Origin: a virus | Reading direction: 5' to 3' (one strand) | Virus record (IMG/VR): IMGVR_UViG_3300025030_000012 | DNA length: 64,000 bases | Shown: one piece after another, positions 1 through 64,000 of the stretch | How positions within the stretch are numbered: position 1 is the stretch's first letter | Layout of the letters: every line of letters starts with the position of its first letter | Position numbers and translations under genes: made by a program | Notes under the pieces: generated by a model | Told to the model about the DNA's origin: nothing | The model's input: the letters and a program-made list of their open reading frames with translations, nothing else | Databases searched by the model: none

Positions 1-2
1 AC

Positions 3-3000
3 CAGACGCAGACGCCAACACGACAAGAAGTCCACGCCGCGATGCTCGCCTGGCGCGAGGCGGTGAAGAAAGGGGACCAGAAAGCGACCGACGAGGCGTT
101 CAGCAAATGGCGGGATCTGCGGCATCGGGAGCAGGGGATAGGTGAATCCAGCGCCGCTCTCATACAAGACCAGACGCAGACGAACCCCGACATCCGCCGC
201 TCGGTAGGTGAATCTCCGATCACCACGCAGGCCCGGCTGCAAAACGTCGCCTTCGACTCGGCCAAAGTTCAATGGCAGGACTTCGTGAAGTCGGACCGAA
301 CCTTGAGCCATGTCTACAAGGTCAATACGCCGTTCCATTTGGCTGAAGCAAACTGGAAGGATGGGACGCCGATCTATCCCGGCTTCAAGCCTGTCTACGA
401 AGAAGGGCAGGCGGCGAACTACACCGTGGCCAGGCTGGCGAATGAAGCTGCAGACCTCGCCAAAGACCTGATGCCGCGGATCGAGACGGTCAAAGATGCC
501 CTGCCGGAATGGCTCGGCGGCACGAAGCAGAACAGCCTGAACCGTGAGGGGGTCGAGAAACTGAGCGACGCCCTGATGGCTGGGACTTTGTCCGGTGGTG
601 GTAACCCATTGGAAGGCCGCAAGTGGACCAATGCTGAACTGAAATCCGGGATCACGGAAAGCAAGGAAGGTGCTATTGAAGGGCTCCAGTTAGGCTTCAG
701 GCCGTTGAACGACACCGAGATAGGCGTCTACCATCAAGCTCTGGACTCGGCCGCCTACTCGCTGGAAGAGCACTCCAAAGGCATCCTGTGGCGGCTGGCC
801 GACCAAAAGAAGATCGCCTTGGACGGTGCCATGTCGCTCGAGGAGATGGCCGGGACCGCCGTCGAGGAAGCCCAGGACCGTGTCGGCATCCTACGGACGC
901 AGCAGGAGGACGTGGCCGAGCGCATCAAGGGCGCCCAAGGGGAAGACCTGACCAGAGCCCGGACCGAACTCGGCCGGATCGACCGCAAAATCCAGGAACT
1001 CGATGGTTTCGCCGATCAGGTGAAGGACATCGAGAAAAAGACCAACGGTCTGATCGATCGCGGCTACTTCCCGGCCCTGCGGTTCGGCGAGCACTTCGTC
1101 AACGCCACGGACATGAAGCAGGACGAGGATGGAAACGTCATTCGGACCGAGCGCCACTTCAGCCGGCACGAGAACCAGACTCAGGCGAACATCGCCAAGC
1201 GCGAGGTCCAAAGGCTTTACCCGGAAGCCATGGTGACCTCCGGAATCATGCCCATGGAAGCGAGCAAGCTTTTTCAAGGGCTGAATCTGGACGCCCTCGA
1301 GCTGTTCGCCGAGCACTTGGTCGACGACCAAGGAAATCCGATCAGCAAAGACCCGCTGATGCAGCAGTATTTCCGGCTCGCGGTTCAAGAGCGCAGCAGC
1401 CTGCATCGGGAGCAGCACCGCAAGGGGATCCCCGGTTACTCGAAGGACGTGCCGCGCGTCATGTCGCAGTTCACGACTTCGATGGCTTCTTCAACGGCTC
1501 GGCATTACCACGCCAGCAAGATGATGGCCGCAGTCAAGAACATCCGGGCCGGCGATCTCCAGGACTACGCGACCCGGTACGTGAAGTACCTGCAAGATCC
1601 GAAGGAAGAGGCGAGCTTGGTCCGTTCCGTGCTCGCCAACTACTACATTCTCGGCTCGATCGCCTTCGGTGCCGTGAACTCGGTCCAGCCGGTCTTGATG
1701 ACCGCACCGTACTTGACGCAGTACACCAGTTGGGCGAGCGCGATGAAGCACCTTGGAACCGCCTCGCTCGATATCGTGCGCGGCAAGAAGACGTGGACCG
1801 CAGACGAGCGTGCAGCCTACGAGCGCGCGAGCAAGGAAGGAACGGTCTCCCCGCAGGAACTCCACCAGATCACGGCTCACGGTCGGGCGCAGATGCTCGG
1901 CGATTCACCCCTGTGGCAGAAACTTGAGGCGTTTGCGAACAGCATCGGCATGGGACTGCCGGGCAAGATGGCGCTGCGTAAGGTGCAATTCATGTGGGGG
2001 TCCATTTATGCCTTGACCGAGCAGTTCAACAGAGGAACGACTTTCCTCGCTGCTTATCGCTTGGCGAAGGAACTCAAGAAGTCCGACCCTTACGCTTTCG
2101 CCAAGGAAGCTGTGGACACAACGCAAGTTGTATATTGCGTTGACACCGATACCGAGATCCTTACTGCTGCCGGATGGAAACGGCATAACCAGTTACATAT
2201 CGGCGACTCTGTCTATGCCGTGGATGGCGAAGGTTGTGTGGTAGAGGACAACATACATGACGTACACGTATTCCCCGGTTCTCACGAGATCACTGAATTC
2301 CGTAACGGTAATGGGCTGAGCATCGTGGTCACGGATGACCATAGAAATGTCATTCAAAACTACAGTAGTCGTGACAAAAAGTGGCAATCAATTCGGTATG
2401 TAAAAACCAGTGATCTGAAGGGCTGTAATTTCTTTTTGCGCGCACCGCTTGGTAGTTCCATGAAGCGTGTTGCGCGCTATACCGACGATCAGGTTCGATT
2501 GCTGGCGTGGGTGGCGGCCGAAGGTTCTTTCTTTGCCCATCGTGGTTGTAAGATTAAGAGAGGCGTAGTCATAGTTCAGAGTCAGAGCCACAATCCAGAA
2601 TACGTTAACGAGATTCAAGACCTTCTAATTCGTCTCGGCGGTCATTTCAACAGGACCGAACACTCTCCAGCGAAGCGCGGCGACTGGATGATTGCGTGGA
2701 CTCTCCGTAAGCCGCTGTGGTCGTTCATTGGTGCGGAACTACCTGGTAAGCGAGTGACAATGGAGTTGCTATCGAAGCTTACTGTGCCGCAGATGGCTAT
2801 GTTCCTTCATACCTTTGGGAAAGGAGACGGACATTTTCCACTTGAAGGAGGAATGACAATATCACAAAAGAGCATTGAGACGCTGCATACACTTCAGGCC
2901 ATGGCAGTATTGTCAGGACAATCGTCAACCGTATATGAACGTGTTGGCACACACGATTTCGGCGCTCTTTACGTTGCCAAAAATAGCAAGCGCGCTTACG

Positions 3001-4076
3001 TAAAGGAATTCACAACAACGCGCAAGACAGTAGATACGGTATGGTGTCCGCAGACGGCGCAAGGGACGTGGATAGCGCGGCGCAATGGTAGGACATTCAT
3101 TACCGGAAACTCGAAAGCAAACCGCCCCGAATGGGCGCGCGGGCCGATAGGTTCAGTCGTGATGACCTTCAAACAGTTCAACATCAGCTACATCGAACTG
3201 GCGAAACGTCTCTACACCACGGACAAGAAAGCCTTCGGCATCCTGATGCTGCACCTGTTTGTTCTGGCCGGCGCCGCCGGACTCCCGTTTGCCGAGGACA
3301 TCGAGGATATTCTCGACACTATCGGACAGTGGATGGGGTACGACACCAATACCAGGGCGTCGCTGCGCAAAGCCGTAGCCGGCATGGTTGGTGAGGACAT
3401 CGGCGACTTCTTGTTGCACGGCGTCAGCGCCATTCCAGGAATGCCGATCGACGTGTCGGTCCGTATGGGATTCCAGAATCTCATCCCTGGCACGGCGATG
3501 CTCAAAGTTTCGGAACCGGACGCGACCCGCGATATCCTCGAATTGCTCGGTCCGGCCGGAACCCTGGTGAAGAATCTGAAGACCGCCGTCCAGGAAGCCG
3601 GCATGGGACGCTTTGACAAGGCCAAATTACTCGCTCCGCTTGCAATCCAGAACGTCCTGAAGGGTGCGGATATGTGGGCCACGGACGAATACAAGGACAT
3701 GAAAGGCCGCAAGGTCATCGACGTGGACAAGGTGGACTCCATGTTCAAGATGATTGGGTTGCAGCCTTCCAGTGTCGCCCGGCAGACCCGTCTCGCCGGA
3801 GAAGTCTATCAGGACATCGCGCTCGCCAGAGCGGTTGAGACGGCTATCGCCGACAAGATCGCGCAGTCGATCAACGAGGACAAGCCGGAACTGCGCGAGG
3901 AAGCATTCGCTGAATTGCAGCGGTGGAATGAGCGGAACGTCGATATGCCGATACGGATCAACCGGGCTCAAATCCTGCGTCGCGTGCAGGAGATGCGCAG
4001 CACGAGGGAAAGCCGCGTCATCAAGTCGGCGCCCCGTGAAATGCGTGGCGCGGTGGCGCAGCAACTGACACCATGA
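3..4076 (+). CDS. Giant virion-associated polyvalent protein, C-terminal part (PLxRFG domain), 5'-truncated, intein-containing
   Basis: The frame is open from base 3 (QTQTPTRQEVHAAM...). It contains GYFPALRFGEHFV (PLxRFG-type motif), and the exteins rejoin as DTTQVVY|SKANRPEWARG. It lies at the end of the virion gene block. Confidence 0.75.
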   Translation, partial: QTQTPTRQEVHAAMLAWREAVKKGDQKATDEAFSKWRDLRHREQGIGESSAALIQDQTQTNPDIRRSVGESPITTQARLQNVAFDSAKVQWQDFVKSDRTLSHVYKVNTPFHLAEANWKDGTPIYPGFKPVYEEGQAANYTVARLANEAADLAKDLMPRIETVKDALPEWLGGTKQNSLNREGVEKLSDALMAGTLSGGGNPLEGRKWTNAELKSGITESKEGAIEGLQLGFRPLNDTEIGVYHQALDSAAYSLEEHSKGILWRLADQKKIALDGAMSLEEMAGTAVEEAQDRVGILRTQQEDVAERIKGAQGEDLTRARTELGRIDRKIQELDGFADQVKDIEKKTNGLIDRGYFPALRFGEHFVNATDMKQDEDGNVIRTERHFSRHENQTQANIAKREVQRLYPEAMVTSGIMPMEASKLFQGLNLDALELFAEHLVDDQGNPISKDPLMQQYFRLAVQERSSLHREQHRKGIPGYSKDVPRVMSQFTTSMASSTARHYHASKMMAAVKNIRAGDLQDYATRYVKYLQDPKEEASLVRSVLANYYILGSIAFGAVNSVQPVLMTAPYLTQYTSWASAMKHLGTASLDIVRGKKTWTADERAAYERASKEGTVSPQELHQITAHGRAQMLGDSPLWQKLEAFANSIGMGLPGKMALRKVQFMWGSIYALTEQFNRGTTFLAAYRLAKELKKSDPYAFAKEAVDTTQVVYCVDTDTEILTAAGWKRHNQLHIGDSVYAVDGEGCVVEDNIHDVHVFPGSHEITEFRNGNGLSIVVTDDHRNVIQNYSSRDKKWQSIRYVKTSDLKGCNFFLRAPLGSSMKRVARYTDDQVRLLAWVAAEGSFFAHRGCKIKRGVVIVQSQSHNPEYVNEIQDLLIRLGGHFNRTEHSPAKRGDWMIAWTLRKPLWSFIGAELPGKRVTMELLSKLTVPQMAMFLHTFGKGDGHFPLEGGMTISQKSIETLHTLQAMAVLSGQSSTVYERVGTHDFGALYVAKNSKRAYVKEFTTTRKTVDTVWCPQTAQGTWIARRNGRTFITGNSKANRPEWARGPIGSVVMTFKQFNISYIELAKRLYTTDKKAFGILMLHLFVLAGAAGLPFAEDIEDILDTIGQWMGYDTNTRASLRKAVAGMVGEDIGDFLLHGVSAIPGMPIDVSVRMGFQNLIPGTAMLKVSEPDATRDILELLGPAGTLVKNLKTAVQEAGMGRFDKAKLLAPLAIQNVLKGADMWATDEYKDMKGRKVIDVDKVDSMFKMIGLQPSSVARQTRLAGEVYQDIALARAVETAIADKIAQSINEDKPELREEAFAELQRWNERNVDMPIRINRAQILRRVQEMRSTRESRVIKSAPREMRGAVAQQLTP
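2136..3110 (+). mobile_element. Class 1 intein (325 aa) with LAGLIDADG-type endonuclease region
   Basis: Starts CVDTDTEILT, block B VVTDDH, LAGLIDADG-like LLAWVAAEGS and FLHTFGKGDGH, ends WIARRNGRTFITGN followed by Ser+1. Visibly more AT-rich than the flanks. Confidence 0.9.
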
Positions 4077-4201
4077 CCTCGGCTGCAATCATCGTCGGAT
4101 ACTGTCTGGCTCTGGTCGCGGTCGCCGTCCTCTGCGAACGCTGGTCGCCGCTGGTCATTTTGGCGCTCGTCGGTGTGATTGGCGTTTGGAAGCTGTTTTA
4201 G
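4073..4201 (+). CDS. 42-aa two-helix membrane protein
   Basis: ATGA overlap with the giant gene stop; MTSAAIIVGYCLALVAVAVLCERWSPLVILALVGVIGVWKLF. Confidence 0.55.
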   Translation: MTSAAIIVGYCLALVAVAVLCERWSPLVILALVGVIGVWKLF

Positions 4202-4386
4202 TTTTTCTCGCGGCACCAAAACCGGACATCAGAACATCCTCGATGTCGTCGTCAGGCGGTGGTAGTGGTTTCGACATGGCAAACGCTGCCTTTAACACCG
4301 CAAGTGATGGCGGGTTGTCGCGGTAAATCTTACGGATAATCTTCTTCTTTGGCTTCGTCATTGGACTACTCGGGCTCGGGAAGCTG

Positions 4387-5190
4387 CTATAGGCCGTCAC
4401 GGTGAATCCGCAGTCTCCCGCTCGCCTCGTAAGTCATCGGCAACTGAATCGCATCGCACAGATCGACGCCGGCGAGTTTCTGTAAAGCTGGTATTGCTAG
4501 TCGCGTTCTGAGTTTGCGGATGCGCCACGGCGGTCCTGCTGGCATGTAGATACCACCTTCAGCGATGCAGCCAAGACAGCCTTCAGGGGTGACTTCATCA
4601 TCCCGGTCGTCCACGATGCGCTCCAGTTCCGCGCGCAGTGCCGGACTCATTTCAACGGCCTGTGCATCGGTCGGCCAGTACAGGTTTTGATACGATTCGG
4701 TGAGCCCGTTCTTTGTAATCCAGTGACGCGAGGCGGCGGATAACTGACTCGGATCTTCGTACTGCTCCTGTGTCAGCACACAGGCCCCTTTGTCCTGATA
4801 CCAGCGCTCGGACAACTTGATGAGTTCCGGGTAGCGCCAGTATAGAGGCGTGCCGCGAATCTGCGGATATACAGTCAGCAGACGATCAAATTCTGCGCGA
4901 AGAACATCAGCCTGATTTCCTTCTGTGCCTTCGACCTCGATGGTCACATAAGGGGTTAATGCGTGCCAGCGCTCGTCGTTGTCATCAACCATGATGGCAT
5001 TGAGCGCCCATAGCGGGCGCGGCTCGACGTAGGCCCATTGGATACCGAGTGAACACTTGAAAGCCGTCTTCAGGAAAGAGGCTAGTTCCAGCGCCGGCAT
5101 ACGAGGAATAATCTCTGCCAATGCCTTTACCGGAATCGCAGTCCCGGCCGCAATGGCGGCGAGAGTTTGAAGGAATGATCTGCGGTTCAT
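4387..5190 (-). CDS. Hypothetical protein with twin-arginine (Tat) signal peptide
   Basis: N-terminus MNRRSFLQTLAAIAAGTAIPVKALA has RRxFL, a hydrophobic core and an AxA site. Confidence 0.7.
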   Translation of the reverse strand: MNRRSFLQTLAAIAAGTAIPVKALAEIIPRMPALELASFLKTAFKCSLGIQWAYVEPRPLWALNAIMVDDNDERWHALTPYVTIEVEGTEGNQADVLRAEFDRLLTVYPQIRGTPLYWRYPELIKLSERWYQDKGACVLTQEQYEDPSQLSAASRHWITKNGLTESYQNLYWPTDAQAVEMSPALRAELERIVDDRDDEVTPEGCLGCIAEGGIYMPAGPPWRIRKLRTRLAIPALQKLAGVDLCDAIQLPMTYEASGRLRIHRDGL

Positions 5191-6636
5191 AACACCTCAC
5201 AATGCCCCATCAACTCATCATCCAGCGTGACCTTGACCACGTGCCAGCCGAAGGTATTGGCGTCTTCTTTGATACGGTCTTCAGCAATTTCAGTTGTTGT
5301 GAAATAGAGTTTCCATCCGAAGCCGGGAACATTGGCCGTCCCTGATGCGTTAACTACGAAACCATCAATGATCTGGATCTTCTGGAACACCATGAAGGCA
5401 GTGATCATGCTGCCCTCCTTGAAAGCGGTGATACCCGCGTCTCGAACATTCCGCACAAAATTGGATTCATTTCCATAGCGAGACGGGCACAGTCGGCCGT
5501 ATAGGTGTTGTTCAATTTCCATTCGCCAGAGAGTTCACCAATAGCCGATTGAAACCGAAGTGTCTCCCAAAGACTTTTAGCTCCAAGGTGTCTCTTGGAG
5601 TGAGCGAGCCGAAGCGCCAGATCTTCAAAGCCGACGTAGACGTGAAAGTTTTCCTCCAGCCACCCACGGAAGTCGTCCCGAAACAGCGTCGGCCTCGAGT
5701 CGAGGAAGCACATGGCCGAGTGTTTGCGGGACGAATCCACGGCTGTCAGGCCACGTTCGCCGGATCACTTTCGTCGACGACAGCTCGCTCGACCTCGACT
5801 CCGGCCTTCATCAACCTGACCACGTCCGAGGATGTGGCCGCTTTCGCTGTGAAACGGTCTTTGACGGTGTGCCTGATTGCTTGGGATGGATTGTTGGCTT
5901 CGACCAGATATTGGATTCCGCCAGAGTCAACGTCTGAGAGTTCGTTTACTACGTAGATTCGTGCCATATCATCTCCTTGGGTTAAAGTTGAATCAGTTTA
6001 GGAATAGGCCAGCCGTCACCGGAACTTCCTGCGTTCCGATGTTCCTCTGGGCCTGCGCCCTTTGGTGGCCTGACGGCATGCGATTCTTCTTCCCGGTCCC
6101 CGTATCGTGGGCCTGACGCTTCCTACGTGTTGCCCCGGTTCGTGGCAGTTGCTCGCACACACACTGTCTGCGCTGGCTGGCTAAAGCGCATCGCTTCTGC
6201 TCCGCGCCGGGACGACAACCCGCTTGATACGCTCGGAGTGCGACGCAATCAAGATCACTTATTGCGCAGTTGGAGGTATAGGTCATTTTTTGTCCATCCA
6301 AATACAAAGACCGACCTGGACTACACGGATTGGTCGTCGGAATGTGGAGCAAGCGCCGCAGCACGGCCAAAGCCAGCGGCGACGGTCCCTTGCGGACTTG
6401 GCCGCGGGCGAGATTGGCTAGGCTACGGGGACAGACGTTCATGCTCGTTGCGGTTGTTGTGGCAAATTATAAACCTTGAATGACCGGATGATCTGCCCCA
6501 CTACCGTTGGCGAGCCGTGCTCGTCGGCTACATTGGCGGCGCGTTCCAGGGCGGTATTGATGCGCGCTTGGGCGCACATCTCGCCGTTGTGGCGCTCTTG
6601 CGAGGCAATATCATTCTGGCAGACGCCGCATCTCAT
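5187..6636 (-). CDS. Cluster of small early hypothetical genes (about 5187-5408, 5405-5740, 5746-5967, 6439-6636)
   Basis: Tightly packed or overlapping ORFs, some with SD-like sequences; no recognisable catalytic motifs. Confidence 0.55.
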
Positions 6637-6639
6637 TTC

Positions 6640-6897
6640 TTATTCCTTCTTCGTAGCCGCTTTCACAAGCGTGTGCGGGTACTCCGGCTTGTTCTTGATG
6701 ACCTGCCCGAAGTAGCGCCCCTTACTCTCCGCCGCCATGAAATCGTCGTACACCTTCTGCGGCACGTTGGCGTAGCTGTAGATAGGCCCTTCCGAGGAAG
6801 TCTTGCCGGGGTGGAACTGGATGTAAAGAGTCTGAGTGGCGGCGTCGTAGTCGGTCGCCGCGAGTTGACTGCTGTTAAGGACGGGTTTCAGGTTCAT
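6640..6897 (-). CDS. KTSC domain nucleic-acid-binding protein
   Basis: SSQLAATDYDAATQTLYIQF...YSYANVPQKVYDDFMAAESKGRYF matches the KTSC pattern. Confidence 0.9.
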   Translation of the reverse strand: MNLKPVLNSSQLAATDYDAATQTLYIQFHPGKTSSEGPIYSYANVPQKVYDDFMAAESKGRYFGQVIKNKPEYPHTLVKAATKKE

Positions 6898-7311
6898 GGT
6901 TTTCTCCTTGGTTGACGATCCTTCTCGTAGAGATACAAGCCGCGTTCCAGCAAGATGGAGCGCCAGAATCGTCCGGTCATCATCGCTCCATCACCGAAAC
7001 ATATCTCCGTTTCTCTTTCTTCCAGTTGGTAGCGTGCAACTCGTTGTTTGGGTCTAGCCTGAATACCCTCATTTTGCGAGCATCCTCCAGCGTAATCCCG
7101 AACTGATTCACTGCGGCCGGTTGCTGCTTCGAATTAACCTCCAACAATGCATCAAAACGGGCCTTCCACTCGATGACTTCCTGGTCGGCCTTCAAGGCTC
7201 TGACGCGGTACATATTGCGCTCATCACACACGAGCTTGAATTCACGGCGCAAAACATTCATTTTGCTACGCTCGGTGCGTAGCTGCGTTTCGGCAGACGG
7301 TAATTTCCCCA

Positions 7312-8274
7312 TCAGGAACCTTTCGCCTTCGCCGCACTCTGCTGGATCTCCGCCTTGAACCCCGGCACGTTGAAAAGCTGCTTCTGAGCCGTCGCCGTGC
7401 GGTTGATCGCCACCAGGTCGAGCTTCAGGTAGGCCAGCATCTCCGGGCGGGCTGAAGCTGCAGCACAAATCGCCTTCTTCGCCTCGTGGTCGTCGACCGT
7501 CTGGATTGCTATCCATTTACTACGGAAAGTGGTCCCGACAACCTCCCGCATCTCCGCCGCCGGCTGACTTGTGGCTTGCGCTTCCGCACCGAGGGTCAAC
7601 TGCTGCGCCTTGGCGGCGCCCTCGGCCTCGGCGGACCGGGCCTGCTCGGTAGCCTTGGCCTCGGCCGCCGCACGCGCCTGGGCCTCTTTCCTGGCCTCTG
7701 CCTCGCGCCGGGCGGATTCTTGGGCCGCTTGCTTGTCCCCCTCGTCAATCGCCTTCTGGCGGGCCGCGGCTGCCGCCCGGACCTCGTTTTCGGCCTTCTG
7801 GCGAGCTTCGGCCTCACGGCGGGCCAATTCTTCCTTCTGACGGGTGATTTCGGCTGCTCGTGCCAGCTCGGCTTTGGCTCTGGCTTCGGCCTCGGCCCGG
7901 AGCTTGCGCGCCAGTTCTTCCTTGGCGGCGTTCTCAGCGGCGACACGCTTCTGCTCCTGGGTGCGCCAGCCGAGCAGCTTGCCGTTGTAGCAGGCCACGG
8001 CCGCTTCCAGGTCGTCGATCGCCGGCTTGAACAGGTTCTTGGCTGCTTCGATGATCATTTGGGCCGGGACGATGAATTCCTTGTACTTACCGTCCAAGAC
8101 TTTGACCATGGATTTCGCCCGGTTCGCTTCGCCTGCAACGGCGTCGGCGGTGTCCGGGTCGTCTATCACCCAGGATGCCGCGACGGAAAGCGCCGTCATG
8201 TTGGCTTTGATGAGGGCCTGGGTAGCGGGATCCATGACGAGGGTCGCGCTCAGGGGTTGCTGTTCGGTGTTCAT
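7312..8274 (-). CDS. Coiled-coil protein (possibly Gam-like end-protection protein)
   Basis: Long Ala/Glu/Arg-rich helix next to the exonuclease and recombinase; ATG at 8274 with SD. Confidence 0.45.
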   Translation of the reverse strand: MNTEQQPLSATLVMDPATQALIKANMTALSVAASWVIDDPDTADAVAGEANRAKSMVKVLDGKYKEFIVPAQMIIEAAKNLFKPAIDDLEAAVACYNGKLLGWRTQEQKRVAAENAAKEELARKLRAEAEARAKAELARAAEITRQKEELARREAEARQKAENEVRAAAAARQKAIDEGDKQAAQESARREAEARKEAQARAAAEAKATEQARSAEAEGAAKAQQLTLGAEAQATSQPAAEMREVVGTTFRSKWIAIQTVDDHEAKKAICAAASARPEMLAYLKLDLVAINRTATAQKQLFNVPGFKAEIQQSAAKAKGS

Positions 8275-8297
8275 CCTTTTTCTCCTTTGATGAAAAA

Positions 8298-8906
8298 TTA
8301 CGTCCGATGCTCCTGTAACCAGCGATGCACAGTCAGGCAAGCCAGAAACGTCCCCCAATCGGAATTGCTCTCGAAAACTTGGAGCCTGTAATTCCCGTCC
8401 TTCTGCAGCTTCAATCCAGCACGCCACCGGATTCTCATGTTCGTATCCGGCTGCATCGTGTCCTCGGCGGCGGCGTACCCGGCGAGTTGGCAGCCGGTGC
8501 TCGGATCATCGTAGGCCGAGCGCTTCAAGTCCACGATGCCGCGCCCCTTCAGCTTCGGCAGCTTCGGCGCGCGGCCGAATAGATCCGCGGTGCCTGCGTA
8601 TTTGTACTGGGCATGGAAAACGCGCTTCTCCGACCCATCTACCGCAAACCCGGTGTCATCCTTGAACTTTCTCCAAGCGGCGAGGAACGGGCGCAGCCAT
8701 TCTGGTAGGTTCGCTTCGTCGAGCGTGCCTTCCGTCTCGTACTGCACCATCGCGTGAATGGCCTGACCTTCGGCCCGAGCTTTTACCATGACGCCTTCCG
8801 GGATGTGGGACCAGTTGTTTAGGGATGACAGCACCTGCGTTACGCTCGGTACGATTTTGCCTTCCCAAGCGTACTCGTGGCGTTCTTCGTTGAAGGTCAG
8901 ACTCAC
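8298..8906 (-). CDS. PD-(D/E)XK family phage exonuclease
   Basis: PSVTQVL, GQAIH, SEKRV...YAGTAD...IVDLK, QLAGY motifs. Confidence 0.85.
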   Translation of the reverse strand: MSLTFNEERHEYAWEGKIVPSVTQVLSSLNNWSHIPEGVMVKARAEGQAIHAMVQYETEGTLDEANLPEWLRPFLAAWRKFKDDTGFAVDGSEKRVFHAQYKYAGTADLFGRAPKLPKLKGRGIVDLKRSAYDDPSTGCQLAGYAAAEDTMQPDTNMRIRWRAGLKLQKDGNYRLQVFESNSDWGTFLACLTVHRWLQEHRT

Positions 8907-10402
8907 GTTTCTATTCCAGGCCGATAATCCTGCCACCGTTCAAAGAACAACGTCGAGCCACCTGGCGTCGTGCGCCATGTCGAGGCGACAGCGGCGTGAG
9001 GAATTCTACCTGCGTCACCGTTGTAGTGGCTCGGATTTACAGAGAGAAAATAGTCTTTGAATGAGCCGTCAGGTTCTGCGGTTGAGTTCCTAACCTTGAC
9101 GAAGGTGAGCGGCGTGTCATCGGCGAATTCCTTGCAATATAACTCGCCAAAATCGTCCAGAGAGACCGGCAGCAGGCCGCTGTCCAGAATGTATTTGTCC
9201 TCACCATAGCGGGATACCATGACGCGGCGGACTTCGGCGTTTGTTTCATTCTCTATGTGCTTGACCGTTATCCAGTCCGGGCGCACAATCACGAACGCCG
9301 GGACGAGTACGCCATGCCAGAAATATAGATTTTCAATGTCCGATTCCAAGGCGGCGTAGCTGTCGTTATGCAAACGGCGGCCAGTCTCTGTCGGCTCTAT
9401 ATGAACCGTGGGCTTCGCCACCCAATATAACGTGTCCTCGGTCCAGTATAAAAACCACGCACCAGCGATGAAGGCTTCCAACAGCGGATCTGACCATGCT
9501 TTGACTGCGGGCGTATTCGCGCCGAAGGCCGCAGTAACGATCCATGAGAGATCCCATCGCGCCCACCACCATCCGCTGGATTGTAGGCACCAAGCAGTAA
9601 AACGTTTGATAGACGATAAAGCGTCACGGGCGTCAAGGGCGTCAAGGGCGTCACGGGCGGCACGGGCGTCAAGGGCGTCAAGGGCGGCACGGGCGTCAAG
9701 GGCGTCACGGGCGTCACGGGCGGCACGGGCGTCAAGGGCGTCAAGGGCGGCACGGGCGTCAAGGGCGTCACGGGCGTCACGGGCGTCAAGGGCGGCACGG
9801 GCGGCACGGGCGGCACGGGCGGCACGGGCGTCACGGGCGTCAAGGGCGGCACGGGCGTCACGGGCGTCAAGGGCGGCACGGGCGTCAAGGGCGTCACGGG
9901 CGTCAAAGGCGGCACGGGCGGCACGGGCGTCAAGGGCGTCAAGGGCGTCACGGGCGTCACGGGCGTCAAGGGCGGCACGGGCGTCACGGGCGTCAAGGGC
10001 GGCACGGGCGGCACGGGCGTCAAGGGCGTCAAAGGCGGCACGGGCGGCACGGGCGTCAAAGGCGGCACGGGCGTCACGGGCGGCACGGGCGGCACGGGCG
10101 TCACGGGCGTCAAAGGCGTAAAGGGCGGCACGGGCGGCACGGGCGGCACGGGCGTCACGGGCGTCACGGGCGTCACGGGCGGCACGGGCGTTTGGATTTC
10201 TGTGGCATAAGTCGTCCAAGATCATGTTCACGTTTTTGGACAATGCTGGTTCATCATCCAAGCACCAGCCAGCTTGCAATTGGCGTATCTGTCGGGTGAC
10301 ACCGAGCGCCCTCAAATATATTGTGAGCTGCTGTTCGACAACATTGGCGTCCAGCAGACCAGGATAGTTGCAGGCGTCGATATAGCGTTGTGGCACGCCC
10401 AT
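8903..10402 (-). CDS. DUF6745-like protein with internal (R/L)-(D/A)-A tripeptide repeat
   Basis: Trp-rich C-terminal domain (AWFLYW...RLHN...[10 protein letters not shown]) after a long repeat; adjacent to the RQGDV/HGEVTGHAH partner gene. Confidence 0.65.
9621..10190. repeat. 9-bp tandem repeat, about 63 units (GGGCGTCAC / GGGCGGCAC / GGGCGTCAA)
   Basis: Directly visible; encodes RDA/RAA/LDA on the minus strand. Confidence 0.95.
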
Positions 10403-10406
10403 GATC

Positions 10407-10739
10407 TCAGTCCGCCACGCGCCGTATTTCTTCGCGCTTTTCTTCGATTTGGAACGCCTGCTTATAGACGCCCCTGTCGAGTACCACGGCTGAATGTTCT
10501 TCATGCATCAGGGCGGTTTTTTCCAGTACCTGCAAAAACCGTTCGGCCTTCAAGTCGAAGTAACGTGCTGGTATCGTTTTCCCCTCCTGCACCTTAACTG
10601 TATGCGCGTGCCCGGTGACTTCGCCATGTGCGAGGACAATGCGATCCGGCGGGGTGATGTCGGTTACTCCATTCGGCAGCGACGCGACTTTGGCCAACAG
10701 TACGTCGCCTTGCCTGTAAATTACTTTTCTCTTCATCAT
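10407..10739 (-). CDS. Conserved His-rich small protein (partner of DUF6745-like gene)
   Basis: YRQGDVLL...LAHGEVTGHAH...HEEH. Confidence 0.7.
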   Translation of the reverse strand: MMKRKVIYRQGDVLLAKVASLPNGVTDITPPDRIVLAHGEVTGHAHTVKVQEGKTIPARYFDLKAERFLQVLEKTALMHEEHSAVVLDRGVYKQAFQIEEKREEIRRVAD

Positions 10740-10758
10740 TGTATTACTCCTAAAATGA

Positions 10759-11826
10759 TCAGAACGGTTGCTTGCAGTATGCGGCGACCGCGTTAAAGGA
10801 AAATGCCGGCGCTTCTTCCAACGACTTCCATCCGAACCTCGCACGCACGTCAGTCATCGTCAGCGCCGCCCCTTCCAGCCGCTTGTTGAGAATGGTGATC
10901 TGTTGCGGCGTGAGCCGTGGACCACCGTCGTCAACGAACGGCGGTTTCTCGCCGCGCTCGACTTCGATCGGCGGTTCGTCATCGCCACCAGTTTCCTTCA
11001 AAACGCTTGGCGTGTTTATAGCGTGCGTTCCCGCAGTCGAAGAATGACCATTCGGATTTCCGCCAATCTTCCCAGTAGAACCTTGCGCCGTCGGTTCTAC
11101 TGGAATCGTAGGGTCCGGTTCCGCCCCAGCAGGACTGGAGCCGGCCGATGAAACCGGGTCGGGTCGCTGTGACTCGACGACCTGCGGGGCGGAAGTGGTT
11201 GGCGGATCACCGACCCGCTTTGGTTGTTCAACGAATTCCGCGCTCCCGGCAACCTCTTTCTCAGGCGGGTAGTCCTGAAGTTCCTCGGCCCCCTTCATGC
11301 CGCGCAGCAGGTCGGCGGCGGCGTCTCGGGCGGCGAACCAGAAGGCACGCCACGCCATTTGGCGCCATGGGTAGGTCTTCCACGGGCCTTCCTTGCCCCA
11401 TAGGTTCGCGGTCTTGGCGTTGTCGATTGAGAAGGTGCGCTCCACCGGAGGGCGCCCTGGGCGGGTGATCTTGCACCGCGCGCGCCCGTTCTTCTGGACG
11501 ACCTCGGTGTCGTCCTCGTCGATGACGCAACCGGCTTGCAGCAACAGAGCCTTGCCGATGTCGCCGTAGATCCCTGGCTTGCCGTTGATGACGGCGATGT
11601 TCTGGATCGCTTGCAGCGCCGGCAGGCCGATCTCGGCGCCCATCTGCATCGCAACGAAACAGGCTTCCGGCTTGTCGGCGTAGGCTTTGGGGACCATACC
11701 GGACCCCGCGAAGGCGCTCGCCATGCGGTAGGCTTCCTCGAAGTTGGTCGCCACCAGACCGCCTTGTGGGCGGAATTCGACCGGGGGCCGGTAGGCGGCA
11801 ACCTTCGTGTCTTTATCTTCGCTCAT
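10759..11826 (-). CDS. RecT/Redbeta-like single-strand annealing recombinase
   Basis: GMVPKAY...GAEIGLPALQAIQNIAVINGKP...PWKTYPWRQMAWRA...GMKGAEE; acidic disordered tail; co-located with the exonuclease. Confidence 0.8.
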   Translation of the reverse strand: MSEDKDTKVAAYRPPVEFRPQGGLVATNFEEAYRMASAFAGSGMVPKAYADKPEACFVAMQMGAEIGLPALQAIQNIAVINGKPGIYGDIGKALLLQAGCVIDEDDTEVVQKNGRARCKITRPGRPPVERTFSIDNAKTANLWGKEGPWKTYPWRQMAWRAFWFAARDAAADLLRGMKGAEELQDYPPEKEVAGSAEFVEQPKRVGDPPTTSAPQVVESQRPDPVSSAGSSPAGAEPDPTIPVEPTAQGSTGKIGGNPNGHSSTAGTHAINTPSVLKETGGDDEPPIEVERGEKPPFVDDGGPRLTPQQITILNKRLEGAALTMTDVRARFGWKSLEEAPAFSFNAVAAYCKQPF

Positions 11827-11890
11827 CGTGCTCTCCTATTGTGCGGTGATGATCGGGTTCCGTGCGTGGAAAATCTGCGTCTCGAGTATA

Positions 11891-13216
11891 TTAAGCGGCA
11901 CAGGCGTCCTGGCTCTCACTTGCGCGCACGTACTCTATGACGCTCTCACTCCATCCGTCGATGTGATGCCATGCACCGTAGCCGACACCGTTCTTGTTGC
12001 TGGCGACGTTGATGCAGTACGCCTTACCGCGCGGCGCACAGATGCCGTCAGCACTTTGCTCGTCGGTGATGACAACGATGCGGTCATAGACGTTCTGAGG
12101 ATTGTCGTGAATTGCCTTCAGCGTAGCGGCAAGATACGTTCCTTGATGGGGTTGGCTTGCCACGACGGCATCGCGCAGCGCAAAGCCACGGCGTGGCGGC
12201 ACTTGCACAAGCGTGTTTGAGAATGTCACCACCAAGACCTCCTCGCAGACTTCGCGCAGCAACATCGCTACACCGCAAGCAGCATCGACCCGTTGCAGAT
12301 CGGACTTGCTGGAAATTGGGTGATCCATAGAACCAGACACATCCACGAGCAGCACGGTCTTGCCTGTCAACATTTCTTGTGTTCCGGCGCATTGCAGCAT
12401 CAGCGGTTCAAGGATAGGCTCGAGTTGTGGCATCACTCGCGCAGCCGCGATGAAGCGGAATGGAAGGACGCGCTCGACATTGAGCGTACCTGCATAGCCG
12501 GCAAGCGTTGCATCGCTGACTCCGGCTTGCTTCATGTTGCGAAGGTTGCGCAGAAAAGCCAGCGCTCCAAGCTGCTTCTCCGCCATCAGCCGTTCGAAGG
12601 TGGCTTTCTTGTCGGCACCACCAGACAGCGCGACTTCCCATGTATCCGGCGTGACGAGCTTACCGTCGATCAGACGCTTCCATAGCGCCTCACGTTCGGG
12701 TGTGTCCGGCTTGGCGTGGCACAGAAACAGCGCATCGCGCAATTTCACCGCGCCGTCGCGGTTGTACTTGGCAAGGGCGTACTCGTTGAACTTGAGGAAC
12801 GCCGCAGCGAGCCCGAGCTTGACTTGCTTCGAAACCTTTTCCCGACCTGACTTCCAGTACAGCGCGAGGAACTCGGTTATCTCATCTGCGCGTTGAATAA
12901 CATCAGGCAAGAGCTTCCCGACCAGCGCCTTGTGCTGCGGCAACCGCGCCATTTCACGCACCAGCAACAGCGGAACGTGGCGCAGTTTCATTTTGGTACG
13001 CGCTTCGAAGGCGCAGGCCGCGACGAACTCTGGGCGGCAAAGCGGAATCAGGGAGGCGATGCGCTTGGCGATATCCTCGCCGGATTCGTAGAAGGAATCC
13101 TCCCAAAGAAGGCAGGCTGCGACCGAGCGGCGCAACTGCTGTTCTGGCGTGGTTCGCGCCGCCTGCGCGCCTTCATGGGTTTTCTCGGTGAACTTCTGAG
13201 CTACGTTGACTTTCAT
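11891..13216 (-). CDS. rsr: Ro60/TROVE-domain RNA-binding protein with C-terminal vWA domain
   Basis: TROVE-type LRRSVAACLLWEDSFY...EARTKMKLRHVPL...TWE...ALLR-like AFLRNLRNM; vWA MIDAS LLVDVSGSM and ITDEQ; SD AAAGGAG before ATG at 13216. Confidence 0.93.
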   Translation of the reverse strand: MKVNVAQKFTEKTHEGAQAARTTPEQQLRRSVAACLLWEDSFYESGEDIAKRIASLIPLCRPEFVAACAFEARTKMKLRHVPLLLVREMARLPQHKALVGKLLPDVIQRADEITEFLALYWKSGREKVSKQVKLGLAAAFLKFNEYALAKYNRDGAVKLRDALFLCHAKPDTPEREALWKRLIDGKLVTPDTWEVALSGGADKKATFERLMAEKQLGALAFLRNLRNMKQAGVSDATLAGYAGTLNVERVLPFRFIAAARVMPQLEPILEPLMLQCAGTQEMLTGKTVLLVDVSGSMDHPISSKSDLQRVDAACGVAMLLREVCEEVLVVTFSNTLVQVPPRRGFALRDAVVASQPHQGTYLAATLKAIHDNPQNVYDRIVVITDEQSADGICAPRGKAYCINVASNKNGVGYGAWHHIDGWSESVIEYVRASESQDACAA

Positions 13217-13245
13217 TTCGCCACTCCTTTGAGGGTTAAACTGCA

Positions 13246-13336
13246 TCGGGGAACGGGCTCGCGCGGGTAGCTGGGTTCGATCCCAGCAAAGGCCGAAGCC
13301 CTCTTAACCAGAAGTAACCGCACAATTCACCACCGA
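13246..13336 (-). ncRNA. Y RNA-like ncRNA 3 (YrlA-like tRNA mimic)
   Basis: UCGG/CCGA closing stem, GGUGAA...CCGUUCC motif, 8-bp UUGUGCGG/CCGCGCGA stem, UUCG hairpin and T-arm-like GCUGGG-AUCGAA-CCCAGC. Confidence 0.75.
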
Positions 13337-13343
13337 ATAATGC

Positions 13344-13434
13344 TTGCGGGAACAATCAACTACCGTTTTGTCGTGCGCTGCCTTTCGGCCCGCTTCCGTT
13401 CTCCAATGAAGGAACGGTAATCTTCGCCACGCAA
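13344..13434 (-). ncRNA. Y RNA-like ncRNA 2
   Basis: UUGCG/CGCAA closing stem, GGCGAAG...UUGUUCC motif, AUUACCGUU/AACGGUAGU stem, internal GCC-GAAA-GGC hairpin. Confidence 0.7.
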
Positions 13435-13441
13435 AATCTTT

Positions 13442-13506
13442 GGTTGGGAACAAGCAGCAGCAGGGAGTCAACTTAGAAGGATGAACCTGCTGCCTTCGCC
13501 ACAACC
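13442..13506 (-). ncRNA. Y RNA-like ncRNA 1 (minimal, 65 nt)
   Basis: GGUUG/CAACC closing stem, GGCGAAG...CUUGUUCC motif, GCAGCAGG/CCUGCUGC stem with a pyrimidine-rich loop. Confidence 0.7.
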
Positions 13507-13514
13507 TTGAGTTG

Positions 13515-13543
13515 ACTATAATGATACAAAATCCTCATGTCAA
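13515..13543 (-). promoter_or_regulatory. Sigma70 promoter of the Y RNA-Ro60 operon
   Basis: TTGACA-17 bp-TATAGT; the predicted start site falls at the 5' end of Y RNA 1. Confidence 0.85.
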
Positions 13544-13573
13544 GACCTTAACCAAAATATATTTACGTACCGC

Positions 13574-13604
13574 TTGACAAACCCTAGACAATTTAGCGTA
13601 GAAT
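13574..13604 (+). promoter_or_regulatory. Divergent rightward sigma70-like promoter
   Basis: TTGACA...TAGAAT with a long 19-bp spacer; ATG follows 8 nt after the -10. Confidence 0.5.
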
Positions 13605-13612
13605 TGCTCGCC

Positions 13613-13762
13613 ATGACCTATAAACAGGCGATGTACCACTTCCGCAGGCGCCGCCTGAAGATCAAGGCGCTGCTGGCGAAAGGGCTCACGCCGGCAACGG
13701 TAGCGCGGCGCATTGGGATCTCGCGACAGCGTGTCCACCAGATTTCCAAAGGCCGCACATGA
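13613..13762 (+). CDS. Cro-like HTH protein (49 aa)
   Basis: GLTPATVARRIGISRQRVHQI helix-turn-helix; first gene of the rightward operon. Confidence 0.75.
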   Translation: MTYKQAMYHFRRRRLKIKALLAKGLTPATVARRIGISRQRVHQISKGRT

Positions 13763-14325
13763 AGCCGACCAAGACGCTGCTGCAGGCAATAGCGGTGACC
13801 GTCGAACTCACCGGCACGTCGCTGAGTGAAGATGCCGCGCGCGTCATGGCGCAAGACCTCGCCCGCTATCCAGAAAATCAGGTGCTGCCGGCGCTCACCC
13901 GCTGCCGGCGCGAGATCCGAACCAGGTTGACGGTGGCCGATGTTGTCGCACGCTTGGATGACGGACGCCCAGGCCCGGAACAGGCATGGGCAATGGTCCC
14001 GCGCGACGAGGCGCAGTCCGTGGTCTGGACCGAGGAAATGGCTCAAGCCTACGGCGCCGCTGTCCCACTGATCTTTGAAGGTGACCTCGTCGCCGCGCGC
14101 ATGGCGTTCCTCGAGACCTACCGCAAGTTGGTGCTCGATGCGCGCGACCGCGGCGAGCAGCCGAAGTGGACCCCGAGCCTCGGGACCGATCCATGGGGCC
14201 GCGATGCTGCCATTCTTGCGGCGCAACAACTCGGGCGCCTGACAGCGGCACACATCGACCTACTCCTGGCGCACCGCGAGCAGCCTGCGCTGGCCGTCCT
14301 CAAAGCCATCGAAAAGAAGGAGTAG
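13759..14325 (+). CDS. Putative helicase loader (lambda P-like role)
   Basis: ALTRCRRE...LTVADVV...RPGPEQAW...VAARMAFLETY pattern; adjacent to the replication initiator. Confidence 0.55.
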   Translation: MKPTKTLLQAIAVTVELTGTSLSEDAARVMAQDLARYPENQVLPALTRCRREIRTRLTVADVVARLDDGRPGPEQAWAMVPRDEAQSVVWTEEMAQAYGAAVPLIFEGDLVAARMAFLETYRKLVLDARDRGEQPKWTPSLGTDPWGRDAAILAAQQLGRLTAAHIDLLLAHREQPALAVLKAIEKKE

Positions 14326-14328
14326 CCG

Positions 14329-15330
14329 GTGCCCACAAGAATCCTCCGGGAAGGGATACTGACATCCGATCGCGTCGACCAATTAAGTGAGGCCGCAGAG
14401 CTTTTTTACCGTCGCCTCATGTCCAGGGTTGATGACCACGGAATTCACGACGCAAGACCTTCAATTCTATTGGCCTCCTTGTATCCACTGCGCATCGATC
14501 GTGTAACCGTTATCAACTGTACACAGATGCTTACTGAATGTGTAACAGTTAAGTTATTGTATTTATTTGAGTTCGAGTCAAAGCCCTACCTTCAAATGCT
14601 CGACACTAACTGGCAACATCGGTCTATTCCTAGGTACGGGATACCGGCAAACATTCTTCCGTATAAGAGTTCGTGTACATCCGTGAGCAACGGTGTACTT
14701 AAGTCGTATACGGAGACGAGTACGCAGTCGTGTACGGAGTCGAGGGCGGAGGCGGAGTCGGGCGCGGAGTCGAGTAGTAAACCAAGCAACGTCAAAACAT
14801 CCTCAAGCCTCAATCCGTTAGCATCCGTGAGCAAGCGCGCACGGACCAAAGTCAAAAGCACTGCGACTGGGTCTTCGACGCCAGCCGCGGGAGAACCCAA
14901 AGCGGCACCACCGCAAAAACAAGAACCAGCAGGCAACGCAAAAGCGAACGCCGAAACCTGGGCAGCCTACGCAAACGCCTACGAAGAACGCTACGACGTT
15001 CCACCTGTTCGAAACGCGAAGTCGAATGCGATCGTCGACCAGCTCGTAAAACGCCTTGGGGCTAGTGAGGCGCCCGCTGTGGCCGCGTTCTACTGCCGGG
15101 TGGCAAAGTGGTCCTACGTCGAGGCCAAACACCCCCTGACGCTGCTTCTGCGTGATGCAGAGGGTATCCGGACCGAGTGGGTCACCAACCGCCCGGGCAC
15201 CAGGACCGAAGCGCAAGCCGCTGACCGCAAGCAGGCAAACACCAACACCTTCAGGAAGATGATTGAGGAGGCCGAGCAGCAGGAGGGCGGTGGTGGAATT
15301 CCACCTGCCGACCTGGCTCGTCATGATTGA
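14329..15330 (+). CDS. Phage replication initiator (O-like)
   Basis: RILREGILTSDRVDQLSEAAELFYRRLMSRVDDHG N-terminal domain, Ser/Thr/Glu linker, C-terminal helical domain. Confidence 0.7.
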   Translation: MPTRILREGILTSDRVDQLSEAAELFYRRLMSRVDDHGIHDARPSILLASLYPLRIDRVTVINCTQMLTECVTVKLLYLFEFESKPYLQMLDTNWQHRSIPRYGIPANILPYKSSCTSVSNGVLKSYTETSTQSCTESRAEAESGAESSSKPSNVKTSSSLNPLASVSKRARTKVKSTATGSSTPAAGEPKAAPPQKQEPAGNAKANAETWAAYANAYEERYDVPPVRNAKSNAIVDQLVKRLGASEAPAVAAFYCRVAKWSYVEAKHPLTLLLRDAEGIRTEWVTNRPGTRTEAQAADRKQANTNTFRKMIEEAEQQEGGGGIPPADLARHD

Positions 15331-15362
15331 CAACGCAATTCAACCAACCGCAAGGAGAAAAT

Positions 15363-15620
15363 ATGAAAAAGATCGTGAATGATGTTGCTGGCGAAGGACT
15401 CGAAAAGCTGCTTGGTGAGCGCGTGACGCTGTTCTGCGCCAATTACATCTACACCGGCGTCTTGACGGGCGTCAACGAATCCTGTGTGCTGCTGACACAA
15501 GCCGCGGTGGTCTATGAAACCGGCCCGTTCGGTGACAAGAAGTGGAAAGACGCGCAAGACCTGCCAGACGAATGGTACGTGCAGATCCACGCAATTGAGA
15601 GCTTCGGTCGTCTGAAATGA
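15363..15620 (+). CDS. Small beta-rich protein, possible Sm/LSm-like fold
   Basis: LGERVTLFCANYIYTGVLTGVNESCVLLTQA resembles the Sm1 motif; SD AAGGAG. Confidence 0.45.
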   Translation: MKKIVNDVAGEGLEKLLGERVTLFCANYIYTGVLTGVNESCVLLTQAAVVYETGPFGDKKWKDAQDLPDEWYVQIHAIESFGRLK

Positions 15621-15874
15621 ACCTGAACGTACAACGACGCCTCTTTAAGTGCCGGTCGGGGTCGCGGTCGCGGTCGGGGTCGTGGTCGTGGTCGCGGTCG
15701 CGGTCGCGGTCGCGGTCGTGGTCGGGGTCGGGGTCGTGGTCGTGGTCGGGGTCGTGGTCGTGGTCGGGGTCGTGGTCGCGGTCGTGGTCGGGGTCGGGGT
15801 CGTGGTCGTGGTCGGGGTCGGGGTCGTGGTCGGGGTCGGGGTCGCGGTCGTGGTCGGGGTCGGGGTCTGTCTGA
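15617..15874 (+). CDS. Ser-(Arg/Trp/Gly) dipeptide-repeat protein
   Basis: ATGA-coupled to the upstream gene; RSGSRSRSGSWSWSRS... Confidence 0.6.
   Translation: MNLNVQRRLFKCRSGSRSRSGSWSWSRSRSRSRSWSGSGSWSWSGSWSWSGSWSRSWSGSGSWSWSGSGSWSGSGSRSWSGSGSV
15653..15867. repeat. 6-bp tandem repeat (NGGTCG)n, N = C/G/T, about 36 units
   Basis: Directly visible. Confidence 0.95.
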
Positions 15875-16245
15875 CGATGGGAATCGTGACGTACCCCTAC
15901 CCGGAAACTCCTGCCGAACGCAAGGAACGCGAGAAGGACGGAAAGCCGATGCGCTTTTTCAGTTTCACCGTAGTTGGAACTGACGCCGATGATCGTGATG
16001 AATCGGCCGTCGCGCGTGGACTCGAAGCGGTGAAAAAGATTTTAGCGAAAGGAAAACCGAAATGAAAATTGTCGCCGGCATGCGAGTGAAACTTCCGAGC
16101 GGAAGAACCGGAGTCGTGAAGACACCGGACTTTAATGGCCGGGCTGTGGTCCGGTATGAAATGAATGATGATGGGTTACCGCTCAAAGAGTGGATGCGCG
16201 ACAACGAGGTTGTGATTCATCGGGAATTGTTGACTGAGGTCTGAG

Positions 16246-16668
16246 ATGTCGGTGATTCGCATGACACCTGAGCGATACGCAGAGATTCTGGCGCGAAACA
16301 GCGGTGGATCTCGCAAGCTGACCGGAAAGGCTGCGATGCAGGCCCTCGGGCGGCTTCCGGTTGGAACAATGAATAAAACAGAACGTCAATATTCCGAGTA
16401 TTTGGGTGATTTGGTGTACTCGGGGGAAGTTCTCTGGTGGCGCTTCGAGGGGTTGAAGTTGCGCCTTGCTGACAATACGTTTTATACGCCGGATTTTGCA
16501 GTTCTCGCCAAAGATTTTGTGATGGAATGTCAGGAGGTCAAAGGTCACTGGCACGATGACGCGCGGGTGAAGATCAAGGTCGCTGCGGCCATGTATCCGT
16601 TCCGATTTATGGCGGTCCAGGCAGTAGCGGCGAAGAATGGCGGCGGTTGGAAGACCGAGGAGTTTTAA
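16246..16668 (+). CDS. PD-(D/E)XK nuclease (DUF1064-like, possible resolvase)
   Basis: MNKTE...YTPDF...EVKG motif. Confidence 0.7.
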   Translation: MSVIRMTPERYAEILARNSGGSRKLTGKAAMQALGRLPVGTMNKTERQYSEYLGDLVYSGEVLWWRFEGLKLRLADNTFYTPDFAVLAKDFVMECQEVKGHWHDDARVKIKVAAAMYPFRFMAVQAVAAKNGGGWKTEEF

Positions 16669-17149
16669 CGTGGACATCACGCTCGTTATGAATGGCGAAA
16701 TGAAACTCGAAGGCTTCAATCGAGCCGACAAGCGTGCCTACTCGCGTCTGCGAAAGATCATCAAGGAAATGGAGTGTGGCGAAATTCTTACGATGCGGTA
16801 CTGGTTCAAACGTGATGGCCGTTTTCACAGACTTCATCTAGGGCTTTTGCGCATGTTCTTCGAGAGCCAAGAGTTTTTTGACGACTTCGATAAGTTCCGT
16901 GACTGGTGTCACGTTGGAGCCGGCCACGTCTCATGGGTTCCAGGGAACGATGGTGTGATGGTTGCGGTAGTGAAGTCAATCAACTACGCCGAAGCTGACG
17001 ACGAACAGATGCACGCAATTCATGAAGCTGTGAAGGGATTCTTTCGTACCGACCGCGCCCAGGTGACGATGTGGCCCGGCCTTGATCCAAATATACGGTC
17101 GATTGGCGCCGAGGCGCTGGTGGGGCAATTTGAGAAGGAGGACTGGTGA
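16637..17149 (+). CDS. DUF1367/NinB-like recombination-associated protein (true start likely a few codons downstream)
   Basis: FHRLHLGLL...FRDWCHVGAGH...VKSINYAEADDEQMHAIH. Confidence 0.55.
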   Translation: MAAVGRPRSFNVDITLVMNGEMKLEGFNRADKRAYSRLRKIIKEMECGEILTMRYWFKRDGRFHRLHLGLLRMFFESQEFFDDFDKFRDWCHVGAGHVSWVPGNDGVMVAVVKSINYAEADDEQMHAIHEAVKGFFRTDRAQVTMWPGLDPNIRSIGAEALVGQFEKEDW

Positions 17150-17492
17150 AATGGATACATGGAGGGCCACATGGCCGACAGCAGCATGATTACACCTGAT
17201 TACATTCTGCAATTCATGGCCGCAGGATTTCCAGATGCTCCCGATTTGGCGCTGGCGCCATTCAATGAGAAGCACGCTATCGTAACAGCCACACAAACTA
17301 TTGTTGAACTGCGCGAAGAACTGCTGCAATGCCGGGCAAAGCTCGCGCTGGCCGCAGAAAGCGCGGCTGGTGACGAGGAATTGCGGGATGAACTGCTGGC
17401 GTCCTTGGAAGAAATCGTAGCGGAATGGGGATTTCCGAATACCCCGAAGTGGCATCGTGCCCGCGCCGCCATCGACAAGGTGAGAAGCAACC

Positions 17493-17876
17493 ATGTCTAG
17501 CTGCACAGCAGAATATTACCGAGAATATCGGAAACGTCGGTTGGCCGAGGGCAGACCAATACCGCACGCGCCAAGAATGTTACGAGAGGATGAACGTAAG
17601 TGGGAAGCAATTTACTACGCACGCCCTGCCGTAAAAGCCAAGCGTGCCGCACAGATGCGCGCCTATACCAAGAATCCCGCATTGCGCCTTAAACATGAGG
17701 CCCGCTGGAAAACACAACGGGCTATCGCCAGCGGTCGATTAATCAAGCAGCCGTGTTTTTGCGGGAATCAAAAGGCGCAAGCGCATCACGGTGATTACTC
17801 TAAACCACTTGATGTGCGTTGGTTATGTCTAAAGCACCACATCGAATGGCATACCAGTCATAAGGCTCTTCCATGA
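17493..17876 (+). CDS. HNH-like zinc-binding nuclease
   Basis: PCFCG...AHHGDYSKPLDVRWLCLKHH. Confidence 0.7.
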   Translation: MSSCTAEYYREYRKRRLAEGRPIPHAPRMLREDERKWEAIYYARPAVKAKRAAQMRAYTKNPALRLKHEARWKTQRAIASGRLIKQPCFCGNQKAQAHHGDYSKPLDVRWLCLKHHIEWHTSHKALP

Positions 17877-17944
17877 CTGACGAGCCCGACCCCGCTTCCA
17901 TCGCCGTGCTTGCGCTGGTGAGCGTTTAATTTTTCGGAGGATAA

Positions 17945-18799
17945 ATGAAGACCGGAATCAATAAGGCCATGCTCAAGAGGCTCGAAAATAATTGGATGAT
18001 CCGCACTGATAACGCGGGGGTATCGCATGATGGCTTTAAGTGGGCTCCCGTTGGCGAGTGGACAATTTGCCCACGCTGGAACGAGGACACGAAGGCTGAC
18101 TGCACTTCTGGCGGTCTATTCGGGCAAGGCCCTGGCGGTATGGGTTACGCGCAGAGTGGCACGCGCTTTGTGTTTTGCGAGATCAAAGGCAAACGCATCG
18201 TCGTTGACGGAAATAAGATCAAGACGGAGCACGCCCGAATTCTCTATGTTGGGCAGGACGCATTTAATGCATTGATCTTCGTTTGTCGTTGCAACTGGTG
18301 CGGCTCGCTCAATCTGAGCGGTTGCGACCTGAAGGACATCACGCTGCCGACCTCGGTGGGCGGCTCGCTCGATCTGAGCGGTTGCGACCTGAAGGGCATC
18401 ACGCTGCCGACCTCGGTGGGCGGCTGGCTCGATCTGAGAGGTTGCGACCTGAAGGGCATCACGCTGCCGACCTCGGTGGGCGGCTGGCTCGATCTGAGAG
18501 GTTGCGACCTGAAGGGCATCACGCTGCCGACCTCGGTGGGCGGCTCGCTCGATCTGAGCGGTTGCGACCTGAAGGGCATCACGCTGCCGACCTCGGTGGG
18601 CGGCTGGCTCGATCTGAGCGGTTGCGACCTGAAGGACATCACGCTGCCGACCTCGGTGGGCGGCTCGCTCGATCTGAGCGGTTGCGACCTGAAGGACATC
18701 ACGCTGCCGACCTCGGTGGGCGGCTCGCTCGATCTGAGCGGTTGCGACCTGAAGGACATCACGCTGCCTGACAATCTTAAAAACAAAGTAATTCGATGA
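17945..18799 (+). CDS. Leucine-rich-repeat protein
   Basis: Eight 20-aa units G(S/W)LDL(S/R)GCDLK(G/D)ITLPTSVG after a roughly 115-aa N-terminal domain. Confidence 0.85.
   Translation: MKTGINKAMLKRLENNWMIRTDNAGVSHDGFKWAPVGEWTICPRWNEDTKADCTSGGLFGQGPGGMGYAQSGTRFVFCEIKGKRIVVDGNKIKTEHARILYVGQDAFNALIFVCRCNWCGSLNLSGCDLKDITLPTSVGGSLDLSGCDLKGITLPTSVGGWLDLRGCDLKGITLPTSVGGWLDLRGCDLKGITLPTSVGGSLDLSGCDLKGITLPTSVGGWLDLSGCDLKDITLPTSVGGSLDLSGCDLKDITLPTSVGGSLDLSGCDLKDITLPDNLKNKVIR
18300..18768. repeat. 60-bp near-identical tandem repeat x8
   Basis: Successive 60-nt lines are almost identical; no unique spacers. Confidence 0.95.
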
Positions 18800-21700
18800 C
18801 TCCCATCCTACCCATGACTATCACGCCCGCCGACAGCGGCTACGACATGGTGCGCCTCGTCGTCATCGTTGCCGTCCTGACTTCATCTGCATGGGCATGG
18901 CTCTTGAACGACGAGCGCGCCGCGCATGAGCGCCAGCTTGCCGAGGCCGTCGGCGCACCGCTCAAACTCTCACAGCCACGGATGCTGACTATCGAGTACG
19001 GCAGCGGGGCGAAGGTGAGGATCGCCATCAAGGAAGTCACGCCATGACTGCCCCGAACCATCGTTACTGGTACGACCAAGGCCGCTCCGATCAGCGCCGC
19101 CGGGACTGGCCGGTGATCGCTGCCTGCCTGCTGGCGATTGCCATCATCGTTTTCGTGGGGGGCAAATCATGACTTGGCTGACGCTCGAAGGCACGCGTAA
19201 CGGACGCGATTTTTTCGCCGCCACCATTGAGCTCCCGCGCACGCCCGATCCCTATGAGGCCAAGCGCGAGGCGGCGATACAGACGCTGGGAGAGCGATAC
19301 GTGCTCGACCGCGCCCGCTACGTCACGCGAGGCGACTACTCGCAGCACGAGTCGCACGGCGCGGACGTGGCGCAAACGTTCGAACGGGTCCGCGAGCGAA
19401 CCAAGCCGACAACATTGATAATTCATCAGGAGGCAAAAGCATGATCGTGAAAATGGTAAGCGAAACTGACGACGCCACGGCCCTGGAATGGCTCATCATG
19501 ATGTTCGCGAAGCGGGCAGCATGACCATTACCGAACCCCGCTATTTTCATCTCATGCCGCCCGGCGAATGGAAGCGCCTGTGCGCAGAGGGTACGACTTG
19601 GCGCGGGCTTCAGCACATGGGCTACGCGCAACCTGACTGGTGCTCGTATCCCGATGCGCTGGACGGGTTGATGGGTTGCTGGTCGCTGATTTACCAGAGG
19701 GTGACGGGCGAAGAATATTGCAAGGACTGCGATCTCTACAAACCAAAGGACACGCCATGACCAACGAATCGGAATCCAGCGTCTGCCCTCATTGCGGATT
19801 GAAAATTGGCGAAGGCTATGCCGGAATTCCCTTGTGCCGACAACCGTGGGTAGGTTCATCAGAAGCAATACTGACTTTACCAAATTGCATTCTGCAAAGG
19901 TCCAAAGGTTCCAGCGCCGGAGTGCCTGATAACCGCGAGGCTCAGGTCGGTACCGTTACCGGAGGCACACTCCCCGCTGGACCCCGCTCCGGTTGCGAAG
20001 TGGCCGACATGCTCGCCGGGCATCCACCGCTGGTCAAACGAGAAGCGGGCATGATCTATCTTGATTTGACTGGGGCTAATCACCGTATCAAATCTTTGGA
20101 GCGCGAACTCTCCGCCACCCGCGCCAGCGAGGCGATGTATATCGCGCGGGCACGAAAGGCAGAGAGCGAGCTTGCCGACGCAACAGCCAAATGTGTCCAT
20201 GCGCATGACGCTCTTAACGCCGAACGCGGGCGCGCGGGAGAAGTGGATCGAGCCCTTGATCACGAACGGCAAATAAATGCTGCATCAGCGCGCAATCTTA
20301 CTACGCTCGCACATCAGCTTGCCACCGAGCGCAAGGCGCTGGACGATATTATGCACGCTTCCGCGCAGATGTTAGAGCGGACACGGGAACGGTGCAAAGA
20401 TGCTTTGTCGGAACTCTATGTTGATGCCTCAAAAGCAACGATTGAACAGGTTAATTCAACCATCAACGCCCTCCAACCCGAAGCGCCCGAGCAGGGCGGG
20501 GAGAAATGAGATGACAGATGCCGATTTCCGACCCTGCCCACAGTGCCCGGATGGCTACGTGTGGAACAGCGATGGGTCGACAGGGAAAACGTGCCAACTA
20601 TGCAAGGGGTATGCGGTCGTCAATCCAGACGGCTCGCCATTGACCAAGGAACAACAGGAGGGAAAGCCATGACCACCGACCACACCGCTGACTTCATGCA
20701 GCAAATGGAAGTGAAGTTTGGTCCACTTCCACCTGTCACGCGACAAATGCTTGAGTTTTCATTTCAGCAAGGACTCGCCCAATCCGCCCAGCCGGTGGCG
20801 TGGATGGTGAAATCTAGCTATGGCAACGATGAAATCGAGCAACACTTGTTCGACAACGAAGAGGAAGCGCGCGCGGATATTGCTGGCAACGGCGGCATTC
20901 TCATTCCCCTCTACTCCACCCCACCCGACAGCCTCGCCGTCGCGCAGGCGCTTAAGCAAGCTGAGCAAGAATGTTACAGAGAGCGCGACAAAGCCGATGC
21001 TGGCGAATGGCAAGATGCAAGCGGCTCAGCGTGGGCCTTGGGATTTGGTTTTGCCTGCAATTTGCTCGGCAAGCGAATCCGTGCCCTTATCCCATCCGAT
21101 CTAGTGGCCGAAGCACTACCGACCGCGCAGGCGCTGGAGAAGGCCGAATCGCCCGAGCAGGACGAAAAAGCATGAACCGCAAACAACGCGATCAGAATCG
21201 TGCCAATGCATGGAGAGTTGTGAACAATGCGATTATCTGTCCTGAGTGCGGCGGACGTGGCGCGCACTGGGACGGCTTGCCGGTCACGTTGCAGCACATC
21301 ATCGACAAAACTCAGCCCAGAGGATTTTGGATATGTGCAAAAGTGCCCGAGCAGGGCGGGGAGGATGGAAAATGAGCGAATATGTTCACCTGATTGGAGC
21401 AGAACAAGTGCAATCTGCTGCCGTATCTATGCGCGGCGCAGCGGAAGAAATGCGCCAAGCCGCCATGACAATCGATGGCGCACTCGAGCGCCATAGGCTG
21501 TTCATGGATGATTGGTTGCAGAAACTCGAGCAGGTACTTTCGGAGCGAATACCGTGCCACTGCTCAGTGTGCGGGCACCAGGAGAGACTAGAGTATGACT
21601 AACACTCCCAACCGCACAGACGACAAAGCCGGTCAGCCGGTGGCGTATGGGGTGCAATCAAATGACGATGGTTCCCTCTCGACTAAGATTGCGCCGACAG

Positions 21701-22107
21701 GCTACATGATGTTTGGCAAACTCATGGAGGATCTGAAAAACGATCCATGGGTGACAGCCGGGAGAGCATCAATCGTTCCACTCTACTCCACCCAACGCGA
21801 ATCCCTCGCCGTCGCGCAGGCGCTGGAGCGGGCGCGTATCGCCATGTGTGCAAAATGTCGTGATGGAGATATACCGGAGTTTCAGCCAGACCCCATACCT
21901 ACATGGTGGCATGACGCAGTAGAATGCTGCGCGGCGCCCATCCTGCGTCTTATCCCCGTCGACCTCGCAACCGAGGCGCGGAGGCAGAAGGAGGATGCGG
22001 CAAGGTATTGCGCCATCCGCAGAATGCTGCACTGGTTCAAGCAGTATTTTTCTACCCCGGAGGAAGTTGACGCTGAAGTTGACGCCGCCCGGAAGCAGGC
22101 GACATGA
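18796..22107 (+). CDS. Cluster of about a dozen small accessory/hypothetical genes (Ead/Ea22-like mosaic region)
   Basis: Chain of ATGA-overlapping short ORFs with shared QPVA, PLYST...LAVAQAL and PEQ modules. Confidence 0.6.
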
Positions 22108-22553
22108 GCCTGAATGTAACTCCAATAGACTTTGCCGAAGCAAATGCTTTTGTGGCTACGCATCACCGTCACCATAAGCAAATGCCTGGGTGCAAATTCA
22201 GTATTGCCGTATCAGATGCCGAAGGCAAAGTGCGCGGAGTTGCGATGATTGGAAGGCCGGTCGCAAGAAACTCAGATAACGGCTATACACTCGAAGTGAA
22301 TCGGGTTTGTACGGATGGCGCTAGGAATGCCTGCTCGATGCTTTACGGGGCTGCTTGGCGAGCGGCAAAGGCCCTCGGATACCGCAGACTTATCACCTAC
22401 ACCCTGCCGATCGAAGGAGGGGCAAGTCTCCGAGCGGCAGGATGGAAATTGATAGGCGAACGGGGCGGCGGTAACTGGAATGTACCGAGCCGACCGAGAA
22501 TCGACACAAATGAACTACTGCAAGGACAAAAATTGTTGTGGGAAGCGCCGTGA
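22104..22553 (+). CDS. XF1762-family GNAT-like protein
   Basis: EANAFVATHHRHH...GRPVAR...LEVNRVCTDG...CSMLYGAAWRAAKALGYRRLITYTL...GASLRAAGW. Confidence 0.75.
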   Translation: MSLNVTPIDFAEANAFVATHHRHHKQMPGCKFSIAVSDAEGKVRGVAMIGRPVARNSDNGYTLEVNRVCTDGARNACSMLYGAAWRAAKALGYRRLITYTLPIEGGASLRAAGWKLIGERGGGNWNVPSRPRIDTNELLQGQKLLWEAP

Positions 22554-23063
22554 GCCTGAATGCCCTACTTGACATGGGCCGGGAAAGAATAGCCTTTATG
22601 CAGCAAGACTCTTGGAGAAAAGGGGAGCTGGGACTTGAGGCTTTATGTCCCCGTCCAAACGTAGCTGCGAAGCCGAAGGCGAAGAAGCGAAGAGTGTCGA
22701 GAGTCTATCACCGATTTTGCGGTGTTTTCGGCAATTTCGTTCCCTGCACAATTAGTGGGGGTGTGCGGAGGGTTCAGCTACTACATGTTGTGGATGAAAA
22801 GTTCTTGACAACTACCTGTTGAGTAACGGGTATCTACCGGCATATTTCCCGATCTGCCAGCACCACGGCTTGGCAAGCCTGTAATTGCACAGTCACTTCG
22901 TCGGCGCGGCGGCAGGCGGAGGATGCAGCACTGCTCGATTGGATGGAAGCCAATCCAGGGGAGGCATTTGAGGCAATTGAAAATGCAGGATACAGTTGCG
23001 AAAACTGGACCGCGCCCAATTTTAGGGCGGCGATCACCAGGGCGATGAAGGAAGGGTGATGAC

Positions 23064-23516
23064 ATGAGTGAACTAGAACTAACCGCAAACGGCGACGCCA
23101 AGGTCGAGGTCAAAGACTTGATCGGTCAAGCCCTCGACTTCTGGGTGTGCCTGTGCCTGGGGCAACGCGGGGTCGATATTATGGCGCTGCCGGCCCCCAC
23201 GGCCTATTCCTCGGACTGGAACATGGGCGGACCGCTCATCCAAGCGCAGAACATCGCCGTCACCCCGATGCCGCCGGCGATGATCGAATGGGCCGGGATC
23301 TGGCCGAGACCAGCGAAGGCGAGTAAGCTGATCCTGCCGCAATCGGTGCAGAATGGTCCGGCTCGAGTCGGGATGCACGGGCCGACCCCGCTGATTGCGG
23401 CGATGCGGGCGTTTGTGGCGGGAGTAGCGGGGGCCGGTATCTTGCTGCCGGAGCACTACCACGAGGTCTACAAGCGCGAACTTGAGGCAGCGAACCAGCC
23501 AAGGACAGTGCAATGA
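23064..23516 (+). CDS. DUF2591/NinX-family phage protein
   Basis: ALDFWV...YSSDWNMGGPLI...GPTPLIAAMRAFV. Confidence 0.75.
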   Translation: MSELELTANGDAKVEVKDLIGQALDFWVCLCLGQRGVDIMALPAPTAYSSDWNMGGPLIQAQNIAVTPMPPAMIEWAGIWPRPAKASKLILPQSVQNGPARVGMHGPTPLIAAMRAFVAGVAGAGILLPEHYHEVYKRELEAANQPRTVQ

Positions 23517-24151
23517 TTACCGCGGCTAGAATTAAAGTGTCCGCAAATCGAAGAATAGTAACTGCTGGCACTGTCTTTCGAAGACTGAGTGTTATCTCAG
23601 AAGTTGAACAGCGCGGTGGTCGGCGGTACTTTCGTTGTCTCTGTGAATGTGGAAAAACAACAATAGTCTCGTTGTCAAATCTCGTTGTCAAAAATGGCGT
23701 TGGCTCGTGTGGTTGTCTGCGCCGTTTGCCTTTTATTCACGGCATGGGACACACCAAAATATACAAGATATGGAGCGCGATGGTACGAAGATGTTCATCA
23801 CCACGCGATGCTGGGTTCAAAAACTATGGCGCTCGCGGTATTGTGGTCTGTGAGAGATGGATGACTTTCGAGCGGTTCTATTCAGACATGGGCAACAGAC
23901 CAGATGGTCTAACGCTCGAACGACGCGACAATGAAGGCCCATATTCGCCAGATAATTGCTATTGGGCGACGAGAAGCATTCAAGCGCGGAACACGCGGCT
24001 TACTCTACAATTGACTGTTGGCGGCATCACAAAACCACTTGTCACTTGGGCTGAAGAGGCTGGATTGAACATCAATACAGTGCGAAGTAGGGTACGCGAA
24101 CTTGGGTGGACTCCTGAGCAAGCGTTGGCTGAACCAGCAAGAGGGAAATGA
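23513..24151 (+). CDS. HNH homing endonuclease
   Basis: CLCECG...SCGC...YGARGIVVCERW...TLERRDNEGPYSPDNCYWAT. Confidence 0.85.
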   Translation: MITAARIKVSANRRIVTAGTVFRRLSVISEVEQRGGRRYFRCLCECGKTTIVSLSNLVVKNGVGSCGCLRRLPFIHGMGHTKIYKIWSAMVRRCSSPRDAGFKNYGARGIVVCERWMTFERFYSDMGNRPDGLTLERRDNEGPYSPDNCYWATRSIQARNTRLTLQLTVGGITKPLVTWAEEAGLNINTVRSRVRELGWTPEQALAEPARGK

Positions 24152-24795
24152 TGCTTATTACACCGCAACAGTTAAAAAATATTTGCCCCCATGTCAGAGA
24201 GCCAGATATGTGGTCGGATGCGTTGTCTGCAGCAGCAGAGGAATTTATGATCAACACGCCGCGACGACTGTCCGGGTGGATTGGTCAAATGGCCCACGAG
24301 AGCGCAGAATTTAACGTGGTGGTGGAGAACTTGAACTACGGCGCTGCCGGGCTTCTCGCCACATTCCGCCGGCACTTCACCGAACAAGAGGCGCAATCCT
24401 ATGCACATCATCCCGAACGAATCGCCAGCCGGGCCTATGCCAACCGACTCGGTAATGGCGATGAAGCATCGGGCGACGGCTGGCGCTTCCGTGGCCGTGG
24501 ACCTATTCAGGCTACTGGCCGCGATCTGCACGAGCTGCTTTGCGCTGACCTGGGCATTGACTGCGTGGCACATCCTGAACTTCTCGAACTGCCTGAACAC
24601 GGCGCTCGGGCTGCGGGGCATTTCTGGAAGGTCAACGGGTTCAATCGAAAAGCCGACCTGATGCAGTTCAATCTCATCACCAAAGGTGTAAACGGTATGT
24701 ACCGCTGGAACCGCGAGGGGGATCTGGACCGCGCCGGGTACTACGAGGTTGCCTGCGACGTGTTGGGTGTGATTGATGGGAGTCAGGCCGCATGA
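24148..24795 (+). CDS. Endolysin, glycoside hydrolase family 19
   Basis: AHESAEF...ENLNY...YANRLGNG...DGWRFRGRGPIQATG. Confidence 0.92.
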   Translation: MMLITPQQLKNICPHVREPDMWSDALSAAAEEFMINTPRRLSGWIGQMAHESAEFNVVVENLNYGAAGLLATFRRHFTEQEAQSYAHHPERIASRAYANRLGNGDEASGDGWRFRGRGPIQATGRDLHELLCADLGIDCVAHPELLELPEHGARAAGHFWKVNGFNRKADLMQFNLITKGVNGMYRWNREGDLDRAGYYEVACDVLGVIDGSQAA

Positions 24796-25364
24796 TGATC
24801 CGCATCATCCAAGTGCCGGGCTGGAGTCGGACGAAAAAGCTGATGATGGCATGCCACAATATTGCTGTGGTGGAGCTTCCGTAATGGAAACCCTACATAT
24901 CTATGCTCAAGGGATGTGGCACGAAGAAGCCTACATCATGGGCACACCGTATGCGCTCGGGTGCCTGCGCGCAGCGATAGATGCTGCTATTGCGATTGGG
25001 AAAGGTAATGCGGAATTGTTTGTGAACGATGGTGAGGGGTACACGGTTCACGTTCTAGCGGCGAGCGATTCTGTGATGCAAGAAATGGCGGTCCCATACA
25101 CGGATAAAATGGCGGCAGCGGAACCAAATGAGAGTGGACCGTGGAAATTATTGTGAGGCCGGAAACAATGACCCGTCCGCCCTACGCCACCCGCACCATA
25201 CGTTAAAGCCGTGGAACTGCCGTGAAGCAAGAGCACACATTCCAAGTCACGACCGAGCAGCAGCGCCTGGAGCCGGAACGTATGGCGTGCCAGCGCGGGG
25301 CCGAGGTCGGCGACAGGCTGCGTGCTGCTGTGCTGGCGCGGCATGAAGTGGAGGTGGAGGTGGT

Positions 25365-26108
25365 GTGAAGCGTGAGCCATTATTCAAAACGGAAGCCGCG
25401 ATGTGTGCCGCGTTTATTTCGTGGCTGTCCAGTTACCCGGAGTTTACACCCTTCGCAGAGACTGCGGGATGGGATATCCTGCTTGTTCACGCCGATGGTA
25501 CGCAGATTGGCGTACAGGCCAAGCTCAGATTCAACATGGCGGTACTGAAACAGACCGTGGAGCGCGATCATGGATGGCAAGATATTGGCCCGGATTATCG
25601 CGCTGTTCTCGTCCCGGAAGATTATGACAACCGAGATATTTGCGATGCTCTTGGTCTGACATTAATCCTGCCGTGGAAACATTGGAACGGGACCGTTGAA
25701 TTTAAACCGGATTTTAATGATCATTCCTACCAGCGATGGCATTTCTGTAACCCGGAGAAGCGCCACGAGCTACCGGCTTATGTTCCAGACGTGCCGGCGG
25801 GTGTGCCGAGTCCATCGACACTATCAAAATGGAAAATAGGGGCCTTGGAGATTTGTGCCTTCATTGAATTGCGGGGATATGTTACCCGGCAAGATTTCCG
25901 ACGTGCTGGAATAGATCATCGTCGTTGGGTCCAGGAATGGCTTGATGCCGTACCAGGAAATCCAGGTGCCTGGCGTTGGCGAGTCGGCGCTCATGAATTT
26001 TCAGCGAATCATCCTGTTGTGTATCCACAAATATTGGCGAAAGTCGGCGAGAGAATCGCCGAGGCCGGCGAGGCGCTGCGGTCGGCGGTGCGGGAGGGGG
26101 TGAAATGA
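25365..26108 (+). CDS. Conserved phage hypothetical protein
   Basis: 247-aa ORF with SD; ETAGWDILLV...IGVQAK suggests a restriction-endonuclease-like fold (weak). Confidence 0.5.
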   Translation: MKREPLFKTEAAMCAAFISWLSSYPEFTPFAETAGWDILLVHADGTQIGVQAKLRFNMAVLKQTVERDHGWQDIGPDYRAVLVPEDYDNRDICDALGLTLILPWKHWNGTVEFKPDFNDHSYQRWHFCNPEKRHELPAYVPDVPAGVPSPSTLSKWKIGALEICAFIELRGYVTRQDFRRAGIDHRRWVQEWLDAVPGNPGAWRWRVGAHEFSANHPVVYPQILAKVGERIAEAGEALRSAVREGVK

Positions 26109-26172
26109 TTCACATCATTCAGGGCGATGCGCCAACCAAGATCAAGGTTGAGAGAAGAAGGCGCATATCCAA

Positions 26173-27273
26173 ATGACGGTGCGCATTATCGTCGGGGATG
26201 CCTTGACCGAGCTTACGAAGCTGCCGAGCGAGAGCGTGCATTGCATCCTTAGTAGCCCTCCTTACTGGCGCCAGAGGGATTACGCCATGCCAGGTCAGAT
26301 TGGCCTCGAGTCGACGCCAGAGGAATACATTGATCGTTTGACCTCCGTGTTTTCGGAGTGCAGGCGCGTCCTGCGGGCCGATGGCACGGCCTGGGTGAAT
26401 CTTGGCGACAAGTGGGCCTCCGGTGGTAACGGTGGCGGTGGCGGTGGCAGCTTCATGGAGCAGCGTAGCGAGGCATGGGCGCACGTGAAGGCGAACAAAG
26501 GCTGGCGCTCGCCGCCGACCGGCTACAAGGACAAGGATCTGGTCGGCGTGCCATGGATGCTGGCCTTTGCTATGCGGGCCGAAGGCTGGTATCTCCGACA
26601 GTGCAACATTTGGGCGAAGCCGAACTGTATGCCGGAGTCAGTCACAGACCGCTCGACGGCCTCGCACGAGTACGTGTTCCACTTCTCGAAGCAGAACGAC
26701 TACTGGTACGACGCGGACGCCGCCAGGACGCCACCAGCGCCATCCAGTGAGACGCGCCTAGCCCAGAACGTCAACGCCCAGGACGGCAGCGCAAGGGCCA
26801 ACGGTGGGGGCAAAACGAACGGGCCGATGCGTGCGGTACAGCGCACGGACAAGCAAGCTGGCCACGGCCGGAAAGCGGCTGGCTTCAATGCGCGATGGGA
26901 CGCGAAAGAAGCGTCTGCTAAGGTCGCCGCCGGTAATGCGAGGACCACGGCCGCATCAGCTCCGGGCATTGACGGCAGCAAGCACCAAGACTACGGCGGC
27001 GCTAACCTGCGCTCGGTGTGGTGGATAAGCCCGGCGCAGTACCGCGAAGGGCACTACGCCGTCATGCCGAACGCGCTGGCTGAAATCTGCATCACAGCTG
27101 GGTGTCCGATTGGTGGCACGGTTTTGGACCCATTCGGCGGCGCCGGCACCACCGGCCTGGTCGCCGACCGGTTGCAGCGCAGCGCCATCCTGATAGAACT
27201 CAACTCGGAGTACGCCAACATGGCCCGGGCCCGGGTGACGGCTGACGGTCCGCTATTCGCGGAAGTCGCATGA
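26173..27273 (+). CDS. N4-C/N6-A DNA methyltransferase (beta class)
   Basis: SSPPYW catalytic motif precedes the VLDPFGGAGTTG SAM-binding motif. Confidence 0.92.
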   Translation: MTVRIIVGDALTELTKLPSESVHCILSSPPYWRQRDYAMPGQIGLESTPEEYIDRLTSVFSECRRVLRADGTAWVNLGDKWASGGNGGGGGGSFMEQRSEAWAHVKANKGWRSPPTGYKDKDLVGVPWMLAFAMRAEGWYLRQCNIWAKPNCMPESVTDRSTASHEYVFHFSKQNDYWYDADAARTPPAPSSETRLAQNVNAQDGSARANGGGKTNGPMRAVQRTDKQAGHGRKAAGFNARWDAKEASAKVAAGNARTTAASAPGIDGSKHQDYGGANLRSVWWISPAQYREGHYAVMPNALAEICITAGCPIGGTVLDPFGGAGTTGLVADRLQRSAILIELNSEYANMARARVTADGPLFAEVA

Positions 27274-27289
27274 CGACAGGAGGTAAATA

Positions 27290-27973
27290 ATGGGTGCCCT
27301 ACTCCGTTTCCTGCCCGGCCTCGGGCCAGCCGTCACGGCACTGCTCAATCCCTGGATCTTGCTTGCCGCCATAGCCGTAATTGCCGGCGCCTTCCTAGCC
27401 GGTATGCACGAACAGACCATCCGCTTCGAGGCTGCAGCCAAGACTGCCCAGGACGACGCGATCGAGACTGCCGTGAAGTTCCAAGCCGACCAACGTGCCC
27501 AAAACACAGCTCTATCCAATTCCCTCAACCGAGAAAGGACCGACCGTGAAAATGATCACCGCACTTTCAAGAGCAAGCTCGCCGCGGCAGCCGCAAAGTC
27601 GCTCACAGAGGTCCACTGCCCTGCCGGGAATACTCCGCAAAGACCAGGCGGCAAGGCGTCTCCCTGGCCGGCTGCGGCGCCAGTGGTGGATGGTGGCAGT
27701 TGCCGTATCTCTACTGACGGCGTGCGCCTCTGGAACACAGGGCTTGCCCTCAGCCTTAACCTCGCCGACCGTGGACAGTTCGCTCATGCAGCGGACGCCG
27801 GGGCCGGTCCCGTTGAAATCTCTGACGCCATCGCCAACGTCGGGGCAAACGCTGCCATCCTCGGGGAATGCCGGGACCGGGAGCTTGGGTGGCAAGTGAA
27901 GGCGTGCACAAATAAATGGTGGACTGGCGAACCGTGCGCGGAGCGACTGAGGGAGTTTGAAGGGCGGAAGTAG
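27290..27973 (+). CDS. Inner-membrane spanin (Rz-like)
   Basis: N-terminal TM (WILLAAIAVIAGAFLAGM), periplasmic coiled coil, embedded lipoprotein ORF in the +1 frame. Confidence 0.75.
   Translation: MGALLRFLPGLGPAVTALLNPWILLAAIAVIAGAFLAGMHEQTIRFEAAAKTAQDDAIETAVKFQADQRAQNTALSNSLNRERTDRENDHRTFKSKLAAAAAKSLTEVHCPAGNTPQRPGGKASPWPAAAPVVDGGSCRISTDGVRLWNTGLALSLNLADRGQFAHAADAGAGPVEISDAIANVGANAAILGECRDRELGWQVKACTNKWWTGEPCAERLREFEGRK
27672..27899 (+). CDS. Outer-membrane spanin lipoprotein (Rz1-like), fully embedded; exact start uncertain
   Basis: LRRQWWMVAVAVSLLTAC lipobox (Cys at 27723) followed by a Pro/Ser-rich mature peptide. Confidence 0.7.
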   Translation: MRRQWWMVAVAVSLLTACASGTQGLPSALTSPTVDSSLMQRTPGPVPLKSLTPSPTSGQTLPSSGNAGTGSLGGK

Positions 27974-27976
27974 ACC

Positions 27977-28345
27977 ATGCCGATCAAACCGGAGAATGCT
28001 GCGCGTTATCCGACCGACTGGAAAGCTATCCGGCAGGAGGTGCTTGAGCGTGCCGGGCATCGGTGCGAGCAATGCGGCGTGCCGAATCACTGGCACCGAA
28101 ACAATCTTACTGGTGATGTGTTCGAGGATGAACAGCTAGCGCGAGATTGCTTGCACGTTACCTACATCGTTCTTACCGTGGCGCACTTGAATCACCAGCC
28201 GGAGGACTGCGGCGAGCCGGGCAACCGTCCGAACCTTGCCGCATGGTGTCAGCGCTGCCATCTTGCCTACGACCACGAGCACCACATGCGCAACGCACAC
28301 CAGACGCGGCGCGGGCGCAAGGCAAGCGGGGATCTGTTCGCATGA
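27977..28345 (+). CDS. HNH-like nuclease
   Basis: CEQCG...VLTVAHLNH...NLAAWCQRCHL. Confidence 0.75.
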   Translation: MPIKPENAARYPTDWKAIRQEVLERAGHRCEQCGVPNHWHRNNLTGDVFEDEQLARDCLHVTYIVLTVAHLNHQPEDCGEPGNRPNLAAWCQRCHLAYDHEHHMRNAHQTRRGRKASGDLFA

Positions 28346-28665
28346 CTTACAGAAATCGCCGCCTGCTTGACGTTGCCCATGACGCTCCCTGCATGCTCCT
28401 GCTCGGTGCGCCTGGATGCGGAAATTATCTGTCTGTGCCATGCCATAGCGACGCGCTTCGCCACGGTCGCGGAGTAGGGCACAAGTCTGGAGATGAATTC
28501 GCCGTGCCTGGGTGCCCGGCATGTCATGCAATCTTCACCCGTAAGGATCTTGGGCGAGAGCAATATTCTGTGTCTTGGCTGGCGGCACATGAACGCTACC
28601 TGACGTGGCTGTTTGAAACTGGACGACTGACTGTTAACCACGTGCACTTCTATCCTAGACCTTGA
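28342..28665 (+). CDS. DUF1364/YbcO-like Zn-binding putative nuclease
   Basis: PCML...C...VPCH...GVGHK...AVPGCPACH. Confidence 0.65.
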   Translation: MTYRNRRLLDVAHDAPCMLLLGAPGCGNYLSVPCHSDALRHGRGVGHKSGDEFAVPGCPACHAIFTRKDLGREQYSVSWLAAHERYLTWLFETGRLTVNHVHFYPRP

Positions 28666-28813
28666 CCGGCTGAACTTCAAGCCGTTTCATCGCGCGATAA
28701 ATTGTGCTGACCGCAACGCCATGCTTCAAGGCCGCTTTCAAGATTGCATCCTTGCCGCCCTTGCGCGCCATTTTGACGGCTTTCTCTGTGGCGCTGGATT
28801 GGCGCCCGCTCAT
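28655..28813 (-). CDS. Small HTH protein (52 aa)
   Basis: AALKHGVAVSTIYRAMKR; last gene of the leftward accessory operon. Confidence 0.6.
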   Translation of the reverse strand: MSGRQSSATEKAVKMARKGGKDAILKAALKHGVAVSTIYRAMKRLEVQPVKV

Positions 28814-29169
28814 TGCGGCCCGCAACTATAGGTTGGGCCGCCCTTGATCTGCACTATCCAGCCGGAGACGGGCAGGCGGATAAGCAGCGCCGAGTTGTCG
28901 GCGGTAGTCAGCCAGAAGGTGCGGTCCGCATCGAAGCGCACGCGGGTAGTCCCAACCGTCAGTGTCAGGTCGGTGCGTCCAACTTTCTCCATCATGGCGT
29001 CGAAGTCAGGGCCGCTCCGCTCCCAGGTGGTCAGGTAGGGGACGAAGCGATGCAAGGTCCCCGTGGTTTGGGTATCGACGCGTACAGCCTGGTAGCAGGT
29101 AATCGCCTGCGGTGTCGGCGGTGCATTCAGTGCCGCCAATAAGGCGGTAGCCAGCAGTGTTTGATTCAT
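28810..29169 (-). CDS. Secreted protein with Sec signal peptide
   Basis: MNQTLLATALLAALNA-PP; two Cys; SD AGGAG. Confidence 0.6.
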   Translation of the reverse strand: MNQTLLATALLAALNAPPTPQAITCYQAVRVDTQTTGTLHRFVPYLTTWERSGPDFDAMMEKVGRTDLTLTVGTTRVRFDADRTFWLTTADNSALLIRLPVSGWIVQIKGGPTYSCGPQ

Positions 29170-29576
29170 ACCTTTTCTCCTTCGGTTGTCCAACTCCATG
29201 CGGCCCACGACCGTGAGCCGCCTTCTTTCTGGATCCGGTCCGGCCGGTAGCCGATCCGGTGCAATTCCGCGAGCGTGCAGGGGTGATTCTGGCGATTGTC
29301 GAGGATGCGCGGGCCGTCCTCGGTCTGCGCGACTAGGACGGCGTGATACTCGCCGGTTTCGACGTAGCAGCAAGCCAGCCTCAATGTGTGTGCAGGCCAT
29401 CCGAGATCTGCGAGATAGTTCAGTTTGGCGAGCGCGAAATCCTCGCAGTCATTACCTAATCCATCCGCGCGGTCCCAAAAGTCTGGTTGGTTGTACCGTT
29501 CCGCGTCGCTTTCGTATGGCAGAGCGTTGATATCGTCGTTGACGTGCTGCAGGTCAGTGTGGTTGGGATAGGTCAT
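29166..29576 (-). CDS. Transglutaminase-like cysteine peptidase (BTLCP/LapG-like) catalytic domain
   Basis: VN..IN...D...D.W, DCEDFA (Cys), HAVLV (His), ILDN (Asp) catalytic triad pattern. Confidence 0.88.
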   Translation of the reverse strand: MTYPNHTDLQHVNDDINALPYESDAERYNQPDFWDRADGLGNDCEDFALAKLNYLADLGWPAHTLRLACCYVETGEYHAVLVAQTEDGPRILDNRQNHPCTLAELHRIGYRPDRIQKEGGSRSWAAWSWTTEGEKV

Positions 29577-29794
29577 TGACCGCCTCCGCATTCGACACGG
29601 CTTGGGTAGGTCTGGCAGTAGATCACGAAACCGGCCGGGGCCGAGACCTCGGTCCCTGTCACCGACCTCACGACTGGCGGCGCGCACCCTTGCAGCGACA
29701 CGAGCACCAGGACGCAGATGATCGACGTGACGATCCAGTGTGGATCGCCAACAAAATCCAGGAGCGTGCGCAACGGCTCACGAATGAGTTTCAT
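29573..29794 (-). CDS. Lipoprotein resembling the BTLCP N-terminal segment
   Basis: Hydrophobic core plus LQGC lipobox, then PAGFVIYCQTYPSRVEC; ATGA-coupled to the peptidase ORF. Confidence 0.7.
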   Translation of the reverse strand: MKLIREPLRTLLDFVGDPHWIVTSIICVLVLVSLQGCAPPVVRSVTGTEVSAPAGFVIYCQTYPSRVECGGGQ

Positions 29795-30872
29795 GCTTGA
29801 CCTCCTTCGCTTCAGGATCATCGGCCCCGCCAACCTCGTAGACGGTGCCGCGATGATCTTTTGCAAATGCTACCGCAAACTGGCGTGTATCGGTGATGCC
29901 GCCGGTAAAGGTGCCGTCGGGCCAGAGGATGCCGAAGCGGGTCATTCCGGCGCCTTGACCCCATCGCGCTCGAATGCCTCGCCGATGTCCACGAACAGTT
30001 TGCCCAGGTACTCGCAGCAGTCGCCACCATCTACCGGCTGATCTGGATCGTTGAACCCCATTGCGATCAAGTCGGCAAATATGGACTCGAAGAGGGCGAG
30101 GCGGTTTTTTGATGTGGCCCGACCGGCTTTGCGTTTCGCCCGGTCGCGTTTCTGGAAAGCTTTGACTTCGGCGAGCGGGTCGGCTCCAATGCACTCAAGC
30201 ACTTTGAAACCCTCGGCACTCAATCCTGTAGCCTTGTCGTAGCGTTTCGCTTTCACGTCAACCTCGGCGCGCGTTGGAAAATAAACAGGTAGGCGAGCGC
30301 GAACGGCCAGCCTGCCGCTTTCAGTTCGACCGCGATGGTCGCGGGTGTTTTGTCTCTCATCGGTGTCTCCTTTGTCTGCGGGAAATCCGCATTCGCAAGC
30401 GTCCTTCGGCGCTTGAGAATGGAATCAACCCTTGGCGCGGGCGATGGCGGCGCTTGCCTTTATGGCGGCTAGCATCAGTAAATCACGCGGCGCAGGAGAA
30501 TCCTGAGCTTCAAGAAAATCTTCCAACGCTGCGAGCAGATCATCGGTCGCCGCGCAAATTTTGATTGCCTCTATCGCAGTTGCGTCGAAGCTATTTTTTT
30601 CCAGGGCAGCGAGTGCTATTTCAAAGCTGGTCATTTGAATCTCCAGTTGGTGAGTTCCCGCGCGAGCAGGGGTGGGGGAATCAATTGCTGTCGTCGTGGT
30701 CGTACATGCCGGTTTGCGTCGCCGCATCCCGGTAGAATTCGCCGCCGGTGCGTAGTTCGGCGCGCCAGGCAAGTTGGGCAGATTCGAGCGTGAGGAATTC
30801 TTCTGCTTCCAGGGCGATGCCGTCGTAGCAAATGCCCCAGGTCGTGCCATCCTTGTGGATTCCGCGTTTCAT
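29791..30872 (-). CDS. Small hypothetical genes of the leftward accessory operon
   Basis: Short ORFs, several with SD (about 29791-29945, 29942-30256, 30425-30634, 30681-30872). Confidence 0.5.
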
Positions 30873-30907
30873 GGTTCATCTCCAGTGGTTGATCGGGGTA
30901 CAACTGA

Positions 30908-31001
30908 ACTATGGATCATGCTTCGCAACATGCCAAGAACTATTTTGGATGTCTTTTTCTCGACAGTGGGTGTTGACAATTCGACAGGGCAGGTTTAGGA
31001 T
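30908..31001. promoter_or_regulatory. Divergent sigma70 promoter pair
   Basis: Minus strand: TTGGCA-17-CATAGT (30936 to 30908). Plus strand: TTGACA-17-TAGGAT (30973-31001). Confidence 0.7.
30950..30986. promoter_or_regulatory. Two TGTYN-N6-CGACA palindromic boxes (30950-30965, 30971-30986)
   Basis: TGTCTTTTTCTCGACA and TGTTGACAATTCGACA; the second overlaps the plus-strand -35. Confidence 0.65.
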
Positions 31002-31581
31002 TCGCTCATCGCGTCTGGCCGGCGCGGATCGTAACTAGGGAGCCCCTGCAGCCGACACTGCAGGCGGCGCCCGCCCTTGTCGGAGGTGCCATGCAATACC
31101 CACAATCTCCCTTTTCGACCATTCAGGACAGAACTAAGCCTGCAAAGTCACTCCGCGGGCGCATGTCGTGAACAGCCAACGACGCAGCAAGAAGGCTACC
31201 CGGCGCCATAACCCAGCGCGGCAACCCGGCTCGCACGGCCGGCAACGCATCGAGAACACGCCATAAACGCACCGAACGTCCGGGACTGATCCGGCGCGGG
31301 GCGATAAGGCCCCGAGGAAAGCGATAAACGGGACCGTGCAGAAATGCACCCGCGCCAAAGCGGGTAAGGTGTTCCGTTGTCATCCGAGGCCGGAGCGCTG
31401 GCCGGGTGCCCAAGGATCGCCGGCCGAACCGTGAGCATCCGTAATCATCCGTGCGCAGATCAACACGGATTACCCTCGGGTTCCATCCGCGAATCGGAAG
31501 CCGCGAAGCCTTGAGAGTGTGGCTGTAGGTCTTGACTCAGGAGGGGCTTGCTCAGGTGGTAGTTCAGGGCTATGCTCACCT

Positions 31582-31597
31582 TGTCGGAAATTCGACA
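31582..31597. promoter_or_regulatory. Palindromic box upstream of terS
   Basis: TGTCGGAAATTCGACA. Confidence 0.65.
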
Positions 31598-31632
31598 CCA
31601 CGTTCGACGCGGACTGAATCCACCTTCGACCC

Positions 31633-32616
31633 ATGCCAAGCCTCGACAATTTGAAGCACGAAACAATCGCCCGCCGATTGGCCGCAGGTGACAATCAGAC
31701 CAAAGCACTGATTGCAGCAGGGTATTCGGCCAAGTCGGCATCACAAACGGCGGTCGGAGTGCTTAAGAAGAACCCTGCCATACGCCAAAGGTGCGAGGAG
31801 ATACGCGCCGCCACCAGGGCCATGGAAGAGCGTTTCAATGCCTCCCGCGAGGGCAAAAAAGAGATCACCAGGGCCTACGTTCGAGGTACGCTGCAAGAGG
31901 TCGCCGAGCGCTGCATGCAACACGATCCGGTGCTCGTGAAAGGGATCCCAACCGGCGAGTATCAGTTCGACGCGGCCGGCGCAACTCGAGCTGTGGAGCT
32001 ACTCGGGCGCGACCTGGGCATGTTCGTCGAGCGCAAAGAGATCGGTACGCCTGGCGCCTTCGCCTCGATCGAGGAGCGCCGCGAGGCCGAGCGGCTGCTT
32101 AAGCTGAAGATGGTCAAGTTGGGCATGGCGAGGCCGATGCGCCTCGTCGGGTCGTCGTCGGCTGCGACTGTTGAGAATTCGACACCTGTTGACTGTCAAT
32201 ATTCCGACACTAAGACTACTGTCGAGATTCCGACACCAGAGATCGAAGCCCCGGATCAAACCGGGGATTCCGAGCCCGAAGCGCCCTCGACGCTGGCCGA
32301 GCGCGACCTCGCGCCGCTGCCGCCGGGGATCCTGGAACCGATCAAAGGCCAGCCAGATCCGGCGAGCGTTGAACGGCTGAAGCCCGCACCAGTCGTGGCA
32401 ACCCAAGCTGTCCAAGCAGTGCAGAAGGTCCCAGGCTGGGGCCGAAAGCCATACGAGCCGCCCGTACCGCGGCCTCCGCTCGGTCCGGATCCGGGCCCAG
32501 GCCCCGAGCGCGGCGCCTGGCGTGCCGAGATGCGCCGGCGAGCGAACCTCGATGTGCGCGACGGCACGCCGAACACCTGCGATCGGCACGGTCATCCGCT
32601 CAAGGATAAGCCGTGA
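31633..32616 (+). CDS. terS: Terminase small subunit with long Pro-rich C-terminal extension
   Basis: NQTKALIAAGYSAKSASQTA...NPAIRQR...EVAERCMQ...GATRAVELLGRDLGMF. Confidence 0.85.
   Translation: MPSLDNLKHETIARRLAAGDNQTKALIAAGYSAKSASQTAVGVLKKNPAIRQRCEEIRAATRAMEERFNASREGKKEITRAYVRGTLQEVAERCMQHDPVLVKGIPTGEYQFDAAGATRAVELLGRDLGMFVERKEIGTPGAFASIEERREAERLLKLKMVKLGMARPMRLVGSSSAATVENSTPVDCQYSDTKTTVEIPTPEIEAPDQTGDSEPEAPSTLAERDLAPLPPGILEPIKGQPDPASVERLKPAPVVATQAVQAVQKVPGWGRKPYEPPVPRPPLGPDPGPGPERGAWRAEMRRRANLDVRDGTPNTCDRHGHPLKDKP
32169..32235. promoter_or_regulatory. Three palindromic boxes inside terS (32169, 32194, 32220)
   Basis: TGTTGAGAATTCGACA, TGTCAATATTCCGACA and TGTCGAGATTCCGACA at a 25-26 bp pitch. 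Confidence 0.65.
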
Positions 32617-32697
32617 GAGCCTGCCGCGGCTGCCACATCTCGATCAAGTTCGGAAGCGGAACCGAGAGTGGATGGCATCCAAACGAACCAAGGAGGC

Positions 32698-33042
32698 ATG
32701 ATGATCTATGCGATTCAGGCCGGCGACGGCGGGCCGATTAAGTTTGGTGTGGCCGAGAACCCGGCGGGCAGACTTCGTGAACTCCAGACTGGAAACCCGG
32801 AGCGGTTGCGGTTGCTGACCTCGGCACCAGTTGCTGGCGACAAGGAATGCTTGATCCACCACCACCTACGCGATGAGCGAATGGCTGGAGAATGGTTCAG
32901 GCCAACGACCAAGGCATGGAATGTTGTGTGGGCACTCGAACGTCAGGCGTTCTACACGCAGGACCACGAGCTTGCAAACCACATCTATGACGCAGAACCA
33001 GAGTCGATGGATTGGTTCGCAAAGCGGTTCGACCTGCGTTGA
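32698..33042 (+). CDS. T5orf172/GIY-YIG-like nuclease domain protein
   Basis: IYAIQ...IKFG...RLRELQTGNP...E...H...GEWF. Confidence 0.8.
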   Translation: MMIYAIQAGDGGPIKFGVAENPAGRLRELQTGNPERLRLLTSAPVAGDKECLIHHHLRDERMAGEWFRPTTKAWNVVWALERQAFYTQDHELANHIYDAEPESMDWFAKRFDLR

Positions 33043-33218
33043 CCTCTGGCCGATCGCCCCTTCAGCAGAGGCCGAAGAGGCGAGACCCCTCCCCGGGGTA
33101 CCCCCTCACCTACCCCCAGGCCGGCCCCGGGAGGCGGAAAAGAGGGCGGCAGAGGAGGCTCCAGAATTCATTCCCCCTCACCCGACTTTCCCTCTTTTCC
33201 CAATTTATTTTTTTCTCC

Positions 33219-33234
33219 TGTCGAGATTTCAACA
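33219..33234. promoter_or_regulatory. Palindromic box upstream of the Fis-HTH gene
   Basis: TGTCGAGATTTCAACA. Confidence 0.6.
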
Positions 33235-33383
33235 CTTGTCTTAATCCGTGACAGGTACTACATTGTGGTATGTTTTGAGACTATCGTGCAGTTCTTAAAA
33301 GTGAAAAAACGGTGAAGTTTTGGTGAGGAAATCGTGAAGTTATCGTGAATCGCAGATGACGCTGACAACAATCGCCGTGAATC

Positions 33384-33632
33384 ATGGACATCGTGAGCAG
33401 TGGCAGGGTGCACGCGCAGTTACTGACCGAGGGCTTCTCCTTGCCTGATGAACTGCTCGAGTTGGAGTGCGCCTACATCGAGGCGGCGCTCTATCTTTCC
33501 GGTGGTGTGGTCTCGCGTGCTGCGCGGTCCCTCGGAGTTGGGCGCCCGGCGCTGTACGCGAAGATGAAGCGTTTGGAGAAATGGAAGACGAAGAGGGGTG
33601 GAAAAAAATTTCTATTTTTTCGGGAGAATTGA
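33384..33632 (+). CDS. Stand-alone Fis-type (HTH_8) DNA-binding protein
   Basis: LELECAYIEAALYLSGGVVSRAARSLGVGRPALYAKMKRL is the C-terminal HTH pattern of sigma54 activators; no AAA+ domain. Confidence 0.85.
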   Translation: MDIVSSGRVHAQLLTEGFSLPDELLELECAYIEAALYLSGGVVSRAARSLGVGRPALYAKMKRLEKWKTKRGGKKFLFFREN

Positions 33633-34505
33633 GTGGCTCTTGCGATTGACCTGTTCTGCGGCCTTGGCGGCTGGACCGAGGGTCTGCTTGCCGAGGGTTG
33701 GGACGTGATCGGCTTCGACATTGAGCGCCACAACTACGGGACTGGCGGATACCCGGCGCAGCTTGTACTTCAGGATGTGCTTACCCTGCACGGAAGGCAG
33801 TTTAAGGATGCGGCGCTGATCGTCGCAAGTCCGCCCTGCCAGGAGTTTAGCTACATGGCTATGCCGTGGTCAAAAGCGAAGGCGCAGCGCACCGCGATAT
33901 TGGCCGATCCTGCCGAGCGCAAGCGTCTTACCGCCCTGTTCGACGCCTGCTTTCGGATTCAGCGCGAGGCAATCGAAGCTGCGGGCCACTTCATCCCGCT
34001 GGTAGTAGAGAATGTGCGCGGCGCAAATAAATGGGTGGGTCGGTCACGTTGGAACTACGGATCGTTTCATCTTTGGGGCGACGTGCCGGCGCTGATGCCG
34101 ATGACAAAATCAATCAAGAACAACGGCGGATCATGGTTTGCCATTGCCAACAACACGACAAGCGGGCATAGTAAGAATCCAGTCCTCGCGCTTGCAGGCC
34201 AGAAGGTTCCCGGCTTCCGCTTCGGTAGCGGGAAGTCGTTTCAGACGGCGAGCGTTGAAGGCACAAAAACGATAGGCCACGCGAACATCCGCGACGGCCA
34301 TTCGCACACGCGGCACCTGACGAATCAGGCGAAAAGCGATGGTGTGAAACAAGGTGGCGATTGGTTCAATGCAGAGCAACCATCTCTTTCGCGTATGACG
34401 AGCAGCAAGAGCAACGCCCGCAAAGCCGCCTCTGCCGCAATTGCCAAAATTCCGTTCGCGCTTGCCCGCCATATCGCCAGAGCGTGGAAGCCGGAGGCGG
34501 CATGA
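33633..34505 (+). CDS. Atypical C5-cytosine DNA methyltransferase
   Basis: IDLFCGLGG (motif I), SPPCQEFS (motif IV), VENV (motif VI); divergent C-terminal half. Confidence 0.75.
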   Translation: MALAIDLFCGLGGWTEGLLAEGWDVIGFDIERHNYGTGGYPAQLVLQDVLTLHGRQFKDAALIVASPPCQEFSYMAMPWSKAKAQRTAILADPAERKRLTALFDACFRIQREAIEAAGHFIPLVVENVRGANKWVGRSRWNYGSFHLWGDVPALMPMTKSIKNNGGSWFAIANNTTSGHSKNPVLALAGQKVPGFRFGSGKSFQTASVEGTKTIGHANIRDGHSHTRHLTNQAKSDGVKQGGDWFNAEQPSLSRMTSSKSNARKAASAAIAKIPFALARHIARAWKPEAA

Positions 34506-34768
34506 GCGCCTTCGAAACGCTTGAGCGCACCGGGTGCGATGGGTCGAAGGTACAGGCCCTTGCACGGCGCGTTGCGCAGATTGACCGCAGATGTACGACC
34601 TTTGAGATCACCCGCGCCGAGCGCGACGACCTCCTCCGCGACGCCATGGACATGACCCAGCTCGAGCGCGATGCCTGCACGCTGGAAGAACTGCGGGCCT
34701 TGGACGAAGCCGCAGCCTTGATTGCCAAAGTCCTGAAGTTGGCGTAACGTGACATTTTTGGAGGCACC

Positions 34769-35137
34769 ATGGCTAACGAACTGACCCTATCTGGCCTGCG
34801 GATTCAGTTTGCGAAGGCAAACGTTCCGAGCGTGGATTTTTCCCCACCCTCGCTCTCGGTGACGGTGACCGGGACCGCGAACATGGACAACACGCAGATC
34901 GTCGGCTTTGCGGCCGAGGAAGCGATTCTGCTTGGGGACTGCACGACCGGGGGCTACTGGTATGTCCAGAACATGGACGCCACGAACTTCGTGAGTCTGA
35001 GAGCCGCCACCGGGGCCGCCGACATGATCAAACTCCTGGCCGGTGAGTGGGCGGTATTCAGGTGCCCGGCCACGGCACCCTATGCGATTGCCGACACCGC
35101 GGCGGTGAAGGTCCGTTTCGTGCGATTCGCGCTGTGA
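34769..35137 (+). CDS. Beta-rich putative virion structural protein
   Basis: SD GGAGG; composition similar to the small virion proteins at 50-52 kb. Confidence 0.45.
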   Translation: MANELTLSGLRIQFAKANVPSVDFSPPSLSVTVTGTANMDNTQIVGFAAEEAILLGDCTTGGYWYVQNMDATNFVSLRAATGAADMIKLLAGEWAVFRCPATAPYAIADTAAVKVRFVRFAL

Positions 35138-35289
35138 TGGACAGCGAAAAACTCAAAGCCAAATACCAGGTGGTCGAGACTTTCACCGACCGCGTGCTCG
35201 ACCGGCTGGCGCTCGGGCCGTTTTCCGCTGCTGTCGCGGCCGCCGTCTTGCTCGGCGCAATCGCGTTTGGGATCTGGGTTTCGCGGTGA
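35137..35289 (+). CDS. Small membrane protein
   Basis: C-terminal TM FSAAVAAAVLLGAIAFGIWV. Confidence 0.5.
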   Translation: MDSEKLKAKYQVVETFTDRVLDRLALGPFSAAVAAAVLLGAIAFGIWVSR

Positions 35290-35299
35290 AGTTTTCGGC

Positions 35300-35328
35300 T
35301 TGACAAGCGCCAGCCATTAGGATGAAAT
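35300..35328 (+). promoter_or_regulatory. Promoter for initiator-like tRNA and terL
   Basis: TTGACA-17-TGAAAT, with the tRNA 5' end 6 nt downstream. Confidence 0.55.
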
Positions 35329-35333
35329 GCTTG

Positions 35334-35408
35334 CGCGGGATGGTTGCTGGTAGCCCAGAGGGTCCCATAAGCCCTCGACCGCGAGTTCGATTCTCGCTCC
35401 CGCAACCA
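35334..35408 (+). tRNA. tRNA-fMet-like (CAT), atypical
   Basis: CGCGGGA/TCCCGCA-A-CCA with the C1.A72 mismatch, GGG/CCC in the anticodon stem, T-loop TTCGATT. Confidence 0.75.
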
Positions 35409-35440
35409 AGAATAAAACAGCCGCTCGTCGGCTATACCGC

Positions 35441-35481
35441 GCGGGGCCGGCGAGGGTTGCCAGAACCCTCGCCGGCCCCGC
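35441..35481. other. 18-bp perfect hairpin
   Basis: GCGGGGCCGGCGAGGGTT-GCCAG-AACCCTCGCCGGCCCCGC. Confidence 0.8.
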
Positions 35482-35499
35482 AAACACCATGACAGGGAT

Positions 35500-35525
35500 G
35501 GGGCTCGTTAAGCCCCTTCACTTTT
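35500..35525 (+). terminator. Terminator-like hairpin directly before the terL start
   Basis: GGGGCT-CGTTA-AGCCCC followed by TTCACTTTT. Confidence 0.45.
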
Positions 35526-35526
35526 A

Positions 35527-38151
35527 ATGGATGAAACCAACCTCGAGGAAATGTCGGTCGAGGAATTCCGTGAACTCCAAGCCGAAGCCGACCGCATAGA
35601 ATTCTCCCAGGCGAAAGAAAACTTCGCCGTCTACTGCGGTCTCCACATCCCGGCAGAGGTCGAAAAAGACGACATGCCGAGGCTGCATGAATTGAGCCTG
35701 CCGGCGCGGTACATTCCGGCGACGCATCACCAGTTGATTTGCAAGTTGTTGCAGGCGCTGGAAGAGGGCGAGCTGCATGGGAGGAAGTTCAGGAACCTGA
35801 TTATTCAGGCGCCGCCTGGTAGTGCGAAAGCGCTTGCGCTCGATACGCCGATTCCAACGCCATCGGGCTGGCGCAGAATGGGCGACATGCAGATCGGAGA
35901 TTGCGTATTCGATGAGCAAGGAAAGGTGTGCCGCGTGACATGGGTCAGCCCAATCTTCAAGGACAGGCCGGTCTACAAGGTGCTCACTGACTGCGGAGAC
36001 GAAATCATCGCCGACCATGACCACGAGTGGCGTGCGCGACTTGATAGAAGGCACGGCGCATTCCGAGATCACGAGACACACATCATCGCTCGACGGCGTA
36101 ACAAACGGGCCATGGTAGAGCACGCGAAGGCTCTTGACCTACCAGACGCAAATCTTCCAATCGACCCCTACCTGCTTGGGATGTGGCTCGGAAACGGTAA
36201 CAGCGCAGGACTTCGCATTACTTGCCATCAAGATGATGTTAGCTGGGTGCGCGACGAGCTTGGTCGTCTTGGATATAAGACATCCGATTCATCGTCGCCT
36301 TTGAATTTTGGAGTGCTCGGCGTTCGCCATCTCTTCGTGCAACTCGGTCTAGTCAATGATCCTGCACACAAGACCTATGGGAAAAAATACATCCCCAAGA
36401 TTTACATGCGCGGATCAATAAGGCAACGGCTCGCACTGGTTCAAGGGCTCATTGATTCGGATGGAACGGTTAGCAACAAGCAAGGATCTGCGACGTTCTG
36501 CAACACCAACGAATGGCTGGCATTGCAGTTCAGAGAACTGGTGCGCTCGCTCGGCGTCAAGGCTGGATGGTCGGTGTCAAAGGCAATGCTCTATGGCGTC
36601 CAACATGGTATGGCCTATCACGTTTCCTTCTACATGAAGGAGGCCGCGCGCTCTCCACGAAAGAGCGCAAACGCGAGAGATCAGTACCGAACTCCAAACA
36701 CGTATATCTCAGCGGAGCCATGCGGGACTGCGGATACGATCTGCATCGAAGTTGATTCACCATCTCATCTCTATCTATGTGGCGAGTCAATGACTCCTAC
36801 GCACAACAGCACCTACTGTTCGCATTTATTTCCATCGTGGTATCTCGGCAAACATCCAGCATTTAATGTGATTCAGGGATCACAGACGGATGATCTTGCC
36901 CATCGCTTTGGACGTAGAGCGAGAAACACGTTTGCAAGTGAACTGCATCACAAGGTCTTCAATGTTGGCGTCGCGTCAGATTCGCGCGCAGCAGGTTCTT
37001 GGGAAACAGAGAAAGGTGGCGAATACTTTGCCACTGGCGTTCAACCTTTTGCCGGAAGACGCGCGGAACTCCTTTGTATCGACGACGCCATCCGGGGACA
37101 AGAGGATGCGGATTCGCAAAATGTTCTGGACAAGATTTGGAACTGGTATGTTCATGATGCCTGGCCTCGCCTGAAACCGCACGGAAAACAGGTCATCGTT
37201 TCAACAAGATGGTCAGAGGGGGACATCATCGGCCGCATCATCCCCAAAACCTTCGCCGGCAAAACCGGATGGGTCAAGGGCAAAGACGGCGAGATGTGGT
37301 ACGTCCTCTGTTTGAAAGCCGTGATCGAGACCGAAGAGGACGCCGCCAACGATCCGCTCGGGCGCAAGGTGGACGAGATCCTGTGGCCGGAATGGTTCAC
37401 CCGCGAGATGATGGACACCGCCAAGGTCAAGGCCGGGATCAGAGGCTGGGCCGGGCAGTACCAGCAGATGCCAAGACCCGAAGGCGGAGCCATTCTGCTC
37501 TCGAACTGGTGGCGCGAATGGAAACAGGAACTGCCGAAAGTCGAGTACGTCATCCAGGTCTACGATACGGCTTTCGAGGAAGGCGAGGAAAACTCCTACT
37601 CGGCTCGAACAACCTGGGGAATCTTTTCTCACACAGATACCCTGCAAAAGAAGGATGGTCTCAACGTCGAGCGGACACGATACTGCTGCATCCTGCTTGA
37701 GGCGTGGCGCTCCAAGTGTGAATTCACCGAACTGCGGGATGAGGCGAAACGGGGATACAAGCGATACCGGCCGGACCGGGTGCTGATCGAGAAGCGGGCC
37801 AGCGGCCATTCACTTTTGCAAGAACTCCGCCGCGCCGGACTCCCGGTACGCCCGGCAAATCCGAAGTGGATGGGGCGCTCCAAGCGTGCCCGTGCCTACG
37901 CCGCTCAGACCGTGCTCGAGGACGGCTGCGTCTTCTACCCCTGCAAGTTCAGGGAAGGGACGTGGACGCCTTACTCGTGGGCGCTGCCGGTGGTCGACGA
38001 GGTCGCCGGCTACCCGGATGGAGAATTCACCGATTACGCCGACACTGCCATCCACGCCTGGCTCTGGCTGCGCCAGCACTGGCACCTGAAGCTGACCGAC
38101 GAGGACGAGGACAAGCCGGTGGAGAAACGACGCATCCAGATGTTTGGGTAG
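35527..38151 (+). CDS. terL: Terminase large subunit, intein-containing
   Basis: Walker A APPGSAK|ST, Walker B LLCIDD, STRW motif, nuclease domain DTAF, VLIEKRASG, DYAD. Confidence 0.95.
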   Translation: MDETNLEEMSVEEFRELQAEADRIEFSQAKENFAVYCGLHIPAEVEKDDMPRLHELSLPARYIPATHHQLICKLLQALEEGELHGRKFRNLIIQAPPGSAKALALDTPIPTPSGWRRMGDMQIGDCVFDEQGKVCRVTWVSPIFKDRPVYKVLTDCGDEIIADHDHEWRARLDRRHGAFRDHETHIIARRRNKRAMVEHAKALDLPDANLPIDPYLLGMWLGNGNSAGLRITCHQDDVSWVRDELGRLGYKTSDSSSPLNFGVLGVRHLFVQLGLVNDPAHKTYGKKYIPKIYMRGSIRQRLALVQGLIDSDGTVSNKQGSATFCNTNEWLALQFRELVRSLGVKAGWSVSKAMLYGVQHGMAYHVSFYMKEAARSPRKSANARDQYRTPNTYISAEPCGTADTICIEVDSPSHLYLCGESMTPTHNSTYCSHLFPSWYLGKHPAFNVIQGSQTDDLAHRFGRRARNTFASELHHKVFNVGVASDSRAAGSWETEKGGEYFATGVQPFAGRRAELLCIDDAIRGQEDADSQNVLDKIWNWYVHDAWPRLKPHGKQVIVSTRWSEGDIIGRIIPKTFAGKTGWVKGKDGEMWYVLCLKAVIETEEDAANDPLGRKVDEILWPEWFTREMMDTAKVKAGIRGWAGQYQQMPRPEGGAILLSNWWREWKQELPKVEYVIQVYDTAFEEGEENSYSARTTWGIFSHTDTLQKKDGLNVERTRYCCILLEAWRSKCEFTELRDEAKRGYKRYRPDRVLIEKRASGHSLLQELRRAGLPVRPANPKWMGRSKRARAYAAQTVLEDGCVFYPCKFREGTWTPYSWALPVVDEVAGYPDGEFTDYADTAIHAWLWLRQHWHLKLTDEDEDKPVEKRRIQMFG
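35830..36807 (+). mobile_element. Class 3 (Ala1, WCT) intein (326 aa) with LAGLIDADG endonuclease
   Basis: Starts ALALDTPIPTPSGW; block B DHDHEW, block F DTICIEV, block G TPTHN then Ser+1; LLGMWLGNG and LVQGLIDSDG motifs. Confidence 0.9.
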
Positions 38152-38152
38152 G

Positions 38153-38558
38153 TGGCGGAAGGCTGAAGAATCGAACTCCGAACCCTGCTTAGGTGTCCCC
38201 CTGGTTTTCGACTAAATCGTTTTGCGTGTTTCAGTTCTGATGGCGTGACAGTTGGCGCATACCACGTCACATTTTGCAATCTCAGCATGTAGGACGGCGA
38301 TGTTTTTGATCTTGGCTGTGGCGCTGCCGATAGCGAGGTTCTTCTTGCCACGAACATGATCGAACTGCATCGCGCAGGTAGGATACTCAATGCCGCAATC
38401 GGCGCATGGCCTTGCTTTTGCCAACCCGATCACACGCCTGATCTCGGCGCGACGCTCGCGCGTATAGATCGTCATATACGCCCGCTGTTTCTTTTGGTCC
38501 GAGTATGGCAAGATAGTTGAATACTAACATGGAACGGACCGTTCCAGCGGAGCCTTCC
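38153..38558 (-). pseudogene. tRNA-Ser(CGA) split by an HNH cassette (5' part about 38538-38558, 3' part 38153-38211)
   Basis: GGAAGGC pairs with GCCTTCC-G-CCA; the 3' part begins T-CGA-AA-ACCAG and has a long variable arm and T arm. Confidence 0.7.
38212..38511 (-). CDS. HNH endonuclease inserted in tRNA-Ser(CGA)
   Basis: CADCG...FDHVRG...CDVVCANCH; the TAG stop abuts U33 of the tRNA. Confidence 0.85.
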   Translation of the reverse strand: MPYSDQKKQRAYMTIYTRERRAEIRRVIGLAKARPCADCGIEYPTCAMQFDHVRGKKNLAIGSATAKIKNIAVLHAEIAKCDVVCANCHAIRTETRKTI

Positions 38559-38566
38559 GTTGATGG

Positions 38567-38661
38567 TGGCGGAAGGTGCAGGACTTGAACCTGCGCGGCC
38601 CTACTGAGGTGCCGACTTCATCTTAGCAGGATGATGCATTACCGGGCTCTGCCAACCTTCC
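38567..38661 (-). tRNA. tRNA-Ser(GCT)
   Basis: GGAAGGT/ACCTTCC-G-CCA, TCATC-CT-GCT-AA-GATGA, long variable arm. Confidence 0.92.
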
Positions 38662-38689
38662 GATGATTAGGAAGATCGACTTGATCGGG

Positions 38690-38761
38690 CGAACCGTATG
38701 GGAGTCGGACCCATCTTGACAGGTTGAAAGCCTGTTGGCCTCACCGGAAGCCGAACGGTTC
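38690..38761 (-). tRNA. tRNA-Glu(TTC), variant T-loop, no encoded CCA
   Basis: GAACCGT/ACGGTTC, ACAGG-CT-TTC-AA-CCTGT, T-loop TCCGACT. Confidence 0.8.
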
Positions 38762-38815
38762 CGGTGGTCTCTCGTGTAAGCGCGGTTTTCATGGTGTAAA
38801 AAGTATATCAGGTTT

Positions 38816-38893
38816 TGGTGCGCCCGGAAGGATTCGAACCCTCGACCCGTGAGGTAGAAGCTCACTGCTCTTGATCCACTGAGCTACGGGCGC
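38816..38893 (-). tRNA. tRNA-Arg(TCT)
   Basis: GCGCCCG/CGGGCGC-A-CCA, GTGAG-CT-TCT-AC-CTCAC. Confidence 0.93.
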
Positions 38894-38894
38894 T

Positions 38895-38971
38895 TGGCCC
38901 GCCGAGTAGGATTCGAACCCACAACCTCCGCGTTCGAAGCGCGGCGCTCTTGTCCGTTGAGCTATCGGCGG
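38895..38971 (-). tRNA. tRNA-Arg(TCG)
   Basis: CCGCCGA/TCGGCGG-G-CCA, CCGCG-CT-TCG-AA-CGCGG. Confidence 0.93.
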
Positions 38972-38998
38972 CAGAATTATCTGCGCCGACGCCTGAGT

Positions 38999-39075
38999 TG
39001 GTGCTGCTGGCAGGGAATCGAACCCGCGACCGCTTGCTTACGAGGCAAGTGCTCTACCGCCTGAGCTACAGCAGC
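38999..39075 (-). tRNA. tRNA-Thr(CGT)
   Basis: GCTGCTG/CAGCAGC-A-CCA, CTTGC-CT-CGT-AA-GCAAG. Confidence 0.9.
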
Positions 39076-39124
39076 GATGCGCGTTCGTGTTGTGGTTTCC
39101 ATGACCGGCATGATACATGAATGT

Positions 39125-39199
39125 TGGCGACGCAGAAGGGATTCGAACCCTCATCGTACGGATAGACAATCCGTTGCATTGCCTGTCTGCCACTGCGCC
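39125..39199 (-). tRNA. tRNA-Asp(GTC)
   Basis: GGCGCAG/CTGCGTC-G-CCA, ACGGA-TT-GTC-TA-TCCGT. Confidence 0.9.
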
Positions 39200-39202
39200 A
39201 AT

Positions 39203-39278
39203 TGGCTCCTGGGGTAGGACTCGAACCCACGACCCGCTCCTTAACAGGGAGCCGCACTACCTGCTGTGCTACCCAGGA
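39203..39278 (-). tRNA. tRNA-Asn(GTT)
   Basis: TCCTGGG/CCCAGGA-G-CCA, GCTCC-CT-GTT-AA-GGAGC. Confidence 0.93.
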
Positions 39279-39282
39279 ATTC

Positions 39283-39358
39283 TGGTGGAGATGATCGGAA
39301 TCGAACCGACGCGCTTCCGGTTGCAGGCCGGATGCTCTCCCTGCTGAGCTACATCCCC
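39283..39358 (-). tRNA. tRNA-Ala(TGC)
   Basis: GGGGATG/CATCTCC with G3.U70, TCCGG-CC-TGC-AA-CCGGA. Confidence 0.92.
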
Positions 39359-39365
39359 GAAATTC

Positions 39366-39436
39366 TGGAGCGGTCTGCGAGGATCGAACTCGCGCTGCCG
39401 GCTTGGAAGGCCGTTACACGCCAACGTGGAGACCGC
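39366..39436 (-). tRNA. tRNA-Gly(TCC) with truncated D arm
   Basis: GCGGTCT/AGACCGC-T-CCA, D arm ACG-TTGG-CGT, CT-TCC-AA loop. Confidence 0.8.
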
Positions 39437-39462
39437 GTCGGCGGCATTGTACTTCAAAAGTG

Positions 39463-39539
39463 TGGTACCCCGGAAAGGATTCGAACCTTCAATAGCCTCG
39501 TTCTAAGCGAGGAGACTTTGCCATTTTGTCCACCGGGGC
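39463..39539 (-). tRNA. tRNA-Leu(TAG) with short variable loop
   Basis: GCCCCGG/CCGGGGT-A-CCA, CCTCG-CT-TAG-AA-CGAGG, 5-nt variable loop. Confidence 0.88.
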
Positions 39540-39545
39540 GTTATT

Positions 39546-39630
39546 TGGTGATGAGTGATGGAGTCGAACCACCTATGCCGAGCATGCTTGAGGGTTACAG
39601 CCTCACCGATTGCCGTTCTCGCAACTCACC
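39546..39630 (-). tRNA. tRNA-Tyr(GTA)
   Basis: GGTGAGT/ACTCATC-A-CCA, TGAGG-CT-GTA-AC-CCTCA, long variable arm. Confidence 0.92.
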
Positions 39631-39631
39631 T

Positions 39632-40159
39632 TGGTGGGCCTGCTGGGACTCGAACCCAGAACATCTTCACGCTTGGCTATGACAGTTTGGGCAAAGGAAT
39701 CGAAGATTCTTCTTCCTATCGTCCAACCTATTCCTATTACGATGATCCACATCCAATACCAGAGGCTTACCTTTCCATTCTGGCCCCAACCCACACTGCT
39801 CACATAGATGGGGGACCCCACTCTCAATCAAAGCCCTTCGCAAATACGCCGCACCTTGTCTGTCACCAACATCACGTTTAACTAAAATACTTGCCGCTGT
39901 TCTCCTTGGCTGTTTCTTTCCTTTGTTCCATGCTCTACCTGTGAAATGACTGGTGTCTACCCCAGCCCTCTGCATCCTTCTTCGTATGTGCCCATGGCTA
40001 CCCCCAGGGAGCAATATACCCAAAAATCTCAACACCCCTGTGATGGAGGTTGAATTCTCTGCGGCTTCATGAAGTTGATCATCTGAATAGCGTGGCATTC
40101 GCTATTCTAACACGAAATTACAGAGAGGCAAGCGCGACTGCCAATTGCGCCACAGGCCC
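39632..40159 (-). pseudogene. Leu-like tRNA split by an HNH cassette (5' part about 40126-40159, 3' part about 39632-39681); anticodon unresolved
   Basis: GGGCCTG/CAGGCCC-A-CCA, Leu-type D arm GCGCAATTGGCAGTCGCG, then CTTGC-CT; the 3' part has CCAAG, a variable arm and T arm CTGGG-TTCGAGT-CCCAG. Confidence 0.7.
39667..40098 (-). CDS. HNH endonuclease inserted in the Leu-like tRNA
   Basis: CEQCG...LDVDHRNRNRLDDRKKNLRFLCPNCHSQ; the last codons overlap the tRNA 3' half. Confidence 0.9.
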   Translation of the reverse strand: MPRYSDDQLHEAAENSTSITGVLRFLGILLPGGSHGHIRRRMQRAGVDTSHFTGRAWNKGKKQPRRTAASILVKRDVGDRQGAAYLRRALIESGVPHLCEQCGLGPEWKGKPLVLDVDHRNRNRLDDRKKNLRFLCPNCHSQA

Positions 40160-40200
40160 AGCGTTTAGCTGAGTCGGTATCGCAATCGTAAAGGCGCTTG

Positions 40201-40275
40201 GGGGTGACTGGTGAGAGTCGAACTCACGATAAGGGAGTCACAATCCCTTGGCTTGGCCGCTTGCTGACAGCCACC
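40201..40275 (-). tRNA. tRNA-His(GTG)
   Basis: G-1 GTGGCTG/CAGTCAC-C73, AGGGA-TT-GTG-AC-TCCCT. Confidence 0.88.
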
Positions 40276-40324
40276 CCGAAACGTCCTTCGTCCGGTGCGA
40301 AGTGGGCGGCAATGTCGGGATTTG

Positions 40325-40397
40325 CGGGGGCGGCTGGACTCGAACCAGCGACCAACGATGTCAAAGACCGTTGCTCTACCAACTGAGCTACGCCCCT
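40325..40397 (-). tRNA. tRNA-Gln(TTG), no encoded CCA
   Basis: A1.C72 mismatch, G2-C71, G3-C70, G73; ACGGT-CT-TTG-AC-ATCGT. Confidence 0.8.
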
Positions 40398-40418
40398 TGA
40401 TCGTCTGTCGTTTTAGGT

Positions 40419-40493
40419 TGGTCAGAGCGGAAAGATTCGAACTTTCGACAACCGGCTTCCAAAACCGGGACTCTACCCCTGAGCTACGCTCTG
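40419..40493 (-). tRNA. tRNA-Pro(TGG)
   Basis: CAGAGCG/CGCTCTG-A-CCA, CCGGT-TT-TGG-AA-GCCGG. Confidence 0.92.
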
Positions 40494-40535
40494 AGATAAC
40501 GGGTCGCGGTCGTGGAGAATTGGAATCCATGCGCG

Positions 40536-40564
40536 AGTAAATCACAAATCAGGCCGTACCGCAA
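40536..40564 (-). promoter_or_regulatory. Putative promoter of the tRNA array
   Basis: TTGCGG-17-TTTACT upstream of tRNA-Pro. Confidence 0.45.
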
Positions 40565-40575
40565 CCTGCCCCTTG

Positions 40576-40617
40576 CGTCGAGAATTCGACAGGAGTACGC
40601 TTGTCGGGTTTTCGACA
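40576..40617. promoter_or_regulatory. Two palindromic boxes (40576-40591, 40602-40617)
   Basis: CGTCGAGAATTCGACA and TGTCGGGTTTTCGACA; 26-bp pitch; the second abuts the SD of the next gene. Confidence 0.65.
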
Positions 40618-40627
40618 GGAGGTCAAA

Positions 40628-41040
40628 TGACAACACCTCAATACAAGCGTGACCAAGCGCTGTCCAGGATGAAACAAATAGTGGGCCCCGCGCTAAGACC
40701 GAGCACCACATCAGGTATCACGTCACGTAGTGACCTTGTTCCTCGCACCAAAATCAATATGTCGCCGCAATCACTCCCCGCACCGACAGTGAGCGCACAG
40801 CGAGTGGAGAAATCCATGCCTCCTGGCCGTCCTGGCGTATTCCGAGTGGAGAAATCCACACAGCCAAATCCGGGCCCTGGTCCGAGTAATCCCGCTTTGC
40901 AAAGGCAAATGGTTGACAGGGCGAGACAGATAACGGCTAAAGCTCCTATGCCTCCTAGCCGTCCTGTACCCGTGGCACCGGACGTGCAAATCAGACCACC
41001 GAGCCCCGGCCGAGGTGTGGTGAGCAAGCTCAAGCGGTAA
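40628..41040 (+). CDS. Pro/Arg-rich low-complexity hypothetical protein
   Basis: SD AGGAGG before ATG 40628. Confidence 0.5.
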
Positions 41041-41063
41041 CGATCACCGTTTCAGGAGAGGGC

Positions 41064-43619
41064 ATGAACGGAAACGGACCTCACCCGTTCGATCCGAGCC
41101 ACGAACGCACACCCGGGGCAATCCCGGCGGGAGCTATTGTTGACCTCACGATGCCGATGCCCCAAGGCGACGAGGCGCGCATCACGCAGTCGGGCGAGGA
41201 TGTCATCGTCGATTTCGCCCCGGACAAGCAGGACCTTCCGTTCAACGCCGAGGACGCCAAGGAACATGGCGCCAACCTCGCGCGCTTCATCACCGACACC
41301 GAAAAAGCTCGCATCGCCCAGGACGTGATCCGATGGGTTGATGCCGACGTTGAGGCCCGCCAACCGTGGGTAGACAAACTTGCCGATGGCTTGGTCCTCC
41401 TGGGGGTGGTCAAGGACGCCTCGGACCTGGGTCCGCTTGGAGCTGCCGAGAAAGTCACCCACCCGCTGCTCGCCGAAGCGGCGATTCAGTACCAGTCGCG
41501 CGCCATCACCGAACTGTTCCCCTCCGGCGGGCCGGCAAAATGGGAAGTGCTCGGGGATGTGACCGAGGAGAAGGAAGACTCAGCCGACCGGCTGGCGAAC
41601 TTCCTCAATTTCACCCTCACGATTCAAGACAAGTCCTACTACAACGAATTCGACCGCATGCTATTCGTGCAGTCCTACGAGGGCAGTCAGTTCAAGAAGA
41701 TTTCCTACGATCCGCTAGTCGGAACTCCGGTTTCTCGCTGGGTGCGGGGACAGCACTTTATTGTGCCCTACGGCGCGGCAAGCCTTCAGTCGGCCCCGCG
41801 CTACACCCACGAGCAGAAGATCGAGCACAACGACGTTCTGAAGCTACAAGACATCGGCTTCTACACCGACGATGTTCTGGGTGAACCAACAGGGACCGCA
41901 CCGAGCGATTACAACACCATCAAGGAAAAGAAAGACGAAGCCGAGGGCATGACGCCTTCCATCCTGCTCGGAGAAATGCAGCCGCACATCTTCCTGGAGA
42001 TGCACGCCAACTGGGATCTGGCAGGATTCGAGCACGTCAACGACAAGAAGAAGAAAACCGGGATAGCACTCCCCTACATCGCCCACGTCGAGCGCGACAG
42101 CCAGAAGCTCCTTGGGCTGTACCGAAACTGGAAGGAAGATGATTCACTGCAAAGAAAACGGGTCTGGTTCGTCCACTACCCATTTATCCCGGGCGACGGC
42201 TTCTACTCCTACGGCTACGTGCACCTGGCCTCGGGAATCGCCAGAGCCTCGACCTTCGCCCTCCGTGTTCTCCTGATGGGGTCCGCTTTTGCCTCGATGG
42301 CCGGCGGGTTCAAGACGAAGAGCGCGCGCACCACGGGAAATATCACCCTTCAGGCCGGCGTGTTTCAGGACACCGACATGGAGTTCGAAGAACTGTCGAA
42401 GATGTTCTACTCGCCGAACTTCAAGGAACCCAGTCAGGCCCTGTTTCAGACCTTGGGGCTGCTCGTTGAGGGCGGCCAAAGGCTTTTCTCTACGCAGGAC
42501 GCTATGGTTGGGGACGCCTCGAACACCGGACCCGTAGGAACCACGGTCGCTTTGATCGAGGAAGGCAAGAAGGTCTTTTCCGCAGTGCACAAGCGGGGGC
42601 ACGCGGCTCTCGGGGAAGAACTCCAGATCCTCCGCGACGTGTGGAAGGAATACATCCCGGAAGGCGGATACCCCTACGACATCCCGGGCGAGTCCAGGGA
42701 AGTCATGGCCGAGGACTTCGCCGACTACGCCAACATCGTTCCGGTCTCGGACCCGAACATCTTCAGCTCGACGCAGCGAATCGCCCTGGCGCAGTCAGTA
42801 GGGCAGATGGCGATCGCAAACCCCGCCATGGACCGCCGGGAAGCCGACAGCATGATGCTGAGAGCCCTTCGCATACCGCAGGAGCAAATCAACCAGCTCC
42901 TGCCGGACCCCAAGGACATCAAGCGGGCGGACCCGGTCACGGAAAACGCCCTCATCATGGCCGGCCGTCCGGTAAAGGTTTTCGTCGATCAGGATCACGG
43001 CTCCCATTACCAAGTCCACCAGACTCAGCTCCAGGCCATGCAGGCCCAAGCCCCTCAGAACCCGCTCATCGCAGAACGCATTCCAGTCCTGATGGCCCAT
43101 GTTGCGGAGCACCAAGCCTACGGGGAAAGGCTTGGAATGATGAAAATGCTCGGAATCGAGCTGCCGCCGATGGACTTGGACGCCGACGAGCAGGAAATGC
43201 CGGGCATTCCGCCCGAACTGGACGCCATGATTTCCCAAAGAGCCGCGATTGCAGTCTCCAAGATGCCGCGGCCACCCCAACCACAGGATCTGGCGGCCCA
43301 GGCCGACGACCTGAAGAAGCGCGAGGACGCGCTGGCCGCCGAGCAGGAGAAGCTCGCCAAGGCCCGCGAAGGTATAGCCGGGGAGCAGAACAACCTCATC
43401 ACGCTGCGCGCTCAGGCTGAGAAAGAGTCGATGCGGGCGAAGTACGAGCAGGATCTGGCCGACAAGGATGCCGAGATCCGGGCCCTGAAGCTCCAAGGCG
43501 ACATCGAAAAGCGAGTGAACACCGCCGTCGACCGGGTTGAAAAAGCTCTCACCGACATGAAGAACGCCGCGCTGAAGGCGTCCGAAGCGTCATCCTCTCA
43601 AGGAGCGGCTTCCAAATGA
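41064..43619 (+). CDS. Portal protein (P22-like) with C-terminal coiled coil
   Basis: 851 aa after terL; HPLLAEAAIQYQSRA, F.K...D, GFYSYG, PVSDPN motifs; long helical barrel-like tail. Confidence 0.85.
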   Translation: MNGNGPHPFDPSHERTPGAIPAGAIVDLTMPMPQGDEARITQSGEDVIVDFAPDKQDLPFNAEDAKEHGANLARFITDTEKARIAQDVIRWVDADVEARQPWVDKLADGLVLLGVVKDASDLGPLGAAEKVTHPLLAEAAIQYQSRAITELFPSGGPAKWEVLGDVTEEKEDSADRLANFLNFTLTIQDKSYYNEFDRMLFVQSYEGSQFKKISYDPLVGTPVSRWVRGQHFIVPYGAASLQSAPRYTHEQKIEHNDVLKLQDIGFYTDDVLGEPTGTAPSDYNTIKEKKDEAEGMTPSILLGEMQPHIFLEMHANWDLAGFEHVNDKKKKTGIALPYIAHVERDSQKLLGLYRNWKEDDSLQRKRVWFVHYPFIPGDGFYSYGYVHLASGIARASTFALRVLLMGSAFASMAGGFKTKSARTTGNITLQAGVFQDTDMEFEELSKMFYSPNFKEPSQALFQTLGLLVEGGQRLFSTQDAMVGDASNTGPVGTTVALIEEGKKVFSAVHKRGHAALGEELQILRDVWKEYIPEGGYPYDIPGESREVMAEDFADYANIVPVSDPNIFSSTQRIALAQSVGQMAIANPAMDRREADSMMLRALRIPQEQINQLLPDPKDIKRADPVTENALIMAGRPVKVFVDQDHGSHYQVHQTQLQAMQAQAPQNPLIAERIPVLMAHVAEHQAYGERLGMMKMLGIELPPMDLDADEQEMPGIPPELDAMISQRAAIAVSKMPRPPQPQDLAAQADDLKKREDALAAEQEKLAKAREGIAGEQNNLITLRAQAEKESMRAKYEQDLADKDAEIRALKLQGDIEKRVNTAVDRVEKALTDMKNAALKASEASSSQGAASK

Positions 43620-43982
43620 ATACCGTCACGACCTACGCTTTGCCGAAGCTCCTTGCGATCGCGGTGGCTGCCGCGCTCAACCGCGAATTGCCGCGCATCG
43701 TAGTCCTGGTCAAGCACCTGAGCGAGCGAGGCAGGGTCATGGAAGAACAGCTTGGCTCGGTTTCGATTCCGTACTTCAACGCCATGATGGCAGAGGCTGC
43801 GCATGCTCGCCGATAAACAGGTCAAGGACATCGGCTTCAAGATTGCCGACTTGGAGAAGATGATTCTCTCCGGCACCTTGGAGCCCGAGAAGTACAAGGC
43901 CAAGTGTGCCGAGCGCAGGGCGTATCTGGATGCCATCGAGATCATCAAGACCATTTCCGGCGACGAGGAGGACGACAAGTGA
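43616..43982 (+). CDS. Two small head-module proteins (43616-43816, 43803-43982)
   Basis: Overlapping start/stop junctions between the portal and the GroES-like gene. Confidence 0.5.
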
Positions 43983-44530
43983 GCGTGAGCGCACGAGAAA
44001 AGAATCAGGCAATCGAGGTACTGGACGATGTGCTGAAGACCATGGACGACCCGAACTTGGGCATGAAAGTGCAGGACGATCCCTACTATGGCGTCGATTA
44101 CGAGGAAGACCTGTACGACGCCTTCGATCAGACGGTGCCGCCCGGCGCCCCGCATCCCTCGATCTGGCGCATCCTGGTCGCGCCGTGCATTCCGAGGACG
44201 ATGAGCAAAGGCGGGATCGAACTGCCTCACGCGGTCCGCGAGGCCGAGGAGCACCTGAACTATTTGGGGCGCGTCGTGCACATCGGTCCGCTCGCCGGCC
44301 GCTCGCCGAAGTTTCACATCATCACCAACCGCTTGCTCTACTGGCTCACCGCAGGCGCTTTCGGCTGGGTATCGGCCTGGGACTACAAGGTCGGCGACCT
44401 GATTCTATTCGGACGCTACAACGGACAGAAGATTTTCTTCAAGGGGGCAAGACTCGTCATGATGAATGACGACGAAGTCATCGGCCGCGCCGATTCGCCC
44501 AAGGGATTCAAGATTTACGCCGCAGGATAA
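43979..44530 (+). CDS. groES: GroES/Cpn10-like co-chaperonin
   Basis: RILV...MSKGGIELP...GRVVHIGP...KVGDLILFGRYNG...VMMNDDEVIG. Confidence 0.8.
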   Translation: MSVSAREKNQAIEVLDDVLKTMDDPNLGMKVQDDPYYGVDYEEDLYDAFDQTVPPGAPHPSIWRILVAPCIPRTMSKGGIELPHAVREAEEHLNYLGRVVHIGPLAGRSPKFHIITNRLLYWLTAGAFGWVSAWDYKVGDLILFGRYNGQKIFFKGARLVMMNDDEVIGRADSPKGFKIYAAG

Positions 44531-44547
44531 CCCGCAAGGAGATCACC

Positions 44548-44703
44548 ATGATGAACCGAAGCCAGATGAAGAAGGAAATGCAGGGCGGGAAGAAAACGAA
44601 AGGCGGTGCCGGATCGGGCGGCCCGCTGTGCAAACCCGGCCACGCGGCCAAGAATGTGAACGTGCACAAGAAGATGGCAATGGGCGCTAAAGGCAGCAAG
44701 TAG
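44548..44703 (+). CDS. Small basic Lys/Gly/Met-rich protein (51 aa)
   Basis: SD AAGGAG; MMNRSQMKKEMQGGKKTKGG... Confidence 0.5.
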   Translation: MMNRSQMKKEMQGGKKTKGGAGSGGPLCKPGHAAKNVNVHKKMAMGAKGSK

Positions 44704-44743
44704 GTCCGAAACAAACACGCCCTCGGGCGGAGAAAGGAGAAGC

Positions 44744-45775
44744 ATGGCAACGAAAACAGACGTGATTGACGAATTGATGCCGGACCCGGAAGAAGCTGGC
44801 GGCACGCAGGACGATCTTGAAATCGAGATCGCCGAGGGGGACGAAGGCGGCGGAGTCCGAGTCCCGGACGAGGAAGGTGCCGAGGCCGGCGCCGAAGACG
44901 AGGGGGCCCGGCTCGCCGAGGAAGAAGGCGAGGAACTGAGCGCCGAGGACAAGAAGTATTCGAAGAACGTCCAGGACCGCATCAAGCGCGAGCAGCGCCT
45001 GAGACGCAGGCAGGTCGAAACCGAACGCCAGGCCCGGGAAGCCTCTGACGCGCGCGCGGTCGAGGCCAATGCGCGCGCCGCCGAGGCCGAAAGGCAGACC
45101 GTCGAGGCCCGGCTTCTCACCACCAGCGTGATGGTGCGCAGTTTGAAGTCGGAAATCGGTTCCTTGACCGAGAAAATCACCGTGGCCAAGGAAGGCGGCA
45201 AGACCGAGGACGAGGTCAAGCTTCAACAGCAATTGAACGACGCCCAAGCCAACCTTCGGGAAGCGGAAACCAATCACGGCAGGCTCGAGGAGATCAAGAA
45301 AAACCCTCCAAAATCAGTCCCGGCGGCCGAAAACCCGTATTCGAGGGACTGGCTTGGCGGAAATAACTGGTTCAACGACCCGGAATTCAGCGGTGACGCA
45401 GCCAAAGCGCGTGAAATCGACGCCAAAATGATGAAGGAGGGGAAATTCAGCCCTCGGACAGCCGAATACTTCAAGGAATTGGACAAGCGGCTCCACGACG
45501 AGCTGCCGAGGCTGCGGACCAAGGTCAAAACGGCTGGATTGATCGCGACATTCGCCGGCGCAAAGCCCCAGCCTGACACGCGGCGCGGTGACGCCAGACC
45601 ATCCGCGGCCCTGCCGGCGCAACCACGCCAATCCAGTGCTGAGGCGCCAAAATCCAAGACCAAAGTCGTGCTCACCGCCGCGGATCTGGAGAACATGCGC
45701 AATTTCAAGATGGATCCGACCAATCCGAAACACCTGCAGCGGTACGCGCGGGAAAAAATTGCCCAAGGAGACTGA
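44744..45775 (+). CDS. Capsid scaffolding protein
   Basis: Acidic N-terminus, long coiled coil, position before the capsid genes. Confidence 0.7.
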   Translation: MATKTDVIDELMPDPEEAGGTQDDLEIEIAEGDEGGGVRVPDEEGAEAGAEDEGARLAEEEGEELSAEDKKYSKNVQDRIKREQRLRRRQVETERQAREASDARAVEANARAAEAERQTVEARLLTTSVMVRSLKSEIGSLTEKITVAKEGGKTEDEVKLQQQLNDAQANLREAETNHGRLEEIKKNPPKSVPAAENPYSRDWLGGNNWFNDPEFSGDAAKAREIDAKMMKEGKFSPRTAEYFKELDKRLHDELPRLRTKVKTAGLIATFAGAKPQPDTRRGDARPSAALPAQPRQSSAEAPKSKTKVVLTAADLENMRNFKMDPTNPKHLQRYAREKIAQGD

Positions 45776-45776
45776 C

Positions 45777-46289
45777 ATGGTAAAAACGACAAGTGCCGAA
45801 CGCTCGGTGCACGCTTCCAGAGAGGAAGAAATGCGCGAGGAAACCGTCCATGACGAGGAAGAGGTTGTCTGGGAGCAGAATCTTGCCTTACAGGCCCCGG
45901 CGCCGAGGAAAGGCTTCCGCCAGCGCTTCATCCGGGTCATGCTCCAAGGCAAGGACGATCATACGAACATCTCCAAGAAGCTGCGTGACGGCTGGAAGCC
46001 AAGGGAAGTCGCCACTTTGCCCAAAAACTATGACGTCCCAATCATCGAATCCGGGAGGTTCAGCGGTTTCATCGGCATCCAAGGTGGAGTCCTGATGGAA
46101 ATGCCGGAAAAACGCGCGCAAGCCAGAGAGAAGTTCTACGCCAAATTGACGCGCGGTCGGACCCAGGCTTTGGACTCCCAACTGCAGCAGGTCGGACGGG
46201 TAGCCGGGGGTCGTGGGTTCGGCCCGATCGAGGCGGACAAGAAATCCGTCCCGGTGCGTGAAGTAAGGGTTGCCCCGGACGAGGAATAA
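45777..46289 (+). CDS. Conserved head-module protein
   Basis: APAPRKGFRQRFIR...GWKP...GGVLMEMP pattern between scaffold and capsid. Confidence 0.55.
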   Translation: MVKTTSAERSVHASREEEMREETVHDEEEVVWEQNLALQAPAPRKGFRQRFIRVMLQGKDDHTNISKKLRDGWKPREVATLPKNYDVPIIESGRFSGFIGIQGGVLMEMPEKRAQAREKFYAKLTRGRTQALDSQLQQVGRVAGGRGFGPIEADKKSVPVREVRVAPDEE

Positions 46290-46293
46290 TAAG

Positions 46294-46346
46294 TTGACTT
46301 TCTGGTTTTTGTAGCCGATAGTACTAATACTGTCGAGATTCCGACA
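46294..46346 (+). promoter_or_regulatory. Capsid-operon promoter with downstream palindromic box
   Basis: TTGACT-17-GATAGT, then TGTCGAGATTCCGACA at 46331-46346, identical to the box at 32220. Confidence 0.6.
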
Positions 46347-46471
46347 CATCACCGCGGCCGGGTGGCGCGCGGGCGGACCTTCGGGTCACGCGCAGCACGA
46401 GTCTAGCCGGAACTTCCGGTCAGTCTGCGCTCAATCTTTGAGCAACGCAGTTCTGAAATCGGAGGTTTGCA

Positions 46472-47035
46472 ATGGCAAACGCTGATGCCTATATGGGCTT
46501 CCAGCCCATGGGGCACGTCTACAACTCTCGAATCTCCACCAGGAAGTTCGAGATTGCTTCCGGCTACGCGGTGAATATTTTCACCGGCGACACCGTAGTC
46601 CTCACCACCGGCAAGCTCGCTATCGGAGCGGTCAATTCCGCTGTACTGCTCGGCGTCTTCGCCGGCTGTCAGTTTCTCGATGCTTCCGGTGTTCCCGGGG
46701 CACGTTTCTCCCCCTACTGGCCTGCCAGCACGGTAACAACCGGCGCGGTAGCGGCCATCGCTCATGTCTGGTGCGATCCCGGCATCATCTATCGCTGCCA
46801 AAGCGATACGACCACGGCCTACGTCGATGCCACGCACCTGATGACCTACGCCGACTGCATCCTGACGCACGCTGGTTCGACCCTGACCGGGATCTCCGGC
46901 ATGGAGTTGGATCTGGCCGCGGAAAGCGATGCGCAATTCCAAGTCCTCGGTCTGATCGACGAGCCCGGTAACGCCGTGGGCGTGAATGCGAAGCTTGCTG
47001 TTCGCCTTCGCAAATCCATGTTTGCAACCAATTAG
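46472..47035 (+). CDS. Capsid decoration/cement protein
   Basis: MANADAYMGFQP...IFTGDTV...GVFAGCQF; immediately upstream of the MCP. Confidence 0.65.
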   Translation: MANADAYMGFQPMGHVYNSRISTRKFEIASGYAVNIFTGDTVVLTTGKLAIGAVNSAVLLGVFAGCQFLDASGVPGARFSPYWPASTVTTGAVAAIAHVWCDPGIIYRCQSDTTTAYVDATHLMTYADCILTHAGSTLTGISGMELDLAAESDAQFQVLGLIDEPGNAVGVNAKLAVRLRKSMFATN

Positions 47036-47044
47036 GAGGCGATC

Positions 47045-47956
47045 ATGGCAATGAATCGTGCACAATTCAAGAAACAACTCCAAGACGGACTCAACTCGGT
47101 CTTCGGACTCGAGTACGACCGGCACCCGGAGCGGTGGCGTCACTACATGGATGTCGAAACCGAGAGCCAGAAGTCCTACGTCGAGGACGTGATGCTCGCC
47201 GGGTTCGGCGCCGCCCAAGTCAAGCAGGAAGGGGCCGGGGTTTCCTACGACACGACTTCGGAAACCTACACGGCACGGTACATCTTCGAGACGATCGCCC
47301 TTGCCTTTGCGATTACCGAGGAAGCCGAGGAAGACAACCTGTACGGCTCCATCGGCGCCCGTCTCTCCAAAGCCCTCGCCCGGTCCATGCAGCACACCAA
47401 GGCCGTGCGGAACGCGGACATCATCAACAACGGGTTCAATGTTTCATACCCCGGTGGTGATGCAGTCGCTCTTTTCAGCGTCTCGCACCCGGTCAAGATG
47501 GGCGGGGTCCAGGCCAACAGACCGGCTACCGGCACCGACCTCATGGAGTCCTCGCTCGAGGACATGCTGATCCTGATCGGCACCGCTCTGGACGACCGCG
47601 GCATCCCCGTCGCGCTCTCCCCGGTCCGCCTGGGTATCCCGGTGCAGTTGAAGTTCGTCGCCCAACGAGTGCTCTACTCGAACCTGCAGTCCGACTCGGC
47701 CGAGAACAACGTCAACGCCGTGAAAGACATGGGCATCCTCCAAGGCGGCTTCGTCGCCGACGAGCGCTTCACCGACCCGGATGTCTGGTTCATCAAAACC
47801 GACTGCCCGGATGGCTTGAAGCATATCGTGCGGAAGGCGGTGATGAAGAGGGTCGAGGGCGATTTTGAGACGGGCAACATGCGTTACAAAGCACGTGAAA
47901 GATTTATCCAAGGATGGTCGGATTGGCGGGGAGCCTATGGATCTCCGGGGATTTAG
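47045..47956 (+). CDS. Major capsid protein
   Basis: RAQFKKQLQDGLN..FGLEY, E...L.GFG.A..K.EG..V.YD, ALARSM..TK, RYKARER....WSD. Confidence 0.88.
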   Translation: MAMNRAQFKKQLQDGLNSVFGLEYDRHPERWRHYMDVETESQKSYVEDVMLAGFGAAQVKQEGAGVSYDTTSETYTARYIFETIALAFAITEEAEEDNLYGSIGARLSKALARSMQHTKAVRNADIINNGFNVSYPGGDAVALFSVSHPVKMGGVQANRPATGTDLMESSLEDMLILIGTALDDRGIPVALSPVRLGIPVQLKFVAQRVLYSNLQSDSAENNVNAVKDMGILQGGFVADERFTDPDVWFIKTDCPDGLKHIVRKAVMKRVEGDFETGNMRYKARERFIQGWSDWRGAYGSPGI

Positions 47957-47986
47957 GTAGCGGATTTATAAAGGAAAACTTAATTC

Positions 47987-48015
47987 TTGACCTTCTACTG
48001 AAACTGGTATATCCT
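47987..48015 (+). promoter_or_regulatory. Promoter of the HNH gene
   Basis: TTGACC-17-TATCCT. Confidence 0.5.
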
Positions 48016-48045
48016 TGGATATATCAGCGTAAGTAGGGGGCCAAG

Positions 48046-49215
48046 ATGAGAGTTTGCAGCATAGAAGGATGCGGCAGGGAGCACTACGGTAAAGACTACT
48101 GCCGTCGTCATTATAAGTGGTACGTCGAGTACGGCCACACTGAGGCTCAGAACACGAGATGCGAGATCTGCAGCACCGAACTGACCGGGAAAAGGATCGG
48201 AAGACGATTCTGCGGACTCTCGTGCCAAATGAAGTGGCATCGGCAGTCCGGGTGCTATACGCCGGAGCGGGTCAAAGCGTCGCGCGGTATATGCAAGATC
48301 GATGGTTGCGACAATCCAGTAAAGGCGAAAGGTTTTTGTTCCGTACATGCAATGCGCGAGTGGCGACACGGAGACGCGAATACGCCAATTCGTACAACGG
48401 TGCCATGCACGATTCAAGGTTGCCTGGAAAACGGTGGCTATCACGGTCTCTGCAAGCGGCACTATTCGCAGCAATACCTACGGGACCATCGCGCAGAATA
48501 CAATGCCAGGAACAGCGCTCGCCGGGCCGGCCTGAGATCGGCGACACCGGCATGGTTGACCAAGGAAGATTGGGCCGAGATTCGCCTGATCTACCGTCAG
48601 TGCTTGAAAATCACCATTGCAACCGGGGTAGAGCACCACGTCGATCACGTCTTCCCCCTCAATGGTCATGGAATCTGCGGTCTTCATGTTCCTTGGAACC
48701 TTCAGGTTCTGCCGTGGCAGGAGAATCAGGCCAAGAGCAATGGCTACGGGGACGACGTTCCAACCGTCAAAGTCTGGTCGAACGAGGAACGGGCGGAACT
48801 CTCGAAGATTGCGCTCGGGCGCGACCAGACTCCGTTTCGCACCCCGGAATTTCGCGCGCAGGTCGGTGCCATCTCGAAAGCCGCCTGGGAAGACCCCGCC
48901 TACCGCGAGCGCATGGCAGTTTCGCGCGCAGCAACGGCGGCGACAGACTCCGAACGCTCCCGCAAATCCGCGGCGACCAAAGCCGCCTGGGCGGACCCGG
49001 AGCGAAAGGCAGCACGGGCGGCGGTGATCAGCGCTGCACGTCTTGGGCAGCCGAATGCCGTCATCTGGGACGATTCCAGGCGTCAGGCGCAGTCCGACAA
49101 GATGAAGGCTGTCTTGGCCTCACCCGAGGCGAAGGCGCAGCGCAGCGCGGCCATGCGGGCCCGTTGGGCCAATCCAAAACAGAGGGCGGCGATTCTCGCT
49201 TCTCGCAAGTCGTAA
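48046..49215 (+). CDS. HNH homing endonuclease with Cys/His zinc-finger repeats and NUMOD3-like tail
   Basis: CSIEGC...YCRRHY repeats; HVDHVFPL...GLHVPWNLQVL...N; repeated KAAW.DP. Confidence 0.85.
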   Translation: MRVCSIEGCGREHYGKDYCRRHYKWYVEYGHTEAQNTRCEICSTELTGKRIGRRFCGLSCQMKWHRQSGCYTPERVKASRGICKIDGCDNPVKAKGFCSVHAMREWRHGDANTPIRTTVPCTIQGCLENGGYHGLCKRHYSQQYLRDHRAEYNARNSARRAGLRSATPAWLTKEDWAEIRLIYRQCLKITIATGVEHHVDHVFPLNGHGICGLHVPWNLQVLPWQENQAKSNGYGDDVPTVKVWSNEERAELSKIALGRDQTPFRTPEFRAQVGAISKAAWEDPAYRERMAVSRAATAATDSERSRKSAATKAAWADPERKAARAAVISAARLGQPNAVIWDDSRRQAQSDKMKAVLASPEAKAQRSAAMRARWANPKQRAAILASRKS

Positions 49216-49335
49216 CCAGCGCGCGGCCGTCCTTCGCGCCTTTCCCGGGCGCGTGGGCCGCACGTTCCTTTTCGCTGTCGGCTGGGCGTCAACCTGTGTA
49301 TCTCCGCATGGCCGGCTTGATCTAGGAGATTTGAC

Positions 49336-50313
49336 ATGACACGTTTTCCGCACGGTATTTCCAGTATGGGCATTCCAGTGCTTGGTGGAGCGGGGATCCC
49401 GTTCACCGGCACGTACTACTTCGTCAAGCCGTCGACGGGGTCCGACAGCAATTCAGGGCTAGAACCAGGCAAGGCGCTCAAGACGCTTGCTCAAGCTCAG
49501 ACGAAGGCCACGGCAAATAAGAACGACGTGGTGTACCTGATTGCCGAGAGCAACACGGCGGCGGATACCACGGATTACCAGTCCGCGACGCTGACATGGG
49601 CGAAAGATCTGGTCCACCTGATAGGCATCGGAGCACCATCGATCGTCAGTCAGCGCTCGCGGATCGCGCAACTTTCGACCGCCACTGCGGTAAGCCCGCT
49701 GGTGAACGTGACAGCGAACGGCTGCTATATCGCCAATATCAGCGCCTTCCAAGGCGTTGCCGACGCGACCTCGCTGATCGACGTGCAGGTAACCGGAGCG
49801 AGGAACGTGTTCGAGAACGTGCACTTCGCCGGGATCGGTCACGCGACAATGTCGGCGGCCGGCGCATGCTCGCTGAAACTCGAAGGTGGGGCAGAGAACG
49901 TCTTCCGTGGCTGCGTGATCGGCGTAGATACGATCGATACCGATGCCGATGGCGTAAACCTGCTCTGCGATACGGCAGCAACCCGCAATCTGTTCGAAGA
50001 ATGCCTGTTCCAACTGTGGATTACGGCGACAGGCGCCTCGCATGTCAAGCTCGTGGATACGACCGCAATTGACCGCTGGCTGTGGTTCAAGCGCTGCCTG
50101 TTCGCCTCCGAGTCGGTCAACAAGACCATCGACATGGCCGAAGTGTTCAACATCCCGGCCGGAATCAGCCAAGGCAAGATCATTCTGCAGGACTGCGCGG
50201 CTATGGACGATGGCGGCGCTCCGGTCTGGACAGCGGGCACGGAAGGCATCGTGTGGGCCAACATGCCGGCACCGACTGCTTCAGCGGCCGGTGGCCTGAT
50301 GACCAACCTGTAA
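49336..50313 (+). CDS. Virion protein with beta-helix (pectin-lyase-like) character
   Basis: Repeating N.F.N..F / F..C.F motifs. Confidence 0.55.
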   Translation: MTRFPHGISSMGIPVLGGAGIPFTGTYYFVKPSTGSDSNSGLEPGKALKTLAQAQTKATANKNDVVYLIAESNTAADTTDYQSATLTWAKDLVHLIGIGAPSIVSQRSRIAQLSTATAVSPLVNVTANGCYIANISAFQGVADATSLIDVQVTGARNVFENVHFAGIGHATMSAAGACSLKLEGGAENVFRGCVIGVDTIDTDADGVNLLCDTAATRNLFEECLFQLWITATGASHVKLVDTTAIDRWLWFKRCLFASESVNKTIDMAEVFNIPAGISQGKIILQDCAAMDDGGAPVWTAGTEGIVWANMPAPTASAAGGLMTNL

Positions 50314-50327
50314 CCAGGAGAATAACC

Positions 50328-51740
50328 ATGAGCTTCGATTACGCAGGATACAACCGCAACGGCCAGCTTTTCTACGCGGCCAACGTCTCGACGAAGAACG
50401 TCGTAGCCGTGGCTACCGCAATGACTGGCCTCATCCTCTACAACCCGGCAGGGTCTGGAAAGAACTGCCTCATCGCCGATGTCGGGTTCTCGTGGGTCAC
50501 CGCACCTGCTGCCGTCCACAACCTAGGCATCGGCTTGGCGGCGCCCCACATAACCATTCCGTCGAGCCTCACGGTGGCTGGTTCGCCGACGAAAAGAGCC
50601 GATGGATCGGGTAATGCCGGTGGTTCGATCACGGTGGCCTACGACGCGGCGACGCTGGCCGTTGCGCCTGTGGCAGCGCGCTGGCTTGGCGGGGCCGTCT
50701 ACGGGTCTGGAGTCGGCGAGTCGCCCTATGCGGGCTTCTGGGAGATCCAAGGTGCCCTCATGCTCATGCCGGGTGCCGTCGCCTGCCTGATCGGCTTGAC
50801 GACGACGCTGGCCGGGGTGGGCAGCATCACCTGGGCCGAGGTGCCGGTCTAAGGAGGGCACCATGGCAAACACCGTCACGGTGCGGACTCTCGAAGAGGG
50901 TCCGCGCAACGTCATCGTGCATGTCGCCTTGGAGTCGGATGGCGTCACCGGCGAAGTGGTGAACCAGAAGATACTGGAAGGTCACCGCTTCGTCATCATG
51001 GGGGTCAAGAGTTCCCTATCAGGGTTCGATGTCATCCTCTCCTTCGATGACCTCTCCGATATCCCGGCCTGGGTGTGCACCCCTGACTCGAAGCCGCAGG
51101 ATTTCTTTTCGATCGGTGGCATCGCGGATCCGGGCGGGCTTGACTCGCAGAAAAACCTCCTGCTCTCCACAAGCGGATTCACGTCGGCTGGCGACAAGGG
51201 GACCATGATTATCCACGCGAGGAAAAAACCATGAGCGGCGGACAAGTCGAAGTCGTATCGAGGACCATCTTCGTTCAGGATGAGTTCAAGCGGCCCGCTG
51301 ACACCACGGCCTACACCGCTGGAGACGTGGTTGCCGACTCAACCGGCATCGCTCGGATGCTTCGCTTCGCCAAAGCAGCGCGCAGCCCTGGCGGCGGCGG
51401 CGTCATTCAAAGCTGCTTGCTGGTCGATTCCACTGCAGAGAGCACGAAACCAGACTTGGAGTTGTACCTGTTCGACAGCGTCATCACCATGCAGGACGAC
51501 AACGAAGCTTGGGCTCCGACTGACTTGGAGATGCTTTCCTTTGTCGGCTGGATATCGTTGCCATCGTCTTCGTTCAAGACGTGCGGAGCGAACGGCATTA
51601 TCCAATCGCCCGACAAGGCGCTCGCCTTTGTCTGCGCGCCAAAAGTTGTCGATCTATTTGGTGTCCTCGTAGTAAGGAATGCGTATACACCCGTGAGCGG
51701 TGAGCAGCTTAGAGTAAAACTCGCTATCTTGACGGACTAA
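50328..51740 (+). CDS. Three small virion/tail proteins (50328-50852, 50863-51234, 51231-51740)
   Basis: Coupled ORFs; beta-rich composition. Confidence 0.55.
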
Positions 51741-51743
51741 GCC

Positions 51744-53135
51744 ATGCCGATCGGAACCCGTCGCGCCCTATTCGCGGACACGCGGGATCAGCGTCAACTG
51801 CTCTCTCGCATACTCTCCGACGGTAACACCGCCGCCTGGTATCAGCCCGGCGTCGGGCATGCTCCTACTGACATCCTGAACGCCAGTCTGTGGGCAAACT
51901 GGGTCAGTGGTACTGCCGGGACTGCTGCCGATCTTGCGCAGGCTACGGGGGCAGCGCAGCCGATTGTGCTGTCACACACCGGGACGAACTATGCGTTTTT
52001 TTCTGGTGCCGCGTCTAATTGGTGGAGTTCTCCTCATGCAGCGTGGAACACATTAACGGGATCATTCGATATTGATTTCGAGCTATTTGTTGCAACCAAT
52101 ACACCCACTGTCTTACAGTCGACCTGGATGGCAAAGGATTCTTCTGGCGGAAACATGCGTGACTACTGGTTTGACCAGCAAGTCACAACAGGAAATATCA
52201 GGTTTATTGGGTATATTGGCGATGTAGTGAAGGCATGGAATTCTGGGGCACCATTAAGTGCCACAGTAGGCACTAATATCTTCGTGAGATTCAAAATGAC
52301 CTACGCGGTGGGCGGAACGTCAGTCATGGATTTTTACACGTCAACAGACGGAGTATCGTGGAGTACACACGGTACTCAGGCATCTGTCGCGACAGCGGCG
52401 GCCATAGATTCGGATCCACAAGATGTGATAATTGGCAATAAAGCATGGGATGATTCTCCTCTTAATGGGGGAATAAGGCGGATTCGTGTGTATTCCAGCG
52501 ACAGGGATGCTGGCGGAACATTAACTGGAGATTTTAACGCAAAGACAGCAAGTGAAACATCTACAAATGGTGCGACACTGTCAAGTGGCGGAGCAACATT
52601 TACTCTTGTAAATACCGGCGCAACGCCAGCGCAGATCGTGGGGAGTCCGCAGTTGCTCGGCAATGGTTCAGCGCACTTCATGCAATCCGGGGCTTTCGCG
52701 CTCGCTGCTCCATACGAGTTTTTTGACGTGTTCAAAGCTATCAGTTGGACCTCGGATGACGTGCTGTTCGATGGCCGCGACGCTGATTATGAGTTCGCGG
52801 CGCAGCAGTTCACGGGCACACCACAAATCAGGCTGAAGGATGCCGGGGCCGCGACAACCGGCGTATCCCCAACGCTCAACACGTGGAACATCCTCTATAC
52901 CTCGGTGGCCGCGGACGGCACCGGAACGATCCAGTTGAACAACGGAACTCCGGTCACGGCGGCATTATCTGCCACTGCATTGACGGGACTGACGATGTGG
53001 CGGAAAGGACTGACGGCAGGTGGTTACGGGAATTTCCAACAGAAGGACAAGATACTGCGCGGAACGGTCAGCAGCGCTGCAACGCGGCTCGCTATTCAGC
53101 AGCGGCTGGCTAAACTTCACGGCATTACCCTGTGA
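51744..53135 (+). CDS. Putative tail fibre/receptor-binding protein (lectin/LamG-like)
   Basis: Thr/Gly/Trp-rich beta protein with an internal AT-richer module. Confidence 0.55.
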   Translation: MPIGTRRALFADTRDQRQLLSRILSDGNTAAWYQPGVGHAPTDILNASLWANWVSGTAGTAADLAQATGAAQPIVLSHTGTNYAFFSGAASNWWSSPHAAWNTLTGSFDIDFELFVATNTPTVLQSTWMAKDSSGGNMRDYWFDQQVTTGNIRFIGYIGDVVKAWNSGAPLSATVGTNIFVRFKMTYAVGGTSVMDFYTSTDGVSWSTHGTQASVATAAAIDSDPQDVIIGNKAWDDSPLNGGIRRIRVYSSDRDAGGTLTGDFNAKTASETSTNGATLSSGGATFTLVNTGATPAQIVGSPQLLGNGSAHFMQSGAFALAAPYEFFDVFKAISWTSDDVLFDGRDADYEFAAQQFTGTPQIRLKDAGAATTGVSPTLNTWNILYTSVAADGTGTIQLNNGTPVTAALSATALTGLTMWRKGLTAGGYGNFQQKDKILRGTVSSAATRLAIQQRLAKLHGITL

Positions 53136-53784
53136 AGCCCGCCATGCTGAAACTCACCTACCTCACCCAAGCCGACGCGCAGACCCGCGCCGCCTCGCTG
53201 CACACGCAACTCAAGGCGACGAATTCGCTCTACCGGGCATCCTGTGATCTGTACGATGCTGGAGGGCCGGGCGGTACGGCGCGGTGGGATGTGCCGAAGC
53301 AGGACGTGGACAAGTTCGGCGTTCCACTGGATACGAAATGGCATGTCACGGTGGACAATCGGGTTAGACCTGTGATGACGAAGGCGGAGACGGGTACGAT
53401 TGTCGAGTGGACAGTGGTGGTGAAGTAATGGAATGGCGCGACGTAGCGATGTTGTCGATGTCCGGGTTTTCTGCTGTGCTGTCGGTATTGATCGGCATCG
53501 TCGCGTATTTGCTGAAAATGGAACTGAGCCGCAAGGCTGACGTGAGCGACGTAAGGAATAACACGAAGTTGATCGAGACTCACATCATCGAATATGTGCG
53601 ACGGCACAGTGAAGTCACAGCCGATGTCGGGACTCTGTACTCAAAGCTGGCGGACGAGAAGACCGATCGGCTACAGGACCACATTGACATGCTCGTGGCG
53701 CAGAACAAGGCGCAACAATCGGTGATGGAAACGCTATCCAGCATCACGGCGCGGGTGACGGGCAACGGAAAAGGGACGACATGA
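53132..53784 (+). CDS. Two small proteins: 53132-53428 hypothetical; 53428-53784 N-terminal TM plus coiled coil
   Basis: MEWRDVAMLSMSGFSAVLSVLIGIVAYLLK TM segment. Confidence 0.5.
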
Positions 53785-53963
53785 TGATTAACTCCAAGTT
53801 CGAGATTTATCGCACCCGCACCAAGCAATACCGCTGGCGGCTGCGGGCGGGAAACGGCGAGATCATCGCGCATGGCGAGAGCTACAAGCGGCGCGAGAAA
53901 TGCCATCACGCGATCAAGCTGGTACAGCAATCCGATCTCGCTAACATCGTGACGCTGAAATGA
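53781..53963 (+). CDS. DUF1508/YegP-family protein
   Basis: KFEIY...YRWRLRAGNGEIIAHGESY....C...I..V. Confidence 0.85.
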   Translation: MMINSKFEIYRTRTKQYRWRLRAGNGEIIAHGESYKRREKCHHAIKLVQQSDLANIVTLK

Positions 53964-54292
53964 GCGACGACGGCCCTGAGCGCCGCAAGTTCGGTATCCG
54001 GCGCGACCTGAACGGGTTGGTGCGCGGTAAGGATGGCGAGATATCCGGCAGCAAGCTCGGAACCTACGCCGGGCAGATCATCGCGGCCAAGTTGCTGCTG
54101 GTGAACAGCCTGCCGTCGTGGGACGTGCTGGCGGTCCTGTTCCTGGTCCTGATCGCCCCGGAGGCTTACAAACAGGTCTTGGCGATGCGGTGGGGCGGTA
54201 GTAGCGTTGGACAGGTCACGACGCGCACCGATACGCACGAAAAGTCGGTGCAGGAGATCGTGAGCAAGCCCGCGAAAGAGGCGAAAAAATGA
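53960..54292 (+). CDS. Putative holin-like membrane protein
   Basis: One or two hydrophobic segments and a charged C-terminal tail. Confidence 0.4.
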   Translation: MSDDGPERRKFGIRRDLNGLVRGKDGEISGSKLGTYAGQIIAAKLLLVNSLPSWDVLAVLFLVLIAPEAYKQVLAMRWGGSSVGQVTTRTDTHEKSVQEIVSKPAKEAKK

Positions 54293-54948
54293 CAACGTCA
54301 AACACGTATTCTTGGTCGCCCGAGATCGCTGAGTTTGTCGATATCGCGTTCAGCCGCGCTGGGGTGGACCAACGCACGCTGACCGGGCAGCACGTTCGAG
54401 ATGCCCGCATGTCACTCAACCTCATGTTTGCCGACTGGGCGACCGATGGGGTGCGTAATTTCGTTGTCGAGCAGGCGACGAACCTGACGGTGGTTGTGGA
54501 CCAAGACGATTACGCAATACCGACAGGGACGCTTGCGATTCTGGACCCGATCTTTATCCGCAGTTCACTGGCTACGCCGATTCAACTTCTCAGCCGTGGC
54601 GACTACCAGAGGATACCGGACAAGACGGTTTCAGGAATCATCAAGAGCATGTTCTTCGACCGCCCAACCTTGAAAGCTTGGATGTGGCCGGTAGGAGAAG
54701 CCATCACTGACGCGGTGGGGTATTGGAGGCTTCGCCGGATTCAGGACGTGACTGCGGCATCTGAGACACCTGACGTTGCGTATACGTGGTTTGAAGCCCT
54801 GGCTTCTGGCCTTGCTGCACAACTCGCGCTGATCCACAATCCCGGCAAGTTTCAGATTCTCGAAGGGCTGGCGGCAAGGGCGCTGAAGAGAGCCAGGGAC
54901 TTCGAGAGAGAGCGTACTGACACGACGTTTCAGTTGGCGAGGATCTGA
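54289..54948 (+). CDS. Head-tail adaptor-like protein
   Basis: AF.RAG...ARMSLNLMFADW...RRIQD...W.EAL..GLA..LA. Confidence 0.6.
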   Translation: MTTSNTYSWSPEIAEFVDIAFSRAGVDQRTLTGQHVRDARMSLNLMFADWATDGVRNFVVEQATNLTVVVDQDDYAIPTGTLAILDPIFIRSSLATPIQLLSRGDYQRIPDKTVSGIIKSMFFDRPTLKAWMWPVGEAITDAVGYWRLRRIQDVTAASETPDVAYTWFEALASGLAAQLALIHNPGKFQILEGLAARALKRARDFERERTDTTFQLARI

Positions 54949-55238
54949 TGGCAAAGCTCGCCACCGGAAAATTCGCGTGGTTTCAATGCCAGCGTTGCGG
55001 TATGCGCGGCAGGTACATTGATTCAGTTGCCGACGGCGACAATCCCGGCCTTCGTGTTCACGCCGAATGCAGAGACGTAAAAAATCCGCAGGAGGAACCT
55101 TTCACCGCCGAGGACGGCATTGCCTTGGCGCACCCGGCCCCTGACCTGGATACCGCGGCGGCCGGTGGTGGAGATGGAGCGACGCTCGTTGATAACCTGC
55201 CGCCGTTGACTGGGGGCTACTTCGGTGGGAGTACGTGA
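54948..55238 (+). CDS. Small CxxC virion-module protein
   Basis: CQRCG...C.D..NPQ. Confidence 0.55.
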   Translation: MAKLATGKFAWFQCQRCGMRGRYIDSVADGDNPGLRVHAECRDVKNPQEEPFTAEDGIALAHPAPDLDTAAAGGGDGATLVDNLPPLTGGYFGGST

Positions 55239-55894
55239 TGCCAGGGTTCGGTTGGAATCACACTACGTTGAAAGCCGCCATCATCGCTTTCGTCGAAGAT
55301 ACGGGGACTCCTTTCGCTTCCGACGTGGATATCTGCATCGGCCTGGGTGAACTCGGCCTCCTGAGAGACTTGGACCTCGATATCTTCGATGCGATCGACA
55401 CCGGGGTTTTTACCGCGAGCAGCCAGATCGTTCTCAAGCCGCCGAACTTTGTCGCAGACCGCTCGCTGACGTTCTCATCGGGCGGGAAGACCTACCCGCT
55501 GATCCAGAAGACGCGGGAGTACATCCTTGACTACTGGCCGACAGAGACTACAACGGCCGCCCTGCCGAAGTATTACGCCGATCTGGACGACACGCGATGG
55601 ATCGTCGCCGGAACGCCTTCAACGGCGCATACCTGGACGGCGCACTTTATGAAGCGGCCGGCGGGTCTGTCGAGTACGGTCGCTACGACGTGGCTCGGGA
55701 CAAATTGCCCGGATGCCCTCCTGTACGCCTGCCTCGTCTATGGGGCAGAATACCTGAAGCAAGGCGAATCGCTTCCGATCTGGGAGCAGGAGTACGTCAA
55801 AGTTCTCAGTTCGGCTAGGAACGAAACCCGTCACCATCGCCGCAAGGACTACGCGCCGATGACCATGACGCCGATGCCGCGAGCGGAGCGATGA
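55235..55894 (+). CDS. Head-closure/adaptor protein
   Basis: P.YYA...GTP...WL..N.PDALLYACL..GAEYLK. Confidence 0.55.
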   Translation: MMPGFGWNHTTLKAAIIAFVEDTGTPFASDVDICIGLGELGLLRDLDLDIFDAIDTGVFTASSQIVLKPPNFVADRSLTFSSGGKTYPLIQKTREYILDYWPTETTTAALPKYYADLDDTRWIVAGTPSTAHTWTAHFMKRPAGLSSTVATTWLGTNCPDALLYACLVYGAEYLKQGESLPIWEQEYVKVLSSARNETRHHRRKDYAPMTMTPMPRAER

Positions 55895-57385
55895 ATGGCC
55901 CTCACCGAAATCAAGATCGCGCCCGGTCTTTTCACGGTGACTACGGATCGTGGGGCAGTAAACCGTTGGAAATCCGGTAACAAGGTTCGTTTCCACAACG
56001 GCATGCCGCAGAAGCTCGGCGGCTGGCTGAAGTACGATACGGATACTTTCTCCGGTATCTGTCGTCTCCTGATTGACTTTGCTTCGCTCGCCCTTGTGCG
56101 CTACAAAGCCTTGGGTTGCACCAGCAAGTTCTACGTCGAGACCGGCGGCACTTTCTCCGATATTACCCCCGCAGGTCTGGCGGCCGGCGTGACTGATTCC
56201 ACTGATGGCGGCGCGCAATGCAGCGTCTGGACGGCTGACAACTGGGGCGAAGACCTCATCATCAATCGTCGCGGCGGGTCGATCTACAGGTGGGATACCT
56301 CCACTGGGGTTGGCACGGCTGCAGCGGTGATAGCTGCTGCGCCGACTTCGGCCAACGGCCTGTTCGTCTCGCCCCTGGGGCTGCATCTTGTCCTCTTGGG
56401 AGCCCACAACGGCACCTACCTGGACCCGATGCTGATCCGCTGGTCGAGTAGCCAAGACTACGATACGTGGACCGCTGCTGTCGGTAATACCGCGGGCTCC
56501 AAGCACCTGAGCACCGGCAATCAGATCATATGCGGCATCAAGACGCTCTCTGGCGAGTATGCCATCTTCACCGACAGTCATCTTTGGAGCATGACCTACG
56601 AGGGGCAGGACAACCTGACGTTCGACTTCCACGTCAGGGGAGAGAATCGTGGCATCCAGGGTCCCAATGCAGCCATCGAAGTGGACGGCATAATCTACTG
56701 GATGGGATCAAGGGACTTCATGGTCTACGACGGCACGATCAATGTCCTGCCCTGCGACGTGCACAACACCGTGTTCGGGGATGTGAAGACGCCGCTCATC
56801 AACACGGTCCAAGGCTTCAAGGTCACGGCCCACTTCAACAAGCAGTTCCGCGAAATCTGGTGGGACTACCCGGCCAATGCGCAAACCGAGAACACGAATT
56901 ACGTCATCTACAACATCGACGAGAAGCACTGGTCGTCGGGCACTCGTGTGAGAACGGCCGCCGTCGGAAACTCCGATATCTTCGATTACGTCTATGCAGC
57001 CGGCGCCGATGGTTACATCTATAAGCACGACAGCGGAACCGAGGACGGAACCGCAGCCATGACGGCGACCTTGGAGAGCTACGATATCGAGCTTCCGGGA
57101 AACGCGCAAATGAATGGCTCTGGCGAGTTTTTGGCATTCTGCGGTCGAGCGATACCAGACTTCAAGGCGCTCACCGGAACGGTGGCTATGAGTCTGAAAA
57201 CGAGGAAGTACCCACAGGGAGAGCAAATCACCAAGGGGCCGTACTCGATCACGTCATCGACCGGGAATGTGTCTGTGCGTGCTCGCGGGCGTCAGATAGC
57301 CATTGCCCTCACCAGCACCGCAGTCTCGGATGACTGGCGCTACGGTGGCATTCGCCTCGATTTGCAGCCTGACGGGAAAAAATAA
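55895..57385 (+). CDS. Tail tube/DNA-stabilisation protein (P22 gp10-like)
   Basis: W.SGNKVRF..G.PQKLGGW, WGEDL, LIRWS, IYWMG...F..YDG, FNKQFREIWW.YP. Confidence 0.75.
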   Translation: MALTEIKIAPGLFTVTTDRGAVNRWKSGNKVRFHNGMPQKLGGWLKYDTDTFSGICRLLIDFASLALVRYKALGCTSKFYVETGGTFSDITPAGLAAGVTDSTDGGAQCSVWTADNWGEDLIINRRGGSIYRWDTSTGVGTAAAVIAAAPTSANGLFVSPLGLHLVLLGAHNGTYLDPMLIRWSSSQDYDTWTAAVGNTAGSKHLSTGNQIICGIKTLSGEYAIFTDSHLWSMTYEGQDNLTFDFHVRGENRGIQGPNAAIEVDGIIYWMGSRDFMVYDGTINVLPCDVHNTVFGDVKTPLINTVQGFKVTAHFNKQFREIWWDYPANAQTENTNYVIYNIDEKHWSSGTRVRTAAVGNSDIFDYVYAAGADGYIYKHDSGTEDGTAAMTATLESYDIELPGNAQMNGSGEFLAFCGRAIPDFKALTGTVAMSLKTRKYPQGEQITKGPYSITSSTGNVSVRARGRQIAIALTSTAVSDDWRYGGIRLDLQPDGKK

Positions 57386-58761
57386 TGGACTTCGGTTTCC
57401 CTCGGTTCGGAAACACCTACAACGGCGCGCAGTTGCGCAATTTTTCCACGCGCGTCAGTAATGCGCTCAATAGAATCTACGGCAGAGACCCGCTCTTTTA
57501 TCACAAGAATGGGCTGGCTGGCGTCGTCATCGGTACTGCTGGAATTGCAGGAACTGATGCGACGGGGGCATACACGTTCTTCATTGATCCAGCGGATGGG
57601 GCGGCGAGTTTTGCGGGAGACATTACTGGATCAACGGGCACTTTCTATGGGTCCATATCCATTGGTACTTCACCTAACTGGTTCAAAGCGGACTCAAGCG
57701 GTATCTGGCTAGGCGGGGCGACGTTTGCCACATCGCCGTTCCGCGTCGCTATGGCTGGAACAGGCGTCATGGGAGGTTTCACCCTCGGCGCAACAACGCT
57801 GACCGCGACGAGCGGCGGCAACACGACCATTCTTTCCTCCGGGGCCACGTCTTTTTCCTCCGGCCCGACCGGATCGCCTACCGTGACGATCACGCAGGCG
57901 GGTGATATTGCCGTGTCAGGTAGTGCAATTTTCTCCGGGGCCACAAGCACCAGCAGCGGGCCGCCGGGAAACTCTGCCAACACCGCCGTTTATGTGAGCG
58001 GGGCAAAACACGGAATTGCCGCAATCGCCTCGGGCACATATGCGGCGCTCTACGCGGAAACGAGCGGGGCCGGCGCATCAGGTCCGAGTTTCTACGCGAC
58101 CAACAGCACCACAGGGACGGCAACGAATTGGCCCGTTCATGCCGTCTCGCTGACCGCGACCGTTGCGGCCATACAAGCCACTGCATACGGCACCGGGAAT
58201 GCCATTACCTCAAGTGGGCCGATCAAAATCACCGCAACGACTGCCCCGGCGCTCGACATCTGGAATACCCCGGTTGGAGCATCGAAATTCAGTGTGAATG
58301 GGAATAACGGCAACACGCTTATCGCCGGCACGCTCGGCGTAACGGGCGCGATTACAGGCAATCTCACCGGCAACGCTTCAGGAAGCGCGGCCACCGTGAC
58401 CGGCGCAGCGCAGACGGCTATCACTTCTCTTGGCACCCTTACTGGACTGACGATAGCAGGTAATGTCGATTCTGGTTCAGCGTGGACTCATGCGATCGGA
58501 TACCCAAATCCATTCTCGATTATATATGCGTTAACCCATTACGGTTACAGCATGTTGATGCCGGAAGACACCTCCGGCACGGTCTATAATGACAGTGCAA
58601 GCTTGGGTCAAATATCTATCCATCAGACACACAATCTGGCCGCCGCAAAGTACAAACTCGGTTCTGTACCTGGGACCGGCACCCCGCCCTTTATGTACTT
58701 CAACATCGGCGGCAAAGTTTGTTTGTTCGTTGACGCCACTGGCGCTGGAACGCAATGTTAA
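57385..58761 (+). CDS. Gly/Thr-rich tail needle or fibre protein
   Basis: G/T/A-rich repeats such as GTLGVTG and TSLGTLTGLT. Confidence 0.55.
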   Translation: MDFGFPRFGNTYNGAQLRNFSTRVSNALNRIYGRDPLFYHKNGLAGVVIGTAGIAGTDATGAYTFFIDPADGAASFAGDITGSTGTFYGSISIGTSPNWFKADSSGIWLGGATFATSPFRVAMAGTGVMGGFTLGATTLTATSGGNTTILSSGATSFSSGPTGSPTVTITQAGDIAVSGSAIFSGATSTSSGPPGNSANTAVYVSGAKHGIAAIASGTYAALYAETSGAGASGPSFYATNSTTGTATNWPVHAVSLTATVAAIQATAYGTGNAITSSGPIKITATTAPALDIWNTPVGASKFSVNGNNGNTLIAGTLGVTGAITGNLTGNASGSAATVTGAAQTAITSLGTLTGLTIAGNVDSGSAWTHAIGYPNPFSIIYALTHYGYSMLMPEDTSGTVYNDSASLGQISIHQTHNLAAAKYKLGSVPGTGTPPFMYFNIGGKVCLFVDATGAGTQC

Positions 58762-59031
58762 TAGGAGACAAGATGAAACTAATTGCAGCACTACTGTTGT
58801 TCGTATCAACACTTGAGTGCCAACTGGGAGAGCGGAAATGACCAAAGACGAGTGCATAGCCGTCGTCAAGAATCAAATTGAACTGATGAACGACAACGCC
58901 GGGAACAGGATTACCGTGGCGGTAGCCACTGGTATTTGCTTTTTACATGAACAGTTCGTCAACACATTGGTTGTAACCGAGAAGCCTGACGAGAAGGTTG
59001 CTGACCAGAAAAAGGTCAAGAAGGAATAGCC

Positions 59032-61152
59032 ATGGCACAATTCACAGACCAGCAGATACGCGAGTACATCGATCAGAATCTGAACAACCCGGACCTGCCT
59101 GCGCAGATCGCGGCAGCCGTCGCTGCTGGTCAAGTGACGTTGACAGATATCGCAAGGGTTTCCGGTGGTACTGTGCCCTGGCGGCAAGTAGCACAGTTTG
59201 CAGGGATACAGCCAACACTAACCGGACAAGAAGAAGAACAAATCCGGCAATATGTCATTGCGAATCGCGATAATCCTGCCGCAACCAGGGCAGCTATGGA
59301 GCAGGTCGGGGTTACTGCTGCCGATGTGAAGCGTGCCCTTGAACCAATTCGCGCCCAGGCTATGTCAACGGGCTATGACGAAGCAAATCAATGGCAAGGT
59401 GGGGACATAGGCCAGGGCGCAGGCGTCGATCCGATAGAGTTGCTGAACAAACTGTACTACGACGGCATAACCGTTGACCCGCAAAATACCGATGAGGTAG
59501 GCCGCTGGCTCAAGGCGCGCAATTCACAATCTGCTGCACATACACAACAGTTGCTAGCTGAGTTGTGGGGTGGCGCAGACAAGGTTCCGAAAGACGAGGA
59601 ATATCATCGCTTCGTTGATGCAACATGGCAAAAAATTGGCGACCAGGATCGTGCCGACAATCGGAGGATGAACACGATAGGGAAACTGATGGTAGGTGGA
59701 ATAAGCGGCGTTATAGCAGCGCCGTATTTGGCAGGAGCGATAGGATCGACCACAAGTGCTGGTGCGACGTATGGCGCGGGTGGAGGGGCATTGACTGCGG
59801 CTGAGATTGCAGCAGGAAATGCCGTCACAGCAGGCGGAGCCGGGGCGATCGGCGCGACCGCTGCCGACCTCTCAGGTGCGGCAGGCGTAGAACTGGCGGC
59901 CACTGGGGCGGAGATGACAGCCGCTGAAGCGGTAGCAGCGCAGCAGGCAGCGGCAGCGGCAGCGGCAGCCAAAGCCGCAGGAGTAGAAACGCTCGGCACA
60001 AAAGCTGCGGAAGCCGAAGCAGCGAAGGCAGCGGCTGCAAAAGCCGCTGCGAAGATTGCCGCCGGTGGCGCAGCAGCAATTACGACACTGCCTGATGCGG
60101 ATCACCCTTACGGGACGACAAATGGTGTCTCCAATGCAGGCCCGAACGACGAAGACCCGTATGGTGGAGACACAGAAAAAGCTGCTGAAGACTTACGGAC
60201 GGCGTACGCAACAGGCGATGACAGCATCATTTCGAGCGTGATTGACAAGATATCCAAGGCTTTTAAGCTGGGAAAGGATGTAATAACAAGCCTCGCCGGT
60301 AATCTTGGCCTCACCGGAGGCCAGTTTATCACTGGGGCGGCGCTGCTCGCCGCCATCGCTGCCGATGCCAAGACGGTAAAGCAGAATATCGTCACGACCA
60401 CCCCGGATCAAAAAATTACCGATGCCTCGGGCAATCTCATTGACTTGGCTAGGACGTATGCGCCGGCGATCATGAATTTGTCGGATAACGAGGTTTATGC
60501 AGGAAATCTCGCCGCCAGTTCAGTAGGCGCGACGCAGCCGTATCTGGACCGTTCTGCCGCTTTGACCGAGGCCGGCGCTGCGCCGATCACGCAAGCGCAA
60601 ATCGAGTCCTACATGAATCCATATCTGGATCTGGTGGCAGGCCGGGTAACGGAAGCCGGAAAGATTCAGGAGAACGCGGCGACGCGGCGTGCGGCGATGG
60701 CCGGGGCAGACTTACCAGGCACGACACCAGGCATGGGCAATCAGGCCGATATCGCCTCTGGAATCGTCGGCCGGAACACGCTCGATGCCTTGGGAGTAGT
60801 CTATGCCGGCGGCTTCGACAGGGCGCTCGGCGCGGCAGAGAGAGGAGCTGGACGACAACTGACCGGCGGCACGAATTTCGCGAACCTCGCCACGACAGCG
60901 CAGGAGGCGACAAACGCTCAGATCAGCAATCTGACTGAGACCGGATCGCTGGCGAGAGACGCCGCCATATCCGGGCTCAATGCTGGCGGTAACGTGATTG
61001 ACACGGCACGTCAAGGAATGCCTTCTACAGTCACGACCACGCTTCCTGCGCCGAGTACCACGGCACAACTGGTCGCCGCAGCGGCGGCTTTGAATGCCTT
61101 CGGTAACCGTCCACGGTACGATCCGAATACTGGTAATCTGATACCAAACTAA
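59032..61152 (+). CDS. Putative ejection (DNA pilot) protein
   Basis: Gly/Ala hydrophobic stretches, YMNPY motif, position after the tail genes. Confidence 0.55.
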   Translation: MAQFTDQQIREYIDQNLNNPDLPAQIAAAVAAGQVTLTDIARVSGGTVPWRQVAQFAGIQPTLTGQEEEQIRQYVIANRDNPAATRAAMEQVGVTAADVKRALEPIRAQAMSTGYDEANQWQGGDIGQGAGVDPIELLNKLYYDGITVDPQNTDEVGRWLKARNSQSAAHTQQLLAELWGGADKVPKDEEYHRFVDATWQKIGDQDRADNRRMNTIGKLMVGGISGVIAAPYLAGAIGSTTSAGATYGAGGGALTAAEIAAGNAVTAGGAGAIGATAADLSGAAGVELAATGAEMTAAEAVAAQQAAAAAAAAKAAGVETLGTKAAEAEAAKAAAAKAAAKIAAGGAAAITTLPDADHPYGTTNGVSNAGPNDEDPYGGDTEKAAEDLRTAYATGDDSIISSVIDKISKAFKLGKDVITSLAGNLGLTGGQFITGAALLAAIAADAKTVKQNIVTTTPDQKITDASGNLIDLARTYAPAIMNLSDNEVYAGNLAASSVGATQPYLDRSAALTEAGAAPITQAQIESYMNPYLDLVAGRVTEAGKIQENAATRRAAMAGADLPGTTPGMGNQADIASGIVGRNTLDALGVVYAGGFDRALGAAERGAGRQLTGGTNFANLATTAQEATNAQISNLTETGSLARDAAISGLNAGGNVIDTARQGMPSTVTTTLPAPSTTAQLVAAAAALNAFGNRPRYDPNTGNLIPN

Positions 61153-61161
61153 GGGGCTCAC

Positions 61162-62559
61162 ATGGCCGACGACACCGCAGAACTGATTCAGAGGATACTT
61201 GCTCGTGGTCCGACCGAGGAAGACCTTGCTCGCAAGCGGAGTATGGAATCCGAGAATGTTGGGCAGTTTTTCAAGGATGCTTGGGGAAATCTCAAGGGCA
61301 TTGTCAAGACGCCATACGACGTGCTGGAGAAGGGTATTCCGGCCACGTTTGGAGATCCAGGAGCGGGGCGCCGGGCACGGCAAGCGGCAAGTGAAGCGGC
61401 GGCAATGGGGTATCCAGTAGCCCAGTCAGTCATCCCGGGCGCAGCGCCGACTGGCGCACTTCCTGCACCGCAAGCCGCCCCCGTGGCACCGCCAGCGCCT
61501 GCAGCCGTGGCTCCGGTAGCCCGCGCGCGCGCGCTTCCGCCTCAAGCCGGCGCCATCGGCATGGTGCCGCAGGCCCAGGCGAATGCCTTGGAAGGCGCAA
61601 TTCCTCCCCAAGCTACTCCAGTCGCCGCGCCTGTTGCTCCTCCTGTTGCACCCGTCGCCGCTCCCGTGGTGCCGAAGTCAACGCTGGTCGAAGAATACAG
61701 CAAGGCACTCGAAAAGCTGAAAACAACGGATACTTCAGGGCGTCTCACGGCTGAACAGCAATATCGGTCGGAGCTTTCCTTCTGGCTGAACATGCTCGCC
61801 GCGGCTTCGGAGCCCGGAGCCCGGGCCGGCGGGGCAATCGGCAAAGCCGGTGCGGCAGCATTGGAAGGCATGACTAAGCAAGAAACCGAGAACAAAAAAG
61901 CCGCGATGGAGATGCTGAAGTCGAACAAGGAGGACGTGTATCGGCTGGCGATGCTGGCGGACAAGCAGGGTGACAACGAACTCGCCCAGGCCAAGTTGAA
62001 GGCTGAAATAGCGCACTGGGAGAACATCGACAAAGCGCAGGCCGAGCACTACAAGAACGAGGCCAAACGTCTCGAAAGAGAAAACCTCACGGCCATCGAA
62101 ACGTCGAAGGGCTTCCTTGCCATCGACAAGACCGGACGGGTAGCGCCGTACCTGATTACCGACAAAGACGGCAAGCCATTCATGCCAACGCCAAAGCAGC
62201 AGACTGACCCTCGTGCCGCTGAGATGCAGATGCTGGACCGCTGGACAAAATCGACGCCCGAGCAGAAGGAAGACATCGGTGCATTTTTGCAGGCGCGCGG
62301 GAAGGGGCCGAAGGAAGAACGAGATCGCCAAAAGGAGTTGATTGACAAAGAAATAGTGAAGGCGCTCGCCGATCCGATGAACAAGCTGACCGGCCCTCAA
62401 CTTCGGGAGAAGATCATGAGTGGGTTGACCGGCGCACAGGCAGGGGCTGGATTGCCAAGGTTCAATACATTGGAGGAAGCGCGGGCTGCAAAGAAGGCTG
62501 GCAAGATCAAGGCAGGAGATACGATTATGACTCCGACCGGGCCAATAGTGGTGAAATGA
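61162..62559 (+). CDS. Putative ejection protein
   Basis: Pro/Ala linker plus helical charged domain. Confidence 0.5.
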   Translation: MADDTAELIQRILARGPTEEDLARKRSMESENVGQFFKDAWGNLKGIVKTPYDVLEKGIPATFGDPGAGRRARQAASEAAAMGYPVAQSVIPGAAPTGALPAPQAAPVAPPAPAAVAPVARARALPPQAGAIGMVPQAQANALEGAIPPQATPVAAPVAPPVAPVAAPVVPKSTLVEEYSKALEKLKTTDTSGRLTAEQQYRSELSFWLNMLAAASEPGARAGGAIGKAGAAALEGMTKQETENKKAAMEMLKSNKEDVYRLAMLADKQGDNELAQAKLKAEIAHWENIDKAQAEHYKNEAKRLERENLTAIETSKGFLAIDKTGRVAPYLITDKDGKPFMPTPKQQTDPRAAEMQMLDRWTKSTPEQKEDIGAFLQARGKGPKEERDRQKELIDKEIVKALADPMNKLTGPQLREKIMSGLTGAQAGAGLPRFNTLEEARAAKKAGKIKAGDTIMTPTGPIVVK

Positions 62560-62560
62560 C

Positions 62561-64000
62561 ATGGGCTGGGAAGAAATTGGAGCGCCAGCAGAGGATTGGA
62601 GTGAGATAGGTGCCAGTCCAGAGGAACTTGCTGCTCGCAAGAAGCGCCCAGGCTTCATCCGTGAAGTCGCGCGCCAAGTTGGTGATGCTATTACTCACCA
62701 CGTTCCAGCCGCAATCGCTTCGACCATCGAGGGCGAGAAGCCGTTCAGCGCTACGGAACCACGCAATTTTCTGGATACTTTGGTCGAGCGTGGCCGCACC
62801 AAATCGAAGGAACGCGCTGCGGAGGGCGGTGAATCAGATCCTTTGCTTGGTGGCCTAATTACCCGCAGTGATGTACGCGACAACCTTGGGCCGAGCCTCG
62901 GGTTCTCCGCGGCTGGTATGGGAGCCGGCGTACTGGCTGGAATACCAGCCGGAATTGCTGGCACTGCTGTAGGTGGACTCGCAGGAGGAGCCATTGCCGG
63001 GTATGGCGCTGGTGGTGCTGCAAATTATGCGGCCATGCAGCGCAGTATGGCGAACCAGTTCCTGCGAGATGCTCGGGACAAGGAAGACGCCATTGCCGTC
63101 AAGGCTCGCGGGACGCCGCTCACGGATCAGGAGTGGGTCACTGGCTACGAGCCAAAGTACATAGAAAACGCTCGCGCATCCGGGCATTGGGAGGCGGGTC
63201 CGGAGGTCGCATCGAACGTTGCGCAGTTGGCGCTGCTTTCAACGCCCATAGGACGCATCATCAAGCCTCTGGCGAATAAGGGCCTGTTGACCAGGGGGGC
63301 GGCGAAACTGGGTGGAATGACGCTCGCCGAAGTCCCTTCAGAGGCGCTCACCAACATCAAGCAGCAGCCGCTTCAAGTCGAGTCCGGATTACAAGAGGGG
63401 CCAGCCTACAAGACCGACAGCGCGAGCGACTGGTGGAAGGCGACGAAGGATATCCTGGCTCCGACGCTGATTCAGACCGCATTGATGGGCGGCGCTGGTG
63501 CGGTCGCCGTGAAGGCGCATTCCTACTTGACCGACCGCGACATCGCCAAAGACATACTGGACCGCGCCGTTAGGGGCGATCTCCCAATGCCCACGGCCCC
63601 GCCGGCTGTCGTTCCTGGTGCCCCTCCTTCACCAGACGCGGTACAGGCGGCGGCCGGGGCACCAGTCGAGCCTGTAGTGCCCGTCCTCGAAACCGAGACC
63701 GGACGCATCACCCCGGCTGGAAAACGCCAGCGCGAGGCCGAAAAGAAGGCCAGAGGGGCAGAATTCCGAGACCTGATGCTTTCCGAGCAGGAGGACTTGG
63801 CTCGCCGTAAGGCTGATATCGAGGTCAAGACTGTTGCGGCGCAGCAAGCCTTCCTGGACCAAGCCGAAGCCGAACGCGCCTCGGCGCAGGAGACGCTGGA
63901 CCGCACCATCGAGGGGAACCGGCAGCGGCAGTCCGAAACCGGGCGGTTCGCGGTCCTGGACGGCATTCTTGCCGACGAGGCCATCGTCAACCCGGTCGAA
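62561..64000 (+). CDS. Giant virion protein, N-terminal part (runs off the window)
   Basis: ATG 62561 MGWEEIGAPAEDW...; no stop seen in this frame; glycine-zipper hydrophobic segment. Absent from the ORF track because it has no stop. Confidence 0.7.
   Translation, partial: MGWEEIGAPAEDWSEIGASPEELAARKKRPGFIREVARQVGDAITHHVPAAIASTIEGEKPFSATEPRNFLDTLVERGRTKSKERAAEGGESDPLLGGLITRSDVRDNLGPSLGFSAAGMGAGVLAGIPAGIAGTAVGGLAGGAIAGYGAGGAANYAAMQRSMANQFLRDARDKEDAIAVKARGTPLTDQEWVTGYEPKYIENARASGHWEAGPEVASNVAQLALLSTPIGRIIKPLANKGLLTRGAAKLGGMTLAEVPSEALTNIKQQPLQVESGLQEGPAYKTDSASDWWKATKDILAPTLIQTALMGGAGAVAVKAHSYLTDRDIAKDILDRAVRGDLPMPTAPPAVVPGAPPSPDAVQAAAGAPVEPVVPVLETETGRITPAGKRQREAEKKARGAEFRDLMLSEQEDLARRKADIEVKTVAAQQAFLDQAEAERASAQETLDRTIEGNRQRQSETGRFAVLDGILADEAIVNPVE

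What the first reader, a model, noticed from the sequence alone, without database searches (positions are those of the whole stretch)
39632..40159. Second tRNA (Leu-like) split the same way, with the HNH C-terminus encoded by tRNA sequence
Seen: the 5' part ends at CTTGC-CT. A 27-nt spacer follows with TG-T-TAGAAT 5 nt before ATG (a leaderless mRNA). The tRNA's own TTGCCT lies 16 bp upstream as a possible -35. The conserved HNH end C-P-N-C-H-S-Q-A-stop runs into the tRNA 3' half (CATAGCCAAGCGTGA). The architecture parallels the Ser(CGA) case although the two HNH proteins are unrelated in sequence. Inference: a recurrent class of minimal tRNA-targeting mobile cassettes.
Basis: partly seen in the sequence, partly recalled or inferred. 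Interest (0 to 1): 0.72.

Follow-up and report, generated by a model that had tools for sequence, protein, structure and literature searches.

The report
Homing nuclease gene splitting phage tRNA-Leu
A selfish DNA-cutting-enzyme gene with its own promoter has landed in the anticodon loop of a phage leucine-tRNA gene and almost certainly killed it; related phages still have the unbroken gene, and the same enzyme family haunts leucine-tRNA genes in hundreds of other phages.

Summary
On the minus strand, 40159-40126 is the 5' part of a tRNA and 39675-39632 is the matching 3' part. Between them lie 450 bp: a 27-nt spacer with an extended -10 box, and a 143-aa HNH endonuclease ORF.

Two metagenome contigs (L107, L092) share the flanking tRNAs and carry an uninterrupted 77-nt tRNA-Leu(CAA) at this place. 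The locus is therefore an insertion after U33, not an ARAGORN artefact.

No ribozyme is detectable, and only 27 nt are non-coding. The 3' strand of the anticodon stem has been remodelled to supply the TGA stop. I read this as an intron-less homing endonuclease gene that inactivated the tRNA (about 0.75), not as a spliced intron (about 0.07).

The HNH family (PHROG 10822, more than 2,200 members) is strongly tied to tRNA-Leu genes: 46 of 80 IMG/VR loci have one directly flanking. At least five further loci show split tRNAs, and three show orphan 5' halves. A -10 box 4-7 nt before the ATG recurs in the family.

The closest known system is T4 SegB. This scan has already noted similar tRNA-Leu-splitting HNH cassettes on other DNA. 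This one is the minimal form, without a replacement tRNA. Novelty: a new variant of a known kind.

The parts
40126..40159 (-). 5' fragment of tRNA-Leu(CAA): acceptor strand, D arm, 5' strand of the anticodon stem and C32-U33
   Evidence: Read from the sequence. The first 27 nt are identical to the intact tRNA-Leu(CAA) of L092. ARAGORN -i uses it as the 5' exon.
39676..40125 (-). 450-bp insertion relative to intact alleles (27-nt spacer plus HNH ORF). C34 is present at both junctions, so the junction is 33|34 or 34|35.
   Evidence: BLAST and MAFFT against L107 and L092: the flanks align at 85-94% identity and the insert is absent from them. GC is 0.476 against 0.581 for the window.
40104..40131 (-). 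Promoter-like site: TTGCCT (last 6 nt of the tRNA fragment), 16-nt spacer, TG-extended -10 box TGTTAGAAT
   Evidence: Promoter scan. TGTTAGWAT occurs only twice in the 64 kb, both times in front of a tRNA-splitting HNH ORF. A -10 box 4-7 nt before the ATG is enriched in the family.
39667..40098 (-). HNH endonuclease ORF, 143 aa. There is no Shine-Dalgarno sequence, and the ATG lies 5 nt after the -10 box. The stop codon TGA lies in remodelled tRNA sequence.
   Evidence: ORF list. PHROG 10822 at E 5.8e-45; Pfam HNH at E 0.001. All invariant Cys/Asp-His/Asn/His columns of the family alignment are present. The AlphaFold2 model has pLDDT 89.
39632..39675 (-). 3' fragment of tRNA-Leu(CAA): anticodon CAA, altered 3' strand of the anticodon stem, variable loop, T arm, acceptor strand, A73, CCA
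   Evidence: Alignment with the intact alleles. The acceptor strand is complementary to the 5' fragment at 7 of 7 positions. The ORF's last 9 nt overlap this fragment.
40199..40275 (-). Flanking tRNA-His(GUG), the upstream neighbour
   Evidence: ARAGORN. It is the same neighbour as in L107.
39546..39630 (-). Flanking tRNA-Tyr(GUA), which starts 2 nt after the CCA of the split tRNA
   Evidence: ARAGORN. It is the same neighbour as in L107 and L092.

Best explanation
This is an intron-less homing endonuclease gene sitting inside a phage tRNA-Leu(CAA) gene.

Shown:
- A 450-bp cassette (a TG-extended -10 promoter, a start codon without Shine-Dalgarno sequence, and a 143-aa HNH nuclease with an N-terminal helical domain) lies after U33 of the tRNA gene.
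- Related phages have the same gene uninterrupted.
- The nuclease belongs to a large phage family that sits beside, overlaps or splits tRNA-Leu genes.

Inferred:
- The enzyme cuts or nicks intact tRNA-Leu gene DNA in a co-infecting phage that lacks it.
- Repair from the carrier genome copies the cassette in, with the two tRNA fragments serving as homology arms.
- Splitting the site protects the carrier genome from its own enzyme.
- The mRNA starts at or next to the ATG (leaderless) and is also part of the read-through transcript of the tRNA array.
- Translation ends at a TGA created in the former 3' strand of the anticodon stem.
- No RNA-level removal takes place, so tRNA-Leu(CAA) is lost. The phage tolerates this because phage tRNAs are accessory.
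For: Insertion, not artefact:
- L107 has Pro-His-Leu(CAA)-Tyr and L092 has Pro-Leu(CAA)-Tyr. The flanks are 85-94% identical to the window, and both carry a contiguous 77-nt tRNA-Leu(CAA).
- The insert is compositionally foreign.

Nuclease identity:
- The HNH motif and zinc-binding cysteines are intact and the fold is confident.

No sign of splicing:
- No Rfam family, including group I and II introns, matches the insert even at E<=10 on 601 nt.
- Only 27 nt are non-coding, and the ORF is collinear with free-standing relatives over its full length.
- Joined at U33|C34, the product has an anticodon stem of 2 Watson-Crick pairs, 2 G-U pairs and 1 mismatch. Its minimum-energy fold pairs the CAA anticodon into a 9-bp helix. 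The intact alleles have 4-5 Watson-Crick pairs.
- In the intact alleles the same reading frame stays open for at least 24 codons. The window has TGA at the third codon.

Family behaviour:
- Of 80 IMG/VR loci, 22 of 41 upstream and 31 of 56 downstream neighbour tRNAs are Leu, against 16% among the other tRNAs of those loci.
- In cultured phages the gene sits directly upstream of tRNA-Leu: phiPsa347 and Michonne.
- Split and orphan variants with variably lost 3' parts look like decay, not conservation.

Precedent:
- T4 SegB is a free-standing homing endonuclease in a tRNA cluster. It recognises tRNA-gene DNA, and its mRNA is cut by maturation of the downstream tRNA (PMC2330249).
Against: - No enzyme activity, transcript start or tRNA product has been measured.
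- ARAGORN still accepts the joined sequence as tRNA-Leu(CAA).
- All other stems of both fragments are perfect (acceptor 7 of 7, T arm 5 of 5). This fits a recent insertion but also fits continuing selection.
- Two of the three changes in the stem strand keep G-U pairing.
- The promoter match alone is not significant: 2 sites found against 1.5 expected.
- I found no second copy of this exact insertion allele, so the junctions cannot be compared.
Confidence: 0.75

Rival explanations
1. The 450 nt are a functional intervening sequence. The transcript is cut at both junctions and rejoined, by an unrecognised ribozyme or by protein enzymes such as a nuclease plus an RtcB- or Rnl-type ligase. This would yield a working tRNA-Leu(CAA).
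For: - Both halves keep perfect acceptor, D and T stems.
- The joined sequence is still called tRNA-Leu(CAA) with a 7-nt loop.
- The junction 33|34 is where anticodon nucleases such as PrrC cut (my own knowledge).
- In L066 the two halves rejoin into a flawless tRNA-Leu(GAG).
Against: - No ribozyme family matches the insert.
- Only 27 nt are non-coding, and neither possible intron end has a terminal G.
- The anticodon stem is weakened, and the predicted fold buries the anticodon.
- Twenty further ORFs of the window gave no RNA ligase, kinase-phosphatase or RtcB domain.
- Other family loci have lost the 3' anticodon strand (L071) or the whole 3' half (L002, L113, L119).
- L066 and L024 carry a spare tRNA-Leu inside the insert, which would be pointless if splicing worked.
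Confidence: 0.07
2. The HNH protein is a domesticated phage enzyme, for example a terminase-associated packaging nuclease, because it lies between the large terminase and portal genes. Its position inside the tRNA would then be incidental.
For: - The tRNA array with both HNH genes lies between the large terminase gene (35527-38151) and the portal gene (41064-43619).
- HNH proteins next to terminase genes assist cos cleavage in some phages (my own knowledge).
Against: - Across 80 viral loci and in cultured phages, the constant neighbour is a tRNA-Leu gene, not a terminase gene.
- The gene is absent from the close relatives L107 and L092.
- Its composition is foreign.
Confidence: 0.05
3. The arrangement arose by deletions between two separate tRNA genes that once flanked a free-standing HNH gene, not by insertion into one tRNA gene.
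For: - Most family members sit between two intact tRNAs, often two Leu genes.
- The segment TGAAG-ATGTT resembles the tRNA-Leu(CAA) upstream of the HNH gene in L016.
Against: - The two fragments have complementary acceptor strands (7 of 7).
- Together they are collinear with one tRNA gene in L107 and L092, which has the same outer neighbours.
Confidence: 0.03

Closest known systems
Phage T4 SegB (PMC2330249)
   Same: - A free-standing homing endonuclease gene inside a phage tRNA gene cluster.
- It recognises DNA of tRNA genes.
- It is absent from close relatives (T2L, RB1, RB3).
- Its ORF end abuts the next tRNA, so tRNA maturation cuts its mRNA.
   Different: - SegB is a GIY-YIG enzyme, not HNH.
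- It sits between tRNA genes and recognises the T-loop region.
- Here the gene lies inside a tRNA gene at the anticodon loop, and the family is tied to one amino-acid class (Leu).
[quoted passage not shown] 2004, as cited in PMC2330249, ref. 18)
   Same: Site-specific endonuclease ORFs located in a phage tRNA gene cluster.
   Different: - I could not read the primary paper.
- Neither the passages of PMC2330249 I read nor my literature searches mention a split tRNA gene.
- Homology to the family studied here was not tested.
Group I introns with homing endonuclease ORFs in tRNA anticodon loops: cyanobacterial tRNA-Leu(UAA) and tRNA-fMet introns (my own knowledge; review PMC3984707)
   Same: - A mobile element in the anticodon loop of a tRNA gene, here of a tRNA-Leu gene.
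- The nuclease ORF is carried in the intervening sequence.
- The target site is disrupted by the insertion.
   Different: - No ribozyme is present, with no Rfam match and only 27 nt of non-coding sequence.
- The position is 33|34 rather than 34|35.
- The tRNA is probably not restored.
'Fractured genes': protein genes split by a free-standing homing endonuclease gene between split-intein halves (PMC2677866, abstract seen)
   Same: A homing endonuclease gene physically separates the two halves of its host gene.
   Different: In fractured genes, split inteins rejoin the protein. Here no rejoining device is visible.

Membership tests
HNH (His-Me finger) homing endonuclease, PHROG 10822 | Beta-beta-alpha-metal HNH motif with catalytic His, Asn and His, plus CxxC...CxxC zinc ligands | tested here: met
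   PHROG 10822 at E 5.8e-45. Pfam HNH at E 0.001, below the gathering score. Invariant residues C99, C102, D118-H119, N131, C136, C139 and H140 are present. The model has pLDDT 89, and its nearest solved folds are McrA-type HNH domains, only weakly at E 4e-3.
Homing endonuclease gene (mobile element) | Presence/absence polymorphism at a homologous site in related genomes (an empty-site allele) | tested here: met
   L107 and L092 carry the intact tRNA-Leu(CAA) with the same neighbours.
Homing endonuclease gene (mobile element) | The enzyme cleaves the empty site, and the gene is inherited preferentially in crosses | not testable with these tools
   This needs purified protein and phage crosses.
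Homing endonuclease gene (mobile element) | Relatives occupy the same kind of target in unrelated genomes | tested here: met
   46 of 80 IMG/VR loci have a tRNA-Leu directly flanking; Leu makes up 54-55% of neighbour tRNAs against a 16% background. Cultured Pseudomonas, Citrobacter and Escherichia phages show the same.
Group I intron in a tRNA gene | Conserved catalytic core (P3-P9) within the intervening sequence | tested here: not met
   No Intron_gpI match at E<=1 on 3 kb or at E<=10 on 601 nt. Only 27 nt lie outside the ORF.
Group I intron in a tRNA gene | U at the end of the 5' exon and G at the end of the intron | tested here: not met
   U33 is present. The insert ends ...CATAGC (or ...AGCC with the alternative junction), so it has no terminal G.
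Any tRNA intron | Removal restores a canonical tRNA | tested here: inconclusive
   ARAGORN accepts the joined sequence as Leu(CAA). However, the anticodon stem has 2 Watson-Crick pairs, 2 G-U pairs and 1 mismatch, and the minimum-energy fold pairs the anticodon.
Archaeal-type split or BHB-intron tRNA | Bulge-helix-bulge motif at the junctions and a splicing endonuclease | not tested
   No systematic search for a bulge-helix-bulge motif was made. No such enzyme is known in bacteria or their phages (my own knowledge).
SegB / GIY-YIG Seg family | GIY-YIG catalytic domain | tested here: not met
   Pfam and PHROG searches give only HNH families. The element works like SegB but is not a member of that family.

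The most novel reading that the evidence does not exclude
The two tRNA fragments are not dead. After transcription the HNH segment would be cut out and the halves rejoined by protein enzymes, with no ribozyme involved, to give a working tRNA-Leu(CAA). That would be a new kind of tRNA intron for bacteria and phages. A milder version is that the fragments have been taken over as expression signals for the nuclease: the 5' half as the -35 region, and the T-arm/acceptor/CCA helix as a tRNA-like mRNA 3' end set by RNase P cleavage of the adjacent tRNA-Tyr.
Probability: 0.07. Interest if true: 0.9.

Novelty: new variant of a known kind. Interest (0 to 1): 0.5.

Why it matters
Homing endonuclease genes are thought to survive in conserved genes only when an intron or intein makes the insertion harmless. 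This locus and its relatives show another route: sit in a dispensable but highly conserved phage tRNA gene, with no splicing device.

In some lineages the cassette brings a spare tRNA-Leu. In this one it does not.

The family therefore gives a graded series: free-standing beside a tRNA, overlapping a tRNA, splitting a tRNA, and splitting one while carrying a rescue copy. That series makes it possible to study how such elements invade, and how they reshuffle phage tRNA arrays.

There is also a practical point. Standard tRNA finders miss the split gene, or mislabel it as Gly(ccc) when introns are allowed, and genome annotations often omit the small HNH ORF, as in phiPsa347.

I found no description of HNH-split phage tRNA genes in the searchable literature. 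That library lacks most subscription journals.

Tried and rejected
- Group I, group II or any other Rfam family in the insert: none found.
- L080 and L086, where I suspected a group I 3' end: Rfam is also silent. Left unresolved.
- RNA-repair enzymes, checked because the phage has Ro60 and Y RNAs: Pfam on 20 further ORFs found no RtcB, Rnl or Pnk domain. Not all ORFs were scanned, so absence is not proven.
- Close relatives of the phage: none in INPHARED by DNA. The portal protein is only about 35% identical to Roseobacter and Pelagibacter phages. IMG/VR gave none by portal peptides or by exact tRNA-half patterns.
- Whole genome: none is held for this window.
- The 99%-identical protein P0001: no retrievable contig.
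- ARAGORN's 'Gly(ccc)' label: rejected in favour of Leu(CAA) from homology.
- My early reading that the anticodon was CAT with a 12-nt variable arm: rejected for the same reason.
- Searches for a downstream partner of the orphan 5' halves in L002, L113 and L119: no convincing 3' half.
- Solved-structure searches by sequence and by fold: only weak McrA- and Cap5-type HNH matches, and nothing for the N-terminal domain.
- In my acceptor-complement scan, the hits in L023, L031 and L051 were judged to be chance, because the upstream partner is not tRNA-like. L088/L089 are uncertain.

Full report
**1. What is there**

The window carries a minus-strand tRNA array between the large terminase gene (35527-38151) and the portal gene (41064-43619). 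ARAGORN in default mode leaves a 568-bp gap between tRNA-His (40275-40199) and tRNA-Tyr (39630-39546).

Reading the minus strand of that gap gives, in order:
- A tRNA 5' part at 40159-40126: acceptor GGGCCTG, U8, a Leu-type D arm, then CTTGC-CT.
- A 27-nt spacer.
- An ATG at 40098 that opens a 143-aa ORF ending ...CPNCHSQA-TGA at 39667.
- Overlapping the last 9 nt of the ORF, a tRNA 3' part that ends at 39632: T arm CTGGG/CCCAG, acceptor CAGGCCC, A73 and CCA.

The acceptor strands pair at 7 of 7 positions.

**2. It is an insertion into a tRNA-Leu(CAA) gene**

An exact 22-nt search with the start of the 5' part found 21 metagenome loci. Most are unrelated tRNAs that share only the acceptor and D arm. 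Two contigs from one groundwater assembly are relatives of this phage:
- L107 carries Pro-His-Leu(CAA)-Tyr.
- L092 carries Pro-Leu(CAA) followed by the start of the Tyr gene.

Their flanks align with the window at 85-94% identity on both sides. The 450 bp between the halves are missing from them. In their place is a contiguous 77-nt tRNA-Leu(CAA) with a 5-nt variable loop.

The alignment places the insertion after U33. C34 occurs at both junctions, so 33|34 and 34|35 cannot be told apart. The insert has GC 0.476 against 0.581 for the window. The ORF has GC3 0.44 against 0.65-0.77 for terminase and portal. This points to a recent arrival from elsewhere.

**3. The protein**

The ORF matches PHROG 10822 'HNH endonuclease' at E 5.8e-45. 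It matches Pfam HNH weakly. It has more than 2,200 homologues of similar length at 45-61% identity.

All invariant columns of a 24-sequence alignment are present in the window protein: four Cys, Asp-His, Asn and His. The AlphaFold2 model is confident (pLDDT 89). It shows an N-terminal helical domain followed by a beta-beta-alpha domain. Solved structures match only weakly, as McrA-type HNH.

**4. No splicing device**

Rfam finds no intron or ribozyme family in the insert, either at E<=1 over 3 kb or at E<=10 over 601 nt. Only 27 nt are non-coding. The ORF is collinear over its whole length with relatives that stand free between tRNA genes. That leaves no room for a catalytic core. Neither possible end of the insert is a G.

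Joined at U33|C34, the sequence is still accepted by ARAGORN as Leu(CAA). Its anticodon stem, however, has 2 Watson-Crick pairs, 2 G-U pairs and a C-A mismatch, and its variable loop is one base longer. The minimum-energy fold pairs the CAA anticodon inside a 9-bp helix. The intact alleles have 5 (L092) or 4 (L107) Watson-Crick pairs.

The altered strand is exactly what provides the stop codon. Read in the same frame from CAA, L092 and L107 stay open for at least 24 codons. The window reads CAA-GCG-TGA. The tRNA sequence has therefore been remodelled in favour of the ORF.

Pfam scans of 20 other ORFs found no RNA ligase, RtcB or kinase-phosphatase.

**5. The family is tied to tRNA-Leu genes**

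In 80 IMG/VR loci that encode relatives:
- The nearest same-strand upstream tRNA, where one lies within about 200 nt, is Leu in 22 of 41 cases.
- The nearest downstream tRNA is Leu in 31 of 56 cases.
- Leu makes up 16% of the remaining tRNAs in the same loci.
- 46 loci have a Leu gene on at least one side.

The ORF end often overlaps the 5' end of a complete tRNA-Leu by 9-37 nt. Cultured phages show the same pattern. In Pseudomonas phage phiPsa347 the order is His, then the HNH ORF (not annotated there), then Leu. In Citrobacter phage Michonne it is Ser, HNH, Leu, with a 1-nt gap before the Leu gene.

The architectures form a series:
- (a) Free-standing beside or overlapping a tRNA-Leu. This is the majority.
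- (b) An orphan Leu-type 5' half ending near position 33, then the HNH gene, then a complete tRNA-Leu: L002, L113 and L119.
- (c) A split tRNA with matching halves and only the HNH gene inside: the window, L071 and L026.
- (d) A split tRNA whose insert also carries a complete tRNA-Leu: L066 and L024. In L066 the two halves rejoin into a flawless type II tRNA-Leu(GAG).

The split loci come from contigs with GC from 0.37 to 0.66, and their HNH proteins are only about 40-55% identical to the window's. They are therefore independent cases. In L071 the 3' strand of the anticodon stem is gone. This pattern fits decay after invasion, not conservation of a spliced gene.

**6. Promoter and start codon**

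On its own, the promoter match is not significant: 2 sites in 3.1 kb against 1.5 expected. Comparison with relatives helps.
- L113, whose protein is 58% identical, has an orphan 5' half ending at position 33, then TGGTATAAT, 5 nt, then ATG-CCA.
- L115 has TGATACAAT, 6 nt, then ATG-CCA.
- Over 81 non-redundant loci, TAnnnT lies 4-7 nt before an in-frame ATG in 22, against 11.4 +/- 3.0 in shuffles. TGnTAnnnT does so in 8, against 0.7 +/- 0.8.
- In this window TGTTAGWAT occurs only twice in 64 kb. Each copy lies directly before one of the two tRNA-splitting HNH ORFs, whose proteins are otherwise unrelated.

A leaderless or near-leaderless mRNA from its own promoter is thus well supported by comparison but unproven. 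A role for the tRNA's TTGCCT as a -35 element is not supported by relatives.

**7. Mechanism proposed**

Shown: the insertion, the empty site, the intact nuclease motif and the family's association with tRNA-Leu genes.

Inferred:
- The enzyme recognises tRNA-Leu gene DNA. The Leu-specific D arm is the best-conserved feature shared by all the 5' fragments.
- It breaks the intact allele in a co-infecting genome.
- The break is repaired from the carrier, and the tRNA fragments serve as homology arms.
- The split site is immune to the enzyme.
- tRNA-Leu(CAA) is lost. The array keeps tRNA-Leu(UAG).

**8. Comparison with known systems**

T4 SegB is the best-documented analogue. It is a free-standing homing endonuclease in a tRNA cluster that recognises a conserved tRNA-gene motif. 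It is absent from close relatives, and maturation of the next tRNA is thought to cut its mRNA (PMC2330249). SegB is a GIY-YIG enzyme and lies between genes. The same paper cites endonuclease ORFs in the phage T5 tRNA region.

Group I introns in tRNA anticodon loops share the location but not the ribozyme. 'Fractured genes' (PMC2677866) are the counterpart in protein genes, but there split inteins rejoin the product.

Full-text searches found no paper describing a phage tRNA gene split by an HNH gene.

Earlier notes of this scan describe comparable tRNA-Leu-splitting HNH cassettes on other DNA, mostly with a replacement tRNA or a group I intron. My loci L066 and L024 independently show the replacement-tRNA form. 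The window shows the minimal form without one.

**9. Verdict**

The feature is real and correctly described. The locus is a new variant of a known kind: an intron-less HNH homing endonuclease gene inside a tRNA gene. Confidence in the inactivating-insertion reading is about 0.75, and in RNA-level rejoining about 0.07.

Noticed in passing
window 38153-38558 (- strand): A second split tRNA lies in the same array. A 5' fragment starting GGAAGGC at 38558 and a 3' fragment ending GCCTTCC-G-CCA near 38153 (acceptor strands 7 of 7 complementary) flank an unrelated 99-aa HNH ORF (38511-38212; PHROG 3106). The ORF is preceded by TGTTAGTAT. The stop codon TAG abuts a TCGAAAA loop-like sequence, which would fit Ser(CGA). 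The 5' fragment overlaps a hairpin that the terminator scan also flags.
   Followed up: partly
L079, L080, L081 about 1919-2975; L086 1921-2972: ARAGORN calls a 74-nt tRNA split by about 980 nt, which holds a longer ORF of this HNH family. The roughly 50 nt after the stop codon are conserved between L080 and L086, with a compensated hairpin and motifs reminiscent of a group I 3' end. The anticodon-stem pairs also differ with compensation between the two loci. Rfam gives no group I hit, so this may be an intron with the ORF near its 5' end. It is unresolved.
   Followed up: partly
L066 1811-2576; L024 1678-2497: Here the insert inside a split tRNA-Leu carries a complete tRNA-Leu (CAG in L066, GAG in L024) upstream of the HNH gene. 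The nuclease thus travels with a spare copy of the kind of gene it disrupts.
   Followed up: partly
L002 1419-1991; L113 43-602; L119 1457-2027: An orphan Leu-type tRNA 5' half sits directly before the HNH gene, and a different, complete tRNA-Leu overlaps or abuts the ORF end. No matching 3' half was found downstream.
   Followed up: partly
window 38690-38761 (- strand): Rfam finds a tRNA (46 bits) that ARAGORN misses. Its anticodon loop reads CTTTCAA, which is Glu(UUC)-like, and its D arm is unusual.
   Followed up: partly
window 39463-39539; L092 1788-1864; L107 1158-1234; L016 1905-1981: The tRNA-Leu genes of this phage group are only 77-78 nt long and have a 5-nt variable loop. That is a class-I shape, not the long-arm class-II shape usual for bacterial tRNA-Leu.
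   Followed up: no
L111 701-1132 (Pseudomonas phage phiPsa347, NC_073685.1 28791-29222): A 55%-identical homologue of the HNH ORF lies between tRNA-His and tRNA-Leu. It has no annotated feature in the RefSeq record.
   Followed up: no
L099 about 101-200: In one of the unrelated metagenome hits, a tRNA with the same acceptor and D arm as the others has about 20 extra bases inside its T arm (GGGTTTCCGCCAAAGGCGGACAAACGACCCC). This may be a small insertion.
   Followed up: no
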